Assembly: GCA_963761305.1 (NCBI GenBank)
Contig: CAVXGK010000001.1
Location: 1,440,001 to 1,504,000, forward strand
Origin: an uncultured Gemmatimonadaceae bacterium
GTDB lineage: Bacteria; Gemmatimonadota; Gemmatimonadetes; Gemmatimonadales; Gemmatimonadaceae
Direction: 5' to 3'
DNA length: 64,000 bases
Shown: positions 1 through 64,000 of the stretch, piece by piece
Numbering within the stretch: the first letter of the stretch is position 1
How the letters are laid out: every line of letters starts with the position of its first letter
The notes under the pieces: model-generated
What the model saw: only the letters and a program-made list of their open reading frames with translations
What the model was told of the DNA's origin: nothing
Databases searched by the model: none
Made by a program: the position numbers and the translations under genes

Positions 1-189
1 CGCGGCTCGCTGTACGTCGGATCGCCGGAGACCGTCGCGCACAAGATCGCCGCGACGGCGCGCGCGCTCGAGATCGAACGGTTCGACATGAAGTACAGCG
101 CGGGTGCGCTGGCGCACGACAAGATGATGCGCAGCATCGAGCTGTATGGGCGTTCGGTGATTCCGCGAGTGCGCGAGCTGCTGCGGTAG
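1..189 (+). CDS. LLM-class flavin-dependent oxidoreductase (luciferase-like), 3' end only
   Basis: Frame 1 reads RGSLYVGSPETVAHKIA...FDMKYSAGALAHDKMMRSIELYGRSVIPRVRELLR-stop, a typical LLM-family C-terminus. Truncated by the window edge. Confidence 0.75.
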   Translation, partial: RGSLYVGSPETVAHKIAATARALEIERFDMKYSAGALAHDKMMRSIELYGRSVIPRVRELLR

Positions 190-217
190 GCATTTGACGG
201 CGAACCGCTGGCGAAGC

Positions 218-1624
218 ATGCTAGGCTCGGAGGGTGAGCCACTGCCGCTGAGCCAGACGGACACGCGCGACACAACCGGTCAGTTACCGCGCTCGCTCGG
301 AGTCGTGAGCACCGCGGGACTCCTGGTCGGAATCACGATCGGCAGCGGCATCTTTCGCGTACCGAGCATCGTGGCGGGAGAGCTCGGCTCGGTCGGCGGC
401 GTCACGCTCGTGTGGCTCGCCGGTGCCGCCATTTCGCTCGCCGGCGCGCTGACGCTCGTCGGGTTGGTGTCGGCGCTTCCCAGTACGGGCGGCGCATACG
501 TCTACATCCGCGAGGGATTCGGTCCCCTCGCCGCGTTTCTATACGGATGGATCAAGCTGATCGTAACGGGACCCGCCGCCGTCGCGGCGGTCGCGCTGAT
601 CTTCGCCGAATACGCGCGGGCGTTCACGCCGCTGAGCGACCGCCAGGTACAAGTCGTGGCCGCCGCACTCTTGGTCGTGCTCACCGTGGCGAACATCCGC
701 TCGGTGCATTGGAGTGCCTGGCTGCAAAACGCGTCGACGATCACCAAGGTCATCGCGTTGGCCGCGCTCGCGGTGTTGATCTTCGGCCTGGGAAATTCGG
801 CGCACGGAACGTTTGCACAGCCCGTCGCGTGGGGCGGATTCACCGCCGGCGGCTTCTGGACGGCGCTGATCTCCGTGCTCTGGACCTATACGGGCTGGGT
901 CGACATCACGTACGTCGCCGGTGAAGTGCGCGATCCGAGCACGACGTATCCGCGCTCGCTTCTCGCCGGCATGGCGATCATCGTCTTCGTCTACCTGGCG
1001 ATCAACGCGGCGTATCTCTACGTACTGCCGCTGCCGGCGATGGCAACGTCGACGCTCGTCGCCGCGACGGCCGCCGAGCGCGCGATCGGAACGCACGCCG
1101 CGACGTTCGTCGCCCTGCTGGTGATGATCTCGACATTCGGTTCGCTCAACGGCTCGATTCTCACCAGCCCCCGCGTGTATTTTGCGCTCGCCGACGACGG
1201 CCTGTTCTTCCGTTCGGTCGCCGCGGTGCACCCGCGCTACCGCACGCCCTATGTCGCGCTCCTCGTCTATATGGTCCTGGGCCTGGCAGGCATCGCCACG
1301 CGCACCTTCGAGCAGTTGGCCGAGTTGTTCGTGCTCGGCATCTGGCCGTTCTACGCGCTCTCGGTGGCGGCCGTGTTCCTGATGCCGCGCCGCCGGCCCG
1401 AGCTCGCCCCACTCTGCCGCGGCTGGGGTTACCCGGTGCTGCCGATCGCGTTCCTCATTGTGTCCGTCGCGATGCTCGCCAATGGACTGGTGCACCGCCC
1501 GTTCGAGACGGCGCTCAGCCTCGGGATCATTCTCGTCGGCGTGCCTGTGTACTTCGCGTGGCAGGCGATGAAGACTCGAGGCGCGCTCGCGCGGGCCGCC
1601 GTAGTGGATTCGTCCGAGCGATGA
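218..1624 (+). CDS. APC-family amino acid permease
   Basis: About 12 hydrophobic segments; motifs GITIGSGIF, GGAYVY, WTYTGW, AGEVRDP. Start placed at ATG 218 (ORF track opens at 194). Confidence 0.9.
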   Translation: MLGSEGEPLPLSQTDTRDTTGQLPRSLGVVSTAGLLVGITIGSGIFRVPSIVAGELGSVGGVTLVWLAGAAISLAGALTLVGLVSALPSTGGAYVYIREGFGPLAAFLYGWIKLIVTGPAAVAAVALIFAEYARAFTPLSDRQVQVVAAALLVVLTVANIRSVHWSAWLQNASTITKVIALAALAVLIFGLGNSAHGTFAQPVAWGGFTAGGFWTALISVLWTYTGWVDITYVAGEVRDPSTTYPRSLLAGMAIIVFVYLAINAAYLYVLPLPAMATSTLVAATAAERAIGTHAATFVALLVMISTFGSLNGSILTSPRVYFALADDGLFFRSVAAVHPRYRTPYVALLVYMVLGLAGIATRTFEQLAELFVLGIWPFYALSVAAVFLMPRRRPELAPLCRGWGYPVLPIAFLIVSVAMLANGLVHRPFETALSLGIILVGVPVYFAWQAMKTRGALARAAVVDSSER

Positions 1625-2790
1625 TCCACTTCGTCGTCGGTGAACCGGGAAGCTTCTCGATTCGATTCTATTTGGACGAGGAAGGCCGCGGACTGCGCGA
1701 CCGCATGCGAGTCGTTTCGTACGACGAGCTGTCCCGGCTCGACCGGTTGCCGCTCGGCACGTGGGTGTTCACGGAGCTCGATCGCTTCAGCGACGCGCGG
1801 GGCGAGCTGGCGAATCTCGCCTGCGACCGCCTCTCGGCCGCCGGCGGCGACGTCCGCGTCATGAACCGGCCGCAATGCGTTCTGTTGCGGCTCGATTTGC
1901 TGCGCGCCGCTCACGCCGCGGGCCTCAACCGTTTTCGCGCCTGGCCGGCGACCGGAGTCGTGCTCCGCCCGAACGCGCGCGTCGCGCCCGGCGATGCCGA
2001 CGCGATCGCCGCCGCGTCGCTTCGCTATCCGGTGTTTGTCCGCCAGGCGAACCGGCACACGGGCAACCTGACACCCCTGCTCGATTCGCCGAAGCAGCTG
2101 GAGCGGGCCATGGCGTCGCTCATGGCGTCGCGCATTCGTATCGACGAACTCCTCGTCGTCGAGTTCTGCGACACGAAAGACGCGCACGGCGTGTACCGAA
2201 AATGCTCGGCGTACAAGATCGGCGACCGCGTCATGCCGCGGTACCTGGAATGCAGCCGCGATTGGATGGTGAAGTGGGACGCGCGGATCTTCGACCGCGA
2301 GCGCGCCGACGAGGAGACGCGCTACCTGGAGACGAATCCGCACGACGCGTGGATCCGCGAGATTTTCCGCGTCGCGCGGGTCGACTACGGCCGCATCGAT
2401 TACGGCGTCCTCGATGGCGAGCCGCAGGTCTGGGAGATCAACACGAATCCCACGATCGGCCGCGGACCCGGTCCCAAGGTACAGCAGGCCCCGGACGTCG
2501 TCGCGTACAAAGCGATGATGGCGCCGGCGTTCCGCGCGTTTTATGAGAAGTTTGAAGACGCGTGGCGGGCCGTGGACAGCGCGGCCGATCCGGCGGCCGG
2601 CATCGCTCTGAACGCGCCGCCGGCGCTATTGCGTGCGCTGGCGAACGAAGCGAAACGGCAACGCCGAACCCGCCAGGTCGGCTCGCTCGTGAACGCGATC
2701 GCGCGACAGCCGTGGGTGCGGCCGATGACGCATCTCGTGAAACGCGGACTGGCAACGGTAGCGGCAACGCGACTCCGCCGCGGACGGTAG
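1621..2790 (+). CDS. Hypothetical protein with probable ATP-grasp fold
   Basis: ATG overlaps the permease stop (ATGA). YPVFVR, VVEFCD and DYGRIDYGVLDGEPQVWEINTNP resemble ATP-grasp C-terminal motifs (D...ExN). Confidence 0.6.
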   Translation: MIHFVVGEPGSFSIRFYLDEEGRGLRDRMRVVSYDELSRLDRLPLGTWVFTELDRFSDARGELANLACDRLSAAGGDVRVMNRPQCVLLRLDLLRAAHAAGLNRFRAWPATGVVLRPNARVAPGDADAIAAASLRYPVFVRQANRHTGNLTPLLDSPKQLERAMASLMASRIRIDELLVVEFCDTKDAHGVYRKCSAYKIGDRVMPRYLECSRDWMVKWDARIFDRERADEETRYLETNPHDAWIREIFRVARVDYGRIDYGVLDGEPQVWEINTNPTIGRGPGPKVQQAPDVVAYKAMMAPAFRAFYEKFEDAWRAVDSAADPAAGIALNAPPALLRALANEAKRQRRTRQVGSLVNAIARQPWVRPMTHLVKRGLATVAATRLRRGR

Positions 2791-3013
2791 ACCCCCGACG
2801 AGCCTCAGCCCGTCATTCATCGCCCCGAGTGCGTTTTTCGGACGGCGGCCGGGCTCATTGGATCAAGGTCCCTCTGCATCATCGCCGAAGCAGCGGCCGA
2901 TGTGCGCCCTCCTCTTGCTTAAGTGTGATGCGGCATATGGAAGGCGATGACTCGCGACCGCGAGGCGACCTCGAGGCGCCGCGCGGCTGAAAATCTGTTG
3001 GACGGGTAGGGAG

Positions 3014-4252
3014 ATGACGACCTCGTTGATCGACAGCGTGAAGAACTTGGCCACCCCGGATCTCTGCTCGCGCCTCGCGTCGAGTCTGGGCGAGCCCGTG
3101 CACGGCGTCACGAGCGGCTTGACCGGTGGCCTGAGCTCGATGCTCCTGGGCCTCGTGGGCAAGACCGGCGATCCGGCGGCGATGCGATCGGTGTTCAACA
3201 CCGTGACCGACCCCGCCAACGACGGTCAACTGCTCGACAATCCGGCGGCGCTCGTCGGCGCTCCGGAAGGGCCGGCGTCGTCGCTCGGCGGCCAGTTCCT
3301 CTCGAACATCTTCGGTGGGCGCGCCTCCGCGGTGAACGACATCCTCGCCCGGGGCAGCGGACTGCGCCTCGCCTCGGTGTCGTCGCTCATGCGACTCGCT
3401 TCGCCGCTTCTCCTCGGCGTTCTCGGCCGCCGCGTGCGAGACGAAGGATTGAATGCGGGTTCTCTCACGAAAATGCTCGTCGACGAGCGCGAGGGCATCG
3501 AACGCGCGGCGCCAGCCGGCGTCGCCGACGCGCTCGGCCTGCACGAGCCCTCGGTTCCCGTGTACAGCGAGCAGGAGGCGCGGAACGAAGTGCCGCCGCG
3601 CGAACGCCCGCGGGTCTACGCGCCCGAGGAGCAGCCGAGCGGCATTCGCTGGCTGTGGCCCGCGCTGGTCGCCCTCGCCGCCATCGCGCTCTTCCTTGGC
3701 ACGCGCGCGAAGCATCGCGCTCCGACGCCCGTGGCCGACACGACCACCGCGCCGGCCGCTCGGACGTCCGGCGGCGAAATCGCGCCGTTGGCATCCGGCA
3801 TTCAGCAAGTCCGGCTTCCGAACGGCATCGTCATCTCGGTTCCGGGCACCAGCGCCGAAACGAAGCTCGTCGCCTTCCTGAACGACTCGACGCGAAGCGC
3901 CGACGATACGTCGTGGATCGTGCTCGACCGCATCCACTTCGCGAGCAATTCCGCGCAGCTCGATCCCGACGCCGAAGCCCAGGCGAAGAACATCGGCGAA
4001 ATATTGAAGGCGTATCCGAACGCCAACGTGCGGCTCGGTGGCTTCACCGACAGCACCGGGAGCGTCGCCGCCAACATGCACTTATCGCACAGCCGCGCGG
4101 ACGCCGCGCAAAACGAGATCGAGCACGACGGCATCGAAGCGGCGCGTGTTCCGGCCGAGGGCTACGGCCCGAAGGATCCGGTGGCGGACAACTCGACGGA
4201 CGACGGCAAAGCGCAGAATCGCCGCGTCGCGCTGCTGGTGGTCAAAAAATAG
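3014..4252 (+). CDS. OmpA-family protein with N-terminal DUF937-like helical domain
   Basis: RBS GGGAG; central TM (WLWPALVALAAIALFL); C-terminal OmpA_C motifs IHFASNSAQL, GFTDSTG, LSHSRA, GYG, NRRV. Confidence 0.88.
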   Translation: MTTSLIDSVKNLATPDLCSRLASSLGEPVHGVTSGLTGGLSSMLLGLVGKTGDPAAMRSVFNTVTDPANDGQLLDNPAALVGAPEGPASSLGGQFLSNIFGGRASAVNDILARGSGLRLASVSSLMRLASPLLLGVLGRRVRDEGLNAGSLTKMLVDEREGIERAAPAGVADALGLHEPSVPVYSEQEARNEVPPRERPRVYAPEEQPSGIRWLWPALVALAAIALFLGTRAKHRAPTPVADTTTAPAARTSGGEIAPLASGIQQVRLPNGIVISVPGTSAETKLVAFLNDSTRSADDTSWIVLDRIHFASNSAQLDPDAEAQAKNIGEILKAYPNANVRLGGFTDSTGSVAANMHLSHSRADAAQNEIEHDGIEAARVPAEGYGPKDPVADNSTDDGKAQNRRVALLVVKK

Positions 4253-4388
4253 GTGGGCAGGTGGACGGGCAGGCGGCTGGACGGATGAACAGCGAAAGGG
4301 GCGCAGCGAGGCGGCCGACAACGGCCGCCTCGCCGCGTTTTCGGACCGAGCCCCTTGCGCCGCGTCGATTTGTTCTACATAATAAAAC

Positions 4389-4724
4389 ATGACGCCGCCC
4401 ACCCTCGGATCGCTCGAGCTCACCGTCCTCCTCGCCGTCGCGCGGATCGGCGAGGGCGCGCACGGTCTCGCGATTCGCCGCGACGTCTCGTCGCGCACGA
4501 AGCACGACTATTCCGTCGGCGCCGTCTACACCACGCTCCAGCGGCTCGAGACAAAAGGGTTCGTCTCCTCGCGAACGACCGATCCGCTGCCCGTGCGCGG
4601 CGGCCGCTCTCGCCGTGAATTCAAGCTGACCGCGAGCGGCCGGCGCGCGCTGCGCCAGGCCGAACGCGTGGCCGCGTCGGTGTGGGCCGGCATCGGCACC
4701 ACCATATCACCGGAGCGCGCATGA
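4389..4724 (+). CDS. PadR-family transcriptional regulator
   Basis: LGSLELTVLLAV, SVGAVYTTLQRLETKGFV and GGRSRREFKLTASG form a winged-helix pattern. Confidence 0.88.
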   Translation: MTPPTLGSLELTVLLAVARIGEGAHGLAIRRDVSSRTKHDYSVGAVYTTLQRLETKGFVSSRTTDPLPVRGGRSRREFKLTASGRRALRQAERVAASVWAGIGTTISPERA

Positions 4725-5362
4725 CTGCCCCGCCACGCACCATCGAACGACTTCTCGCCGGGCTGGGCGCCAAGCCCGACTTCCGCAACGCGGTGCTCGG
4801 CGATCTGGCCGAGGAGTTCGCCTCTCGGGTCGAGGCGGACGGGATCGAGAGCGCCACGCGTTGGTATCGGCGCGAAGCCGTACGCGCCGTGCCGCACCTG
4901 CTTCGCTCGTGGCTCCGTGGGGCTCGCCTCGGCGACATCGGTCATATCGCGGGCGTGATCGCCACCGCGTATACGGGGATGGCCGTCATCCTCCTCATTC
5001 TGGGAGGAGTGACTATGGGCGTCGTTCGAGCGGTGGGCTACCAGGGGCCTCTGGTTCCGTTGTCGATCGTGGAATCGACCGGGGTTCTGAGCTGCCTGAT
5101 GTTATTCAGCCTCGTCTTGGGAGCGTTGGCCGGCTACTTGGCAGCGTGGCTGGACTCGAGGGCGCCTCTAGTTACGGCGGCGGCATTCGGTGCAGGCATC
5201 CTGCTCGTGCAGTTTGTGGTGCGACACGTATTCGCCGGACCAATGCTGATGCCGTATCCCACGTGGTACCTCATGGGCGTGCCGCTCATGGGGTTCATCG
5301 GGACGATCCTCGGCGGCATTCTTCGCGTTCGCGCGTCGGGACCCGCGAGCGTGGCGACATAG
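4721..5362 (+). CDS. PadR-associated membrane protein (permease-prefix-like N-terminus)
   Basis: ATGA overlap with padR; PPRTIERLL...VLGDLAEEF...WYRREA prefix followed by about 4 TM helices. Confidence 0.7.
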   Translation: MTAPPRTIERLLAGLGAKPDFRNAVLGDLAEEFASRVEADGIESATRWYRREAVRAVPHLLRSWLRGARLGDIGHIAGVIATAYTGMAVILLILGGVTMGVVRAVGYQGPLVPLSIVESTGVLSCLMLFSLVLGALAGYLAAWLDSRAPLVTAAAFGAGILLVQFVVRHVFAGPMLMPYPTWYLMGVPLMGFIGTILGGILRVRASGPASVAT

Positions 5363-5560
5363 ACCCTCCGCTGGGCCTGTGGACATAGACCGCCGTTCCG
5401 AGCACGCGTCGTGGCATCTCCCTCACGACGGCGGCACGTCGCTCGAACGCAGCGTCGCAGCGACCACGGCCAGGTGGCGGCGACCACTGGTCAGCCGACT
5501 CTCACCCTCGACCACTTCATTCCGACCAGGAGCGAGTTGATCCGGAGCGCGGTGCACGAC

Positions 5561-6025
5561 GACGCCGAACATCGGCTAGGCGAGCGGTCGGGTGGTTCCA
5601 GGCGACTCCGAACATCGGCCACCCGACCGGTCACGTGGATCCACGCGACTCCGAACATCGGCCACCCGACCGGTCACGGGGATCCAGACCACTCCGAACA
5701 TCGGCCACGCGATCGGTCAGGTGGATCCGGACCACTCCGGACATCGGCCACGCGACCGATCACGTGGATCCACGCGACTCCGAACATCGGCCACCCGACC
5801 GGTCGGTGGATCCAGACCACTCCGCACATCGGCCACCCGACCGGTCACGTGGATCCACGCGACTCCGAACATCGGCCACCTGACCGGTCACCTGGATGCA
5901 GGCCACCCGAAACATCGGCCCCCCGACCGGTCACGTGGATCCACGCCACCCCGAACATCGGCCACCCGACCGGTCACGTCGGCCACCCGACCGGTCGGTG
6001 GATCCAGGCGACTCCGAACATTGCG
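5561..6025. repeat. Tandem array of about 11 copies of a 43-bp palindrome-rich unit
   Basis: CCGAACATCGG-like anchors at 5565, 5608, 5651, 5694, 5737, 5780, 5822, 5865, 5908, 5951, 6014. Consensus CCGAACATCGGCCACCCGACCGGTCACGTGGATCCACGCGACT. Confidence 0.95.
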
Positions 6026-6175
6026 CACGCGGCTGAGCCAACCTGCCACTCCATCTCGAACACTGATCGCGTCACCGCCACCGCGGATCAGCACACCCCG
6101 AACGCCGGCCGCGAAATGCTTCTGGTCATCACGATCGGTGAGGTTGTGCGGCCGGCCGTGGTACGACACGGCGCA

Positions 6176-6772
6176 CTACTGCGGCCTGTGGAAGAGACCC
6201 ACGTAGACCGCCTTGCCGAGCACGTGACCCTGCATCGCCTTCATGACGGCGGCCCGCGTTTCGAGCGCGGCGTTGATCGCCGGCGTCGCTGACGACGGAT
6301 TCACGTCGAGCTTCGCGTCGAGCGCGTACACCTCGAACGTGTAGTGATGCAACGGGCCCGTCGCCGGCGCTCCGGGTCCGCGATAGCCGGGGCCGGACGC
6401 GCTGATCTGGTGTGTGCCGTCGGGCTGATCGCCGGGCTTCATCGCTTCGGGCAATCCGATCGCCGACGCGGGGATGTTCCAGACGATCCAGTGCGGCTGC
6501 GTCTCGGTACCGCGCTGAATCGCGACGTCGGGATCGAGCATGTTGACGACGAAGCTCACCGTACCGGCAGGCACGTTCGTCCATTTGATCTCGGGCGAGA
6601 CCTGTTCGCCGGCCTGCGTGAATTTCGGCGGAATCTGGCTGCCGTCCGGCCACGCGGGAATCGTGAGCACCATCGCCGGACGCGGGGCGGCCGGCGGTGT
6701 GGCCTGTGCCGACAAAGTGGTCGCGCCAGCGATCAACGAAAGCGTCGCCGACAGCGCTCGGGCGAATCTCAT
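6176..6772 (-). CDS. YbhB/YbcL-family (PEBP, Raf kinase inhibitor-like) exported protein
   Basis: Signal peptide MRFARALS...LSAQ; SPEIKW, DPD, HWIVWNIP, YRGPGAP, HHYTFEVYALD motifs. Confidence 0.9.
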   Translation of the reverse strand: MRFARALSATLSLIAGATTLSAQATPPAAPRPAMVLTIPAWPDGSQIPPKFTQAGEQVSPEIKWTNVPAGTVSFVVNMLDPDVAIQRGTETQPHWIVWNIPASAIGLPEAMKPGDQPDGTHQISASGPGYRGPGAPATGPLHHYTFEVYALDAKLDVNPSSATPAINAALETRAAVMKAMQGHVLGKAVYVGLFHRPQ

Positions 6773-6857
6773 GGGTGGCGTCTCGTGTTTGAGTTTTCGC
6801 CGACAAAGCTGCGCCGCCCGACTCGTTCGCGACAGACGCGCGGCGTACTTTAGTCGC

Positions 6858-8540
6858 GTGACCTCTCGGCGCGAGTTTCTCGAGGCATCGGCCTTCTTCG
6901 CGGCAGCGGCTTCGTTGGCGCGACATCCGACGCTCGCGGGCACGCCCGCTCCGCGCGGTTTCCTCGACATTCATCGCGCGCCGGACGTCGTCGTCGTACA
7001 AACCGCCGATAGCGATCTTCGTCTCGTGAATTCCGGCGGCGATCGTTGGACGAGCGGTGCCGTTGTCGTCACGACGACGCAGCGCGCTGACTCGCTGCAC
7101 CTCTCGCTCGCCGCGCCGAGTGTCGCCGTCAAGCGCGTGCACCTGCGCTGGCGCGGCGATCTGTCGGCGTCACAACTCATCCTCGGCGACGCGTGGGAGC
7201 GCGGCTACGGCGATCTCGAATGGCGCGGGTGGGTGCCGGACCGAGTGATGCCGTGGTACGTCGCGACGAATGACGGATCGCTCACACACACCTACGGCGT
7301 TCGAACCGGAGCGAGCGCTTTCTGCTTCTGGCAGGTGGACCCGGCGGGCATCAGCCTGTGGGCCGACGTGCGGAGCGGCGGAGTGGGCCTACAACTCGGC
7401 GATCGCACGCTGGATGTCTGCGACATCGTCTGTGGGGCCGGACAGCCGGGCGAGTCGGCATTCACCGCGATCCATGCGTTCTGCCGTCAGATGTGCGCGG
7501 CCCCTCGGATTCCGTCGTTTCCACCCTATGGAAGCAACGATTGGTACTGGGCGTACGGAAAGAACACCGCCGAGACGGTGCGTGCGGACGCCGCACACAT
7601 CGTCGAATTGTCGCCGACGGGCACCAACCGGCCATTCGTAGTGATCGACGACGGCTGGCAACCCGGTCGCGGCGCGGACAAGACCGGCGCCGGCACGTGG
7701 GACCACGGCAACGAAAAGTTCGGTGACATGGCGGCGCTTGCGGCGGACGTTCGCCGCGCCGGTGCGCGCCCCGGCGTCTGGGTTCGGCCGTTGCAGGCGC
7801 CGGCGAACGCGCCCGACTCGTGGCGTCTGCCGCGCGATCACGGAACGCTCGATCCCACCGTTCCCGACGTTCGGCAGAAGGTCGTCGACGATCTCACCCG
7901 AATCAGACGCTGGGGCTTCGAGTTGATCAAGCACGACTACACCACGTACGACATTTTCGGCCGTTGGGGATATCAGATGGGTTCCGCGATGACGCGCGAC
8001 GGTTGGACGTTCGCCGCCGGATCGTCGCGCACGACCGCCGAGGTGATCAACGATCTCTATGCGGCGATTCGGAATGGAGCCGGCGACGCGCTCGTCATCG
8101 GGTGCAACACCGTGAGTCATCTGTCGGCCGGCGTGTTCGAGATCTGCCGCGTCGGCGACGATACGAGCGGCACCGAGTGGTCGCGGACGCGGAAGATGGG
8201 CGTCAACACGCTCGCGTTCCGCGGTGCGCAGCACGGCGCCTTCTACGTTGCCGATGCCGACTGCGTCGGCGTCACCAACGCGGTGCCTTGGGCTATGAAC
8301 CGGCAATGGTTGGATCTCTTGTCGCGCAGCGGCACGATGCTCTTCGTTTCGCTGGCGCCCGACGCACTCGGTGCCGATCAGCGCCGCGACCTGAAGGCGG
8401 CCCTCACGCGAGCGGCCGCGCCCCAACCGCTCGGCGAGCCGCTCGACTGGCAACACTCCGTGTATCCCGCGCACTGGAGACTCGACGGCCGCGAGGTCAT
8501 GTACGATTGGGTTGGCGCCGACGGCGCCGGTCCGCCGTGA
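6858..8540 (+). CDS. TAT-exported glycoside hydrolase, alpha-galactosidase-like (GH36/GH27 clan)
   Basis: GTG start then SRREFL twin-arginine motif; VIDDGWQ, LIKHDY and RVGDDT match clan GH-D catalytic motifs. Confidence 0.7.
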   Translation: MTSRREFLEASAFFAAAASLARHPTLAGTPAPRGFLDIHRAPDVVVVQTADSDLRLVNSGGDRWTSGAVVVTTTQRADSLHLSLAAPSVAVKRVHLRWRGDLSASQLILGDAWERGYGDLEWRGWVPDRVMPWYVATNDGSLTHTYGVRTGASAFCFWQVDPAGISLWADVRSGGVGLQLGDRTLDVCDIVCGAGQPGESAFTAIHAFCRQMCAAPRIPSFPPYGSNDWYWAYGKNTAETVRADAAHIVELSPTGTNRPFVVIDDGWQPGRGADKTGAGTWDHGNEKFGDMAALAADVRRAGARPGVWVRPLQAPANAPDSWRLPRDHGTLDPTVPDVRQKVVDDLTRIRRWGFELIKHDYTTYDIFGRWGYQMGSAMTRDGWTFAAGSSRTTAEVINDLYAAIRNGAGDALVIGCNTVSHLSAGVFEICRVGDDTSGTEWSRTRKMGVNTLAFRGAQHGAFYVADADCVGVTNAVPWAMNRQWLDLLSRSGTMLFVSLAPDALGADQRRDLKAALTRAAAPQPLGEPLDWQHSVYPAHWRLDGREVMYDWVGADGAGPP

Positions 8541-8544
8541 CCGG

Positions 8545-10293
8545 CTAGAAAGGCGTACCGACGGCGCCGAGCATGACTCGCCGAACGAGAGGCAGCGGGA
8601 GCGGGCCGATCTTCAAGAAAGTGTCATGGAAGCCCGCCAAAGAGTACGCCGATCCCTGCTTCGCCTTGTAGTCGTCGCGAAGCTTGAGAATCATGAGCTT
8701 GCCCATCGTGTAGTAGCCGTAGAACGCATCCCCCGCCCCACGCTTCGCCTCGGCGACGGCCACCGGATGCGGCTGGTGCCCTTGCGTCTGGAACAACGTC
8801 GTCGCGCTGTCGATCGACAGGCCTTTCGTGTGCAGCTCGATCCCGACGATAAAGCGCACGTCGCGAAGGAGGGCGTCCTGGAGCTGGGCCAGCCTGTACT
8901 TGGGATCGTTGGCGTGAAATCCCTCGTCGAGCATCATCTTCTCGTCGTAGTGCGCCCAGCCTTCGACGTTCGTGTTGGCACCGAACACCTTGCGCACGCT
9001 GGTCGGGAAGTTCTTGGCGTACAAGAACTGGATATAGTGACCCGGATAGACCTCATGCACTGAAACGTTCGAGATGGCGGCGTAGTACCACGCCGCCATG
9101 TACGCGTCCTGTTCCTTCTTGGAGGTCCGCGGATCTGGCAGCGTCACGTTGTAGAAACCTTGCAGCTTCGCCGTCTCGAACGGCCCCGGCGTGTCCATCG
9201 ACGCCGTCGTCGTCGAGCGCATGAAGGGCGGTGTCTCCTTGACGTGCGCCGGGTCGGACGGCGGAATCGTCAGGATGTGGTGCGCGTCGATGAAGCCCCG
9301 TATCGAATCGAGCGTCCCCTGCGTCGCCTCGAGCAGCTTCGCCGCGGGCGGATGGTCGGCTTGCAGCGACGCGAGCACGGAGTCCGCGGGCTTGGTGGCG
9401 TCGAGCTGCGCCGCCGCGACCTTGAACGCGTTTTCGTTCCTGGCGCGGTCCGCCTCGGCGATCGCCAGCAACGAGTCGAGCGGCAGGTCGACCATCTCGC
9501 TCGCGCCGAGCATCTTGGCGTACGTGTCCGCGCCGAGCGCGAACGAGCCGTTCGACTTGGGGAGCAATTCGCGCTGCAGAAACGTCTTGTAGTCGCCGAG
9601 CGCCTTCATCACGCCAGCGTTGGACTGAGCGAACTCGCCGAGCAGCTTCTTGTCCGAAACGTCCTTGAACGCGGCGGGCAGGTCGTTCTTGAAGAACGAG
9701 ATATTGCCGTCAATCTGCTCGATGGCGATCTGCGTGAAGATCTTCGGCGGGTTGGTGAGATTCTTTCGCGCTTCCGCGAACGCGCCGGGCATCGCCTTTT
9801 CACGCTCGATCAGCGACGCCAATCGCTGATCGCCGGGAGCGTATGGCCGCTCCATGATGACGTAGGCGGCGTTCGTGATCCCGCTGCTGTAAGTGTCCGG
9901 ATTCTTCGCCCACGATTGGATCACGCGGTCGGCGAGAATGGTCGCGTCCATCTGGTGGATGAGCCATTCGCGATCGAGCTGCTGGTCGAGCGAGAGCGTG
10001 GCCGAGTCGGTCGCCACGAGTCGCGCGCGAAACGCGCTGTCCGCCTTCGCTTCGCCGTCGTATGACGCCGCGGTGAATCCGTCGAGTCGGCCGTCGAACG
10101 TGTGGATGCCGAGCTGCGTCGCGGCGGACGGATGCCGCTGGTAGTAGTCGGACAGAACTTCCGACGCGAGCGCGGTGAACGCGGAGTCTCCCTTCCCGGT
10201 GGCGGCGACGTTGGCCTCGGAGCCCCCGCTGCACGAGATCGCGGCGGCGGCGGAGACGAAGGCGAGTGCGAAAACCGGAAGCCGAAGGCGCAT
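8545..10293 (-). CDS. DUF885-family lipoprotein (putative metallopeptidase)
   Basis: Lipoprotein-like signal ending AISC; HEVYPGHYIQ and NVEGWAHYDE motifs; YTMGKLMILKLR. Alternative start 10308. Confidence 0.88.
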   Translation of the reverse strand: MRLRLPVFALAFVSAAAAISCSGGSEANVAATGKGDSAFTALASEVLSDYYQRHPSAATQLGIHTFDGRLDGFTAASYDGEAKADSAFRARLVATDSATLSLDQQLDREWLIHQMDATILADRVIQSWAKNPDTYSSGITNAAYVIMERPYAPGDQRLASLIEREKAMPGAFAEARKNLTNPPKIFTQIAIEQIDGNISFFKNDLPAAFKDVSDKKLLGEFAQSNAGVMKALGDYKTFLQRELLPKSNGSFALGADTYAKMLGASEMVDLPLDSLLAIAEADRARNENAFKVAAAQLDATKPADSVLASLQADHPPAAKLLEATQGTLDSIRGFIDAHHILTIPPSDPAHVKETPPFMRSTTTASMDTPGPFETAKLQGFYNVTLPDPRTSKKEQDAYMAAWYYAAISNVSVHEVYPGHYIQFLYAKNFPTSVRKVFGANTNVEGWAHYDEKMMLDEGFHANDPKYRLAQLQDALLRDVRFIVGIELHTKGLSIDSATTLFQTQGHQPHPVAVAEAKRGAGDAFYGYYTMGKLMILKLRDDYKAKQGSAYSLAGFHDTFLKIGPLPLPLVRRVMLGAVGTPF

Positions 10294-10394
10294 GATCGAT
10301 GTAGGCATGGATCGATCATATCTGCCGCCGCCGATGTCCGACAGTGCCGTTGCGGCGCGGGGCGAACGTCGCGGGTACGCCATAGATTGGCATC

Positions 10395-11375
10395 GTGGCG
10401 TCCAGGACTCGTGTCGTGAAGCGCGCGTTGGCCGGTGTGGTCCTCGCCGCGATTTCGATCCCGTCGAGATTGCGCGCTCAAACGCCGGCGCCGGACTCGT
10501 TGCGATTGGTCCTGATGACCGGCGCGACGTGCCACAGCCTCCCGGATCCCGGCTCACCAATCGCCCAGCGGTATCACCTCGGGGACGTCATCGGAGCGTC
10601 GAAGTCCACCAGGGGACTCGGCGGCCGCATTTGGTATTTCGATTCGTGGCGCGTGATGGGCATCTCGCCCATCTGCTGGCTGCCGGCGAACGTCACCGTT
10701 CCATTCAGCCGTGAGCATCCAGAGTCCGGGTTCGCCTCCGTGGCCTCGTACGTCATCGGCCGCGACACCGCGTCATTCGAAACGCTCGTCGACGCCGAGA
10801 ATTTTCTCGTGGACCCGAATCACTACGGGGGCCCCGGCGACTCGCCGCTCGGCACGTCGGGACTCTTGCAGTTCAGACGCCTCCAACTCATCGAACGGGC
10901 CGCGAGGCTGATCGACGCGCACGGGCTCGAGGATGCGCCGCTGAAACGTGCGTGGGTCATCGCCCATCGCGATGTTCTCTATTTCTACGAGCCGGACGCG
11001 ATGTGGTTCATGGCGAACGAGCGATACTGGGCGCTCTACGACGCCAACCAACGCGCGCCGTGGGCTGAAGAGTTGGCGTCGTATGCGTCTCAGCGAATTC
11101 CTCCGAGCGACGAGTGCGGCTCGGATTGTTTTCTGTCAAAGATCGCGGACGGCCCGCAGCAATACTGGACGAGGTTGCCGAACGGTCCATCCATCCGCAA
11201 GGCGCTCGCGCTCGCGCTGCAGCTGGCCGACAACGCGATCGAAGCAATCGACGAAGAGGCGCCGACCCACGCCGCGATCGACGGCGTTCGCTCCTCGCTC
11301 GCGCGCGTCGGCGGGCCGGAGAAACTCGCACTGCTCGATCGGCTCGCGAGGCTCGACCGCGCCGTGAAACCGTGA
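10395..11375 (+). CDS. Hypothetical secreted protein
   Basis: Signal-peptide-like N-terminus (KRALAGVVLAAIS...RAQ), short beta-rich SH3-like region, then helical. Fills the gap between flanking genes. Confidence 0.6.
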   Translation: MASRTRVVKRALAGVVLAAISIPSRLRAQTPAPDSLRLVLMTGATCHSLPDPGSPIAQRYHLGDVIGASKSTRGLGGRIWYFDSWRVMGISPICWLPANVTVPFSREHPESGFASVASYVIGRDTASFETLVDAENFLVDPNHYGGPGDSPLGTSGLLQFRRLQLIERAARLIDAHGLEDAPLKRAWVIAHRDVLYFYEPDAMWFMANERYWALYDANQRAPWAEELASYASQRIPPSDECGSDCFLSKIADGPQQYWTRLPNGPSIRKALALALQLADNAIEAIDEEAPTHAAIDGVRSSLARVGGPEKLALLDRLARLDRAVKP

Positions 11376-11376
11376 G

Positions 11377-12582
11377 TCAGCGTCCGTACTTCTTCATGGC
11401 GGCCATCAACCGGTCGACCGGTAACGCGTACACGCGCGTGTCGTCGATGCCGGTCATCGTCGCGGCCGCGAGGAGCGCATTGAGAATCGACTCTTCCGTC
11501 GCCTGAACGGTCGCCGTGAACAGCGGATTCATGCGCGCGTTCGGCACCATGTCCACGTGCGCCACGTCGGTCGCCGTCGCCGCGTTCGCGTTGGCGGTCG
11601 AGAACGCGACGAAGATGTCGCCCGAACTATTCTCGCCCTTGCCGCCCATCCGACCGACGCCGAGCGCGACGCGCGTCACGAGACGCTTGAGCTGATGTGG
11701 GAGCAGGGGCGCGTCCGTCGCCACGACGACGATGATCGAGCCGGCGCCGTCGTCGTCGTGGATCTCTTGGCCCGCGCCCGCCTTCGCGTCGCAGCGCGGA
11801 ATGGTCGGGCGGAGCGACGCGTCGCTCGAGGCAATGCAGCGCGTGAGATCCGTGATCTCTTCGCCGACCGGGACGCCCGCGACACGCAGCTCATGACGCA
11901 CCCCGTAGTTGCACTGCACGAGCACGCCGACGGTGTAGCCTCCGGCTGCCACGTCGAGCTTGCGCGACGCAGTGCCGATGCCGCCCTTGAATCCGTGGCA
12001 GACCATCCCGGTGCCGCCGCCGACCGCGCCCTCGAGCACGGGGCCTCCGGTTGCGCCGTCGAGTGCCGTGAAGACGTGCTCCGGCTTGACGTGAAATCCG
12101 TTGATGTCGTTCAGAGAACCGTCGAACGTTTCGGCGACGACCGGCAGCCCCCACGGTTGCAGGCCCGGCCGTTTGACCTGCCACTGCAAGATTGCGTCGC
12201 GCACGACGCCCACCGAATGCGTGTTGGTGATCGCGACTGGTCCCTCGAGGAACCCCGATTCCTGCAACCACGTCGTGCCGGTCATCTCGCCGTTTCCGTT
12301 CAGGGTGAACCACGCGCCCATCACCGGGTCGGCGTTCGCCTTTCCGCGCGGATGGATCACCGTCACACCGGTGCGAACGGGACCCTTGCCGACGACCAGG
12401 CGACCGTTCCCTTCGATGAGCGTCGTGTGCCCCACCTCGACGCCCGCGACGTCGGTGATCGCGTCGAGTGTGCCGGCGGTACCGCCGATCCTGCTGGACA
12501 ATCCGAGGTCGCGTGCGCGCGGCTTGGGCTGTGCCGACGCTGAAATGGCCAGCGACAGCAACAACACGGCGGTTGCTCTCAT
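11377..12582 (-). CDS. DmpA/P1-family (S58) aminopeptidase
   Basis: AITDVAGVEVGH, VRTGVT, NGNGEMTG, GGGTGM, FKGGIGTASR, G|SIIVVVATDAP cleavage site, SSGDIF. Confidence 0.92.
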   Translation of the reverse strand: MRATAVLLLSLAISASAQPKPRARDLGLSSRIGGTAGTLDAITDVAGVEVGHTTLIEGNGRLVVGKGPVRTGVTVIHPRGKANADPVMGAWFTLNGNGEMTGTTWLQESGFLEGPVAITNTHSVGVVRDAILQWQVKRPGLQPWGLPVVAETFDGSLNDINGFHVKPEHVFTALDGATGGPVLEGAVGGGTGMVCHGFKGGIGTASRKLDVAAGGYTVGVLVQCNYGVRHELRVAGVPVGEEITDLTRCIASSDASLRPTIPRCDAKAGAGQEIHDDDGAGSIIVVVATDAPLLPHQLKRLVTRVALGVGRMGGKGENSSGDIFVAFSTANANAATATDVAHVDMVPNARMNPLFTATVQATEESILNALLAAATMTGIDDTRVYALPVDRLMAAMKKYGR

Positions 12583-12735
12583 AAGAGGACGGCGGGTTTG
12601 GGTTCGGACGATCATACCGGCGTCCGCGTCCAACCGACAGACCGCGTTGACTGGCGCGGAGGAATGTGGCGCCAACTGCGACGACGCCTAGATTCGGACC
12701 ACCCGTTTCCCGACCACCAGACGAGAGAGTCTTTC

Positions 12736-14769
12736 ATGCGCCCACGCGCCACCGCCATCGCGATGATCGCGATCCTCGCGACCGCGACCACGTTCTCACT
12801 CTCCGCGCAGGCCACGGCGAAGCGCGCCGTCCGCGTCGGCGACATGTACCGGCTGCGCAACGTCGGCGCGCCCGAGATCTCGCCCGACGGTCAGTGGGTC
12901 GCCTACACCGTCACCACGCTCGACTCGGCGAAAGACAAATCGAATACCGATGTCTGGATGACGAGCTGGGACGGCGCGCAGAGCATTCAGCTCACGTCGT
13001 CGCCGGACGCCGAGACCACGCCGCGCTGGAGTCCTGACGGGAAATACCTGTCGTTCCTCTCGTCGCGCGAAGGCGGCAAAGGCTCGCAGCTCTGGCTGCT
13101 CGACCGTCGCGGCGGTGAAGCGCAGCGCGTCACTGAGCTGAAAGATGGCATCGACGACTACGCGTGGGCGCCGGACAGCAAGCGCATCGCGTTGATCATG
13201 CGCGCGTCGCTCGACACGACCGATTCGGCGAACGCGAAACCCAAGCCGATCGTCATCGACCGATATCACTTCAAGGACGACGACAACGGCTACCTCGATT
13301 CGACGCGTGCGCATCTCTACGTGTTCGACATCGCCGCCAAGAAAGCGACGCTGATCACCCCCGGCACGTTCGAGGAATCGCATCCGGCGTGGTCGCCGGA
13401 CGGACAGTCGATCGCGTTCGCGAGCACGCGGCCGCAAGGCGTCGACCCGGACCGCACGAACAACTCCGACATCTTCGTCGTCGACGCGCGAGCCGGCGCG
13501 ACGCCGCGGCGTCTCACCACCTTCGACGGCCCGGACGACGGGCCGCTCTCGTGGAGCGCCGACGGCAAGACCGTCGCGTATCTCCAGGGCAGCGAACCCA
13601 GGTTCTTCGCCTACGACGAGCAGCAGCTCGCGGTGGTGAACGTGAGCGGCGGTGCGCCACACCTTCTCACAGCCTCGCTCGACCGTCCGATCTCGTCGCC
13701 GCAGTTCAGCGCCGACGGAAAATCGATCGTCTTTCTCTACGCCGACGATCGCGCGCAGTACGTCGGCCGGATCGCGTCGACGGGCGGCACCGTGCAACCC
13801 CTGCTGACCGGACGCCGCGTCGCCAGCGGCCTCTCGCTCGGTAAGGACGGCAAGATCGCCGTGCTCGCCGGAACCGCGACGCAGCCCGGCGAGATCTTCG
13901 CGCTCGAGAACGGAACGCTGCGCCAGCTCTCGCACCACAACGACGCGTGGCTCGCCGGGGTGAAGCTGGCGACGGTCGAAGACATCGCGTTCAAGACGAA
14001 GGACGGGAACGACGCGCACGGGTTGCTCATCAAGCCTGCCGACTACACGGCAGGCACCAAATATCCGATGCTGCTGCGCATTCACGGCGGCCCGTCGGGA
14101 CAGGACCAGCATTCGTTCAGCTTCGAGCGCGAACTGCTCGCGGCGAGCGGCTATCTCGTGCTCAACGTGAACTACCGCGGCAGCAACGGGCGCGGTGAAG
14201 CGTACCAGCGGGCGATCTATGCCGACTGGGGCAACAAGGAAGTCGTCGATCTCCTCGCCGGCGTGGACTACGTCGTCGCGTCCGGAATCGCCGATCCCGA
14301 TCGGCTCGGCATCGGCGGCTGGAGTTACGGCGGCATCCTCACCGACTACACGACCGCGACGACGACGCGCTTCAAGGCGGCGATCTCCGGCGCGGGTAGC
14401 GCGCTCCAGTCATCGATGTACGGTGTCGATGAGTACGTCTATCAGTACGACACCGAGCTAGGCCCGCCGTGGAAGTCGCAGGACTTGTGGATCAAGCTGT
14501 CGTACCCGTTCTATCACGCCGATCGTATCACCACGCCCACGCTCTACATGGGCGGCGACAAGGACTTCAACGTGCCGGTGGTCGGCGGCGAGCAGATGTA
14601 CCAGGCGCTGCGCACGTTGAACGTGCCGACGCAGCTCATCATCTACCCGGACCAGCACCACGGTCTCACGCGGCCGAGCTTCAATTACGACCGGCTGTCG
14701 CGATACGTGGCCTGGTATGACAAGTTTCTGAAGTCGGCTCCCGTTCAGGCGGGAACGGTGCGCCCCTGA
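12736..14769 (+). CDS. S9-family peptidase (dipeptidyl aminopeptidase/acylaminoacyl peptidase)
   Basis: Signal peptide; PD40-like WSPDG repeats; IHGGP, GWSYGG nucleophile, D(FNVP) and H(GL) complete the triad. Confidence 0.93.
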   Translation: MRPRATAIAMIAILATATTFSLSAQATAKRAVRVGDMYRLRNVGAPEISPDGQWVAYTVTTLDSAKDKSNTDVWMTSWDGAQSIQLTSSPDAETTPRWSPDGKYLSFLSSREGGKGSQLWLLDRRGGEAQRVTELKDGIDDYAWAPDSKRIALIMRASLDTTDSANAKPKPIVIDRYHFKDDDNGYLDSTRAHLYVFDIAAKKATLITPGTFEESHPAWSPDGQSIAFASTRPQGVDPDRTNNSDIFVVDARAGATPRRLTTFDGPDDGPLSWSADGKTVAYLQGSEPRFFAYDEQQLAVVNVSGGAPHLLTASLDRPISSPQFSADGKSIVFLYADDRAQYVGRIASTGGTVQPLLTGRRVASGLSLGKDGKIAVLAGTATQPGEIFALENGTLRQLSHHNDAWLAGVKLATVEDIAFKTKDGNDAHGLLIKPADYTAGTKYPMLLRIHGGPSGQDQHSFSFERELLAASGYLVLNVNYRGSNGRGEAYQRAIYADWGNKEVVDLLAGVDYVVASGIADPDRLGIGGWSYGGILTDYTTATTTRFKAAISGAGSALQSSMYGVDEYVYQYDTELGPPWKSQDLWIKLSYPFYHADRITTPTLYMGGDKDFNVPVVGGEQMYQALRTLNVPTQLIIYPDQHHGLTRPSFNYDRLSRYVAWYDKFLKSAPVQAGTVRP

Positions 14770-14790
14770 CTGCGGTGCGACCGGCGCGCG

Positions 14791-15897
14791 TCAGCCGTGC
14801 GACGCGTGCCAGTCGGCGAGGGCCGTCTTCTCGATGTCGGACGTAATGGTGAACCGCGGCTTGAGCCGCCGCGCCTCGGGCACGGTGGGCCACCAGGCCA
14901 GCGTGTCGCGCACCGTCGTCTCGAGCGGACGAAACGTCAGCCCCGCCGTGATCGCTTTGCCGTTGGCGATGCTCATCATTCCGTCGTCGTTGCCCCGGAG
15001 CAGCGCCCACGGAATCGCTTCGTCGATCTTGTGCGCGGCGAGGAAGTCGTAGTCGTCGACGAACGTGAACTTCACGTCGGCATTGATCGCCGCCCGCGCC
15101 GCTTCGTAGAACGCGCGCGCCGTCATCGGGTGTTCGGGCCCGACGGCGTTGAACACGCCCGACCGTTTGTCTTCGACCAGACGCACCATGAATTCGGCGA
15201 GGTCTCGCACGTCGATGAACTGTGCCGGATCGTCGTGTCGCCCAGGCGCGAGCACCTCGCCGCCTTGCGACAACCGCACTGGCCAGTACGGAAAACGGTC
15301 GCTCGGATCGTTCGGCCCGACGATGTACGTCGGCCGCACGACGAGTCCGCGGTCGCCGAACGTGTCGAGCACGATCCGCTCCGCTTGCGCCTTCGCCACG
15401 CCGAATGCTTCCGAGCCGTCCTTCGGATCGTGCAGATCGTAGTGAACGGGTACGATTTCGTCGACGCCACGCGCATGATACGGGTAGTACACGCCGGTCG
15501 ACGACGTGAACAGGTAGCGTCCGACGGAATCCTTGAGCAGCGCCGCGGATTGCCGCACCCAGTCGGCGACGTTCGCCGAGTCGTCGATGCACACGTCCCA
15601 CTTCTTCCCTTCGAGCGCCTCGAGCTTGCCGTTGCGGTCACCCTCGAGGTGGATCACGGAATTCGGAAGATCCGCCTGGTGTCGGCCGCGCGTGAAGGTC
15701 GTGACGCGATGCCCGCGCGCGGCGGCATGGCGAACGAAGTACGGACCGATGAAGCCCGTACCGCCCAGCACGAGGATGTCGAGTTTGTCCGGCGCGCGTG
15801 CAGGCGCGGCGTCGCCGAGGGCAACGCTTCGGCGGAGCGTAGCAAGGGCTCCGCCGGCAAGCGCCGCCGAGAGCAGGAAGTCGCGTCTGGTCTGCAG
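14791..15897 (-). CDS. NAD-dependent epimerase/dehydratase family protein with TAT signal
   Basis: ILVLGGTGFIG Rossmann motif. The frame stays open upstream of the ORF-track start (15771) through TRRDFLLSAALAGG, with GGAGA ahead of ATT-CTG. Start codon uncertain. Confidence 0.8.
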   Translation of the reverse strand: MQTRRDFLLSAALAGGALATLRRSVALGDAAPARAPDKLDILVLGGTGFIGPYFVRHAAARGHRVTTFTRGRHQADLPNSVIHLEGDRNGKLEALEGKKWDVCIDDSANVADWVRQSAALLKDSVGRYLFTSSTGVYYPYHARGVDEIVPVHYDLHDPKDGSEAFGVAKAQAERIVLDTFGDRGLVVRPTYIVGPNDPSDRFPYWPVRLSQGGEVLAPGRHDDPAQFIDVRDLAEFMVRLVEDKRSGVFNAVGPEHPMTARAFYEAARAAINADVKFTFVDDYDFLAAHKIDEAIPWALLRGNDDGMMSIANGKAITAGLTFRPLETTVRDTLAWWPTVPEARRLKPRFTITSDIEKTALADWHASHG

Positions 15898-16111
15898 AAT
15901 GTCTCCGCAATGGAGTCGGTGGGAAGCTTGCAGCGGCTCCGGCGCGGCGAAAGCGGCTACACGAAAGACTTACAGACCGCTCACGATTTCCACAGCGCGA
16001 AATGAGCCGTTGCGATACGCGGCCTGCTATGACAAGTTCCTAAAGGTCGTTTGGCGTCTCGGGGCCGTGCCGGCGTGACGCGGCCGGACGCCGACTCGTC
16101 ATATTTGACGC

Positions 16112-18082
16112 ATGCCGGATCGGGATCGGTCGACCCAGTCGCAGCTCGAAGCTCGTCTCGTCCGGGTGGAGCGAGCGCTCGACGCCATCACGAGAGAGGT
16201 GACGGCCATTCGAGCCGACCTCGCTCCGACGAGCCCCGCGCCGTCCGCAGCGGAGTCCGCGTCCGAGCCGCAGACACGGCCCGGGCCGCCGCCGCGAACC
16301 GCGGCCCCGCCGCCTAGACCAACAGGACCGCGCGCGCCCACCGACGGGCTCGATCTCGAGCGCCTGCTAGGACGCTACGTAATGTTGGGCATCGCCGTGC
16401 TCGCCGCCGTCGCCGCCGTCGGGACCTTTCTGCGATGGGCGATCAGCAAGGGCTATCTCACGCTATTACCCGGCGCGCGAGTGATCATCGCGCTCGTCTT
16501 TGCCGTGGGGATTGGGGTGTGGGGCGCTCGGATTCGCCGACGCGAGCGTCCGTTCGGCTCGAGCATGATCGGGCTCGCCCTTGTGATCACGTTGGTCTGC
16601 GCGTACGCCGCCGGACCGGGCCTTCATCTCGTACCCTCCTCCGTCGCGTTCGCGGGCTCCATCGCTGTGTCGTGGGGACTGGCGCTGTTCGCGCATGCCG
16701 AGAAGGACGAACCGCTCTGGTGCGTCGCCTTCGGCGGCGCGGCGGTCGTGCCGTTCGTGACGAGCAGTGGCGACGGCAACTTCTACGCGCTCGCCGGCTA
16801 CGGCGCGTTTCTGCTCTTCGCGGCGTGCTTCGCCATCAGCCATCGCCCCTGGCCTGTGGCGTGGCGCGTCTTCTATCTGGCGACAGGACTCTACTCGGCG
16901 ACGGTGACCGTCATGTCGCGGGCCGAGGGAATGCGCGGCTTTCTCACGGCGTTCGCGTTTCCCTTCGTGCTCGCCGTGGCCGGCGTGCTCCCGTTCGCTC
17001 CGGTCACTCACAAGCGCGCCGCGCTGCGCTGGCTGGCCATTCTCGCGGTAGCCGCAGGTTTCGCCACGCCGCACGGGCAGCACACGGCGAACGAGTCCGC
17101 GCAGATCGCCGGGGTCGTGCTCGGCGCGGCGGCTCTTTGGCTCCTTCTCGTCGACCGCCTCAGCGCCACGAAGCAGTCGAGCATCCTGGTTTCCAATCAG
17201 GACAATACGACGGTGCTCGACTGGTTCGACGCGGCGCTCATTCCGCTCACGCTCTGCCTGCAGGCGGGCGGCGCCATCGAACCGTTCGCGTCCCAGGCCG
17301 TGATCGATGGTATCGCCGCGCTGCTGTTCGTGCTGTTCGTCGCACGCCGAGAATTGTGCACCGCCCGCGACGCCGCGGCGGCGGCCTGCGCGATCGTGGC
17401 GGTCGTCGCCATATCGCAACTGAAGTTGGAGGAGCCTACAGGTCGCATCCTCGCGCTGCTCGGCCTCGCCACGATCTTGCTGCTGCTGAGCAAGGCATGG
17501 CCGAGTGTGTCGTGGATCGTTTCGACCGCGATGGTGACGGTAACCGCCGCCGCGTTCAGTCTCCTGGCGCTCGTCGCCCGGCCGTCGTTCATCGATCCGC
17601 CGTTCACGACCGAGGCGTCGCGCACCGCGCTGTGGGTTCTGATCTTCCTCATCCTCACGGCGCGTTTCCGGGGATGGATTCCCGGCGTCGCGGCGTCCGC
17701 CGACGTGACAGCGGAGAACGATGCGAAGAGCGACGACACTCTCCTTCCCGATCTGCTTGGCGCGTCGCCATGGGCGTGGGCGTTTCTCTGGGTCTTGATC
17801 GAGTTGGCGAAGGCGTACGGCCGGAGCACATCGACGCTCCTCCTCGTCATCTACTTCGCCTCGACCGCCATCGCCGCCGTCGCGGTCGGGCACGTCCGGC
17901 GCTCGGCCCAACTACGCCACGTCGGCCTCGCGTTGGCGCTGCTCGCCGCGGCCACCGCCGTGCACGGCGCCGCGACGTATTTCGACGTCGGAGCGCGCGT
18001 GCTCGCGTATCTCGTCACGAGCGCGCTTCTCCTCGGCATCGCGTACTGGTACCGGCGCCGCGGCGTCGAGTCCGCGGCCTGA
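16112..18082 (+). CDS. DUF2339-like polytopic membrane protein
   Basis: N-terminal coiled coil and Pro-rich linker, DLERLLGR motif, many TM segments. Confidence 0.75.
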   Translation: MPDRDRSTQSQLEARLVRVERALDAITREVTAIRADLAPTSPAPSAAESASEPQTRPGPPPRTAAPPPRPTGPRAPTDGLDLERLLGRYVMLGIAVLAAVAAVGTFLRWAISKGYLTLLPGARVIIALVFAVGIGVWGARIRRRERPFGSSMIGLALVITLVCAYAAGPGLHLVPSSVAFAGSIAVSWGLALFAHAEKDEPLWCVAFGGAAVVPFVTSSGDGNFYALAGYGAFLLFAACFAISHRPWPVAWRVFYLATGLYSATVTVMSRAEGMRGFLTAFAFPFVLAVAGVLPFAPVTHKRAALRWLAILAVAAGFATPHGQHTANESAQIAGVVLGAAALWLLLVDRLSATKQSSILVSNQDNTTVLDWFDAALIPLTLCLQAGGAIEPFASQAVIDGIAALLFVLFVARRELCTARDAAAAACAIVAVVAISQLKLEEPTGRILALLGLATILLLLSKAWPSVSWIVSTAMVTVTAAAFSLLALVARPSFIDPPFTTEASRTALWVLIFLILTARFRGWIPGVAASADVTAENDAKSDDTLLPDLLGASPWAWAFLWVLIELAKAYGRSTSTLLLVIYFASTAIAAVAVGHVRRSAQLRHVGLALALLAAATAVHGAATYFDVGARVLAYLVTSALLLGIAYWYRRRGVESAA

Positions 18083-18101
18083 CGCACTGCTCCATCCTAC
18101 G

Positions 18102-18377
18102 TCAGATCGTGCGCTCTAAGGCCCTCAGCGTCGTGAGCAGCGGCCTCAACTCGCCATCCGCCAGCTCCGGGTGCCCAAGCTCGTCGCGTTCGACGCGGTG
18201 CAGAAAGCGCGCGATCTGCGTGTCCGACGCGCCGCGCGCGAGCAGACTGTAGACCTCGTGCGCGAATCGGTCGTACTCGTGCTGCGGCTCCACCGCGACG
18301 CCCAGCCCGAGAGGATTCCACTGATCGACCATTGCACGAGCAATGCTGCGCTCGACCTCTTCGCGTGGCGTCGGCAT
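18102..18377 (-). CDS. Small hypothetical protein (DUF1871-like)
   Basis: AAGGAG RBS; WNPLGL...EYDRFAHEVYSLL pattern. Confidence 0.6.
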   Translation of the reverse strand: MPTPREEVERSIARAMVDQWNPLGLGVAVEPQHEYDRFAHEVYSLLARGASDTQIARFLHRVERDELGHPELADGELRPLLTTLRALERTI

Positions 18378-18486
18378 GAGCGGCTCCTTGGGGGCGGGTT
18401 GTGCGCCTCAACATACGACCTGCCGGCGTCGACGGTGAGCTTGCAAGGGAACCGACCGACGCGAGCCCGCCTGTACGTCCGCCGGT

Positions 18487-21246
18487 TCACGACTCCCTCA
18501 GTGCCACGATCGGCGCAACTCGCGCCGCGCGGTACGCGGGCACCAGCGTCGCCGCGACGGCACTGGCGACCAGAACCCCGATTGCAACCGCGATCGACAA
18601 CGGATCGGCGGTGCCGACGCCGTGCAGCTGCGCTCTCAAAAGCCGCGTGAGTGCCATGGCGAGCGGTAGGCCGACGACGAGGCCCACGAGCACCAGCGTC
18701 ATCGCGTCGGTCAGCACGAGACGCACGACGTCCTGACGCTGTGCGCCCAGCGCCGCGCGCAGCCCGATCTCTCCCGTGCGTCGCGCGACGGAATAGCTCA
18801 TCACGCCGTACAGTCCGATCCCCGCCAGCGCGAGCGCCAGGATCCCGAACGCCGTCGCCAGGCGCGCGAGCAGAATCTCCTCGCGGATGTAGTCGCGGAT
18901 CAGCGTCGGCAGCGGATCGATCCCGTCGATCGGCAGCGAGGGATCGACGGCAACGATCGTCTTGCGAATTTGCTCGACGAGCGCGCCCGGCTCGCCGAGC
19001 GTACGCACCTCGAGCCGCAGTGCTCCGACCGTGCCGAGCTGGTTCGAGCTGGTGTCGGTGTGGACGTACGGGAAATACATCCGTCGATCCGGCTTTGCGG
19101 TGAGCCCGTGGTCCCTCACGTCCGCGATCACGCCGACGATCTGCACGGCGATCGAGTCGTTGAAGTGAATGAACTTGCCGATCGCATTTTCGCGCGGAAA
19201 ATAAGACTCGGCGAAGCTTCGATTCACGATTGCCGTGCGCGCCGGCTTGTTTTCGTCGCTCGCCACGAGATCGCGGCCGGCGATGACGCGTCCGCCGATC
19301 GCAGCCGCGTAGTTGGGTCCGACGTTGTCATACGCGACGGTCGTGTCATCCGAGGAACCCGCCGAGAACCCGGGCACCTCGATCGACATGTGCGAGTCGG
19401 TGCCGGAAAAGAGGCCGTTCTCCGAGTAGCTGACGCCGGCCACGCCGGGAATCGCCGCCACCTTGTCGCGCAGCGTATGAACCAGCTCGGCGAGCGGCGT
19501 GCCGACATAGCCGTGCGTGAGGATGTCGACGTCCGCGATCACGAGGTGGTCGCGATCGAGCCCGAGGTCGGTGTCCTGCAGGTTGCGGAGGCTGCGCACG
19601 AGAATCGCCGCGCCGACGAGCAGCACGACCGAGAGCGCGACCTGCCCGGAGATGAGCAGGCTGGCCAACGGACGCCGGCGCGCGCCTCGCCCGAGCGACC
19701 CGCTGGCACCGGGCTGCGCGCCGGATCGCATTGTCGCCGCGAGATCCACGCGCGAGGCGTGCAGCGCCGGCGCGAGACCGAATACGCCGACGGCGAGCAC
19801 CGACACGGCCAGCGTGAACGCCAGAATCGTCGGGCTCCAGCCGCTGCCGGCACGCGCGGCGGCGCCGCCCGCGGCGAGCGTGATGAGCCACCGGCTGGCG
19901 ACCCGCGCGAAGACCAATCCGGCGGCGGCGCTGAGGACCGCGAGTACGCCGGCTTCGGTGAGCAGTTGCCGCAGAAGCCGGGCACGGTTCGCGCCGAGCG
20001 CGAGACGCACCGACATCTCGCGGCCGCGCGCGATCGCGCGCGCGAACAGGAGATTGGCGACGTTCGCGCAGATGATGCAGAGCAGCAGCGCGACGCCGAT
20101 CATCAGTGTGAAGAGCGGCGCCTCGAACGTGGCGCGCACGCGCGAGAAACCCTTCGCGCCCGACGAGACCCACGTTTGCTGGTTGCTTTGGCGGAACTCC
20201 GACGCGGCCCTCGGACCGGCGTTGGCCACGATGCTGCGCGCGATGAGTGGTCCGATTTCGGCCGCGGCCTGGCCGAGCGTCGCGCCGGGCTTGAGTCGTC
20301 CGAGCAACAAGAGCCAGCTCTGCCCGCGATCGCGCAGCGCCGTCTCGTGCGGTTTCATGAGATCGTGCGCCCCCAGCGGGATCCACACGTCCGGATGCTG
20401 TTCGACGATGTCGCCGTTGAACGACGGCGGCGCGACGCCGACGATCGTGCAGCGTACGTCGTCGATCGTGATCGACTGCCCGATCGCCGAACGGTCTTCG
20501 CGAAATCGCCGGGTCCAATAGCCGTAGCTGATCGTCACCGGCACTCCGCCACCGGTCGACGAGTCGGCGCTCGCGTCGAACGCGTGACCCGCGACGGCGC
20601 GCACGCCGAGAAGCGAGAAGTAATTGCCGGAAACGAATCGGCCGCTCGGATGCTCCAGCCCCGCGACGGTGGCGCCGATGCGTGCGTCGAGGCGATCGGT
20701 CCGGCCGGATGCGAGGACGCCGGTGAATACGTCGTTCTGGTCGCGGAGGTCGCGGTACAGCGGCACCGACAGCAAATCCGTGCGCGGTGAGCCGCCCGAG
20801 TGCGAGTTCACGCGCGTCGGATCGCCGATGGCGACGAGCTGCTCGGGATGCGACACGGGCAGGCCGCGCACGAACACGGCGTCGATCATCGAGAAGATCG
20901 CGGTGTTGGCGCCGATGCCGACCGCCAGCGCGCCGACGACGAGCGTTGCGAAGCCGGCGTTTCGCCGCAGCGTGCGGAGAGTGAACGCGAGGTCCTGCAG
21001 GACCTCGCTCATATAGTTCGCCCGTCGCATCGAGAGCTCCCGCTGTTCGTCCATGGTGACGCACGACGTTCGCACTGACTCCAAGTCGCCGAATTGGCGC
21101 TCGGCTTCTCGCCGCGCCGCGTCGAGCGGCAGGCCGTTCGCGACGAGCTGCCGAACGCGCGTCTCGAGGTGAAACGCGAGCTCGTCGTCCACCTCGCGCG
21201 CGAGGCGCGCGCGAGTCGCGGGCAGGCGAAACACGCGGCGCATCAT
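18487..21246 (-). CDS. Duplicated orphan ABC permease (ADOP, MacB/FtsX domains)
   Basis: Prefix EVDDELAFHLE...RQFGD; GIGANTAIFS; CANVANLL...REMSVRLALGA; second FtsX domain GLYGVMSYSVARRTGEIGLRAALGA. Confidence 0.92.
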   Translation of the reverse strand: MMRRVFRLPATRARLAREVDDELAFHLETRVRQLVANGLPLDAARREAERQFGDLESVRTSCVTMDEQRELSMRRANYMSEVLQDLAFTLRTLRRNAGFATLVVGALAVGIGANTAIFSMIDAVFVRGLPVSHPEQLVAIGDPTRVNSHSGGSPRTDLLSVPLYRDLRDQNDVFTGVLASGRTDRLDARIGATVAGLEHPSGRFVSGNYFSLLGVRAVAGHAFDASADSSTGGGVPVTISYGYWTRRFREDRSAIGQSITIDDVRCTIVGVAPPSFNGDIVEQHPDVWIPLGAHDLMKPHETALRDRGQSWLLLLGRLKPGATLGQAAAEIGPLIARSIVANAGPRAASEFRQSNQQTWVSSGAKGFSRVRATFEAPLFTLMIGVALLLCIICANVANLLFARAIARGREMSVRLALGANRARLLRQLLTEAGVLAVLSAAAGLVFARVASRWLITLAAGGAAARAGSGWSPTILAFTLAVSVLAVGVFGLAPALHASRVDLAATMRSGAQPGASGSLGRGARRRPLASLLISGQVALSVVLLVGAAILVRSLRNLQDTDLGLDRDHLVIADVDILTHGYVGTPLAELVHTLRDKVAAIPGVAGVSYSENGLFSGTDSHMSIEVPGFSAGSSDDTTVAYDNVGPNYAAAIGGRVIAGRDLVASDENKPARTAIVNRSFAESYFPRENAIGKFIHFNDSIAVQIVGVIADVRDHGLTAKPDRRMYFPYVHTDTSSNQLGTVGALRLEVRTLGEPGALVEQIRKTIVAVDPSLPIDGIDPLPTLIRDYIREEILLARLATAFGILALALAGIGLYGVMSYSVARRTGEIGLRAALGAQRQDVVRLVLTDAMTLVLVGLVVGLPLAMALTRLLRAQLHGVGTADPLSIAVAIGVLVASAVAATLVPAYRAARVAPIVALRES

Positions 21247-21247
21247 G

Positions 21248-21595
21248 TCACGCCGTCTCCGGCGACACGGCCGCCACGGCGCGGCCGACGGCGCGGGCGT
21301 AGCGCTCCCACGACGTCACCTGCGCGCGCAACTGCGCGCGTCCGGTCCGCGTGAGCTGGTAGTACTTCGCGCGGCGGTTGTTGTCGGAGTAGCCCCAATC
21401 GCCGGTGAGCCAGCCGTTCTTCTCGAGGCGGTGGAGCGCGGTATACAACGGTCCTTCTTCGACCAGCAGCTCGCCCTCCGTGACCGTCTTGACCCACTCG
21501 GCCACCGCGTAGCCGTGCCGCGGTCCCCACATCAGGGCTTTCAGAACGAGCAGGTCGAGCGTCCCGCGAAGAAGTCCGCCTTCCGAATCGAGCAT
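21248..21595 (-). CDS. PadR-family regulator (ADOP-associated type)
   Basis: LLRGTLDLLVLKAL, HGYAV, EEGPLYTALHRLE, NNRRAKYYQLT; directly upstream of the permease. Confidence 0.92.
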   Translation of the reverse strand: MLDSEGGLLRGTLDLLVLKALMWGPRHGYAVAEWVKTVTEGELLVEEGPLYTALHRLEKNGWLTGDWGYSDNNRRAKYYQLTRTGRAQLRAQVTSWERYARAVGRAVAAVSPETA

Positions 21596-21757
21596 CGCGC
21601 AAACCCCTCTGTGTTAGAGGGGAACGTAGAATCGGGGCCGATCGCACGCAAGCGTTAGACGTCAGACGGCTTTCGCACGGGACGAGATACCATGATCGAA
21701 TTTGCAACGGAGCAATTCCTGTCCACCGGTCCACGGGTCCACGCGGCACCGCCTGCG

Positions 21758-22648
21758 TCACTGCGGAAGCAGGCGAATCGCGCCTTTGAACGTTCGCACG
21801 GTCATGTGCGCGTCGCCGGCGCCCAATCGCACGGTCAACGAATGCGCGTCGCTCGACGCGGGGCGCACCTGCGAGAACCCGTTCGCGATCGCGCCCATCA
21901 CCGTCAACAGCTCGAGCCTGCTCGACGCCGTCCGCGGCAGCGCCAGATCGACAGTTCCGGCGTGATCAGAGAACTCGAACACGCTGCCGGGCGCCGGCGT
22001 TGCGGCGTAGCGAATGTCGCCGGTCACGGAGCCGAACACGCCGCGGAGGATCGACGATGCCGCGACATCCAGCGGGCCTCCGACGGTCGATGCGTCCACG
22101 TCCTGCGGCGATCCGCGCACCACCATGCGTCCGCGGCCGGTGCGCGCCTTGACCAGCATCGACGTCACGTTCAAGTCCACGTCGCCGCGAATCGACTCCG
22201 CGTCCACGTGCTCGGCATCCCCCGACAGGCGAATCGCGCCCGACACGGTATAGAACCAACCGCCGATGCCCTCGGCGGCGATCGACGCATCGACGGCTTT
22301 CACCGCGAGCTCGGCGCGTCGTGGAACGTTGATGACCAGCTCCGACGGTTGTTCCGGCGAATCGATGTTTCGCGGTTCGACGCCGAGCTTGTATGACGAG
22401 TCGCCCTTCCCGCCGAGCAAAAAAAACTTGCCGGTTGCAGCGATGCGTCCGCGGACGACGATCGAGTCGCGGTCCCACGCAACGATGCGAACGGAGCCGC
22501 TGGTGACGTACATCTTGATGCCGACGTCGGACGTCGCTTTGCGAGCGCCGAGCACCTTGAGCCCGGGCGTCGTCCCCTGTGCGGTCAATCGTGTCGGCGC
22601 CGTCGGAATCCCGGCCCAGAGGAGCGCGATGAGAATTCGATGGCTCAT
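21758..22648 (-). CDS. DUF4097-like beta-strand-repeat exported protein
   Basis: Signal peptide; repeated TVSGAI, SIRGDV, SVTGDI, TFKGAI units. Confidence 0.75.
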   Translation of the reverse strand: MSHRILIALLWAGIPTAPTRLTAQGTTPGLKVLGARKATSDVGIKMYVTSGSVRIVAWDRDSIVVRGRIAATGKFFLLGGKGDSSYKLGVEPRNIDSPEQPSELVINVPRRAELAVKAVDASIAAEGIGGWFYTVSGAIRLSGDAEHVDAESIRGDVDLNVTSMLVKARTGRGRMVVRGSPQDVDASTVGGPLDVAASSILRGVFGSVTGDIRYAATPAPGSVFEFSDHAGTVDLALPRTASSRLELLTVMGAIANGFSQVRPASSDAHSLTVRLGAGDAHMTVRTFKGAIRLLPQ

Positions 22649-22650
22649 CG

Positions 22651-23352
22651 TCAGCTCGCGTTGCTGATCTTTTTCAGCACGTCGACCTTCTCACGATAAG
22701 ACGAAGCGAGCATCGCACGCAGCGCGGGATTCTTCGGGTCGTGCGCGATCGCCGCCTGCAATTCGGCGATCGCGAGATCGACCGTCTTCAAGTCCTCGTC
22801 GATCGACGCCTGCGTTTCCGGCGCCAACCGTGCGCGCTCCAGCTTGAGCTCGTCGAGCAATTGATCGGCTTCCACCTGATAGCTCTTGATCGAATCGTCG
22901 GCGAAGCGCAACACGCTGTCGGCGCTCGTCGAGCTCACGGCGGCCGGTGCGACCGTGCGCACGATCGGCGGGACGATTTGAATCACGGTGATCGCCGTGA
23001 CGGCGGCGACGGATGCGGCGACGCCGAGCACCCACGGATCGACGCGCAATCGCCACGACGAGACTACGGTCGACCCGTGCTCCAGCGCCACGACCTTGTT
23101 GCCGTCGATCTGCCGCCGAATGCCGGGCCACAGATCGTTCAGCTCCGGCGCGAACGTCACGGACGCGGCGCGCGATTCATCAATGCGTTTCATGAGAGCC
23201 GTCAGTCGAGCTACGTCGGCGGCGCAGGCGGGGCACGCGGCGAGGTGCCCGCTCACGCGCGCGCGGTCGGCGTCGTCGAGCGTGCCGTCGGCCGTGCGTT
23301 GGCGCTCGTCCTCGGACAGGTGAACGTTCGGGGGAGGAGAAAGGTGCGTCAT
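22651..23352 (-). CDS. Zinc-finger (zf-HC2) anti-sigma factor
   Basis: HLS...HLAACPAC motif and a single TM; follows the ECF sigma gene. Confidence 0.85.
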   Translation of the reverse strand: MTHLSPPPNVHLSEDERQRTADGTLDDADRARVSGHLAACPACAADVARLTALMKRIDESRAASVTFAPELNDLWPGIRRQIDGNKVVALEHGSTVVSSWRLRVDPWVLGVAASVAAVTAITVIQIVPPIVRTVAPAAVSSTSADSVLRFADDSIKSYQVEADQLLDELKLERARLAPETQASIDEDLKTVDLAIAELQAAIAHDPKNPALRAMLASSYREKVDVLKKISNAS

Positions 23353-23906
23353 GGGGAGAGAGCCGAGAGCAAGGCGCGCCGCGCGCGCCAGAGTTGAGCG
23401 CGCGCGGTCCCTGCGGCGATGCCGGTCAATTCGGCGATTTCCTCGTGCGAGTAGCCGCAGATGTCGTGGAGCACGAGTACGGTGCGCGCGCCCGTCGGGA
23501 GGCGTGCGATCGCCGCCTCGAGATCGATCCGGTCGTCGGCGCCGAGGGCGGACCCGGCCAGCCGCGGCGCGGGCAGGTCGTCGGTCAGCGGAGCGAAATC
23601 GCGCCGCCGATCGGTGCGGAATCGGTTGAGCACGACATTGACCGCAAGTCGATGCAGCCAGGTGCCGATGCCGCTCTCACCGCGGAACGACGGCAGCCGC
23701 TCCCACGCGCGGACGAACGCGTCCTGCACCAGCTCTCTCGCCTCGCCCTCGTCGCGCGTCATGCGGCGGCAGAGGAGATGGATCGCGGGGGAATGCGCGC
23801 GATACAGCGACTCGAAGGCCGCCACGTCGCCGGCCTGCGCGCGTCGAACGACGTCGTCGACGACGGCGTCGTTCGAACGCATGACGGCATTGGTCGAGTC
23901 GACCAT
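23349..23906 (-). CDS. ECF RNA polymerase sigma factor
   Basis: GDVAAFESLY, ELVQDAFVRAW, WLHRLAVN, LPTGARTVLVLHD, GYSHEEIAE, QLWRAR. Confidence 0.92.
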   Translation of the reverse strand: MVDSTNAVMRSNDAVVDDVVRRAQAGDVAAFESLYRAHSPAIHLLCRRMTRDEGEARELVQDAFVRAWERLPSFRGESGIGTWLHRLAVNVVLNRFRTDRRRDFAPLTDDLPAPRLAGSALGADDRIDLEAAIARLPTGARTVLVLHDICGYSHEEIAELTGIAAGTARAQLWRARRALLSALSP

Positions 23907-23937
23907 CAGCCGGCGAGTGGCTGCCGCGCGGCGCACG

Positions 23938-24444
23938 TCAACGCTTCGCCAAGTCGGTGAGCGTGGAATCGACTTCGCGTTGCGAAACCGATCGTGGCAC
24001 GACACCGCCCGAGGTGCGCTCGGTGGGAATGCGGACCGAGCCGACGTTGCCGTCGCGATCGAGCGCGATCAGCGCCGTCGTGCTGAGCAAAGACACGCGC
24101 ACGACCCACGCGCCCTCGGTTGGCCACGAACGTCGCACCGAGAACACGCCAGGGCGCGTCGTAGCGGTCAGTTCGAGCGGCACGGTGCGGCGTGCGCCGT
24201 TCACGAGACCCTCGGCCGAGGCCGTGACGTCGGCCAAGTTAGGAACACCCTCGCGCGACATCGTGTGGATGTAAAACGCCACACCACGCGATGCCGGGTC
24301 CCAGGGGTTCACCGGTGATTCGATGGAGAGCCACGGTGGCCACTTGACGATTCGCGCCGACGAGAGCGTCGATCGGCTGGGTGTGGCCGCGATGAGCGAC
24401 AGCGCCACCGCGCCGACCAATGGAACGAGTGCACGACGAAGCAT
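23938..24444 (-). CDS. Hypothetical secreted protein upstream of ECF sigma
   Basis: GGAGG RBS; signal peptide MLRRALVPLVGAVALSLIAA; PPWLSIESPVNP motif. Confidence 0.7.
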   Translation of the reverse strand: MLRRALVPLVGAVALSLIAATPSRSTLSSARIVKWPPWLSIESPVNPWDPASRGVAFYIHTMSREGVPNLADVTASAEGLVNGARRTVPLELTATTRPGVFSVRRSWPTEGAWVVRVSLLSTTALIALDRDGNVGSVRIPTERTSGGVVPRSVSQREVDSTLTDLAKR

Positions 24445-24556
24445 GGAACCTCCGTTCGGTTGGGGCCAGAAGCCTTCAACCGATTGGATGCCCGGATGCC
24501 TCAATGTGCTTACGCGTGGCTGAACCGGTGGACCGGCGGGCCGGTCAACGACGCGG

Positions 24557-24766
24557 CTACTCGGGGGGCGGGTCGTCGACCGAGGTGGATTCGCTGAAGC
24601 CGCCCTCACACTCGAGTTCGTCGAGTTCGTCGAGTTCGTCGAGTTCGTCGAGCAATTCGAAGCAGTCGTCGTCATCGAGGTCGTCCAGGTCGTCGAGCTG
24701 ACGCTCGAAATCAGTTTCGATGCTCTCGGTCGCGGCGTGTGCCGGCGTGTGGTTGGAATTGGCCAT
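24557..24766 (-). CDS. Small, very acidic hypothetical protein
   Basis: MANSNHTPAH...LDDLDDLDDDDCFELLDELDELDELDELECE; contains a 9-bp tandem repeat. Confidence 0.4.
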   Translation of the reverse strand: MANSNHTPAHAATESIETDFERQLDDLDDLDDDDCFELLDELDELDELDELECEGGFSESTSVDDPPPE

Positions 24767-24999
24767 GTGTCGGGATCCGGTTCGGGTGGACCACATGATC
24801 GGGTCTCCCGGCCGAAGCCGCGGCACCATGGCGTTGCGGGTCACCCCATTTCATTTCACGTCGCCGCCGGGTGCGCACCGGCGGCGCGGCGCGTAGCTTG
24901 GAGCCGTTGCTCGGACGTGCCGTTCGTTTCGACCCAACCGCGTGCGTCGTCGTACCACGCGGCGCTCCACCCGCGCCGCCTTCACCTGAGATCGCTGAT

Positions 25000-26760
25000 A
25001 TGAGAATGCACAGGTCCGCCCCCTCGCTGACCGCCGTTCGTCTGGCCGCGGCCGGCCTCGCGCTGCTGTCGCTGCCCGCCCTCGCCCAGACGGATCCCCG
25101 CGTCGGGCTGCACGCCGGCTGGTGGGACGCCGGGCAAGCCGCACGCGGTATGGAGCTCATCGGCAGCGGCAGGAAGGCCGAGGGCTTCTACAATCCCGCG
25201 AATCCGGGCGACTTCGGTTTCCTGAACGGCGACCTCGCGTTCAAGGGGAACATCATCGTCCAGGGCGGATTCCACGGCTTTCAGGTCTGGGACGTCGCCG
25301 ACCCGCACAATCCGAAGCTGCGGAGCACGTTCGTCTGCCCCGGCGGCCAGGGCGACCCGACGCTCTATGGAAACCTGCTCTTTTTCTCGGTCGAAGAAAC
25401 GCGCGGACGTCTCGACTGCGGCGGACAGGGCGTGCAGGACACGGTGAGCAAGGAGCGCTTCCGCGGCGTACGCATCTTCGACGTCACCGACATCGATCAT
25501 CCCAAGCAAGTCGCTGCCGTGCAGACCTGCCGCGGCTCGCACACGCACACGCTCGTTGTCGACCCGAAGGACTCGAAGAACGTCTACCTCTACGTCTCCG
25601 GAACCGCCGGCGTCCGCTCGCCCAACGAGCTCACCGGTTGCTCGGGACGTCCGCCGGAACAGGACAAGAACACGTCGCTGTTCCGCATCGACGTGATCCA
25701 GGTGCCACTCGACCATCCGCAGGACGCCAAAGTCGTGAGCAATCCGCGCATCTTCGCCGACGCGGCGGGCAACGTGGAAGGTCTGTGGAAGGGCGGCTCG
25801 CACGGCGAAGGCACGCAGGCCACGAACGTCACGGACCAGTGCCACGACATCACCGTCTACTCGGCGATCGGCATGGCGGCGGGCGCGTGCTCGGGCAACG
25901 GCCTGCTGCTCGACATTCGCGACCCGGTGCATCCGAAGCGTCTCGACGCGGTGTCCGATCCGAACTTTGCGTACTGGCACTCGGCGACGTTCAGCAACGA
26001 CGGCTCGAAGGTGTTGTTCAGCGACGAGTGGGGCGGCGGCACGCAGCCCAAGTGCCGCGCGACCGACAATCCGAAGTGGGGCGCCGACGCGATCTTCACC
26101 ATCGATCACGGCAAGATGACGCAGCGCGGCTACTTCAAGATGCCGGCGCCGCAGACGGACCAGGAGAACTGCGTCGCGCACAACGGCTCACTCATCCCCG
26201 TGCCCGGCCGCGACATCCTCGTGCAGGGTTGGTATCAGGGCGGCGTGTCGGTGTTCGACTTCACCGATCCGTCGAATCCGAAGGAGATCGCGTTCTTCGA
26301 CCGCGGCCCGATGGATTCGACCAAGCTCTACCTGAGCGGCTTCTGGGCCGGCTACTGGTACAACGGCTTGATCTACGGATCGGAGATCGGCCGAGGACTC
26401 GACGTCTTCGAGCTCAAGCCGACCGACAATCTGTCGCAGAACGAGATCGACGCCGCCAAGCTGATTCACGTCGACTTGCTCAACGTCCAGAACCAACAGC
26501 GCTACACGTTCCCGGCAAGCTTCTCGGTGCCGCGCGCGTATCTCGACCAGCTGGCGCGCAACAACGGGCTCGCCGCCGATCGCATCACCGCCGCGCGCGA
26601 TGCGCTCGACAAGGCGCAGTCGGCGACCGGCGGCGCGCAACGCACCGCGCTCGCCCAACTCGCGTCGAAGCTCGATGTCGACGCACAGTCCGCGAAGGAC
26701 GCGGCAAAGGTGCGCATGCTCGCCCGGTCGGTGCGCGAGTTGGCGAACGCGAAGCACTAG
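25000..26760 (+). CDS. LVIVD-repeat secreted protein
   Basis: Signal peptide; GVRIFDVTD, CRGSHTHT, CHDITV, YWHSATF, DEWGGG, NCVAHNG motifs. Confidence 0.85.
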   Translation: MRMHRSAPSLTAVRLAAAGLALLSLPALAQTDPRVGLHAGWWDAGQAARGMELIGSGRKAEGFYNPANPGDFGFLNGDLAFKGNIIVQGGFHGFQVWDVADPHNPKLRSTFVCPGGQGDPTLYGNLLFFSVEETRGRLDCGGQGVQDTVSKERFRGVRIFDVTDIDHPKQVAAVQTCRGSHTHTLVVDPKDSKNVYLYVSGTAGVRSPNELTGCSGRPPEQDKNTSLFRIDVIQVPLDHPQDAKVVSNPRIFADAAGNVEGLWKGGSHGEGTQATNVTDQCHDITVYSAIGMAAGACSGNGLLLDIRDPVHPKRLDAVSDPNFAYWHSATFSNDGSKVLFSDEWGGGTQPKCRATDNPKWGADAIFTIDHGKMTQRGYFKMPAPQTDQENCVAHNGSLIPVPGRDILVQGWYQGGVSVFDFTDPSNPKEIAFFDRGPMDSTKLYLSGFWAGYWYNGLIYGSEIGRGLDVFELKPTDNLSQNEIDAAKLIHVDLLNVQNQQRYTFPASFSVPRAYLDQLARNNGLAADRITAARDALDKAQSATGGAQRTALAQLASKLDVDAQSAKDAAKVRMLARSVRELANAKH

Positions 26761-26783
26761 TCGCACGACGAGCAACGGGGCTT

Positions 26784-26921
26784 CTCCGTTCGTGTCCGTT
26801 CGATCGGTCTGTGTCCGTGTCACAATTGTTATGGTTGGAGTTGGCGCGTAGGACTCGACCGCCAAGCAGGCATCAACGATTGAAACACTGACACAAGCGG
26901 ATTGAACGGAAAAAAACGGGG
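26784..26921. repeat. 47-bp imperfect inverted repeat (REP/MITE-like hairpin)
   Basis: 26784-26830 matches the reverse complement of 26875-26921 at 35/47 positions without gaps (counted by hand). Confidence 0.8.
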
Positions 26922-26931
26922 AAAGAACTCC

Positions 26932-27942
26932 ATGGTCGATCCGGTTCGGTGGGGGATATTGGGTACCGCCAATATCGCGGTCGCGAAGGTGATACCCGCG
27001 ATTCAGGCCACGGCGCATTCGCGCGTCGACGCGATCGCGTCGCGCGATGTCGCGAAGGCGCGCGCGGCCGCGGCGACGGCGGGAATTCCCCGGGCGTACG
27101 GGTCCTATGAGGAGCTGATCGCCGACCGCGAGATCGACGCGGTCTACATTCCGCTGCCGAATCATCTGCACGTGCCCTGGTCGATTCGTGCCGCCGACGC
27201 CGGCAAACACGTGTTGTGCGAGAAGCCGATCGCGATGTCGGCCGGCGAAGCGCTCGCGTTGCGCGATGCTCGCGACCGGAACGGCGTCGTGATCGGCGAG
27301 GCGTTCATGGTCCGCACCCATCCGCAATGGCTCGAGGTCAAGCGGCTGGTCGCCTCGGGCGTGATCGGCGATCTGCGGTTGGTGAGCGGACACTTCAGCT
27401 ACTTTCGCCGCGATCCGGCCGACATTCGAAGCCGCATGGAATTTGGCGGCGGTGCGCTGATGGACATCGGGTGCTACCCGATCACGCTCTCGCGCTGGCT
27501 GTTCGGCGACGAGCCGACGGAAGTGATCGGCCAGATCGAACGTGATCCGGAGATGCAGGTCGACCGGCTCGCGTCGGCGCTGCTGCGATTTCCGAGCGGC
27601 CAAGCCACGTTCGCCTGCGCGGGACAGCTCGTGCCCTATCAGAAACTGCTCATGTACGGCACGTCGGGGCGCATCGAAGTCGAGATTCCGTTCAACGCGC
27701 CGGCCGACCGGCGTTGCCGAGTGTTCGTCGACGACGGGAGCCAGCTCGGCGGACTCGCCGCGAGGCCGATCGAGTTCGACGCGGTCGACCAGTACACGCT
27801 GCAAGCCGACCGCTTCGTCGACGCGATTCGCGGTACAGGGGAGGTTCCGGTGTCGATCGACGACGCGATCGCCAACATGGCCGTCGTCGATGCGATCTTC
27901 CGGTCGGCGGAGACGCGAAGCTGGGAAGCGCCGCGAGCCTGA
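26932..27942 (+). CDS. Gfo/Idh/MocA-family oxidoreductase
   Basis: VRWGILGTANIA, DAVYIPLPNHLH, GKHVLCEKP, GGGALMDIGCY. Confidence 0.93.
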   Translation: MVDPVRWGILGTANIAVAKVIPAIQATAHSRVDAIASRDVAKARAAAATAGIPRAYGSYEELIADREIDAVYIPLPNHLHVPWSIRAADAGKHVLCEKPIAMSAGEALALRDARDRNGVVIGEAFMVRTHPQWLEVKRLVASGVIGDLRLVSGHFSYFRRDPADIRSRMEFGGGALMDIGCYPITLSRWLFGDEPTEVIGQIERDPEMQVDRLASALLRFPSGQATFACAGQLVPYQKLLMYGTSGRIEVEIPFNAPADRRCRVFVDDGSQLGGLAARPIEFDAVDQYTLQADRFVDAIRGTGEVPVSIDDAIANMAVVDAIFRSAETRSWEAPRA

Positions 27943-28022
27943 CTCGCGTGGCAGGGCTGCTCGCGCGAACGCGCGCGAAAGGCTAGAATCCCCGCGACGG
28001 TCCCACCCGGAGACAACAGCGC

Positions 28023-28580
28023 ATGTCTGAGTTTTCGCGCAGACAGTTCGTGGCCCTCGCCGGAACCGCGGCGGCCGGCGCATGGCTGGCCACGACGCGG
28101 AGCGAGTTTCTCGCCGCGGGGCTCCATGCCGCCCGCGCGTCTCGATTCGAGACGTTGAGCGACGCCGACGCGGCGGAGCTCGAAGCCGCCGCCGCGCAGA
28201 TCATCCCGACCGACGAAACGCCGGGCGCGCGCGAGGCTCGTGTCGTCTACTTCATCGACAAAGCCATCTCGACCTTCGCCAAGGACCAGAAGGAGGCCGT
28301 CGCGTCGGCGGCGAAAGAGCTGCGAACGCACGCCGCCAAGGTGCAGCGCGGGGCCAAGTCGTTTGCCGCGCTGTCGTCCGACAAGCAGATCGCGATTCTC
28401 ACCGCGATGGAGAAGGACAAGAAGAGCGGGTTCAGCGTACTGCGAGGCGCGACGATCGCCGGCATGCTGGCCAACCCCGAGTGGGGCGGCAACTACCAGA
28501 AGATGGGTTGGCGATGGATCGGCTTCGACGACCGCTTCTCGTGGGGCCCACCGTTCGGTTGGTACGATCAGAATGTCTGA
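28023..28580 (+). CDS. Gluconate 2-dehydrogenase subunit 3-family protein (TAT)
   Basis: SRRQFV TAT motif; IIPTDETPGAREARVVYFID; PEWGGN...GWRWIGF. Confidence 0.88.
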   Translation: MSEFSRRQFVALAGTAAAGAWLATTRSEFLAAGLHAARASRFETLSDADAAELEAAAAQIIPTDETPGAREARVVYFIDKAISTFAKDQKEAVASAAKELRTHAAKVQRGAKSFAALSSDKQIAILTAMEKDKKSGFSVLRGATIAGMLANPEWGGNYQKMGWRWIGFDDRFSWGPPFGWYDQNV

Positions 28581-30258
28581 ACACTCGCATCCGGCGCTCG
28601 CGCCGCTCCAGCAGTCGACGGTTACGTACCGCCCGGACGACGAGGTCGACTTCGTCGTCGTCGGATCCGGCGCCGCCGGCGGCGTCGTCGCGAAAGAACT
28701 GTCGACGGCGGGATTCCGCGTCGTCGTGCTCGAGCAAGGACCGTGGCGGTCCGAAAAGGACTTCGTGCACGACGAGATCAAGATGTTCAACCAGAGTGCG
28801 CTGTCGAACGACTGGCAGGTCTCGCCGAACACGTTTCGCAAAACGGAAAAGGACAAAGCCGAGAAGCGCCCGTGCCTCGTCTACGCCCGCGGCGTCGGCG
28901 GGACGAGCGTTCACTTTTCGGCGAACTTCTGGCGATTTCGCGAGATCGACTTCAAGGAAGCGAGCGTGAAGGGTCCGCTGGCCGGCACCGGGTTCGCCGA
29001 CTGGCCCGTCACGTACCAGGATCTCGAGCCGTACTACACGAAAGTGGATTGGGAAGTCGGCGTCGCCGGCGCGCCCGGACCGTTCGATCCGCCGCGCTCG
29101 CGGCCGTATCCGATGCCGGCGCATCCGCCCAAGTCCACCGGCGTACTGCTCGAGAAGGGCGCTCGAAAGTTGGGCTACAAGCCCTTCCCCGCGCCGATGG
29201 CGATCGCGTCCAAGCCATACAACGGACGCTCGCAGTGCGTGCAATGCGGATTCTGCGAAGGGTTCGGGTGTGAGGTCCGCGCGAAGTCGAGCTCGCTCGT
29301 CACCGTGATTCCAAAGGCCGTTGCCACCGGCCGCTGCGAAATCCGCACGAATTCGTACGCGCGCAAAATCGAAACCGACGCGAAGGGACGCGCCACCGGC
29401 GTGAAGTACTTCGACGCCGACAAGAAGGAAGTCTTCCAGCGCGCGAAAGCCGTCGTCGTTTGCGCCAACGGCGCCGAGACGCCGCGGCTGCTCTTGAATT
29501 CCAAATCGAATCTTTTTCCGAACGGACTCGCCAACTCGAGCGGCGTGGTCGGCAAGTATCTCATGCCGAACGGCGCCGGGTTGGCGGTTGGCGTGTTCGA
29601 TCACGAGGTCAACGGCTACAAGGGCATCGTCGCGACGCGCGTCGTGTGGGATTTGTACGAGCTCGACCCGAAGCTCGGCTTGGTCGGCGGCGGCGGGTTC
29701 GACTATCGATTCGACATCACGCCGATCCAGTTCGCGTCGGACTCGGGACTTCCGCCCAAGGCTCCGCGATGGGGCAAGGAGTACAAGCGCTGGGTCGCGC
29801 AGACCTACACGCGCTCGGTGCTCTGCTTCGGCCACACCACGTCACTGCCCGTCGAGACGAACAGCATCTCGCTCGACCCGACGGTCAAGGACGCGTGGGG
29901 CGTGCCGGCGATCCGCATGACCTACTCGGATCATCCGCAGGATCTCAAACTCTACAAATACTTCACCGAGCGCAGCGAAGAGTTGCTGCATGCGTCGGGC
30001 GCGGCGCAGACGTGGCAGCTGCCTGTCGAGAGCACCGAGTTCGCCGTACACCTGCTCGGCACGTGCCGCATGGGGAACGACCCCAAGACGTCGGTCGTCG
30101 ACAAATACAACCGCGCGCACGACGTGAGGAATCTGTTCATCGTCGACGGGTCGAGCCTCGTCACCAGCGGCCGCGGCCAGCCGACGATGACGATTCAGGC
30201 GCTGGCGTTTCGCGCGGGTGACAACATCGCGCAGTTCGCCAAGCGCCGAGAGATCTAG
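28573..30258 (+). CDS. GMC-family oxidoreductase flavoprotein subunit
   Basis: VVVGSGAAGG FAD motif, CVQCGFCEGFGC cluster motif, HLLGTCRMG, PTMTIQALA. Overlaps the subunit-3 stop. Confidence 0.92.
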   Translation: MSEHSHPALAPLQQSTVTYRPDDEVDFVVVGSGAAGGVVAKELSTAGFRVVVLEQGPWRSEKDFVHDEIKMFNQSALSNDWQVSPNTFRKTEKDKAEKRPCLVYARGVGGTSVHFSANFWRFREIDFKEASVKGPLAGTGFADWPVTYQDLEPYYTKVDWEVGVAGAPGPFDPPRSRPYPMPAHPPKSTGVLLEKGARKLGYKPFPAPMAIASKPYNGRSQCVQCGFCEGFGCEVRAKSSSLVTVIPKAVATGRCEIRTNSYARKIETDAKGRATGVKYFDADKKEVFQRAKAVVVCANGAETPRLLLNSKSNLFPNGLANSSGVVGKYLMPNGAGLAVGVFDHEVNGYKGIVATRVVWDLYELDPKLGLVGGGGFDYRFDITPIQFASDSGLPPKAPRWGKEYKRWVAQTYTRSVLCFGHTTSLPVETNSISLDPTVKDAWGVPAIRMTYSDHPQDLKLYKYFTERSEELLHASGAAQTWQLPVESTEFAVHLLGTCRMGNDPKTSVVDKYNRAHDVRNLFIVDGSSLVTSGRGQPTMTIQALAFRAGDNIAQFAKRREI

Positions 30259-30261
30259 AGG

Positions 30262-30295
30262 CCGAGTGCGGAGTGCGGGGTGCGGAGTGCGGAGA
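30262..30295. repeat. Heptamer microsatellite (GAGTGCG)x4
   Basis: gagtgcg gagtgcg gggtgcg gagtgcg gag, between convergent genes. Confidence 0.8.
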
Positions 30296-30306
30296 CGCGC
30301 GATCAG

Positions 30307-31773
30307 TTACGGCGCCGAGCGCGGGATCGGTGCGTCGCGCATCGCCGCGTTGTAGGCGAACGTCGCGAACACCGTCGCGGCCTGCGCCACTTCCTCCGGC
30401 GTCATGCGTTCCATCGTGTCCATGTTCGTGTGATGGATGCGCACGTCGTAGGTCGAGAATTCCTGCACCGGATTAAAACCCGGCACGCCGACGGCGATGA
30501 AGCTCAGATGGTCGGTGTTGCCGATGCCGGCGTGCAGATTTCGTTTGGCGCCGACGTCCTTGAACGGCTCGAGCCATTGATCGAAGATCGACTTCGCGGC
30601 TTCGTTGCCCTGGGCATAGAAGCCGTACACGCGCCCGTATCCGGGATCGATGTTGAAGTAGACGTCGAACTTGTCGCGCGCCGCTTTGTTCGCGTCGCCG
30701 GCGAGATGCTGCGCGACCCAAGCGCGTGAGCCGTAGAGCCCTTCTTCTTCGCCGCCCCACAGCGCGACGCGAATCGTGCGGCGTGGACGGGCGCCGACGG
30801 CCTTGAGAATGCGCATCGCTTCGAGCACGGTCGCCACACCGTCGGCGTTGTCGGTGGCGCCGGTGGCGGAGGCCCACGAGTCGAGGTGGCCGCCCATCAT
30901 GACGACCTCGTCCTTGAGGGCCGGGTCAGAACCCGGCAGTTCAGCAATGACGTTGTAGCCGCTCGTGTCGGCCGTGAAGTACTTGGCGTCTATCTGAACG
31001 CGCACCTTGACGGGTACGTGGTCCTGTAAGAGACGGATGATGTTGTTGTAGTTCTCGCCCGCCACGACGACCGACGGCACCGCGTTCGCGCCCACGTCGC
31101 GCGTCTGCACGAAGATCGTGCCGTGTTCGCCTCGGCTCGTCTTGAGCACCGCGCCGACGCCCGCGTCGTGCAGGATCGTCTGGATCTTCTGCGCTTCGCT
31201 GGGTCCGCCGCCACGTCCGCCTCCCCGCCCGCCGCCGACCGGCGGAATCGGCGTGTAGACGTCCATCTTCGGGTCGAACGGGTCGGTGCGATCCTCACGA
31301 ATGAAGTTCGTCATCATCGGCTGGCTGAGGACGATCGCGCCCTTGAGCACGCCGCGCATCTTCTCCAGCGAGTCGGACGAGATGCCGGCGATGAGAATCG
31401 GCGTGCCGACGATGTCGCCATGCGTCGGCGCGGACCAGGCGTCGGGATAGCCGATCATCGGGGCAAACCGCGGCGACGTCATCTCGAGCGTGTAGTTTTC
31501 GAGCTCCCATCCGCGCCCGAACGGCCATGACTCAATGTGGACGTCGGCCAGTCCCCACGACGACAGATGATCGCGCGCCCACGTCGCGGCCCGCATGAAC
31601 GCGGGCGACGCAGTGAGCCGAGGACCGATCACCGTCGCCAACGTGTCGACCATCGACCAGGCGTGAGAGTTCTTCAGGCCTTCGTCGCGGATCTTGGTGA
31701 GAACCGGGTCGGGGGCTGGCTGTTGAGCGGCCAGCGTGAGCGGAGTGGCGAGGAGCCAGACGAGAGAGCGCAT
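30307..31773 (-). CDS. M28-family metallopeptidase (carboxypeptidase Q-like)
   Basis: Signal peptide; GPRLTAS, GGHLDSW, GATDNADG, WGGEEEGLYGS, TDHLSF, HHTNMD. Confidence 0.92.
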   Translation of the reverse strand: MRSLVWLLATPLTLAAQQPAPDPVLTKIRDEGLKNSHAWSMVDTLATVIGPRLTASPAFMRAATWARDHLSSWGLADVHIESWPFGRGWELENYTLEMTSPRFAPMIGYPDAWSAPTHGDIVGTPILIAGISSDSLEKMRGVLKGAIVLSQPMMTNFIREDRTDPFDPKMDVYTPIPPVGGGRGGGRGGGPSEAQKIQTILHDAGVGAVLKTSRGEHGTIFVQTRDVGANAVPSVVVAGENYNNIIRLLQDHVPVKVRVQIDAKYFTADTSGYNVIAELPGSDPALKDEVVMMGGHLDSWASATGATDNADGVATVLEAMRILKAVGARPRRTIRVALWGGEEEGLYGSRAWVAQHLAGDANKAARDKFDVYFNIDPGYGRVYGFYAQGNEAAKSIFDQWLEPFKDVGAKRNLHAGIGNTDHLSFIAVGVPGFNPVQEFSTYDVRIHHTNMDTMERMTPEEVAQAATVFATFAYNAAMRDAPIPRSAP

Positions 31774-32204
31774 GAGCCGAGAGGCGAAGGTGACGAACGG
31801 CGAGGGCAACGAAGAGCGAAGCTAACGAAGCGCGAGGATAACAAACCCCGAGAACGGCGAGGCGGCGAGAGGGGGCGGGAAGACGCGTCGCGCCGCGTCT
31901 CGGACGTGGGTGGCTCCAAGCGGAGAGATCTTAGCCCCGACCCTTTTCCAGACCGGTCGCCGCGCCAACTGGAATCGAATGTCGCAGGACGTCACGATGA
32001 CTTGGAAATTCGTGTTACACCGCGCGCGGAATTCTCAAGATTCGCGCGACCTCGCTTGCACGCTTTCGCACCAAACGTTAGGATAGGCGCCCACGCCTCG
32101 GTGGCGTTTCATCGCCGGAACTCGTCTTCCGGATAAGCGCCCGGGTCGTTCTCCCTGATCGACCACCTCTCTCCGTCGCCCGATGTTGGGCGGTCCCCTC
32201 GAGT

Positions 32205-32963
32205 ATGCGGCGCGCAGCCCTCTCCGTACTCACGCTCGCTTTCGTGCTCTGCCTCAGCAACGTCGACGCCACGGATCCAGGTCCGCTGGCCCTGCGAGTC
32301 CGGCACCGCGACAGCGCCGCCGGCTCACTCGTTTCATCGTCACCGCGCGTGAGCGAGACGATGGACGCGGCCGCGTTCAGTCTCTCGGACGGCGATCTCG
32401 CCGACGTGAGACGACGCGTGCGGAACGAACAGGCGGGCACCTACATCGGAGACATCCTTCTCGAGCGCGACTCGTCGCTCGCACGGTGGCCGGACCGCGA
32501 CGGCATTCCATTGTCCGTCTGGATCCAGCCCACCTCCCGCGTCCACGACTTCTCGAAGGCGTTCGTCGGGCGGGTCCGCGCCGCGTTCGAAGAGTGGGAC
32601 GCGTTGCAACTGCCCCTGCGTTTCACGTTCGTCGATGACTCGGCCGACGCCGAGGTTCACGTGGCGTGGATCGACCGCTTCCACGAGCCGATCAGCGGGC
32701 GGACCCGTTGGGCCCGCGACGACAATTGGGCGATCACGGACGCGAACATCACCCTCGCCGTCCACCACAATCAGGGCGAGCTCCTCGAGGACGACGCGAT
32801 GCAGGCGATGGCCCTCCACGAGATCGGGCATCTGCTCGGCCTCGACCACACCACCGACACGACGAGCATCATGGCACCGCGAGTGCGCGTGCGCGCGTTG
32901 TCGGCTGCCGACCGCGCAACGGCTCGACTTCTCTACGCGCTGCCGGCGGGACCGATTCGGTAG
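32205..32963 (+). CDS. Matrixin-family (M10) metalloprotease
   Basis: HEIGHLLGLDH zinc motif plus Met-turn SIMAP. Confidence 0.88.
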   Translation: MRRAALSVLTLAFVLCLSNVDATDPGPLALRVRHRDSAAGSLVSSSPRVSETMDAAAFSLSDGDLADVRRRVRNEQAGTYIGDILLERDSSLARWPDRDGIPLSVWIQPTSRVHDFSKAFVGRVRAAFEEWDALQLPLRFTFVDDSADAEVHVAWIDRFHEPISGRTRWARDDNWAITDANITLAVHHNQGELLEDDAMQAMALHEIGHLLGLDHTTDTTSIMAPRVRVRALSAADRATARLLYALPAGPIR

Positions 32964-32966
32964 TTC

Positions 32967-33797
32967 GTGCGACGCGCTGACGGGCTGCTATTGGTGGTCG
33001 TCGGCGCGTTCGGTGCGTTCGTCGCCACGCAGCTCGCCGATCGCTGGACGAGCTCCGGGCCACAGCGCGTGGCGGAACTGGCCGACGCCAGCGGCGGATA
33101 CAACCTGCCGAAGCAGCGCCAGCCGGAGCAGACTCTTCAGCCGGATGACAATCAACGCGCCGACGTGGCGTCGACGGTCGTGTCGACGGGCGTGAGTCCC
33201 ACACCGCTACCCGCCAAGCGCGACGCCGAGGACGTTCTGTCGCGCATCAATTCGGCGACCGACACGTACATGCCGGACATGCTGCTCGATCTCCATGGCG
33301 TGCTGATCCGCTGGCCTGACCATCGAGAGCAGGCGCTGCGCGTCTGGGTGCAATCGGGCACCGACATTCGCGACTGGGATCTCCGCTACGCCCAAGTCGC
33401 GCGCGAGGCATTCGCCGACTGGGCGTCCGATGACGTGCCGCTGCGATTCGACTTCGTCATCGACTCGGCCACCTCGGACGTGCACATCTCGTGGATCGAC
33501 AAGTTTCCGCCGTCGGACGGGATGCGCGTCGGGTTCACGAAGCGCATCACAGACAGGAACGGCTGGATCGTGAACACGGACATCGTCGTCGCCGTCCACG
33601 ACAGCGCCGGTACGATGATTCGTCCGTGGGACATCGCCGGCATCGTGCGCCACGAAGCAGGGCACGCGCTCGGGCTCGGCCACTCTCGCGATCCGCACAC
33701 CAAGATGTACCCGACGGAGATGGTGCACGACATCTCGCCGTCGGACCGCGCGACGCTGCGGTTGCTCTACCAGTTGTCACCGGGCGCGGTCAGGTAA
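32967..33797 (+). CDS. Matrixin-family (M10) metalloprotease
   Basis: HEAGHALGLGH plus KMYP Met-turn; paralog of the upstream gene (both end DRATxRLLYxLxxG). Confidence 0.88.
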   Translation: MRRADGLLLVVVGAFGAFVATQLADRWTSSGPQRVAELADASGGYNLPKQRQPEQTLQPDDNQRADVASTVVSTGVSPTPLPAKRDAEDVLSRINSATDTYMPDMLLDLHGVLIRWPDHREQALRVWVQSGTDIRDWDLRYAQVAREAFADWASDDVPLRFDFVIDSATSDVHISWIDKFPPSDGMRVGFTKRITDRNGWIVNTDIVVAVHDSAGTMIRPWDIAGIVRHEAGHALGLGHSRDPHTKMYPTEMVHDISPSDRATLRLLYQLSPGAVR

Positions 33798-33822
33798 TTC
33801 GCTCGCCGCGCGCGAGCGCGGC

Positions 33823-34968
33823 TCAGGGCAGTTCGGGCCAGGAGACCGTGAGCTTCCGGACCTTCTGCTGCCGAACGACCTGGAGATCCACCGAGCGGTC
33901 GGCCAGGCGACGCCCAACCGCATTCCGCAGCTCGCCAAGCGTGGTCACGGAGTCGTCGTCCGCGGTGACGATGACGTCGCCGCTGCGGAGCCCGGCGCGA
34001 AACGCCGGCGTGCCTTCCGGCACGGCGTTGACGAGCACGCCCTTCCTGATCTTGAGAGCCTTGGCGAGGTCTTCGCCGACGTTCGAGAGGCTCGCGCCGA
34101 ACAATCCGTTCGGCGAAAGGAAAAAGATCCGTTGACCGGCGAGCGCTCCGACTGTGTTGTCGAAACCGGCGCGGCCACCCATCCCACCGGCGAGCGCGCC
34201 GCGCGCCGCGCGGAACGTTCCGCCGCCCACCGAGGGTCCTTCACCGTCGCCGTCCCCGTCGGCAACCACGACGCCCGGACCCGGGAACCCGATGCGGAAA
34301 GCCTTTCCCATGTCTGCGCGGCGACGCGCGACCTCTTCCGGCGCCATGGCGACCGTGAGGGCATAGTTCCGCACTTCGCCGTCGCGGCGCACGGTGACTT
34401 CGACGTGTTTCCGCGGCGCGAGAATCTCGTTGAAGTTGAAGTCGTGGTTGATCAGGTCCACGCCGTTGTACCCGACGAGCAGGTCACCCGGTTCGATCCC
34501 GGCGCGATCGGCAGGCGAGCCGGGATCGACCGAGATGATCGGCTGATAGGCGAAGAAGCGATATCGAGTACCGGAGCTGTCGCTGATTATCAGCGACGGC
34601 CCCTGCGTGTTGAACCCGATCCAGCCCTTGGCGACGGGAATTGCGCGGAGCATCATCGCCGGCGGTCCCACGATGCCGCCGCGCATTACACCGAACCGCT
34701 TGTTCACGCTGCTCGCGATGAGCGTATCGAGCTGCGACGTCAGCATGATCCACGCGGTATTTCCCGGGCGCTCTTGTACGATCTTCGCCGCGATGAAGGC
34801 AATCGAATCCATGCGCCCCGGCAGGATGATGACGCGCTGCGTCACGGTCGAATCGCGACGCGCGGGACCGGCGCCGACACCCTGCGCCCGCGCCAGGCCG
34901 GCAACCGAGAGCACGGCGGCCGCGGCGCCGCCCAGAGTTTTCGTCAGGTTCTTCGAGGCGTTCGACAT
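33823..34968 (-). CDS. Exported protein with two PDZ domains
   Basis: Signal peptide; SVDPGSPADRAGIEPGDLL and AVPEGTPAFRAGLRSGDVI. Confidence 0.85.
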   Translation of the reverse strand: MSNASKNLTKTLGGAAAAVLSVAGLARAQGVGAGPARRDSTVTQRVIILPGRMDSIAFIAAKIVQERPGNTAWIMLTSQLDTLIASSVNKRFGVMRGGIVGPPAMMLRAIPVAKGWIGFNTQGPSLIISDSSGTRYRFFAYQPIISVDPGSPADRAGIEPGDLLVGYNGVDLINHDFNFNEILAPRKHVEVTVRRDGEVRNYALTVAMAPEEVARRRADMGKAFRIGFPGPGVVVADGDGDGEGPSVGGGTFRAARGALAGGMGGRAGFDNTVGALAGQRIFFLSPNGLFGASLSNVGEDLAKALKIRKGVLVNAVPEGTPAFRAGLRSGDVIVTADDDSVTTLGELRNAVGRRLADRSVDLQVVRQQKVRKLTVSWPELP

Positions 34969-34990
34969 CGCAACTCTACTCGTCTGTCCG

Positions 34991-35695
34991 TCAGTAATTG
35001 ATGAGGCGCATACTCGCCGGCGCCGCCGTGTTGATCATGCGGAGCGTGGCTTCGCGTTGTCCGACCGTCGTCAGGTAGTAGCCGTTGATGACGGGATCGT
35101 ACGGCGCTTCGGTGAGAGCCTGGTTCAGCACCTGCTGCGTGCGGTCCAGCGCGGCCAGACGCGTGCGCATCGCCGCCGGGCTGTCGATCTCCCGGCTGGT
35201 GGTGTCGTGCTGCGCGAGATACGCGGTGGCGTTCTGATAGAGCATCTGTGATTGCGTCTGCGCGGCGCGGGCTTCGTCGAGCGTCTGGAACCGCGGCGCC
35301 GAATCGATCTGCGCCACTCGGCTCGGCGACGACGACGCGCCGTCGCTAGCCGGCACGCCGGCCGAGAACCGTCCCGCCGCTACGCCTCCGGCAACCAGGG
35401 CGACCGCCGCGGCGGCTTGCAGCCAACCGGACTGCGGGCGGCGCGACCGCGAGACGAGACCGCTGCCCCGCCCCGTGTCGATGACGCCGTCGGCGAGCAG
35501 CGCCGGTCTCAGCGACTCCCAGTTCGTGAGCGGCGCGCCAATGCTGCGCGAGACCCCGGCGGCGAGCTGGCCGAGCTCGCGATGGACGGCACGTTCGCGC
35601 GAACAGTCGGCGCAGCCCGTGAGGTGGGCGAGCTCCGCCGCCGTCGGCGGCTCGTCGGCCAGGGCCGCAAGGCGTTCAGGTGACAGGTGCGACAT
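34991..35695 (-). CDS. Zinc-finger anti-sigma factor
   Basis: HLSPERL...HLTGCADC and a single TM; start overlaps the sigma 3' end. Confidence 0.8.
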   Translation of the reverse strand: MSHLSPERLAALADEPPTAAELAHLTGCADCSRERAVHRELGQLAAGVSRSIGAPLTNWESLRPALLADGVIDTGRGSGLVSRSRRPQSGWLQAAAAVALVAGGVAAGRFSAGVPASDGASSSPSRVAQIDSAPRFQTLDEARAAQTQSQMLYQNATAYLAQHDTTSREIDSPAAMRTRLAALDRTQQVLNQALTEAPYDPVINGYYLTTVGQREATLRMINTAAPASMRLINY

Positions 35696-36290
35696 GATCG
35701 GCTTCCTTGCTCGATAATCTGATATCTCTAATGGATTCCGAATCGACCAGGTGCGCGAGCAGTTTGCGCAGCTTGGTACGAGCCTTGAATAGTTGCGACT
35801 TGGATCCGCCGGTAGTGATTCCCAGCTCGGCGGCGATCTCTTCGTGCGTATACCCCTCGACATCGTGCATCAGAAACACGGTCCGTGCTCCCGGCGACAG
35901 CTTGGCGGCGGCTTCGTCGATCGACTGCGCGACAAAGGTGCGGTCGGTGTCCGGCTCGCTCACCGCGCTGTCCTCCTCGACCTCGGTTTCGATCGAGGCC
36001 AGCCGGCGCGTCTTGCGAAGCGCGTTCAGCGTCCGGTTGACCGCAATGCGGTGCGCCCACGTGCCGAACTGGGCGTCGCCGCGGTAGCTCGGCAGGGCTC
36101 GGAAGATCTGAATCCAGACCTCCTGGGCGATGTCGGCCGCCAGATCGAGATCGGGCCCGACCAGCCGGCGAACGACCATGTCGATGTGGGGCGCGTGCCG
36201 GGTCCACAGCGCCCGAAGCGCCGCCTCATCGCCGTTGATGGCCCGCCGAATGGTCGAGAGCTCGTGGTCCATGTGCGAAGAGTAGGTCAC
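35676..36290 (-). CDS. ECF RNA polymerase sigma factor
   Basis: DIAQEVWIQIF, FGTWAHRIAVN, LSPGARTVFLMHDVEGYTHEEIA, SKSQLFKAR. Start may be 36272. Confidence 0.92.
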   Translation of the reverse strand: MTYSSHMDHELSTIRRAINGDEAALRALWTRHAPHIDMVVRRLVGPDLDLAADIAQEVWIQIFRALPSYRGDAQFGTWAHRIAVNRTLNALRKTRRLASIETEVEEDSAVSEPDTDRTFVAQSIDEAAAKLSPGARTVFLMHDVEGYTHEEIAAELGITTGGSKSQLFKARTKLRKLLAHLVDSESIRDIRLSSKEADHVAPVT

Positions 36291-36615
36291 TGCCGAGCCG
36301 TCGAAGGTTTACGAATCCGCGCTCGGAAATCCGGCTCGTCTTTGTCCGATGTCGGCGTGGGGCAACCGCAAGCAGCGTCGTTACATCCCGTTATAACCTG
36401 TCGTCCTGCAACAGATCGGTACAATACGTCAAATTGCACCCTTGCGCTGGGGGAACATTCAGGCAATTGTGACGTACCCCACCTGGATCGGCCTAACCTG
36501 GGGTACCTACCTACGGCCGATACTTGGAGAAAAGACAATCCGTAGCTGGTTGCATACGACCTCGGCCGGTTCCGGACGAAGTCGTTGACGCTTTTGTCGG
36601 CCTCAACCCGTAGGT

Positions 36616-37899
36616 GTGTCGGTGCTTCTCCTTCTCGTTTCCGCGTTCCTCGCGTCGCACGACGGCGGCGGCCTTCCCATGAAGGCCCCCAAGAGCGTCG
36701 GCATGTCCAGCCAGCGGCTGGCGGTCGTCGATCGCGTCGTCCAGCGCGGGATTTCCGCCGGCGGCTATCCGGGGGCTGCGGTCGTGATCGGCCGCCGGGG
36801 CGCCGCCGTGTGGGAGAAGGGATTCGGGAAGCTGAGCTGGGAACGCAACAGTTCACCGGTTACCGCCGACCACACGATCTACGACCTCGCCTCGCTGACC
36901 AAGGTCGTCGGGACCACGTCCGCCCTCATGGTTCTGTTCGACGAGGGCAAGGTCTCGCTCGACGATCCGGTCTCGAAGTACGTACCCGATTTTTCGGGCG
37001 GCGAAAAGGACCGCGTCACGGTCCGCATGCTCCTCGAGCACCGGTCCGGCCTGCCGCCGGGACGCGACCTCTGGCGCATCGCCTCGACGCCGGCTGAAGC
37101 GCGCGAAGCGGTCATCCAGACGCCGCTCGCCTGCGAGCCCGGCCGCTGCTACGAGTACTCCGATCTGGGCGCCGACATGCTCGGCTTCGTCGTCGAAGCC
37201 GCGGCCGGCGAGCCGCTCGATCAGTTCGTTCACGAGCGCGTGTTCGCGCCGCTCGGCATGAACGACACGTTCTTCCGTCCCGCCGATTCGCTCAAGTCGC
37301 GCATCGCGCCCACGGAAGTCGCTCCTCCGCGCGGTTACCCGCTCCAGGGCGAGGTCCACGACGAGAACGCCTTCGCGCTCGGCGGCGTCGCCGGGCACGC
37401 GGGCTTGTTCAGCACGGCTGCCGACCTCTCGATCTTCGCGCAGATGATGCTCAACGGCGGCGAGTACGAGGGCACACGCCTCTTCGCCGACTCGACCGTC
37501 GCGCTCTTCACCAAACGCGCTGCCGGTACGCGCGCGCTCGGCTGGGACACCTGCGGCGGCGAAGGCAGCTGCGGCGACCACCTCGGCGAAGACGCCTACG
37601 GCCACACGGGCTTCACGGGCACGTCGCTCTGGATCGATCCCGACCGCGACATGTTCGTCATCCTGCTGACGAATCGCGTGCACGAAGCCCGCGCCAAGCG
37701 TCCGGCGAAGGTCATCGCCGACGTCCGCGCCGACCTCTCGGACGCCGCGGCACTCGCGGTGACGGACTACGGCACGCCGCCCGCCATGCCGGCCAGCTTC
37801 CGCGCCGACAAGGCCGTCGGCTGGAACCGCCCGATCCACACCGCGCGCCACCACTCGAAGAAGCAGACGGTGAAGAAACCGAGCGCGGCGAAGAAATAG
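36616..37899 (+). CDS. Serine hydrolase, beta-lactamase class C-like family
   Basis: ASLTK (SxxK), YSD, GEVHDENA, GHAGLFS, GHTGFTGTS. Confidence 0.9.
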   Translation: MSVLLLLVSAFLASHDGGGLPMKAPKSVGMSSQRLAVVDRVVQRGISAGGYPGAAVVIGRRGAAVWEKGFGKLSWERNSSPVTADHTIYDLASLTKVVGTTSALMVLFDEGKVSLDDPVSKYVPDFSGGEKDRVTVRMLLEHRSGLPPGRDLWRIASTPAEAREAVIQTPLACEPGRCYEYSDLGADMLGFVVEAAAGEPLDQFVHERVFAPLGMNDTFFRPADSLKSRIAPTEVAPPRGYPLQGEVHDENAFALGGVAGHAGLFSTAADLSIFAQMMLNGGEYEGTRLFADSTVALFTKRAAGTRALGWDTCGGEGSCGDHLGEDAYGHTGFTGTSLWIDPDRDMFVILLTNRVHEARAKRPAKVIADVRADLSDAAALAVTDYGTPPAMPASFRADKAVGWNRPIHTARHHSKKQTVKKPSAAKK

Positions 37900-37972
37900 G
37901 TAGACCGGTGGATCGGAAACACCTGCGGCGACGCTAAACGCGTCGCCGTTTTGTTTACTCGGCTCGCGCAGC

Positions 37973-39145
37973 CTAGAACAGGTAGCCAAGGCCGATGTAG
38001 ATCGCCGCGGCCGATTGCGACGAGTGCCCGACATCGGTCGAGATCACGAAGCTCGGGCCGAAAGCGAGCCGCACCCCGCCGCCGTACCCCGCGTGAAGTT
38101 CGCTCAGCGCCGTCGAGAGATCCACTCCGTCGCTCCACACGCGGCCCGCGTCTACAAAACCGCTCAGGATCAACGACGACTGTCGTCCGATCAAACCGAA
38201 GTCAGCGGCCCGCCAGCGAAGCTCGTTGTTCGACACGAGCATTCCCTTCCCCACGTAGCGGTCCTTGGGAATTCCGCGAATGGTGCTCGTACCGCCGAGT
38301 CCGTCCTGCGATTTCTGCGTCGTCGCCAGCTCACTCAACGAATAGAACGGCGCGTCGCCGATCGTGTTCTGCAGCACGAGTCGATTCGCGACCGTGACGC
38401 GGCCGCCGAACGGTTGGTAGTGTCGGACCGCGGCGGTCCATCGCGTGTAGTTCCACGACGCGCCGAGCTTCGTGTCGACGCGCTGCACTAGCAGGTCGGC
38501 CCACGTGCCTGACGTCGTACCGATCTCGCGGTCGCGCGTGTCCCACGTGAGTCCGGCGCGCAGGTAGTTCGTGCGCGTCGACCCGGGCTGCAGGCCGTTC
38601 AAATCGTGCTCGATGAGCGTTGACCCGCTATCGAACGGCGTCAGGTCCACTTTCTCCGAGGACGCACCCGCGCCGATCAGATACCGGAGGGACGGCCTGC
38701 CGAGCGTGTGCTGGACGTCCACCGAGGCGCGAAGTCGATCGAGACCGTAGCGGTAGTAGTAGCGCGTGGCGCCCGTCTCGAGCGTCGCGTCGAACGGCGT
38801 TTCGTTGCCGATTCCATAATACGGCGCGGCAAGCTGCTGCTCGCGTCCGGCGTACGCCGTGACGCGCCACGGCCGCGTGTCGGTGGACAGCGCGTCGAAG
38901 AAGACGGTGTAGTCGCGGCGTCCGCGCGTCGTGAGGAATACGGTCGGCTGGAGAGTCCAAGTGTACGCGGTCGATCCGGGCTCGTACTTGTAGAGCGCGA
39001 GGACCGCACCGTAGCCGAAGCCCTCGTCGGCGTCGAAGTTGAGGGCGGGGACGCCGGAGACCTCGACGCCTCGGGGGAGTTGGGCCTCGAGGGCCGGGGC
39101 CGACGCTGTGGCAAGGGCGAGAAAGGCGAGGGCGGGCTTGAGCAT
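37973..39145 (-). CDS. Omp85/BamA-TamA-family beta-barrel protein without POTRA domains
   Basis: Signal peptide; WDTRD, LGGTSTIRG, ELRW, FVDAGRVW, GGGVR; C-terminal YLF. Confidence 0.82.
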   Translation of the reverse strand: MLKPALAFLALATASAPALEAQLPRGVEVSGVPALNFDADEGFGYGAVLALYKYEPGSTAYTWTLQPTVFLTTRGRRDYTVFFDALSTDTRPWRVTAYAGREQQLAAPYYGIGNETPFDATLETGATRYYYRYGLDRLRASVDVQHTLGRPSLRYLIGAGASSEKVDLTPFDSGSTLIEHDLNGLQPGSTRTNYLRAGLTWDTRDREIGTTSGTWADLLVQRVDTKLGASWNYTRWTAAVRHYQPFGGRVTVANRLVLQNTIGDAPFYSLSELATTQKSQDGLGGTSTIRGIPKDRYVGKGMLVSNNELRWRAADFGLIGRQSSLILSGFVDAGRVWSDGVDLSTALSELHAGYGGGVRLAFGPSFVISTDVGHSSQSAAAIYIGLGYLF

Positions 39146-39334
39146 GGGAGGCTCGCGGACTGAGAGATTCATTCGACAGAGGGCGCGACACGAGACAGTC
39201 GACTGCGAGCACACGATGGCCCCGACCGGGAGTGACAACCATGCGCGTGCTGACGTAGGGCCCGGCGCGGATTGACGTAGGCGCGGTCGCCTCGAAGCCT
39301 TGCTGCCCCCTCGGCCCGCCTCGATGTTTCGCGT

Positions 39335-39736
39335 ATGACTCGGGCAAACGACTCGAACGCACCGGACGACACCGAGACGCCGACGGCGCCGACGATTCCC
39401 CCCGCCGACGCAAAGCCGGCCGACGCCGCGGCGGATGCCCCGCCGAGCGCGGACCAGGTCAGGCTCATGCTCCGCAAGGTCAAGGATCCGGAGCTCAACC
39501 TGAACATCGTCGACCTCGGTCTCGTCTACGAGGTACGCGTCGACGACGGCGTCGTGGCGATCGACATGACCCTCACGTCGCCCGGGTGCCCCGCGGGCCC
39601 GCAGATCATGACCGAAATCGAGCGCGTCGTGCGCGCGATAGCGGGCGTCGAAGACGTGGTGCTCAACCTGATCTGGACGCCGTTCTGGACGCCGGATCGG
39701 ATCGAGCCGCGCGTCCGCGCCTACATGGGCTTGTGA
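39335..39736 (+). CDS. DUF59/SufT-like metal-sulfur cluster assembly factor
   Basis: VKDPELNLNIVDLGLVY, MTLTSPGCP, WTPFWTP. Confidence 0.9.
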   Translation: MTRANDSNAPDDTETPTAPTIPPADAKPADAAADAPPSADQVRLMLRKVKDPELNLNIVDLGLVYEVRVDDGVVAIDMTLTSPGCPAGPQIMTEIERVVRAIAGVEDVVLNLIWTPFWTPDRIEPRVRAYMGL

Positions 39737-40890
39737 GACCCGGCTTTCGCCGGCAGGGCCTTTAGAAAATCCTCACCGAGCACGCCGCGCTGCCACGTGC
39801 GGAGCTCGCGCACTTCCGCCAACTCCTCGCGCGACGAGGGGTTCTTGCGGGCCACCGCCTCGAGACGTTCACGCGCGCAGAGCACGCCCGGGTCGAGATC
39901 GAGCCGCGTGGCCGCGGCGTCGCGCACCACCTTGAGCGCCGCCACGCGCGAGTCGAAGTCCGGATCGCGGTCCCACCGCGGCGCTTTCGGAAACTTGGGG
40001 AGCGCGTTCTCGGGGACGGCCACCCCGCGCACGACCGCGTCGATCATCTCACGGCCGCGCGCTTCGATCATTCCGCGCGGCACGCCCTTGATGCTCGACA
40101 GCTGATCGACGCTCGGCGGCTGACGCCTGGCGATCTCGAGCAGTTGCTCGTTGCCGACGATGCGGAACGTCGCACGATCGAGCTGACGCGCGACCCCATC
40201 GCGCCATTGCACAAGCTCGCGCAGCACCGCGAGCTCGCGCCGCGAGAGATCTCGCGCGCCCTTGATGCGAAGAAACGAGTCGCCGGCGTCGTCGTCGGAC
40301 CACCGCGTTCCCTCGAGGAGCGCGAACTCCTCGCGCGCCCAGTCGAGTCGCCCGGCACGCTCGAGCTCGTGTTCGAGACGATCGCGCAGCTCGAGCAGAT
40401 GAATCGTGTCCTGCGCGGCGTAGTCCAGCATGCCTTGCGGGAGCGGCCTCATGGACCAGTCCGCTCGCTGGTGTTTCTTGTCCAGCTTCACACCGAAGTA
40501 CCGGTCGAGCAGCGCCGCCAATCCGAACGCGCGAAGGCCGAGCAGCTGGGCCGCCACGCGCGTGTCGAAGATGTTTCGCACGTGCCATTTGTAATCCTGC
40601 TGCAGGAGCCGCAGGTCGTAGTCCGCGTCGTGAAAAACGATCTCGATCGCGGGGTCCTCCAGCAGCCGCCCGAGCGCCGCGGGCCGGCCGATGGGTATGG
40701 GGTCGATTATCGCCGTGCGTTCGCGGGTCGAGAGTTGCAACAGGTAGATTCGATCCACGAATCGGTGGAAGCTGGCGCCCTCGGTATCCAGGGCGATGCT
40801 TCTCGATTCGACCGAACCGGCGGAGGGATGTATCGCGGCGAGAAAGGAGTCGACGGTTTCCGGCGTGTCGAGATAGACGGGCGTATGCAC
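39721..40890 (-). CDS. rnd: Ribonuclease D
   Basis: IALDTE, LLQLST, FHDADYD, FDTRVAA, ADWSMRPL, YAAQD; HRDC domain. Confidence 0.92.
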   Translation of the reverse strand: MHTPVYLDTPETVDSFLAAIHPSAGSVESRSIALDTEGASFHRFVDRIYLLQLSTRERTAIIDPIPIGRPAALGRLLEDPAIEIVFHDADYDLRLLQQDYKWHVRNIFDTRVAAQLLGLRAFGLAALLDRYFGVKLDKKHQRADWSMRPLPQGMLDYAAQDTIHLLELRDRLEHELERAGRLDWAREEFALLEGTRWSDDDAGDSFLRIKGARDLSRRELAVLRELVQWRDGVARQLDRATFRIVGNEQLLEIARRQPPSVDQLSSIKGVPRGMIEARGREMIDAVVRGVAVPENALPKFPKAPRWDRDPDFDSRVAALKVVRDAAATRLDLDPGVLCARERLEAVARKNPSSREELAEVRELRTWQRGVLGEDFLKALPAKAGSHKPM

Positions 40891-40911
40891 GCTGGCAATT
40901 TAACCGGCACG

Positions 40912-41868
40912 GTGCTGCCGCTGATCCGGCGTTTCTCCGCGCTCGCCAACGTTCCGCGCGTGGTGCTGGCGAACGGACCGACGCGCGTCGACCACGCGTC
41001 CAGCGTGAACCCCAACCTCTGGATCAAACGCGACGACATGTTCGCCGACCCGCTCGGCGGCAACAAGGCGCGCGCTCTCGAGTTCCTGCTGGGCAACGTG
41101 CTGCCCAACGACTTGGTGGTCACTGTCGGGGCCGAGGGGTCGACGCACGTGCTGTCGGTCGCGATGTACGGCCGCCGCCTTGGCGCGCACGTCGCCGCGG
41201 GGCGTTGGCGACAAATCATGAACCCGACCGCGGCCCGCGTTTCGGCGCTCACGTCCCGCCTCGCCGACGAGGCGCCCATGTTTCGCTCGATCGCCGGAGC
41301 ATATGCGTGGGCTTGGCGCCGGCGTCGCACACCCAATGCCCGATGGATCGCCGCCGGGGGCGCGACCCCGCTGGGTGTCCTGGGACACGTGAACGCCGGG
41401 TTGGAGCTGGTCGATCAAATAGATGGCGGCGAACTACCGCCGCCCGCGTGCGTCGTCGTTCCGTTCGGTACGGGAGCGACGTCGGCAGGACTCGCGCTCG
41501 CGTTCGCGATCGCCGGCCTGAAGACGACGGTGGTCGGGGTACGGGTGGTCTCGCTCGTCGTCGGGCGCCGCGCGCGGGCGCGCCGTCTCGCGTCGGACGC
41601 GGCGAGGTTCATCGAAGGGATGGTGGGACGCCGATTGCCGCGCGTCGCCAGAGACGGGCTGCACGTCGTACACGGCGCCTTCGGGGGCGGCTACGGACGC
41701 GAAACGGAGACGGCTCGCGCGACGGCGCTGCATCTGCGCGACCTCACCGGTATCGAGCTCGACGCGACGTACTCGGCAAAAGCGTTCCATGTCGCGATGG
41801 ATCTCGCTCGACACAGCCCGACCCTGTTCTGGTTAACGTTCGACTCTCGCGCACTCAACACACAATGA
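40912..41868 (+). CDS. PLP-dependent enzyme, D-cysteine desulfhydrase/ACC deaminase family
   Basis: LWIKRDD, GGNKAR (PLP lysine), GGATPLG, PFGTGATSAG, LDATYSAKA. Confidence 0.82.
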   Translation: MLPLIRRFSALANVPRVVLANGPTRVDHASSVNPNLWIKRDDMFADPLGGNKARALEFLLGNVLPNDLVVTVGAEGSTHVLSVAMYGRRLGAHVAAGRWRQIMNPTAARVSALTSRLADEAPMFRSIAGAYAWAWRRRRTPNARWIAAGGATPLGVLGHVNAGLELVDQIDGGELPPPACVVVPFGTGATSAGLALAFAIAGLKTTVVGVRVVSLVVGRRARARRLASDAARFIEGMVGRRLPRVARDGLHVVHGAFGGGYGRETETARATALHLRDLTGIELDATYSAKAFHVAMDLARHSPTLFWLTFDSRALNTQ

Positions 41869-42284
41869 CCGTTACCGCACTGCCGGAAGTCACGTTCCAC
41901 ATCTATCCGACCGACTGCGACATGCTCGGGCACTTGAACCACGCGTCGATGCTCGGATTTCTCGAGCGGGCGCGGTGGGCCCTGCTCGAGCCTCAGATCG
42001 ACGTGAGAGAATACTCGAGGCTGCCTGTGTACTCGGTGGTGCGGCACGTCGACATCGGCTATCTCGCGCAGTCGCTGCCGGGCGAGAACCTGGTGATTCG
42101 GTCCGGACTCCTCGCCATCAAGCGCACCAGCTACATCATCAGGCAGGAAGTGCGGAAGCTCGGCAGCGAGACGCTGGTCGCCGAGGCGTCGATCGTGTTC
42201 GTGGCGATCAACCAGCAGGGTGAGCCGGTGCCGGTGCCGGACACCTGGCGGGAGTGGCTGCCCGCCTGGCCGGAGCCGGAGTGA
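41865..42284 (+). CDS. Acyl-CoA thioesterase (4HBT/hotdog fold)
   Basis: DCDMLGHLNHA...FLERAR; ATGA overlap with the upstream gene. Confidence 0.88.
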   Translation: MTVTALPEVTFHIYPTDCDMLGHLNHASMLGFLERARWALLEPQIDVREYSRLPVYSVVRHVDIGYLAQSLPGENLVIRSGLLAIKRTSYIIRQEVRKLGSETLVAEASIVFVAINQQGEPVPVPDTWREWLPAWPEPE

Positions 42285-43075
42285 TCGCGCTCGTCGACAA
42301 CGCGAGCATCGCGTTCGACGACATCGGCTCGGGTTTTCCAGTTGTCTTCCTGCACGCGTTCCCGCTGAACCGTACGATGTGGGATCCGCAGGTGAGCGCG
42401 CTCGTCGCCGAATGCCGCTGCATCGCGATCGACATGCGCGGCGCGGGCGAATCGACGCCGACGCCGCCGTTCTCGGTGGACCGCTTCGCCGACGACGTCG
42501 CGGGCGTGCTCGACACGCTGCAGATCGAGCGCGCGGTGATCGTCGGTCTGTCGATCGGCGGCTACATCGCGTTCGCGCTCTGGCGCCGGCACCGGCGCCG
42601 CGTGCGCGCGCTCGTCCTCGCCGACACGCGCTCGGGTCCAGACACTGTCGCGCAGATCGAACGGCGTCGCACGCTCATCGAGCTCGCCGAGTCGCAGGGC
42701 AGCTCGGCGATCGCCAACGCGCAGATCGCGTCGCTCGTCGGCAAGTCGACGCGCGACAAGCGGCCCGACATCTACGACGCGGTGCACCGCATCATCGCGC
42801 AGTCGCCGACCGAAGGTATCATCGGTGGACTCGAGGCGATGATCGAACGGCCCGACTCGGCGCCGACCTGCAAGACGATCGACGTGCCGACGCTCATCGT
42901 GGTGGGCGACGAGGACGTGGCGACGCCGCCGGACGAATCGCGCGCCCTGCACTCGCAGATCGCCAACAGCCGGCTCGAGGTTCTGCACCAGGCCGGGCAT
43001 CTCTCGAACCTCGAGCGGCCCGCGGCGTTCAATACCGTGGTCGGCGAATTTCTCGCCGGGCTGCTCTACAACTAG
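42281..43075 (+). CDS. Alpha/beta-fold hydrolase
   Basis: LHAFPL, DMRGAGES, GLSIGG nucleophile, GDED, AGHLSNLE; GTGA overlap. Confidence 0.9.
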   Translation: MIALVDNASIAFDDIGSGFPVVFLHAFPLNRTMWDPQVSALVAECRCIAIDMRGAGESTPTPPFSVDRFADDVAGVLDTLQIERAVIVGLSIGGYIAFALWRRHRRRVRALVLADTRSGPDTVAQIERRRTLIELAESQGSSAIANAQIASLVGKSTRDKRPDIYDAVHRIIAQSPTEGIIGGLEAMIERPDSAPTCKTIDVPTLIVVGDEDVATPPDESRALHSQIANSRLEVLHQAGHLSNLERPAAFNTVVGEFLAGLLYN

Positions 43076-43093
43076 CGGGAACCGGCGGCCGGT

Positions 43094-43714
43094 CTAGCCG
43101 AATCGCTGCTTCAGGCCGAAGACGACGACGAGCGCGACGAACTGCATGAACGTGCTCTTCTCGCTCCGCCAGGCTTCGCCCCAGTGGTGCGGCCCCGGCT
43201 CGCGCACTTTGGGTCTGCGCGCCAGCCAACGCGGCGTCGTCGCCTTGTAGTCGAGGTAGTCTCTACCAAAGATGGATTCCAGCACGCCTTCTTCGTAGGC
43301 GACGATGAAGTAGTACTCGGTCGCGAAGACGATGATGGCGAGCGGTATGAGCCACGCGACGCCGGAGATCGTCACGAAACCCATCCAGATCAGAAAATTT
43401 CCGATATAGAGCGGGTTTCGCACCCAACCAAAGATTCCATACGTCACGAGCCGTTGGACATCGCGCGAACGGCGGCGCGTCACGGTGCCGGCGGCGGCGA
43501 CGCCGGCCAGGCGAATGAACTCGCCCGGCACGATCAACGCGAAGCCGACGATCCAATTCAGGGCGGTCGCGTGAGCGGGAACGAGCAGCGCGAGAAGAAG
43601 AAACGGGACCGGCAGCCAACTCCGCGCGCGAAACAGCGCGCCGCCGATGCGCGCGCTCGTACGCCGTTCGGCCGCCGAGGCCGACGGTTCGCGTGCATCG
43701 AGCGCGGCAGACAT
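43094..43714 (-). CDS. Isoprenylcysteine carboxyl methyltransferase-family membrane protein
   Basis: LVTYGIFGWVRNPLYIG, EEGVL...FGRDY...TPRW. Confidence 0.85.
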   Translation of the reverse strand: MSAALDAREPSASAAERRTSARIGGALFRARSWLPVPFLLLALLVPAHATALNWIVGFALIVPGEFIRLAGVAAAGTVTRRRSRDVQRLVTYGIFGWVRNPLYIGNFLIWMGFVTISGVAWLIPLAIIVFATEYYFIVAYEEGVLESIFGRDYLDYKATTPRWLARRPKVREPGPHHWGEAWRSEKSTFMQFVALVVVFGLKQRFG

Positions 43715-43720
43715 CACGCG

Positions 43721-43984
43721 CTACTTCTGCGGCTTGCCGGGCGGCGTCGCGCTCTTGAAGACGTCGCGGTTGATCTGGATGAACTGCTTCTGGTTCGCGG
43801 GCACATCCTCTTCCGGAAAAATCGCCGTCACAGGGCATTCCGGTTCGCACGCGCCGCAGTCGATGCACTCGTCCGGGTGGATGAACAGCTGCTGGTCACC
43901 TTCATAGATGCAGTCGACAGGACACACGTCGACGCAGGCGCGGTCTTTGACGTTGACGCAGGCTTCCGTGATGACGTAGGGCAT
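43721..43984 (-). CDS. 7Fe ferredoxin (FdxA type)
   Basis: MPYVITEACVNVKDRACVDVCPVDCIY...CIDCGACEPECPVTAI. Confidence 0.93.
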   Translation of the reverse strand: MPYVITEACVNVKDRACVDVCPVDCIYEGDQQLFIHPDECIDCGACEPECPVTAIFPEEDVPANQKQFIQINRDVFKSATPPGKPQK

Positions 43985-44037
43985 TCGATGCCTCAAGTGG
44001 TGCTGCGGTGGGAGCTTATACGGCCTAAGTTAGCCCT

Positions 44038-44502
44038 ATGCGGTTTATCGTCAACGGAGCCGAACACGACGTGGCGGCGCCAGGCCACGAGACGCTGCTC
44101 ACCACCCTGCGCGACCGTCTCGCCCTCACCGGGACGAAGCTCGTCTGCGGCCGCGGCGAGTGCGGCGCCTGCACCGTAATGCTCGACGGCGTCTCGGTGT
44201 ACTCGTGCCTCACGCTCACGGCGGCGTGCGCCGACCGACGCGTCGCGACGGTCGAGGGGCTCGCCAACGGCGACACGCTCCACCGCGTGCAGCAGGCCTT
44301 CATCGAACACGACGCGCTGCAGTGCGGATTTTGCACGCCCGGCCAGATCATGGCCGCCGTCGCGCTGCTCAACGAAAACCCGAATCCAACCGAGACCGAA
44401 GTGCGGCGAGGAATGAGCGGAAACCTCTGTCGCTGCGGTACGTATCCCAAGATCGTGCGCGCCGTCCTCGCCGCGGCGGAAACGGAAGCGTCGCATGGCT
44501 AA
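44038..44502 (+). CDS. Xanthine dehydrogenase-family 2Fe-2S subunit
   Basis: GTKLVCGRGECGACTV, QCGFCTPG, GNLCRCG. Confidence 0.93.
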   Translation: MRFIVNGAEHDVAAPGHETLLTTLRDRLALTGTKLVCGRGECGACTVMLDGVSVYSCLTLTAACADRRVATVEGLANGDTLHRVQQAFIEHDALQCGFCTPGQIMAAVALLNENPNPTETEVRRGMSGNLCRCGTYPKIVRAVLAAAETEASHG

Positions 44503-46768
44503 GCGCTTCGTCACCACCAAAGTCGAGATCGAAGGGCGCGAAGAGACGAAAATCGTCGAGCTGCCGTCGCGCAATCCGGAGCCGTGGGGAGAGGACGCGA
44601 ATCTCACGATCGTCGGCCAACGCGCTGTCCGCGCCGACGCGCTCGAGAAGGTGACGGGAGTCGCCCGCTACACCGCCGACGTCGACCTGCCGGGCATGCT
44701 CTACGCGGCGATCCTCCGCGCGCCGGCCGCCAACGGCCGCGTCGTGTCGCTCGACGTCTCGCCGGCGCTCGCAATGGCCGGCGTGCGTGGCGCGGTCTCG
44801 CACGACGACATGCCGAACACGAAGCTCGACGGCATTCGGCTGTTCGATCGCGAGATCCACTACGCGAACCAGCCGCTCGCCGCCATCTGCGCCGACTCCC
44901 TCGACGTGGCGCGCCGAGCGATCGACGCGATTCGTCTCGAGATCGTCGAGGCGCCGCACGCGGTGACCGCCGACGCCGCACTCGCGGAAGGCGCGCCCTA
45001 CGTTCGAAAACACGGCAACCTCACGCGCAACTCGCCCGACGTCACCGCGCGCGGCGACGTCGACGCCGGGCTGCGCGACGCCGAGGTCACGATCACGCGC
45101 GAGTATCGCACGCCGGTCGCCCTGCACACGGCGCTCGAGCCACACGGCGCCGTCGCCGATTGGTCGGCCGGACGCGTCACCGTCTACGAGTCGACGCAGG
45201 GCATCTTCAACACTCGGCGCGACCTCGCCGATGCGTTCGACCTGCCGCTCACCAACGTCCGCGTCATCAAGAACTACATGGGCGGCGGATTTGGGGCGAA
45301 GAACGGCGCGTCGATGGGCGCCTACATCGCCGTCGCGCTGTCGAAGCAGACCGGACGACCGGTGCGCTGCATCTACGACCGCGAAGGCGAGCAGACCGAC
45401 GCCGGCAACCGGCCGTCGACCACGCAGCGCGTCACACTCGGCGCCAAGCGCGACGGGACGCTGACCGCGATCGTGCTCGACGCCACGATCGCGATGGGCG
45501 CCGGCGGATACCCCGAGGGGCCGGGCCGCATCTACCACGAGATGTACCGCTGCGCGAACGTGCGCACGACCGAGACGTTCGTCTACACACACACGGGCCC
45601 CCGCGCGTCATTCCGCGCGCCGGGCCACGTCGAAGGCGCGTTCGGACTCGAGCGCGCCATGGACTCATTGGCGCACGAACTGAAGATCGATCCGCTCGAG
45701 CTGCGCCGCCGCAACTACGCGCGCGACGATCAGGAAAAGCAGCGCCCGTACTCGGCGAAGCATCTCGACCAGTGCTACGCGCTCGGCGCCGAACGATTCG
45801 GCTGGGAGCGCGCGCGATCGCGCAAGTCGATGGACGATCGCTTCCGCCGCGGCGTCGGCATGGCGTCGCTCACATGGAACGCCGGCGGCGGACCGCCCGC
45901 CTACGCGACGGTGCGCATCAATCGCGACGGGACGATTGAGGTCCTCACCGGCGCGCAGGACCTGGGCACCGGCGCGCGCACCGTCTTCTCGCAGATCGCC
46001 GCCGAAGTGCTCGGCGCGCGGCTCGAAGACGTGCGCACCATCCTCGGCGATACCGAGCGATTGCCGTTCGCGTCGAACTCGTGGGGCTCGATCACGACGG
46101 CGTCGGTCGGGCCAGCGGTACGCGTGGCCGCGCTCGAGGCGCGCGATTCACTCTTCGAGGCCGCCGCCGAACTGCTCGACTGCAGCGTCGAAGACCTCGA
46201 ATCGCGCGACAGCGAGCTGCGCGACACCAGCACCGACCGCTGCATGCTGTTCAAGGACGTATGCGAACGGCTGGGCGACGTGATGATCATCGGCCAGGGA
46301 AGCCGCGGCCCGAACCCGGACGGAACGGCGATGTCCGCATTCGGCGCCCACTTCGCCGAGGTGGAAGTCGACATCGAAACCGGCCGAGTGCGCGTGCTCC
46401 GCATCGTCGCCGCGCACGACTCCGGCCGTATCATCAACCCGACGTTGGCCGAGGGGCAGCTCGAGGGCGGGATCATTCAAGGATTGGGATATGCGTTGTT
46501 CGAGGAGCGCGTCGTGGACGCGACGCTCGGCGTTTCACTCAATCCGACGATGCACGACTACAAGATCCCGACGATCGGCGACGTTCCGCAGATCGACGCG
46601 TTCTTCATCGACCGCGCGGACCCGGTAGCGAACCACACCGGCGCGAAGGGCGTCGCCGAGCCGCCGATCATTCCTGTGGCGCCGGCGATCGCGAACGCGG
46701 TGGCGGATGCGCTGGGTGTCGAGGTGAACGAGCTGCCGTTGGCGCCGTGGAGGGTGGTGGACCGGTAG
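44495..46768 (+). CDS. Xanthine dehydrogenase-family molybdopterin-binding subunit
   Basis: EKVTG, MGGGFGAK, FRAPG, QDLGTG, GQLEGGIIQGLG, AKGVAEPP. Confidence 0.93.
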   Translation: MAKRFVTTKVEIEGREETKIVELPSRNPEPWGEDANLTIVGQRAVRADALEKVTGVARYTADVDLPGMLYAAILRAPAANGRVVSLDVSPALAMAGVRGAVSHDDMPNTKLDGIRLFDREIHYANQPLAAICADSLDVARRAIDAIRLEIVEAPHAVTADAALAEGAPYVRKHGNLTRNSPDVTARGDVDAGLRDAEVTITREYRTPVALHTALEPHGAVADWSAGRVTVYESTQGIFNTRRDLADAFDLPLTNVRVIKNYMGGGFGAKNGASMGAYIAVALSKQTGRPVRCIYDREGEQTDAGNRPSTTQRVTLGAKRDGTLTAIVLDATIAMGAGGYPEGPGRIYHEMYRCANVRTTETFVYTHTGPRASFRAPGHVEGAFGLERAMDSLAHELKIDPLELRRRNYARDDQEKQRPYSAKHLDQCYALGAERFGWERARSRKSMDDRFRRGVGMASLTWNAGGGPPAYATVRINRDGTIEVLTGAQDLGTGARTVFSQIAAEVLGARLEDVRTILGDTERLPFASNSWGSITTASVGPAVRVAALEARDSLFEAAAELLDCSVEDLESRDSELRDTSTDRCMLFKDVCERLGDVMIIGQGSRGPNPDGTAMSAFGAHFAEVEVDIETGRVRVLRIVAAHDSGRIINPTLAEGQLEGGIIQGLGYALFEERVVDATLGVSLNPTMHDYKIPTIGDVPQIDAFFIDRADPVANHTGAKGVAEPPIIPVAPAIANAVADALGVEVNELPLAPWRVVDR

Positions 46769-46784
46769 ACCGGTAGACCGGTAG
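46756..46784. repeat. Octamer microsatellite (GACCGGTA), left flank of yhbY
   Basis: ggtggaccggtagaccggtagaccggtag. Confidence 0.8.
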
Positions 46785-47090
46785 CTATTTGTGCCACGGC
46801 TTCTTGTCGGCCTTCCGAGGCAGGTCCGGATTCTCGCGATAGAGCGTCGCGGTTCGACCGATCACCTGCACGATGTCCGCGCCGAGCGCCGACGCGAGTG
46901 AGTTCGCGGCGGCCTTCACGTCGGTCTCGGCGTTCTTGCCGAATTGGATCTTCACCAGCTCGTGCGTGCGCAAGTCGTCGTCGATCGTCTGGCGGACGGT
47001 GTCGGTGAGCCCGTGCTGCCCGACGTGAGTACTCGCCGAGAGATGGTGCGCCTCGCCGCGCAACGCGGCCCGCTCTTTGGATGACAGCAT
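46785..47090 (-). CDS. yhbY: YhbY/CRM-domain RNA-binding protein
   Basis: LSSKERAALRGEAHHL, HELVKIQ, VQVIGRTATLYR. Confidence 0.88.
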   Translation of the reverse strand: MLSSKERAALRGEAHHLSASTHVGQHGLTDTVRQTIDDDLRTHELVKIQFGKNAETDVKAAANSLASALGADIVQVIGRTATLYRENPDLPRKADKKPWHK

Positions 47091-47110
47091 GCGGAGAAGT
47101 TATGCCCATC

Positions 47111-47176
47111 CCGGTCCACCGGTCCACCGGTCCACCGGTCCACCGGTCCACCGGTCTACCAATCCACCGGGCCACC
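47111..47176. repeat. Octamer microsatellite (CCGGTCCA)x5 plus degenerate copies
   Basis: ccggtcca x5, then ccggtcta, ccaatcca, ccgggcca. Confidence 0.9.
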
Positions 47177-47860
47177 CGTATGATGTACTCGCTCGTGGCG
47201 CACGCCGCCGAGCGCCTCGAACGGATCGATCGGCTCGCCGTCCCAGTACTTGTTGTCGGCCGGCCAGCGCATGACCTGAAAGTGCAGGTGCGGCAAGTCC
47301 TTCGGCGCGTTGCCGGTCGTGCCGACGAAGCCGAGCGTGTCGCCCTTCACGATCTCGCGCCCGGGCGACATCGCGTCGTTGTAATGATCCATATGAGCGT
47401 AGTAGTACACGAGCCTGGCGTCGGGGTCGACCGTGTACATCGAGATGCCGCCTAGCTCGCTCGTCGACATGCGGAGGATCTTCCCGTCGTCGGCGGCGAG
47501 GATCGGCGTGCCGCGCGGCGCGAGGATGTCGATCGCCCGGTGTGTGCGTCCGCCGTCGCGCGGTTCATAGAACGAGTCTTCCACTTTCGACATGTCGGCG
47601 CCGGCCACCGGCATGAGGATGCGCCGGCTCAGCAAGTACGCCACGCCGCTCGTCGTCGATCCGACGACGCCGACGGTCGCGTCCGGAAAGGACGTCGGCG
47701 ACGGCGATGGCGACGAGGTCCGCGGCGCGCGCGACGTCGCGACCGGATTGGACGATGGTCCCGGGTCGGGGTCGGGATAGTACAACGTCGGGCGCGCGCA
47801 CCCGGCCAACGAGCCGAGCGCGACGCCGACGGCGACAGAGAGGAAGTGCGTGCGCATCAT
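47156..47860 (-). CDS. M23-family metallopeptidase lipoprotein
   Basis: Lipobox LAGC; HRAID, YAHMD, GTTGNA, HLHF. Confidence 0.9.
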   Translation of the reverse strand: MMRTHFLSVAVGVALGSLAGCARPTLYYPDPDPGPSSNPVATSRAPRTSSPSPSPTSFPDATVGVVGSTTSGVAYLLSRRILMPVAGADMSKVEDSFYEPRDGGRTHRAIDILAPRGTPILAADDGKILRMSTSELGGISMYTVDPDARLVYYYAHMDHYNDAMSPGREIVKGDTLGFVGTTGNAPKDLPHLHFQVMRWPADNKYWDGEPIDPFEALGGVRHERVHHTGGPVDW

Positions 47861-48082
47861 CGAGTTGACGATTCGCACGCGCGCACGTTGCGCGCCGTCA
47901 TCGTCCGAGAGCGCGGCCGACGGCGGTCGGGCGCGGTCGACCGGCCGCGTGCGGACAGTCCGGTTGCGACCCGATGTGCGGGAACGCGTCTGGCGTTGGG
48001 CGGCCGAGTCGGCGCTTCGCCAATTCAGTGCCTTGCAGGTCGCGCCGAAGCACATGGACGCCGCATCCAGGAGATAGAGAAT

Positions 48083-49183
48083 ATGAACCCACCCTCGCTC
48101 AAACTGGGCACATCCCTCACTGTGGCGACGGTCGCCATCGCGCTCGCGGCGTGCAGCGACAACAACCACGTCGTGAACATCATCACGCCGCTCAACTCCT
48201 TCGTGGTGACGCCGCTCGTCGCCGACCAGGGTTCAGCGGTCACGATCGATCCGAGTCTCATCAATCCGTGGGGCATCGCCTTCGGGCCGACAGGCCTGCT
48301 GTGGGTGGCCAACAACGGAACCGGCACCTCCACGGTGTACAACGGGAACGGGACCAAGGTTGCACTCCATGTGGCGATTCCGGGCGTCAACGGCGGACAA
48401 GGCGTTCCGACCGGCGTGACCCTCAACTCGACGGTGGACTTCGCGGTCGTGGGAATCGGTCCCCAGCCGCTCTCCGCGGTCGGACCGGCCACGTTCATCT
48501 TCGCGGGTGAGGACGGCACGATCTCGGCGTGGAACGCGCAGATACCCGGCGGCAACGCCGTGATCGTCGCGGACCGCTCGGGCGCCGGCGCCGTCTACAA
48601 GGGCGTCGCGATCGCGTCCAACGCCCAAGGCAGTTTCCTGTACGCGACGAACTTCCACGGCAACACGGTGGATATGTTCGATCGCAACTTCACGTTCGTG
48701 AGGTCGTTCACCGATTCGGGCATGACCCTGGGGTTCGCCCCGTTCGGGATCGCGAACATCGGCGGCAAGCTCTTCGTGACGTACGCCAAGCAGCTGCCGC
48801 CGGACAATCATGACGATGAAGCGGGCGTCGGCAACGGCTTCGTGGACGTCTTCAACGCTGACGGTACGCTCGCCAGGCGCTTCGCGTCGAACGGTACGCT
48901 CAATTCTCCGTGGGCGATCGCGCTCGCCCCGTCGAACTTCAGCCGTTTCTCCGGCGACATCCTGATCGGCAATTTCGGCGACGGCTTGATCGGCGCGTAC
49001 GATCCGAACACCGGCGCGCTCGTCGACCAGCTGCGCGACGAGCACGCGAATGCGATCAAGATCGAAGGCCTGTGGGGTCTGGCATTTGGTCCGTTCCCCG
49101 GCTCGACCGTCCTGTACTTCGCGTCGGGTCCGCAGGAGGAATCGCACGGACTCGTCGGCACGTTGACGGTGACGCTGCAATAG
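48083..49183 (+). CDS. TIGR03118-family lipoprotein
   Basis: Lipobox LAAC; LINPWGIA, WVANNGTG, FIFAGEDGTISAW, LNSPW, GNFGDG, GLWGLAF. Confidence 0.85.
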   Translation: MNPPSLKLGTSLTVATVAIALAACSDNNHVVNIITPLNSFVVTPLVADQGSAVTIDPSLINPWGIAFGPTGLLWVANNGTGTSTVYNGNGTKVALHVAIPGVNGGQGVPTGVTLNSTVDFAVVGIGPQPLSAVGPATFIFAGEDGTISAWNAQIPGGNAVIVADRSGAGAVYKGVAIASNAQGSFLYATNFHGNTVDMFDRNFTFVRSFTDSGMTLGFAPFGIANIGGKLFVTYAKQLPPDNHDDEAGVGNGFVDVFNADGTLARRFASNGTLNSPWAIALAPSNFSRFSGDILIGNFGDGLIGAYDPNTGALVDQLRDEHANAIKIEGLWGLAFGPFPGSTVLYFASGPQEESHGLVGTLTVTLQ

Positions 49184-49268
49184 TCTACTCATCGGCATGA
49201 GTAGGGGACGACGAGGTCCGGCGCGGACATTCAGATCCGCGCCGGACCTGGTCACGTCCAACACCGAC

Positions 49269-50292
49269 ATGCCGAAAAAAGAATCCGTCGAGTTACTGTC
49301 GATCGACGGGCACGACGTCCGGATCACGAATCCGGACAAGCCTTACTTTTTGCGCGACGTCAAGCTCACGAAGCTCGACGTCGCTCGGTACTATCTGTCG
49401 GTCGCCGACGGCGCATTGCGCGGCATTCGCGACCGGCCGCTGGTGCTCAAGCGATTCGTCGACGGCGCCGAGCAACCGCCCTTTTATCAGAAGCGCGCGC
49501 CGGAAAACCGGCCGGGGTGGCTGCGCACGGTCACGCTCTCGTTCCCGTCCGGTCGTACCGCGACCGAGGTCGTCGTCGACGACACCGCCGGTCTCGCCTG
49601 GGTGGTGAACCTCGGCTGCATCGAGCTCCATCCGCACCCGACGCGTTCGGGCGACGTGGACCATCCCGACGAATTGCGCATCGATCTCGACCCGACGCCC
49701 GGCGTCGCCTGGGACGACGTGCGCCGCGTGGCGATGGAGTCGAAGGCGCTGTTGGAAGAGATGGGGCTCGTCGGCTGGCCGAAGACGAGCGGATCGCGCG
49801 GCATGCACGTCTGGGCGCGCATCGAGCAGAAGTGGCCGTTCACCGAGGTGCGGCGCGCGGCGCTCGCGTTCTCGCGCGAGATCGAGCGGCGCGTGCCGAC
49901 GTTGGCGACGTCCAAGTGGTGGAAGGAAGAGCGCCATGGCGTGTTCCTCGACTACAACCAGAACGCCAAGGATCGCACGATGTGCTCGGCGTATTCGCTG
50001 CGGCCGCTGCCCGACGCGCGGGCGTCGGCGCCGCTTACATGGAAGGAGGTCCCCGACTGCGATCCGGCGGAGTTCACGGCGCTCACGATGCCCGAGCGAT
50101 TCGCGACGATCGGCGATCCGCACGAAGGGATCGACGCGGCGGTCGGGTCGCTCGACGCGTCTGCTCGAGCTGGCGGCGCGTGACGAGGCAACGGGACTAG
50201 GCGACGCGCCGTGGCCGCCGCATTTTAGAAAGGTGGAAGGCGAAGCTCCTCGCGTCGCGCCGTCGCGGGCGAGGAAACGGCCGAAGTCATGA
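49269..50292 (+). pseudogene. LigD-polymerase-like primase-polymerase (Prim-PolC type) with +1 frameshift near 50160
   Basis: ITNPDK, FYQKRAP, DELRIDLDP, KTSGSRGMH, DYNQN. The expected tail LLELAARDE...DAPWPPHFRK...PRVAPSR is in another frame after ctc gac gcg T ctg ctc gag. Confidence 0.8.
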
Positions 50293-52043
50293 GTCCGCGC
50301 CCGAGGGGGGGAATGCGCCGGATACTCGTAACGCTTTCAACGGTCCTCGCACTCGGCGGCGCGCGGCGCGCTCAGTCCCAAGAGGTGCGTGGGACCGTGC
50401 GCGAAAACGTGAGCCGGCAACCGATTCCGGGCGCCGTCATCTCGTTGCTCGACTCGGCCGGGCGCACCCTCGGGCGCAACATCACCGACGAACGAGGCCA
50501 GTATCGTCTCGGCGCGTCGCCGGCGACCACGCAGCTGCGGTTCATTCGCATCGGATTCCGGCCGTTGACGGTCGCGCTAGCACGATCTGGGACGGGCGTC
50601 GACACCGTGGACGTCGTCATGACGACACTGCCGACGATGCTCGATCCGATGACGGTCAGCGCGAACGGCTGCCCGCGCCGCGACGACGCGGGCGCCGCGC
50701 TCGGATTATTGCAGCAGGCGCGGGCGAGTTTGCTCAACAGCGTCGTCGCGCGCGAAGCGAACCCCGGACGCGTCGTCCGTCTGAGGTTTCAGCGCACGAT
50801 GGATGGCACGAGCGACCGCATCGCTCGACAAGTGGTGAGGGCGGACTCGAGCGACCAGTCGTCGTCACCCTTCAGTGCGGTACGCTCGGCGTCGGAATTC
50901 GTACGCTCCGGATTCGTCAAAGAGGAGGCGGGCGGCAGCGTGTTCTACGCGCCCGACGCGGACGCGCTGCTCGACGACGCGTTCATGGCCGGCTACTGCT
51001 TCCGCCTCGTGGCGCCGGATCGCGACCATCGCACCGAGGTGGGGCTCGGCTTCTCCGCCCCGAATCGCGCGCGCGGCCGCGTGGACATCGACGGCGTCCT
51101 GTGGGTCGACACGACGCAGCGACAGCTGCGGCGACTCGAATTCCTCTACGTGGGCTTGGACCGATCGCTCGCGAGTGCAAACCCCGGTGGGCGCCTGTCG
51201 TTTCACGATATGGCGAACGGCGTCATCATCATCGACCGCTGGTCCCTGCGACTTCCCGGTGTGCGCGAGGACTCGACTTACGACAACCGCACGCAGGCGT
51301 ACACACGGCGACGCTGGCTCGAGGTGCAGGAGACGGGCGGCGAGGTCGCGCACATCGAGTGGCCGTCAGGTCTCGCATGGGACGCGCCCCTCGGGACGCT
51401 GCATCTCACGTTGCTCACGCACGCGCACACGCCCGCCGCCCGGACGCGCGTGTGGCTCGACGGGACGTCTTACGCGCAGCGGGCCGACGCGAACGGCGAA
51501 GTGACGCTCGGGCGACTGCTGCCCGGCCCGTACGAGCTCGTCGTCATCGACAGTCTCCTCGAACCGCTCGGCATCACGCTTCGGACGCCGATCGCGTTCG
51601 TGGCCGTGCGCGACTCGACGTATCGAGCCACGCTCGAGGTCCAGACCGCACACGACTACGTCGCCGATCGGTGCGTCCACGACAGAATGTGGCAGAACAC
51701 AATGCCGCGCCGGCGCCCCGATGCCGTCTGGATGATCGGCCGAGTGCTTGGGCCCGACGGCACGCCATTCGCCGACGCTCGGGCCGTACTCGACGAAGGC
51801 TCTGAAGCACGCCGCGCGCAGCAGGCAGGCGCGAACTTCACGTTGGGCGACGACCGGAGGAAATTGGCGAGCACCGCTACCGGGACGGACGGCATCTTCG
51901 AGCTCTGTCAGGGCCGATTCCTGATCGGAGACAGCGTGATCGTAGCGCTCCGCCATGGTGACGTTCTGACCAACGTGTTCCGGTTCGTGCTCAAAGATTC
52001 GCTGACCGTGCTGCCGTTGCTGCGCGAGGCAAAGCGACCCTGA
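50289..52043 (+). CDS. Secreted protein with carboxypeptidase-regulatory-like domains
   Basis: Signal peptide (start may be 50313); VRGTVRE...PIPGAVISL...TDERGQY; second similar domain RADANGE...LLPGPY. Confidence 0.75.
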   Translation: MSPRPRGGMRRILVTLSTVLALGGARRAQSQEVRGTVRENVSRQPIPGAVISLLDSAGRTLGRNITDERGQYRLGASPATTQLRFIRIGFRPLTVALARSGTGVDTVDVVMTTLPTMLDPMTVSANGCPRRDDAGAALGLLQQARASLLNSVVAREANPGRVVRLRFQRTMDGTSDRIARQVVRADSSDQSSSPFSAVRSASEFVRSGFVKEEAGGSVFYAPDADALLDDAFMAGYCFRLVAPDRDHRTEVGLGFSAPNRARGRVDIDGVLWVDTTQRQLRRLEFLYVGLDRSLASANPGGRLSFHDMANGVIIIDRWSLRLPGVREDSTYDNRTQAYTRRRWLEVQETGGEVAHIEWPSGLAWDAPLGTLHLTLLTHAHTPAARTRVWLDGTSYAQRADANGEVTLGRLLPGPYELVVIDSLLEPLGITLRTPIAFVAVRDSTYRATLEVQTAHDYVADRCVHDRMWQNTMPRRRPDAVWMIGRVLGPDGTPFADARAVLDEGSEARRAQQAGANFTLGDDRRKLASTATGTDGIFELCQGRFLIGDSVIVALRHGDVLTNVFRFVLKDSLTVLPLLREAKRP

Positions 52044-52061
52044 GGGTGCTCGTGCGGCGTG

Positions 52062-53141
52062 TCAGCGCGCGAAGATTGACGCCAGCTCGTGCGGCGGCAC
52101 GACCTCGAGCTGCTCGAACGTGCAATCGTGGGGGTGTTTGTCGGTGCGCCATCGCCTGAACTGCGCTGTGTGACGAAACCGTCCGCTCTGCATGTGGTCG
52201 TACGCGACCTCCACGACGAGCTCCGGCCGCAGCGGTTCCCACGACAGGTCTTTCCCCTGACTCCAACGACTCTGGCCACCGGGACGCCGGAACGCGGCGC
52301 CTTCTGAAACGTCGGGCGCCGCCCAATCGCGCCACGGGTGATTCTCGAGCGCGTTCTCGCGATACGGCGTGAGGAACGTCACCAGCTCGCGCCGTCTTGC
52401 CGCCGTGAAGCTCGCCGCGACGCCCACGTGGTGGAGCTTTCCAGACTCGTCATAGAGGCCGAGCAGGAGTGAGCCGACGGCTGTCTGTTCGCTGCCTTTG
52501 TGCCAGCGAAATCCGGCGACGACACAGTCGCAGTCGCGTTCGTGCTTCACCTTGAGCATCACGCGCTTGTTCGGTTCGTACTTCCCTTCCTCGCGCTTGG
52601 CCATCACGCCGTCCAGCCCCGCGCCTTCGAACCGCTTGAACCAATCGGCGGCGAGCGCGCGATCGGTCGTCGCCGGCGTGACGTGCACGGGCGGCGTCGC
52701 GCCCGCGAGCATCGACTCGAGCATCGATCGCCGCACGGCGAACGGATGCTCCCGCAAATCCGCCGTGCCGTCCGCCAACACATCGAAGAACACAATCGAC
52801 GACGGGATCTCCGCTGCCAGCTTCCGCACGCGCGACTCGGCGGGATGCAGCCGCAGTTGCAGCGCCTCGAAGTCGAGACCGTGGTCGCCGGCGATGACGA
52901 TCTCGCCGTCGAGGACGCAGCGGTCGGGGATGCGCGTCTTCAACGACTCGACGAGCTCCGGGAAGTAGCGGTCGAGCGGCCGTTCGTCGCGGCTCTGGAT
53001 GAACATCTCGTCGCCGTCGCGAAAGACGAGCGTGCGGAAGCCGTCCCACTTCGGCTCGAAGATCCAGCCGTCGTCGGTCGGCAGCTCGTCGACGCGAGTC
53101 GCCAACATCGGCAGAAGCGGTGGGTTGACGGGGAGGTGCAC
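52062..53141 (-). CDS. ligC: ATP-dependent DNA ligase, LigC type
   Basis: PMLA, EPKWDGFR, LDGEI, FDVL, EGAGLDGVMAK, KVKHER, VVEVAYD, RFRH. Confidence 0.88.
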   Translation of the reverse strand: MHLPVNPPLLPMLATRVDELPTDDGWIFEPKWDGFRTLVFRDGDEMFIQSRDERPLDRYFPELVESLKTRIPDRCVLDGEIVIAGDHGLDFEALQLRLHPAESRVRKLAAEIPSSIVFFDVLADGTADLREHPFAVRRSMLESMLAGATPPVHVTPATTDRALAADWFKRFEGAGLDGVMAKREEGKYEPNKRVMLKVKHERDCDCVVAGFRWHKGSEQTAVGSLLLGLYDESGKLHHVGVAASFTAARRRELVTFLTPYRENALENHPWRDWAAPDVSEGAAFRRPGGQSRWSQGKDLSWEPLRPELVVEVAYDHMQSGRFRHTAQFRRWRTDKHPHDCTFEQLEVVPPHELASIFAR

Positions 53142-53205
53142 GAAGTAATTTGAGAAGTCTGAGGTCAGAAGCCCGACGTCGGACGTCAGAATGTTCGCAG
53201 CGCAG

Positions 53206-53472
53206 TCAGGACGTGGGCACCACCATGACGCTGATGCCTGTCGCGTCCAGGTGCAACGCGTGCGGCGTGCGAACCAGCCGAAGCATTACCGCGTCGCACC
53301 GCCCGCAGCGGAGTACGATGCCCATCTCCTGCCCGTATTCGGCGAGCGCGCCAAGCGGCGCGGCCGTGTGGCAGCCGGCGCACGTCGCCGTCGCGGCGGT
53401 CACGTCGCGGGCGAACAGATCGCTGAGCGGGCCAGCGGCCGCGTTTCCATCCAATCGCATCTGATCCGGCAT
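53206..53472 (-). CDS. Small zinc-ribbon protein (DUF6510-like)
   Basis: LDGNAAAGPL, CAGC, LRCGRC. Confidence 0.75.
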   Translation of the reverse strand: MPDQMRLDGNAAAGPLSDLFARDVTAATATCAGCHTAAPLGALAEYGQEMGIVLRCGRCDAVMLRLVRTPHALHLDATGISVMVVPTS

Positions 53473-53506
53473 TCCTTCCCCCAGGTGGCTCGGGTGTTTC
53501 GGCCTG

Positions 53507-54277
53507 TCAACTCGTCGGTCCGAATCGCTCGGTGCGGATTCTCGACGCGACATGGCCCAGCGCGACCAACAGGTTCGCCGCCGTTTCCACGAACGGAGTT
53601 GGACCGCAGACGTACGAGATCGGTGAATCGGCTGGCGGCCAGCCGATCGTCTGAAGCAACGCACGGTCGATTCGGCGCCTCTCCCCTTTCCACTCGCTCG
53701 ACGCCGGTTCGCGCGTGAGCGTGAACGTCACGCGCGCGTCGCCGGTCGCCGCGAGCTCACTCAACTCCCGCTCATAGATCACGTCAGACCTGGTTCGCGC
53801 GGAGTAGAGGAGTCGCATCGGACTGCGCGCCTTTCGGTCGTGGTCGGCCAGCCCGCGATGCCGGAGCATGGCCATCAGCGGCACGATGCCGGACCCGCCG
53901 GCGACGAGAAACACCGGTCCCTCCTGCGTCGACGCCCACACGAAATAGCCCCCGATCGGCCCCCGCACCTCGACGCCGTCCCCCGGGGCGAGCACGTCGC
54001 ACAGGTACGGCGAGACCTCGCCGTCGTCGAGGCGTTCGATCGTGAGCTCGACGTGGGCATTCTCCGGCGCAGACGCGATGGAGTACGATCGCTGCGCCTG
54101 GTAGCCGTCGTCGGAGACGAGCCGCACGTCGACGTGTTGCCCGGCGCGATGGCCGCGCCATCCGGGTACCTCGAGGACGAGCGTGTGCGCGCGCGGCGTC
54201 TCGGCCCGAATCTCGGCGACGCGCGCCACCTGCCACGCCAAGCGTGGTGTGCCCGCCGGGTCCTCTCGTTCGCTCAC
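53507..54277 (-). CDS. Ferredoxin reductase-like FAD/NAD(P)H oxidoreductase
   Basis: AGQHVDVRL, RSYSIAS, GEVSPYL, AGGSGIVP, YVCGP, TERFG. Confidence 0.9.
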   Translation of the reverse strand: MSEREDPAGTPRLAWQVARVAEIRAETPRAHTLVLEVPGWRGHRAGQHVDVRLVSDDGYQAQRSYSIASAPENAHVELTIERLDDGEVSPYLCDVLAPGDGVEVRGPIGGYFVWASTQEGPVFLVAGGSGIVPLMAMLRHRGLADHDRKARSPMRLLYSARTRSDVIYERELSELAATGDARVTFTLTREPASSEWKGERRRIDRALLQTIGWPPADSPISYVCGPTPFVETAANLLVALGHVASRIRTERFGPTS

Positions 54278-54278
54278 G

Positions 54279-54902
54279 TCAGGGATCGCCCTGATAGCGC
54301 TGTTCCTTCCACGGGTCTCCGCGGTCGTGATAGCCGAGTTGCTCCCAGAATCCCGGTTCGTCGCCGTCGATGAGCCTGAGGCCGCGCAGCCACTTTGCGC
54401 TCTTCCAGAAATACAGATGCGGCACGAGCAGGCGCGCCGGTCCGCCGTGTTCGGGCGCGAGCGGCGCGCCGCCGAACCCGAACACGACCCACGCCTTGCC
54501 GCCCGTGACGTCGGCAAGCGGGAGATTCGTCGTGTAGCCGCCGTCACTCTGCGCCATCACGAACGGTCGTTCGGCGACGCCGCTCGCCGACGCGGCTCGC
54601 AGTAGCGTGTCGACTGAAATCCCTTCCCACGTGGTGTCGAACTTCGACCACTTGGTCACGCAGTGGATGTCGACGGTCGGCCCCTCGTGCGGCAGCGCGA
54701 GCAGTTCGGTCCAGGACCACCGCATCGCGCGGTCGCCGCTCTTGATCGTGAGGTCCCACGCATCGAGGGACGTGCGCGGAGTCGGGCCAGCGGAGAGTAC
54801 GGGAAAGTCACGAGTCTCGTATTGGCCGGGCGGAAGTCGGCCCGGCGGCGCGGGCGGTCGCTTGCCGTGAAATCCACGTGCAATGAAGGGGATGTCGGCC
54901 AT
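54279..54902 (-). CDS. Sulfite oxidase-like molybdopterin oxidoreductase
   Basis: LPPGQY, DIHCVTKWS, EHGGPARL, YFWKSAKW, PGFWE..GYH. Confidence 0.9.
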   Translation of the reverse strand: MADIPFIARGFHGKRPPAPPGRLPPGQYETRDFPVLSAGPTPRTSLDAWDLTIKSGDRAMRWSWTELLALPHEGPTVDIHCVTKWSKFDTTWEGISVDTLLRAASASGVAERPFVMAQSDGGYTTNLPLADVTGGKAWVVFGFGGAPLAPEHGGPARLLVPHLYFWKSAKWLRGLRLIDGDEPGFWEQLGYHDRGDPWKEQRYQGDP

Positions 54903-55063
54903 GACCTAACGGAACGCGCGCTTGGTCCAAACCGCAATCTGTCGGCGGAGACCGCGCGGACTCGTGCGGCAGAGTCCGCGAAAGTCACGACATCAGATCC
55001 GTTTCCGCGCGGCGGTCGTACCGCTCCTGAATCCACCTCAACCACTTCAGGAAACCCCGTCCC

Positions 55064-55624
55064 ATGTCGTTCAAACGCGTTGTCCCCGTCGCCTCCATCA
55101 CTGCCATCGCCGCGGTGGCCTTCGTGCTTCGCGCCGCCTCGGCCGCGCCGACGACAGGTTACACGCGCACCGCCGCGCTCGACGATCCCACCATCGTCGC
55201 CATCTTCGACGCCGCCAATACAGCGGACATCGAGACTGGCGAGCTGGGCGTCAAGAAGGGCACTACCAAAGAGATTCGTGAGTTCGGAGCAATGCTGGCG
55301 CGCGACCATAAGAACGTGCGTCAACAGGGGCGCGATCTGGCGAAGAAGCTGGGCGTGACCCCGACGCCGCCCAAGGACGACGACAGCATGAAGAGCCACG
55401 CCGCCGTCATGAAGCAGCTGAACAGCCTCTCCGGCACAGCGTTCGACAGAGCGTTTCTGCAGAACGAAGTCGCGTACCACGACGCGGTGATCGGCGCGGT
55501 GACCAAGACGCTGCTGCCGGCGATCCAGAACGCCGATTTGAAGGAGCTGGTCACGAAGGTGGCGCCGGCGTTCGTCGCGCACCGCGACGCAGCGAAGAAT
55601 CTGCTCGACAAGCAGGGGATGTAG
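55064..55624 (+). CDS. DUF4142-domain exported protein
   Basis: Signal peptide; ANTADIE, FGAMLARDH, FDRAFL, ferritin-like helices. Confidence 0.85.
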   Translation: MSFKRVVPVASITAIAAVAFVLRAASAAPTTGYTRTAALDDPTIVAIFDAANTADIETGELGVKKGTTKEIREFGAMLARDHKNVRQQGRDLAKKLGVTPTPPKDDDSMKSHAAVMKQLNSLSGTAFDRAFLQNEVAYHDAVIGAVTKTLLPAIQNADLKELVTKVAPAFVAHRDAAKNLLDKQGM

Positions 55625-55740
55625 TTCGGTTCTCGAGCCCCCCTACTTACTATAGTCTCCGCGAACCTCGACCTTGCTACACGGCAATATTTGCCGAGCG
55701 TGCTAAAACTCTAATCCAGGTAGTTAAACGAATTCGAGTT

Positions 55741-55785
55741 GTCAGCAGAGCGTCAGCAGAGCGTCATGCTGACGCTTTGCTGACG
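55741..55785. repeat. Combined 11-bp direct repeat and 18-bp inverted repeat
   Basis: GTCAGCAGAGCGTCAGCA (55741-55758) pairs with TGCTGACGCTTTGCTGAC (55767-55784) at 17/18. Confidence 0.8.
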
Positions 55786-56322
55786 TTAATAACCATCAAA
55801 AAGCACCGGCGATGTACCCAAAACAGCGTCCGCGGATAATACCCAAGTAGAGGGGCGCGTCTCGCGAGAACTTCGTTCCGCGGACCCTCGACTTCACGAT
55901 CGCGCGCCGGATTTTCAGTTCCCCCCGCGGCGATCCGCTCTTCGACCATCACGACGACACGCTTTCCGCACCCATCGCGCGTGGGTGCGGCGTCGCGTTC
56001 TGCCGCGAACGGGAGGACTTCGATTCTCGCGGGCCCGCGACCAACCGTTTCAACCCCAACCCCAGGAGGCGACCCAACATTTCCACGCGGGGCGGGCGCT
56101 GCACGGTCCTGGACCGGTGCACCCGACGCTCGCAACGGACCACGGCAAGAGTGCCGGCTCATCATCCGCGACGCGCCGCGCGTTGCGCCCGGTCGAGCGC
56201 CGACTCTTCCAACCTCCACCCTCACCACTCGAGGTCGATCCGCGGCGATACATCGATTCACCATGGCTTTCAGAAATCGCACGTCCACAGCAGTCCACTC
56301 ACTCAATTTCGACAGGAGCTTT

Positions 56323-57081
56323 ATGAGACATTCGCAGGGGCAAGTGTTCCACACCGGCCGCCGCATCCAGATGTTTCTGGATGCGAACGATTCGCTGTTC
56401 GGCAGTATCAACAAGTCCGCCACGCGCGCCGAGCTCGACACGGTCGTGACGGCACTCGGCACCGATGCCGGCGCACAGGCAACGGGCCGCACGACCGCTC
56501 TCGGTGAATCGGCCAACCAGCGCGCGCTGCGGGTGGCGCTGCGGCTGAACAACATGCGGCCGATCGCGTCGATCGCGAAGCTGCGACTCCGCACGGTGCC
56601 CAACTTCGCGGCGCTGAGGATGCCGTCGCCGCATCTCACCGGGAAGGCGCTCGTCGCGCACGCGAGCGGCATGGGGGGAGCCGCCAAGCCGTACGAGCAG
56701 GTGTTCATCGACAGCGGCCTGGCATCCGATTTTCTGGCCAGGCTGTCGGCAGCAACGGCCGCGGTCGAAGCGTCTCTGCTTGCTCGGGCGAACGCCCGCG
56801 GCCAACAGTCGCAGGCGACCGGGTCGCTCAGACAGCTCGAGGTCCGCGGTCGCGGGGTCTTTCAGGCGCTCAGCGATCTCGTGGTCCCGATTCTTTCGAC
56901 GGACATCGGGAACAGCGGCCTGCTCGCCGAGTGGCGAAGCGTGCGCCGTGTGACACTCAAGCCGGGGCCGACGATCGGCTCGGCGCTGGCGGCGACGCAA
57001 CTCGATCCGCCGGAGGGTCAGCCGGCGCCCGCAGCTTCAACGCCGGCGCCGCAGCCGAGTAGCACAACCGCAGCCGCATAG
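56323..57081 (+). CDS. Hypothetical alpha-helical protein
   Basis: AGGAG RBS before ATG 56323; Ala/Leu-rich helical body with a Pro/Ala/Thr tail. Confidence 0.72.
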   Translation: MRHSQGQVFHTGRRIQMFLDANDSLFGSINKSATRAELDTVVTALGTDAGAQATGRTTALGESANQRALRVALRLNNMRPIASIAKLRLRTVPNFAALRMPSPHLTGKALVAHASGMGGAAKPYEQVFIDSGLASDFLARLSAATAAVEASLLARANARGQQSQATGSLRQLEVRGRGVFQALSDLVVPILSTDIGNSGLLAEWRSVRRVTLKPGPTIGSALAATQLDPPEGQPAPAASTPAPQPSSTTAAA

Positions 57082-57162
57082 CCGCGGGTGAAGGAGTAGC
57101 TCGAGGTTGGAGCCGTGGCGGTTCCCGGCTCCAGCCTCGTTGGCTCACCTGAATCCCGCGGC
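57081..57162 (+). other. Long stem-loop immediately after the stop codon
   Basis: CGAGGTTGGAGCCG (57102-57115) pairs with CGGCTCCAGCCTCG (57126-57139); outer pair GCCGCGGG/CCCGCGGC. No U-tract. Confidence 0.6.
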
Positions 57163-57370
57163 GCAGCTGTAACATTTTGTTCCGGTCCTTTGCGCCGAAT
57201 CGTCGCACAATGCACGGCGGAGCTGGCGGGTTTCACGCGTGGAACCCGCGATTCCGACCACCGCGCCGATTCGAGAACTGGTATGAGACTCGCCCTTCTT
57301 GCTGCACAGGCCCGACCCCCAGCCACGCCGCAAGCCGGCTTACAGGGATGTAACTTCGCTGTGTGGAAAA

Positions 57371-57398
57371 TGTCACGTTTTGATGGTGTCCATGACAC
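57371..57398. promoter_or_regulatory. Putative operator TGTCACG-N13-CATGACAC upstream of the TPR gene
   Basis: Split palindrome; identical arms recur at 59037-59063. Confidence 0.6.
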
Positions 57399-57485
57399 GA
57401 TCATCCGATTGATCGAAGTCCATGGCACGCCGATATATGGCTAGTGCGGCTTGGCTCCTATCTCGTTCGGCATGAGGAAAGGGAC

Positions 57486-58733
57486 ATGATTTCGTTTGCA
57501 GCGCTCCGGCACCTCGCGTTCTTCGACGAGCTGTCGCGGCTGGACGAAGCGGACGATTCCTGGCGTGAGGTCTCCGCCGGTCTCGTGGTGCTGCGGCTGG
57601 TCGACCGGTGGCTGGAAGAGGGCGCCAGCGTGGTCGCGACCGACACGTGGGGGTACACGTCGGTCGTCGGCGCGGTGGACGCGATCGCGGTCGGACGCCC
57701 GGTGCGCGGCATGCTCCGCAGCGTCGTCGACGCGATGGCGGCGGCCGGCAACCCGAATTTCCGCACCGTCGCGCCGCGCTTGATGGCCTACGCCCGGGCG
57801 CTGGATTTCGACGCCAGGTGGGTGCTCGCCGTAGACGTCTACCACACGGTCATCGCGTTCAGCGAGCCGCTCGAGAATGCCGACACGGTGATCGCGGCCC
57901 ATCTGCGCCTCGGCTACTGTCTGCGACAGACGGGCGAGATCGACCAGTCGGCGGCAGCCTACTCGATGGCGGGAAGAATCGCCGAGCAGACCGGAGACAT
58001 GATGGGCGTGCTCCGGGCGCGTATCGGCGACGCCAAGATCGCCATGCTCCGGGGGAATCTTCCCCGCGCTGAGCTGATACTGGACGAGACCATCGAGCAG
58101 GCGGTCAAGAATGGACTGCCGGCCGTGGAGTCGATGGCGCTGCACGACCGCGCGAGCGCCGCGGGTATGCGCGGAGACTACGAGCTCGCGGTCCGCCTGG
58201 CCTATCGGGCCCTGCCCGGATCGGACAGCGAACGAAGCCGCGATCGTATTCTTCACGACATCGCCACGGCGTTCAATCTGCTCGGCGTCCGTAGCGCCGC
58301 CCGCGATGCGTTCACTGTACTCGTCGCTACGAGTCAGGAGCGGTATCTGCGGTGGGCGTCGTCAATCCAGCTGTTGGCGATTGCCGCGCAAGACGGGATC
58401 GGCCCGGTGTTCGAGAAGTATCGACAGGACCTGGGCGTCCAGCCGCTGCCGCCGGCGCTTCGCGCGGAATTCCAATTCCAGACCGGTCGTGGCTATCTCG
58501 CCTTGGGCCACTTCGCAGACGCCACGCAATGGCTCGAAGAGGCCGTGTCCACGGCGAACGCCAGCGGCTTGTACCAGACGGTGTTCGAGGCGGAGAGCGC
58601 GTTGGTCAACGCTCGACAGGCTCAGATCCGCCAGAACCGTGCGACCCCACACCGACCTTTGGCACCGGATCTCACATACGTCGCCAGGGCGATGCGGGAG
58701 ATGCGGGAGTCACTCATCGGCGCCCAGAGATAA
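57486..58733 (+). CDS. Cytoplasmic TPR-like helical repeat protein
   Basis: GAGGAAAGGGAC RBS region; TPR-like units (AHLRLGYCLRQTGEIDQSAAAY, GNLPRAELIL, GDYELAVRLA, GRGYLALGHFADATQWLEEA); no signal peptide. Confidence 0.8.
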   Translation: MISFAALRHLAFFDELSRLDEADDSWREVSAGLVVLRLVDRWLEEGASVVATDTWGYTSVVGAVDAIAVGRPVRGMLRSVVDAMAAAGNPNFRTVAPRLMAYARALDFDARWVLAVDVYHTVIAFSEPLENADTVIAAHLRLGYCLRQTGEIDQSAAAYSMAGRIAEQTGDMMGVLRARIGDAKIAMLRGNLPRAELILDETIEQAVKNGLPAVESMALHDRASAAGMRGDYELAVRLAYRALPGSDSERSRDRILHDIATAFNLLGVRSAARDAFTVLVATSQERYLRWASSIQLLAIAAQDGIGPVFEKYRQDLGVQPLPPALRAEFQFQTGRGYLALGHFADATQWLEEAVSTANASGLYQTVFEAESALVNARQAQIRQNRATPHRPLAPDLTYVARAMREMRESLIGAQR

Positions 58734-58763
58734 AAAGCAGGGCCCGAGCCGAGGCTCGGGCCC
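58732..58763 (-). terminator. Intrinsic terminator for the small peptide gene (possibly bidirectional)
   Basis: Perfect stem GGGCCCGAGC/GCTCGGGCCC (58740-58763), followed on the minus strand by TGCTTTTTA. Confidence 0.75.
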
Positions 58764-58786
58764 ACCGTCACCACGAAAACGTCAGG

Positions 58787-58933
58787 TCAATTCAAACAGC
58801 GGCCATCGCTGCCAACCCATCCGCCGCAGGACGACGAATCATTGCTCGCAGTCGGCGCCGTGGCACTGGTGCAGGCGGAAAGAACAAAGGAGGTAATGGC
58901 GAGAACGAGAAGGGCAATCGGGCGGCGAGACAT
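58787..58933 (-). CDS. 48-aa lipobox-containing peptide with C-terminal C-x9-C loop
   Basis: MSRRPIALLVLAITSFVLSA|CTSATAPTASNDSSSCGGWVGSDGRCLN; GGAGA RBS upstream and terminator downstream. Confidence 0.75.
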   Translation of the reverse strand: MSRRPIALLVLAITSFVLSACTSATAPTASNDSSSCGGWVGSDGRCLN

Positions 58934-59034
58934 GGCTTTCTCCGTCGAAGGCAGGGCCGGCGAGGGTACTCTTGGCAGGGGATCCTTCTGGCTTGCCATC
59001 TTAGGGTCGCGGTTGGGCTCGTAAACGCGCATTT

Positions 59035-59064
59035 TGTGTCACGAGGTTGCGGTTTCATGACACA
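59035..59064. promoter_or_regulatory. Putative operator TGTGTCACGA-N10-TCATGACACA in the divergent peptide/AraC promoter region
   Basis: 9/10 inverted repeat; core TGTCACG-N12-CATGACAC matches 57371-57398. Confidence 0.65.
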
Positions 59065-59082
59065 GAGCCAGCTTCCCTCTTC

Positions 59083-59871
59083 GTGGACGTCGCTGCGTTT
59101 CTTCCACGCCCGCTGCTCCCTCAGCTCAAGATCGCTCTCGGCTCGGAGCACACACTCACCTCGGTTGCGAGTTGGGGAGAGCTTCGGTCGACCGTCCAGC
59201 AGTGCATGATCGACATCGTCGTCGCCGATCCGTGCGCTACCGGTTCCGTCGAAGTCGAGTCGCTCGAGCTGATCCGCCGACAGTTTCCCTCACTCCCCAT
59301 CGTCCTCTACACGTCGCTCGCCGCGAGTGCCTTCAGCGCGACGGTGCGGCTGGCTCGATCGGGAATCGAGCACGTGGTCTTGAGCCGGTTCGACGACGAG
59401 CCGCGAAGGTTTCTCGAACTGCTGGAAAGCATCCCCGCGAACGAGCTTGGCGAACGGATGCTGCGGGAATTGGCGGGACCGTTGTCGTGTTTACCCGTGG
59501 TCGTCGTGCGAGGCATCGACCAGTTGTTCCGATCACCGGCGCGTTTTACGAGTGCCGGAGATCTCGCCGCGGCAGCGGGGATGAACGTTCGAACGCTGTA
59601 CCGCAACCTCGAGCCGGCGGGCTTCTACTCGGCGAGAGCGTTGGTCGTGTCGGCGAGGTTGGTGCGGGCGTACGCGTATTTGCGGGATCCGGGCAGGTCG
59701 ATCAAGGACGTGGCGGCGAAGACGGGCTACACGTCTCCATGGCAGCTCTCGCAGCACATGCGGGAGATGACGGGACGAACCGCCGAGCAGGTTCGACGTG
59801 AGATGTCGCCGGACGAATTGATCGCTCGCATGGTCGAACAAGTGCAGCAGCAGCGGAGGCAAGGCGAATGA
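59083..59871 (+). CDS. AraC-family regulator with atypical receiver-like N-terminal domain
   Basis: IDIVVADP and LPIVLYTS receiver-like strands; double HTH (LAAAAGMNVRTLYRNL, SIKDVAAKTGY...MREMTG). Start assumed at GTG 59083. Confidence 0.82.
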   Translation: MDVAAFLPRPLLPQLKIALGSEHTLTSVASWGELRSTVQQCMIDIVVADPCATGSVEVESLELIRRQFPSLPIVLYTSLAASAFSATVRLARSGIEHVVLSRFDDEPRRFLELLESIPANELGERMLRELAGPLSCLPVVVVRGIDQLFRSPARFTSAGDLAAAAGMNVRTLYRNLEPAGFYSARALVVSARLVRAYAYLRDPGRSIKDVAAKTGYTSPWQLSQHMREMTGRTAEQVRREMSPDELIARMVEQVQQQRRQGE

Positions 59872-60350
59872 CGTGGCCGGTAGTTCCCGGAATGGGGACC
59901 GGAATCGGGGGGCGGGGGGTATCATCTGCCAAGGACGTGCGGCGGGAGTTGCCGCGCGCCCGTTTGGTACGCCTGCTCGTCGTGGACGACGAGCCCTCGA
60001 TCTGCAAGGCGCTCGGCATGGCTTTTACTCACGCCGGGTACGACGTCATCACCGCGAAGAGCGGCGAGGCGGCGATCGCAACGATCCAGACGGAACGGGT
60101 CGACGTGCTCCTGATCGATCTCCGCATTCCGGACGTGCGCGGCGACGAAGTTTTCGAGTACGCCGCCGGCGTTCAGCCAGACCTTCGAGACCACACGCTG
60201 TTCATGACGGGCGACATCAGCGACCAGGCGATCGAGCTGATTGCCGCGTGCCGCTGTAACTTCATTCGCAAGCCGTTCGACCTGAGCGTGATGTTCGACG
60301 CGGTCGCCGCGCTCGCGCCGGTGGAGCACGTCCGCAAGTCGTCTGCCTGA
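59868..60350 (+). CDS. Single-domain response regulator (receiver)
   Basis: LLVVDDE, DVLLIDLRIP, FMTG, IRKPF. ATG overlaps the AraC stop; the true start may be further downstream. Confidence 0.88.
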   Translation: MTWPVVPGMGTGIGGRGVSSAKDVRRELPRARLVRLLVVDDEPSICKALGMAFTHAGYDVITAKSGEAAIATIQTERVDVLLIDLRIPDVRGDEVFEYAAGVQPDLRDHTLFMTGDISDQAIELIAACRCNFIRKPFDLSVMFDAVAALAPVEHVRKSSA

Positions 60351-60371
60351 GACGGGTGGAAGAGTGGACCG

Positions 60372-60950
60372 CTAGAACTTCCAGCTTCGCAAGGTTTTTA
60401 GTGTTTCCTCGAGGGCGAGTCGTTGCGCTGTCTGCGTCGACTCGGCGAGCAATCCTTCGTAGGTCGAGATGGCGACTTTGAGCGCGACGGGGTCCTCTTC
60501 GTCGTTCGCCAGGCTCGTGGCGTTGTCGGCCAGCGCGGCGCGCGCCAGTTGATCGGCGGGAAAGCGCCGGCTGACCTCCATCCAGCGATCGACGCGCTTG
60601 CGGAGCGACGATTCGGAAAGCGCCCAGAGGTGCCAAGCGCCGCGGTTGGACGGATCGATTTCCTTGGCGCGAACGGCCAGCTTGGAAACGGCGTCGGGGC
60701 CACGGCCGGCAAGCCAGTACGAGTTGGCGAGGACGACGAGCGCCTGTGCGTCGTCCGGGGAGACAGCGGTGACGTGCTCGTAGAGGGGAATTACAACTTC
60801 GGGCAAGTCGCGATATGGTTCCGCGGCCGACTTGGCGTCGGCGGCGGAGAGACCGCTGGCGAAGGAACGAAGGTCGTCGAGGAGTTGGCCGACGTCGTTC
60901 GAACGGCGATACGCATCGACGTACAGGGCGACGGTTGGTTGATCGGACAT
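60372..60950 (-). CDS. Hypothetical helical (TPR-like) protein
   Basis: SPDDAQALVVLANSYWLAG and IDPSNRGAWHLWA are TPR-like turns. Confidence 0.7.
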   Translation of the reverse strand: MSDQPTVALYVDAYRRSNDVGQLLDDLRSFASGLSAADAKSAAEPYRDLPEVVIPLYEHVTAVSPDDAQALVVLANSYWLAGRGPDAVSKLAVRAKEIDPSNRGAWHLWALSESSLRKRVDRWMEVSRRFPADQLARAALADNATSLANDEEDPVALKVAISTYEGLLAESTQTAQRLALEETLKTLRSWKF

Positions 60951-61393
60951 GGCAAAAAAGCTACGCGAACGGCAAGGCTGGAGCTGGCAATCCCGCCTAT
61001 GTACCGACATTGGCTCGTTTGATGCCTCTTCCGGGGCGGGAGCCGTTCCGAGCGAGGAGCCGGGCCCGTCTGCAACTTTTTACAGGGTTGCGCGAAACCG
61101 GAGAAAAGGCGATACTCTTGGCGTCCGCCGGCACGACCGCGACGAACCCCTGAGTTGAAAGCGATGGGTTGGGTGGGGGGGGTCGGAGGTTGCAGGGCCC
61201 GGGCCGCGCCGTCGCGCCAGCATCGCCGGGATCGCGTGAGGTTCCCCGCGCCCCGTCGGTACCGAGAGTTCAGCCGCGTCGCGGCAAGTGTTTTTCCCGT
61301 CACGCATTTCGCGTTTTTTCGCTCGCCCGTAGCTCGGCGAGCAGTTTTCGGCGAACGCCGAATCAGCATCACCTTTTCTATCGAACCATCAGC

Positions 61394-63205
61394 ATGAGCG
61401 AAAGTCGACGCCCACCTCGTCGTGGCCGTGGTCGCCGTCCGTCTACCGGAACCGGCGCAGAACCCATCGACAATCCGTATCGCGACGAAGTCGAGGCAAG
61501 TAGCGCGACGTTGTCGGTCCCAGATGTCGAATCGCCGCCACCAGCGCGCGAACATTCAGAGCCGCCGCCGCCGACGCCGGCGCCGAGACGTCACGAACGC
61601 GCGACGATGGAGACGGACACACCGTCCACCTCCTCGGCCAACGTTCCTTCGGCTCCGCCGGCCGCCGCTCCAGCGACGCCGTCACAGTACGTCGAGCGCG
61701 AGCGACCTGTCGCCGACAACCCACCGCCCCACTCGAATGGCGAGTCGTCGCAGCCCGCACCGAACGGCGGCGGCTACCCGGCCGGCGGCGGTTGGTCCGG
61801 CGGCGCGGGCGGAGGGGGAGGGGGAGGGGGAGGGGGAAATCAGACAGGCAGCTCGCAACGCGGGTCGTACGAGCCACACGCGCATCGCGACCGCGGTCAG
61901 GATCAAGGTGGCGGCCGTGATGGGGGCGGCGGTGGAGGTGGTGGCAGCTTCCACGATCGGCGCAACGGTGGACGACGTCACCGGCGCGGCAGGGGACGCG
62001 GGCAGCGAGGCGGCGGTCGAGAAAACCAGCCGCAACAACCGCAGCAGCAACAGCAGCACCAGGGCGGTCAGCCGATTCAGATCGTCGCGACCGCCGAGGC
62101 GCGCGGATGGTTCGAGCCCGCGCGCGACGCAGGATTCATCCGCCGCGCGGGCAACAGCTACCTCGCGGAAGCCGGCGACGCCTACGTCCCGCCGCACGTC
62201 GTTCGACAATTCCAACTTCGGAAAGCCGATCTCGTCGACGCGACGACCGGCCTGGATCAGCGCGGGCGTTCCACGGTGGTCGAAGTCCGCACGATCAACG
62301 ACATCGATCCGGCGGTTGCGTCAAAGCGGCCGGAGTTCAATTCGCTCACCGCGTCGTATCCCGAGCGCAAGCTGTTCATGGAGACGGGCCGTCCCGCCAA
62401 AGCCGGCGCGGAGCTCATTCGCCGCTCGATCGATCTCATCGCGCCGATCGGCTACGGCCAACGCGCGCTGATCGTGGCGCCGGCACGCGCGGGTAAGACG
62501 ACGCTCCTCCACGGCATCACGGAAGGCGTCGCGGTCAATCACCCGAACGCGGCGCTGCTCATCCTCCTCGTCGACGAGCGTCCCGAGGAAGTGAGCGAAG
62601 CGATTTCGTGGGGCGTGGGTGAGGTCATCTCGTCGAGCTTCGACCAGCCCGCGCAGCGGCACGTCGAAGTCACCGAGATGGTGCTCAATCGCGCGCACCG
62701 TCTGGTGGAATCCGGCAAGGACGTCGTGATCGTGCTCGATTCGCTCACGCGCATGGCGCGCGCGCACAATACGGCCGAGCGAGGCACGGGCCGCACGTTG
62801 TCCGGAGGGTTGGACGCCACGGCGATGGCCAAGCCGAAGGCCTTCTTCGGATCGGCCCGCTCGATTCCGGACAGCTCCGGCGGCGGCTCGCTCACGATCA
62901 TCGCCACGGCGCTGGTCGAGACGGGCTCGCGGATGGACGACGTGATCTTCGAGGAGTTCAAGGGCACCGGCAACTGCGAGATCAAGCTCGATCGCGGGCT
63001 GGCCGAGAAGCGTATCTATCCGGCGATCGACATCGGAACGAGCGGGACGCGGCGGGAGGAAAAGCTCTTCCGTCCGGACCAGATCGACAGCGTGTTCACG
63101 CTGCGCCGGGGCTTGAGCCAGATGCCGCCGCAATCGGCGATGGAGTGGCTGATCAAGCGCATCGCGGCGACTCCGAGCAACGACGCGCTGCTGGCGGGGT
63201 TGTAG
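61394..63205 (+). CDS. rho: Transcription termination factor Rho with long disordered N-terminal region
   Basis: PIGYGQRALIVAPARAGKT, LLVDERPEEV, LDSLTRMARA, TALVETGSRMDDVIFEEFKGTGN, SGTRREE. Confidence 0.93.
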   Translation: MSESRRPPRRGRGRRPSTGTGAEPIDNPYRDEVEASSATLSVPDVESPPPAREHSEPPPPTPAPRRHERATMETDTPSTSSANVPSAPPAAAPATPSQYVERERPVADNPPPHSNGESSQPAPNGGGYPAGGGWSGGAGGGGGGGGGGNQTGSSQRGSYEPHAHRDRGQDQGGGRDGGGGGGGGSFHDRRNGGRRHRRGRGRGQRGGGRENQPQQPQQQQQHQGGQPIQIVATAEARGWFEPARDAGFIRRAGNSYLAEAGDAYVPPHVVRQFQLRKADLVDATTGLDQRGRSTVVEVRTINDIDPAVASKRPEFNSLTASYPERKLFMETGRPAKAGAELIRRSIDLIAPIGYGQRALIVAPARAGKTTLLHGITEGVAVNHPNAALLILLVDERPEEVSEAISWGVGEVISSSFDQPAQRHVEVTEMVLNRAHRLVESGKDVVIVLDSLTRMARAHNTAERGTGRTLSGGLDATAMAKPKAFFGSARSIPDSSGGGSLTIIATALVETGSRMDDVIFEEFKGTGNCEIKLDRGLAEKRIYPAIDIGTSGTRREEKLFRPDQIDSVFTLRRGLSQMPPQSAMEWLIKRIAATPSNDALLAGL

Positions 63206-63215
63206 GCGGGTGAAC

Positions 63216-63340
63216 GTGGACGGGTGGACGGGTGGACAGGAAAAACTGCTTTACTGACGGCTGACCCTGACATCTGACGGTCTGACGCCCGCCGTCTACC
63301 CGTCCACCGTGTACCCGTCTACCCGATTACCCGTCCACCC
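63216..63340. repeat. Inverted octamer arrays (GTGGACGG / CCGTCYAC) enclosing a CTGACnn repeat
   Basis: gtggacgg gtggacgg gtggacag ... ctgacgg ctgacc ctgacat ctgacggt ctgacg ... ccgtctac ccgtccac ... ccgtctac ccgattac ccgtccac. Confidence 0.8.
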
Positions 63341-63399
63341 GACGACCAGACCGGGCGCGGCTGTAGGCCGCGCCCGGTCTTTGCTCCATAGACGGCGTC

Positions 63400-64000
63400 A
63401 TGCGCCGCCGATCGCTTCTCCCCGACCCGGTGCGTACGGCGATGGTTCTGGCGCTCGCGCTGGCACCACACGCCGGGAACGCACAGGCCAAACGTGCGCC
63501 CACCCCGTCGCGTGAACCCCCGCCGGAGATCCGCAGGCTGACGATCACCGGGGTCACGCACGTGGACGTGGCTGACCTCGAGCAGAGCATCGCGACGCAG
63601 CCCACGTCGTGCATCAGCATCCTGCTCGCGCCGATCTGCGCGTTCAGCCACTCGCCGACGGTGCAGAACCGGTCCTATCTCGACGAGACCGAGTTCCAGC
63701 GCGACGTGCTGCGCATCCGGCTGTACCTGTGGCTGCGCGGCTTTCGCGAGGCGACGGTCGACACGAGCGTCGTCAAGACGGGACCGCGGCAGGCGCACGT
63801 CACGTTCGCGGTGCACGAGAACGCGCCGACGATCATTCACTCGCTGTCGATCACGGCCGATTCGAATCTCGTGAACGGCCGCTCGCGGCGGCGCATCTTC
63901 GGCATGCTCCACGAAGGCGAGCCGCTCGACCTCATGCAGCTCGACTCGATCCGCGGGGCGCTGCAGCGCGTCGCGTGGAACGGCGGCCACAGCGACGCCG
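63400..64000 (+). CDS. BamA/TamA-family outer membrane protein, N-terminal POTRA region (partial)
   Basis: Open frame from ATG 63400 (or 63442) to the window end: signal peptide, EIRRLTITGV, FQRDVLRIRLYLWLRGFREATVDT, VTFAVHENAP, EGEPLD. Confidence 0.75.
   Translation, partial: MRRRSLLPDPVRTAMVLALALAPHAGNAQAKRAPTPSREPPPEIRRLTITGVTHVDVADLEQSIATQPTSCISILLAPICAFSHSPTVQNRSYLDETEFQRDVLRIRLYLWLRGFREATVDTSVVKTGPRQAHVTFAVHENAPTIIHSLSITADSNLVNGRSRRRIFGMLHEGEPLDLMQLDSIRGALQRVAWNGGHSDA

Follow-up and report, generated by a model that had tools for sequence, protein, structure and literature searches.

Known peptide-receptor systems and the layout of the locus

Intracellular peptide-receptor signalling is known from Gram-positive bacteria (PMC10075063, PMC13220807). 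The RRNPP signature, as set out in the available parts of its source, combines a propeptide of 10–100 aa, a receptor of 250–500 aa with TPRs, adjacency of the two genes and, at the strict level, Sec/SPI secretion (PMC10075063). The Rap–Phr systems (RapF–PhrF–ComA, Rap(pLS20)–Phr–Rco) have a receptor of about 400 aa with a helical N-terminal part, a TPR superhelix and no HTH, and its gene adjoins that of a small exported propeptide whose C-terminal 5–10 residues vary; the locus considered here is alike in all these respects. In Rap–Phr the mature peptide returns to the cytoplasm and occupies the TPR groove, and the receptor contacts a response regulator or a repressor directly. Rap–Phr receptors act on a separate regulator (PMC3601957, PMC11343458, PMC7641744). 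NprR–NprX and PlcR–PapR also place a TPR receptor beside a peptide gene, their peptides being re-imported (PMC13220807). NprR and PlcR carry their own HTH, whereas DNA binding in the present cassette is assigned to a separate AraC protein. The Enterococcus cCF10/PrgX/PrgZ system has a lipoprotein precursor and an OppA-like protein beside the receptor (PMC7117660), a neighbourhood found at 11 of the loci described below. The cCF10 pheromone corresponds to the terminal part of its precursor's signal peptide; in the present cassette the signal peptide is conserved, and the unit that varies or repeats lies at the C-terminus.

A different likeness is offered by MxiE–IpgC and InvF–SicA, in which an AraC regulator has a partner lacking a DNA-binding domain and the availability of that partner is set by an exported ligand. 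Type III chaperones such as IpgC and SicA are small and bind large translocators; in contrast, no type III system is linked to the cassette, and its ligand would be a microlipoprotein. IpgC co-activates the AraC regulator MxiE after its bound substrates are secreted, as far as the available text goes (10.1101/2022.04.20.488988). SicA is listed in the literature as a TPR protein.

In Gemmatimonadota, genes for an exported microlipoprotein, a cytoplasmic TPR protein and an AraC regulator are co-inherited and look like a peptide-signalling circuit. No published description of this cassette was found in the literature searched. Its features in the window (the whole analysed stretch of 64,000 nucleotides) are as follows.

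57369..57406, plus strand: weak tandem operator-like site upstream of the TPR gene, two half-sites with a 22-bp period
57486–58733, plus strand: TPR ORF of 415 aa, candidate peptide receptor, predicted cytoplasmic and all-helical
58740..58763, minus strand: intrinsic terminator-like hairpin of the small gene, 10 pairs, T-run on the minus strand
58787–58933, minus strand: small ORF for a 48-aa prolipoprotein, candidate pheromone precursor, with GGAG upstream, signal peptide, LSAC, T-A-P motif, variable linker and Cys-closed tail
58796..58828, minus strand: Cys36-x9-Cys46 tail, predicted signalling unit with a putative disulfide
58998..59025, minus strand: putative promoter of the small gene, -35-like TTTACG (59025–59020), 16 nt, -10-like TAAGAT (59003–58998)
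59028..59064, minus strand: putative strong operator, a tandem direct repeat of 21-bp period that abuts the -35 of the small gene just ahead of the AraC start
59083..59871, plus strand: pseudo-receiver–AraC regulator of 262 aa, receiver-like N-domain and HTH_18 C-domain
59868–60350, plus strand: stand-alone canonical receiver, accessory, with DD, D, T and KPF kept; its start overlaps the AraC end (59871)

The gene layout given by the initial annotation was recovered in full. The 415-aa cytoplasmic TPR-like protein is encoded convergently with the 48-aa gene, which has its own RBS, signal peptide, LSAC lipobox and terminator-like site; the AraC gene diverges from it, and the AraC stop overlaps the receiver ATG, so that the receiver ORF is translationally coupled to the AraC gene. 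The window holds no HATPase_c domain, in line with the claim that it lacks a histidine kinase. As 78 HATPase_c matches occur elsewhere in the genome, the missing linked kinase is weak evidence.

Unlike Rap–Phr, the cassette has no detected sequence homology to that family, belongs to a two-membrane host and has convergent genes. Its precursor follows the Sec/SPII lipoprotein pattern and in many cases has a Cys loop, and the predicted target is a dedicated pseudo-receiver–AraC protein with an operator at the peptide promoter. Rap–Phr occurs in Bacillus and on its mobile elements; no relative of the cassette was found in the viral contigs, phages and plasmids searched with single-protein or close-clade queries.

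Conservation of the cassette and its microlipoprotein

A convergent signal-peptide microgene stands beside full-length TPR homologues at 138 of 140 genome loci and at 52 of 55 metagenome loci, as the gene adjacency of the RRNPP signature has it. Signal, lipobox and RBS all passed at 133 of the 140 TPR loci; among the other long ORFs of the source genome, 4 of 1290 did so. The AraC gene was present at 136/139 TPR loci (45/47 in metagenomes), the stand-alone receiver at 106/139; the constant partner of the TPR/peptide pair is AraC, not the stand-alone receiver. The initial annotation would have abandoned its proposal if the TPR homologues lacked adjacent peptide genes, and it had looked to their flanks for short lipobox ORFs and AraC neighbours; both are there. 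A genome-collection scan with a single protein as query returned one locus.

The linkage has exceptions of both kinds. At L029, L027 and C2:1558448–1560664 a TPR–AraC pair stands without a detected peptide, and family f8 has TPR–peptide pairs without AraC within about 1.2 kb. At 13 of 19 loci of other families the microgene neighbours the TPR gene even though AraC is missing or located elsewhere.

At 11 of 138 loci, in two TPR clades, the gene immediately upstream of the TPR gene and in the same orientation encodes an OppA/DppA-type binding protein; the source genome has three such proteins. GspH-like pilin and LemA genes occur at 49 and 48 of the 138 loci, and gspE/gspG stand upstream of the cassette in close relatives. 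These secretion and envelope neighbours reflect synteny inherited within clades and do not count as independent events. In one soil metatranscriptome 5% of the sequence words were present; 27 of its contigs, from relatives and 25 of them under 95% alike, touch all four genes, the microgene start included. They come without strand or level and were not counted as expression evidence.

The propeptide has 48 aa here and 36–65 aa over the 138 loci, within the RRNPP range. Its signal peptide is basic-hydrophobic, and Cys21 is the lipobox cysteine. The lipobox, a Sec/SPII pattern match, was found in 136/138 peptides; of the two secretion levels described in the available text of PMC10075063, only the relaxed one fits. 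The substitution pattern is that of a coding sequence: over codons 1–21 in 11 relatives, third positions hold 100 of 170 base differences, with 65 synonymous and 60 non-synonymous codon changes. T-x-P follows the lipobox Cys in 133 of 138 peptides but also in 5 of 80 larger lipoprotein-like ORFs of the source genome, and was therefore left out of the signal. The mature lipoprotein is presumably processed, judging by the family and by lgt, lspA and lolA, which are present in the genome; no linked protease gene was found at the cassette.

The mature part comprises about 17–45 residues, and the tails are hypervariable, with 126 distinct ones among 138. Even where AraC identity is at least 90%, tails are identical in just 4 of 49 pairs. 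A Cys-closed tail is found in 95/138 peptides; the C36-x9-C46 tail of the present one had gone unmentioned in the initial annotation. Identical units of 6–8 residues are present in 2–4 copies at the C-terminus at eight loci (L161, L174, L176, L182, L184, L117, L128, L131), and RRNPPA propeptides can likewise have tandemly repeated C-terminal units (PMC11343458). The GxxGS-like tail once regarded as a family feature does not hold as such: no more than 11 of the 138 tails contain GxxG[SA], which was dropped as a family motif.

Candidate receptor, regulator and putative operator

The 415-aa protein falls in the RRNPP receptor range and is predicted to form an all-helical TPR superhelix (pLDDT 92) made of an N-terminal helical region, about 7 TPR-like repeats and a capping helix. 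It has no N-terminal signal, and no DNA-binding domain was found in it. Its own Pfam TPR matches are weak and under the cut-offs; TPR_12 was detected in 22/22 aligned members, and LcrH/SycD matches, far under the cut-off, in 6/22. In fold comparison, peptide-bound Rap (Rap phi105) was among the best (Z 21.3, rmsd 4.8, 300 aligned), tied with APPBP2, LGN and MalT; NprR and PlcR gave Z of 17.6 and 15.0. None of Rap, NprR, PlcR, PrgX, Rgg and AimR was among the 60 of 66 PDB profile matches listed, and NCBIfam and Pfam scans of TPR members gave no match to RRNPP(A) receptors. The caveat that homology to RRNPP is not shown still applies at the level of sequence, with the Rap fold match shared by other proteins.

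Conserved polar residues are found at the predicted groove positions R147, R179, R254 and D/N258. In RapF, groove Asn227, strictly conserved in RRNPP(A) according to the source text available, lies four residues after Arg223 (PMC3601957); the spacing of R254-x3-D258 is similar, its register against Rap being uncertain. Among 188 sequences, position 258 carries Asp in 154 and Asn in 30, and Asn occupies position 295 in 92.

The TPR protein probably binds the variable tail, as judged from co-variation. With groove positions assigned from the general TPR register rather than from coordinates, the tail followed the groove in disjoint pairs with r of 0.19, 0.16 and 0.43 (permutation p 0.039, 0.098 and 0.0002), significantly in two of three identity bands. 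Variability-matched position sets reached the groove r in 0, 6 and 0 of 400 cases, and controls with the signal peptide, the linker and the convex face gave r between -0.22 and 0.12. A register shifted by +4 does equally well in disjoint pairs (0.048 vs 0.045). The co-variation of receptor and peptide anticipated earlier thus holds in part: the tail modestly tracks groove positions, but the coarse whole-protein test is unspecific, the partial r with TPR distance being 0.27 for the tail and 0.26 for the signal peptide.

The conserved start of the AraC protein is probably GTG 59083 (262 aa) rather than TTG 59047, since close homologues on record are 258–262 aa long. The C-terminal domain is a double HTH (HTH_18 above the cut-off, E 6e-13). 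The N-domain is receiver-like by profile (E 4.7e-5 to HupR) and departs from a canonical phosphorylated receiver: Asp is kept in 133/135 and Thr in 109/135, while the acidic pair and Lys are missing from the consensus. Alignment of the N-domain with the cassette receiver by hhalign gave a probability of 3%, so the receiver assignment rests on profile searches instead. A single-sequence model was confident only in the C-terminal half, and the N-domain, with pLDDT <50, was set aside. This pseudo-receiver N-domain is a likelier target of the TPR protein than the stand-alone receiver.

Both promoter regions contain TGTCA..TGACA (57371/57393, gap 17; 59037/59058, gap 16), and on the TPR side the proximal TGACAC lies 10 nt before a -35-like hexamer TTGATC (57409–57414). 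The shared motif had been taken for a split palindrome. Its presence in both regions stands; the palindrome does not, as 11 of 138 peptide promoters have the exact TGTCA-N16-TGACA and self-similarity shows no inverted peak. Across homologues the element is a direct repeat, with self-similarity maximal at lag 21 in about 106/138 peptide promoters, and it is weak at the TPR promoter (operator score 8.1 vs 29.8 at the peptide promoter). We take the 21-bp direct repeat, from its spacing, to be an AraC-type operator. The promoter of the small gene itself was read by eye from aligned homologues; a consensus scan did not find it. The two AraC positions that co-vary most with the operator, 185 and 235 (TTG numbering), lie in the two recognition helices, and this co-variation, resting on few clade changes (7–9 parsimony steps), suggests that AraC activates the peptide gene. 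In a genome scan with the clade matrix at lags 21–22, only the peptide promoter itself exceeded the threshold; no second strong operator was found in the genome, so that no output regulon was identified.

Proposed circuit and alternatives

The best reading of the locus, at a probability of roughly 0.6, is a pheromone circuit resembling Rap–Phr but built on a lipid-anchored precursor, in a two-membrane phylum. The microgene product, with its evident signal and lipobox, would be exported as a prolipoprotein and lipid-anchored. The Cys pair may close in the periplasm or on the cell surface, where a protease would free a C-terminal unit of about 7–12 residues; this unit would be imported through an Opp/Dpp-type ABC permease and, as the co-variation suggests, settle in the concave groove of the TPR protein in the cytoplasm. 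The latter, without a DNA-binding domain, would control the neighbouring pseudo-receiver–AraC protein by protein contact; a role as anti-activator released on peptide binding is slightly favoured over that of a co-activator. On the 21-bp direct repeat beside the microgene's -35, AraC would activate the gene and thus close a positive feedback, and it may bind more weakly at the TPR promoter. The stand-alone receiver could serve as accessory output or input. The lipid anchor and the outer membrane make release and travel between cells harder, which counts against the circuit.

This difficulty disappears if the cassette is a cell-autonomous sensor of export or of the envelope, in which the TPR protein holds the tail of the unexported precursor until active Sec/lipoprotein export drains it and frees the TPR protein for AraC. 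Neither release nor re-import is then necessary, MxiE–IpgC provides a precedent for a non-DNA-binding chaperone tied to an AraC regulator through secretion (10.1101/2022.04.20.488988, in its available part), and groove co-variation and the AraC operator fit as well as they do with a pheromone. The sub-cut-off LcrH/SycD matches and the GspH-like, LemA and gspE/gspG neighbours point the same way, but the latter are inherited with the clade. Cys-closed tails would make sense only after an oxidising compartment, and hypervariable, paralogue-specific, multi-copy tails with OppA-like neighbours better fit a released, kin-specific signal; export sensing is accordingly considered unlikely. Somewhat less probable again is a signal of short range or for the producing cell only: cleavage in the periplasm would be followed by uptake into the cell of origin or by transfer through contact or vesicles, and the peptide would serve as a timer or a sensor of envelope proteases, not as a measure of density. 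It agrees with all the receptor-side evidence; the outer membrane would hold a periplasmic fragment back, and a lipobox in nearly all peptides makes anchoring seem selected. The diversity of tails among close relatives is, however, explained more easily by kin discrimination.

The microgene might also be a mere regulated output, an entericidin- or MgrB-like lipoprotein acting on an envelope target or on an unlinked kinase of the receiver, with the TPR protein sensing something else. The operator is strongest at the microgene, which marks it as an AraC target; the receiver is canonical, kinase domains abound in the genome, and peptide-less TPR–AraC pairs exist. Yet the microgene stays with the TPR gene at most of the loci where AraC does not, tail changes follow groove and not convex positions of the TPR protein, and a fixed envelope target would not allow so many different tails, all of which leaves this explanation the least likely of the alternatives.

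If the pheromone circuit works in a two-membrane phylum, it would overturn the Gram-positive-only division of intracellular peptide-receptor signalling, and one would have to ask how the peptide gets free of its lipid anchor and past two membranes. With a defined receptor, candidate peptides and an operator, the cassette opens communication in this poorly cultured phylum to direct tests, and the well over 100 receptor–peptide pairs that nature supplies could double as orthogonal switches. A bolder extension, put forward tentatively and at somewhat less than even odds, is an independently evolved, phylum-wide pheromone language with tethered precursors, disulfide-closed or repeated signals of 7–12 residues that are imported, a MalT/LGN-type TPR receptor, a kinase-free self-activating pseudo-receiver–AraC loop, more than 100 signal types and several channels per genome. 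Several genomes have 2–5 TPR matches, and the source genome has a second, diverged cassette; in the paralogous cassettes that were fetched, the tails differ between paralogues.

Conservation of the cassette

The cassette consists of a TPR gene (415 aa), a convergent lipobox microgene (48 aa), an AraC gene and a stand-alone receiver. All four ORFs, the lipobox, the hairpin and the ATGA overlap lie where the initial annotation placed them. The cassette is a real feature. The source genome, in which the window is C1:1440001-1504000, has 5.2 Mb and 66% G+C; a TPR homologue with 79% identity comes from an uncultured Gemmatimonadaceae, and the Atlas clusters are for the most part from Gemmatimonadota. 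A TPR profile (22 rows, E <= 1e-8) run on 401 genomes of the phylum matched 195 of them, a tally that takes in one unpublished genome (G183) used for no other claim: 69 of 95 in Gemmatimonadaceae, 97 of the 166 genomes from a sister family and fewer elsewhere.

The 160 loci examined comprised 30 from one homologue search, the best 30 of the profile search and 100 of a further 120 listed matches; since 130 weaker profile matches lay outside them, the counts apply to the stronger TPR homologues. Removal of 8 duplicates, locus L041 and partial or broken matches left 146 full-length loci, 140 with at least 450 nt downstream and 139 with 1300 nt. The adjacent peptide gene predicted from the single locus recurs in 138 of the 140 as a convergent ORF of 36-65 aa that shows a signal pattern; a lipobox is present in 136, an RBS in 135 and both in 133. 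The AraC gene stands at the expected distance in 136/139 loci and the receiver in 106/139. As a control, the combined signal, lipobox and RBS filter was passed by 4 of 1290 other ORFs of 350-480 aa from the same genome. Among 80 metagenome loci (9 reach a contig end), the microgene was present in 52 of 55 and AraC in 45 of 47 with enough sequence.

Five other families (19 loci, read by eye) have a convergent lipobox microgene in 13. In family f4 an AraC-like ORF may be upstream, in f8 AraC was not seen within about 1.2 kb, and in f7 the TPR protein may have an extra N-terminal part. Therefore, the TPR–peptide pair forms the core, AraC is the usual partner and the receiver is accessory. The f7 proteins (L161, L174, L176, L177) measure 580-620 aa, about 200 aa being the extra part, which matched no Pfam family in the two proteins scanned. 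At L017/L030, L022 and L180/L185 frameshifts or stops interrupt the TPR or AraC gene and leave the microgene intact, which may reflect decay or assembly error. Three neighbours flank the cassette in the window:

56323-57081 (+): 252-aa protein without a Pfam family, in Atlas clusters without names; 13 further tblastn matches in the source genome (up to 63% identity); in most relatives it was not found ahead of the cassette
60372-60950 (-): 192-aa TPR-like protein, its gene adjoining the cassette in at least 13 other loci
61169-63205 (+): Rho-like gene whose product begins with a long stretch of low complexity

The peptide and the TPR groove

The microgene family keeps the signal peptide, the lipobox and a T-x-P motif. 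Linkers differ in length, and the C-terminal tail is hypervariable (126/138 distinct). Of the tails, 95 are Cys-closed and 43 linear; about 8 changes between these forms fall on the TPR tree. Third positions hold 100 of the 170 base differences in codons 1-21, a coding pattern. Eight loci carry tandem identical C-terminal units (for example HTIGSGN x3, HGPDAGS x4, DFVNPHI x3 and ESQGSNN x2), which indicates a functional product of one unit of about 7 residues. Repeats are also described for RRNPPA propeptides in PMC11343458, and the tandem tail units match these.

The source genome contains the lipoprotein genes lgt, lspA (two) and lolA as well as three family-5 binding proteins. In 11/138 loci from two TPR clades, a family-5 (OppA/DppA-type) gene precedes the TPR match by about 130-310 nt in the same orientation, 3-kb flanks covering 93 of the 138; its product may be a dedicated catcher of peptides.

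Loci with an OppA/DppA-type gene directly upstream of TPR
L068, L073, L080, L105, L107, L120, L124, L129, L149, L150, L159

The TPR model is confident (pLDDT 92.1, pTM 0.83). Its top structural matches are APPBP2 (Z 22.9), LGN (21.4), peptide-bound Rap phi105 (21.3; rmsd 4.8, 300 aligned) and MalT domain III (21.1), NprR reaching Z 17.6; Foldseek placed LGN first, with Rap and NprR lower. Homology to RRNPP was left unclaimed by the initial annotation, rightly so: among the best 60 of 66 PDB profile matches, and in NCBIfam and Pfam, LGN-type and generic TPRs were found and no RRNPP member. At several of the groove positions, which following the TPR register we take to be 2, 5, 6, 9, 12 and 13 of helix A, conserved polar residues occur (R147 in 182, R179 in 171, R254 in 177 and D/N258 in 184 of 188 sequences).

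Receptor–peptide co-variation was assessed in disjoint homologue pairs, which are not strict independent contrasts, with overall TPR distance removed. The co-variation anticipated earlier appeared between tail and groove change in the first set (r 0.19, 86 pairs, p 0.039) and the third (0.43, 86 pairs, p 0.0002), the second being not significant (0.16, 72 pairs, p 0.098). Variability-matched random sets equalled the groove correlation in 0, 6 and 0 of 400 draws, and for the signal peptide, linker and convex face a positive correlation never went beyond 0.12. The whole-protein test was not tail-specific, and in the disjoint set moving the register by +4 gave an equal score. Co-variation lends modest support to a putative direct binding of the tail by the TPR protein.

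The AraC regulator and its operator

By profile, the AraC N-domain is receiver-like (HupR receiver, E 4.7e-5; CpaE also matched), and Response_reg matched 5/31 AraC members. Asp and Thr are kept; the acidic pair and Lys are absent, which makes the domain a pseudo-receiver that, judging from its residues, probably needs no kinase. A scan of the window agreed with the earlier statement that it holds no histidine kinase, the HATPase_c domain being absent there; 78 HATPase_c matches occur elsewhere in the source genome.

The palindrome reported for the promoters proved to be a direct repeat: self-similarity is best at a lag of 21 in about 106/138 peptide promoters, and the inverted peak is absent. 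Half-sites share the consensus TG(T)C-x-CAAAA. In TPR upstream regions, 34 tandem sites at lags 20-22 lie on the sense strand versus 8 on the other, hence the TPR-upstream site is weaker; operator scores in the window are 8.1 for the TPR promoter versus 29.8 for the peptide promoter. In both window promoters a proximal TGACAC stands 10 nt before a -35-like hexamer, presumably an activator position by the AraC/XylS rule; a literature search for this placement rule found no supporting paper. The AraC columns co-varying most with the variable operator base are 185 and 235 (TTG-start numbering), one per recognition helix: E/Q accompanies G, Y with S or T accompanies A, and D, H, L or V plus A accompanies C, with few clade changes underlying the signal. 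A genome scan for the operator found no second strong site, so that the target seen is the cassette itself.

In many loci the genes divergent to TPR are those of type II secretion or pilins, a lead only. The close relatives L193:609-7655, L002-L004, L009 and L016 have in this divergent position a type II secretion-like cluster with gspE, gspG and other genes, and the source genome has a similar cluster elsewhere (C2, about 2.99 Mb).

The proposed loop, its rivals and related loci

Linkage, anatomy, repeats, operator and two co-variation signals form the observed base of a Rap–Phr-like loop, the best explanation (probability about 0.6), each biochemical step of which we infer. The microgene product would be exported and lipidated, the exported lipoprotein then clipped and the peptide imported; it would bind the TPR groove, the TPR protein would control AraC, and AraC would activate the microgene. 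The strongest rival, a sensor of secretion modelled on MxiE–IpgC, would be an unlikely reading of the same features. A self-only or contact-range signal is somewhat less probable again, and that the microgene is merely a regulated lipoprotein appears quite improbable.

Compared with the RRNPP signature in PMC10075063, a survey of complete Firmicutes genomes, the cassette agrees at the relaxed level and fails at the strict one. PMC3601957, PMC7117660, PMC13220807 and PMC7641744 also served for comparison with known systems. The literature searched, article texts of which few are from subscription journals, yielded no account of the cassette, nor of this type of circuit in bacteria with two membranes. 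Related loci of the source genome are as follows:

C2:3359298-3361785: second, diverged cassette outside the window, arranged like the main one, with AraC, a lipoprotein of 68 aa whose Cys-closed tail differs, and a TPR gene divided between two overlapping frames; the main operator matrix found no site here
C2:1558448-1560664: pseudo-receiver–AraC gene directly after a TPR gene, no intervening microgene being detected
C2:2325067-2325936 and C2:3169669-3170637: pseudo-receiver–AraC paralogues without a TPR neighbour
C1:1427441-1431963: another TPR gene after a larger lipoprotein-like ORF (~200-240 aa) in the same direction; also a sigma-54-type activator-like ORF

The TPR–AraC pair without a detected microgene recurs in L029 and L027, where a cassette, full or broken, follows closely downstream, and such pairs are possibly orphan receptors. 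The arrangement with the larger ORF is shared by L164 and L165 and may be a related design whose ligand has the size of a protein. Of the two AraC paralogues, one is divergent to a pilin-like gene cluster, at 6 kb from a dpp-like operon, and one lies near dnaA/dnaN-like genes.
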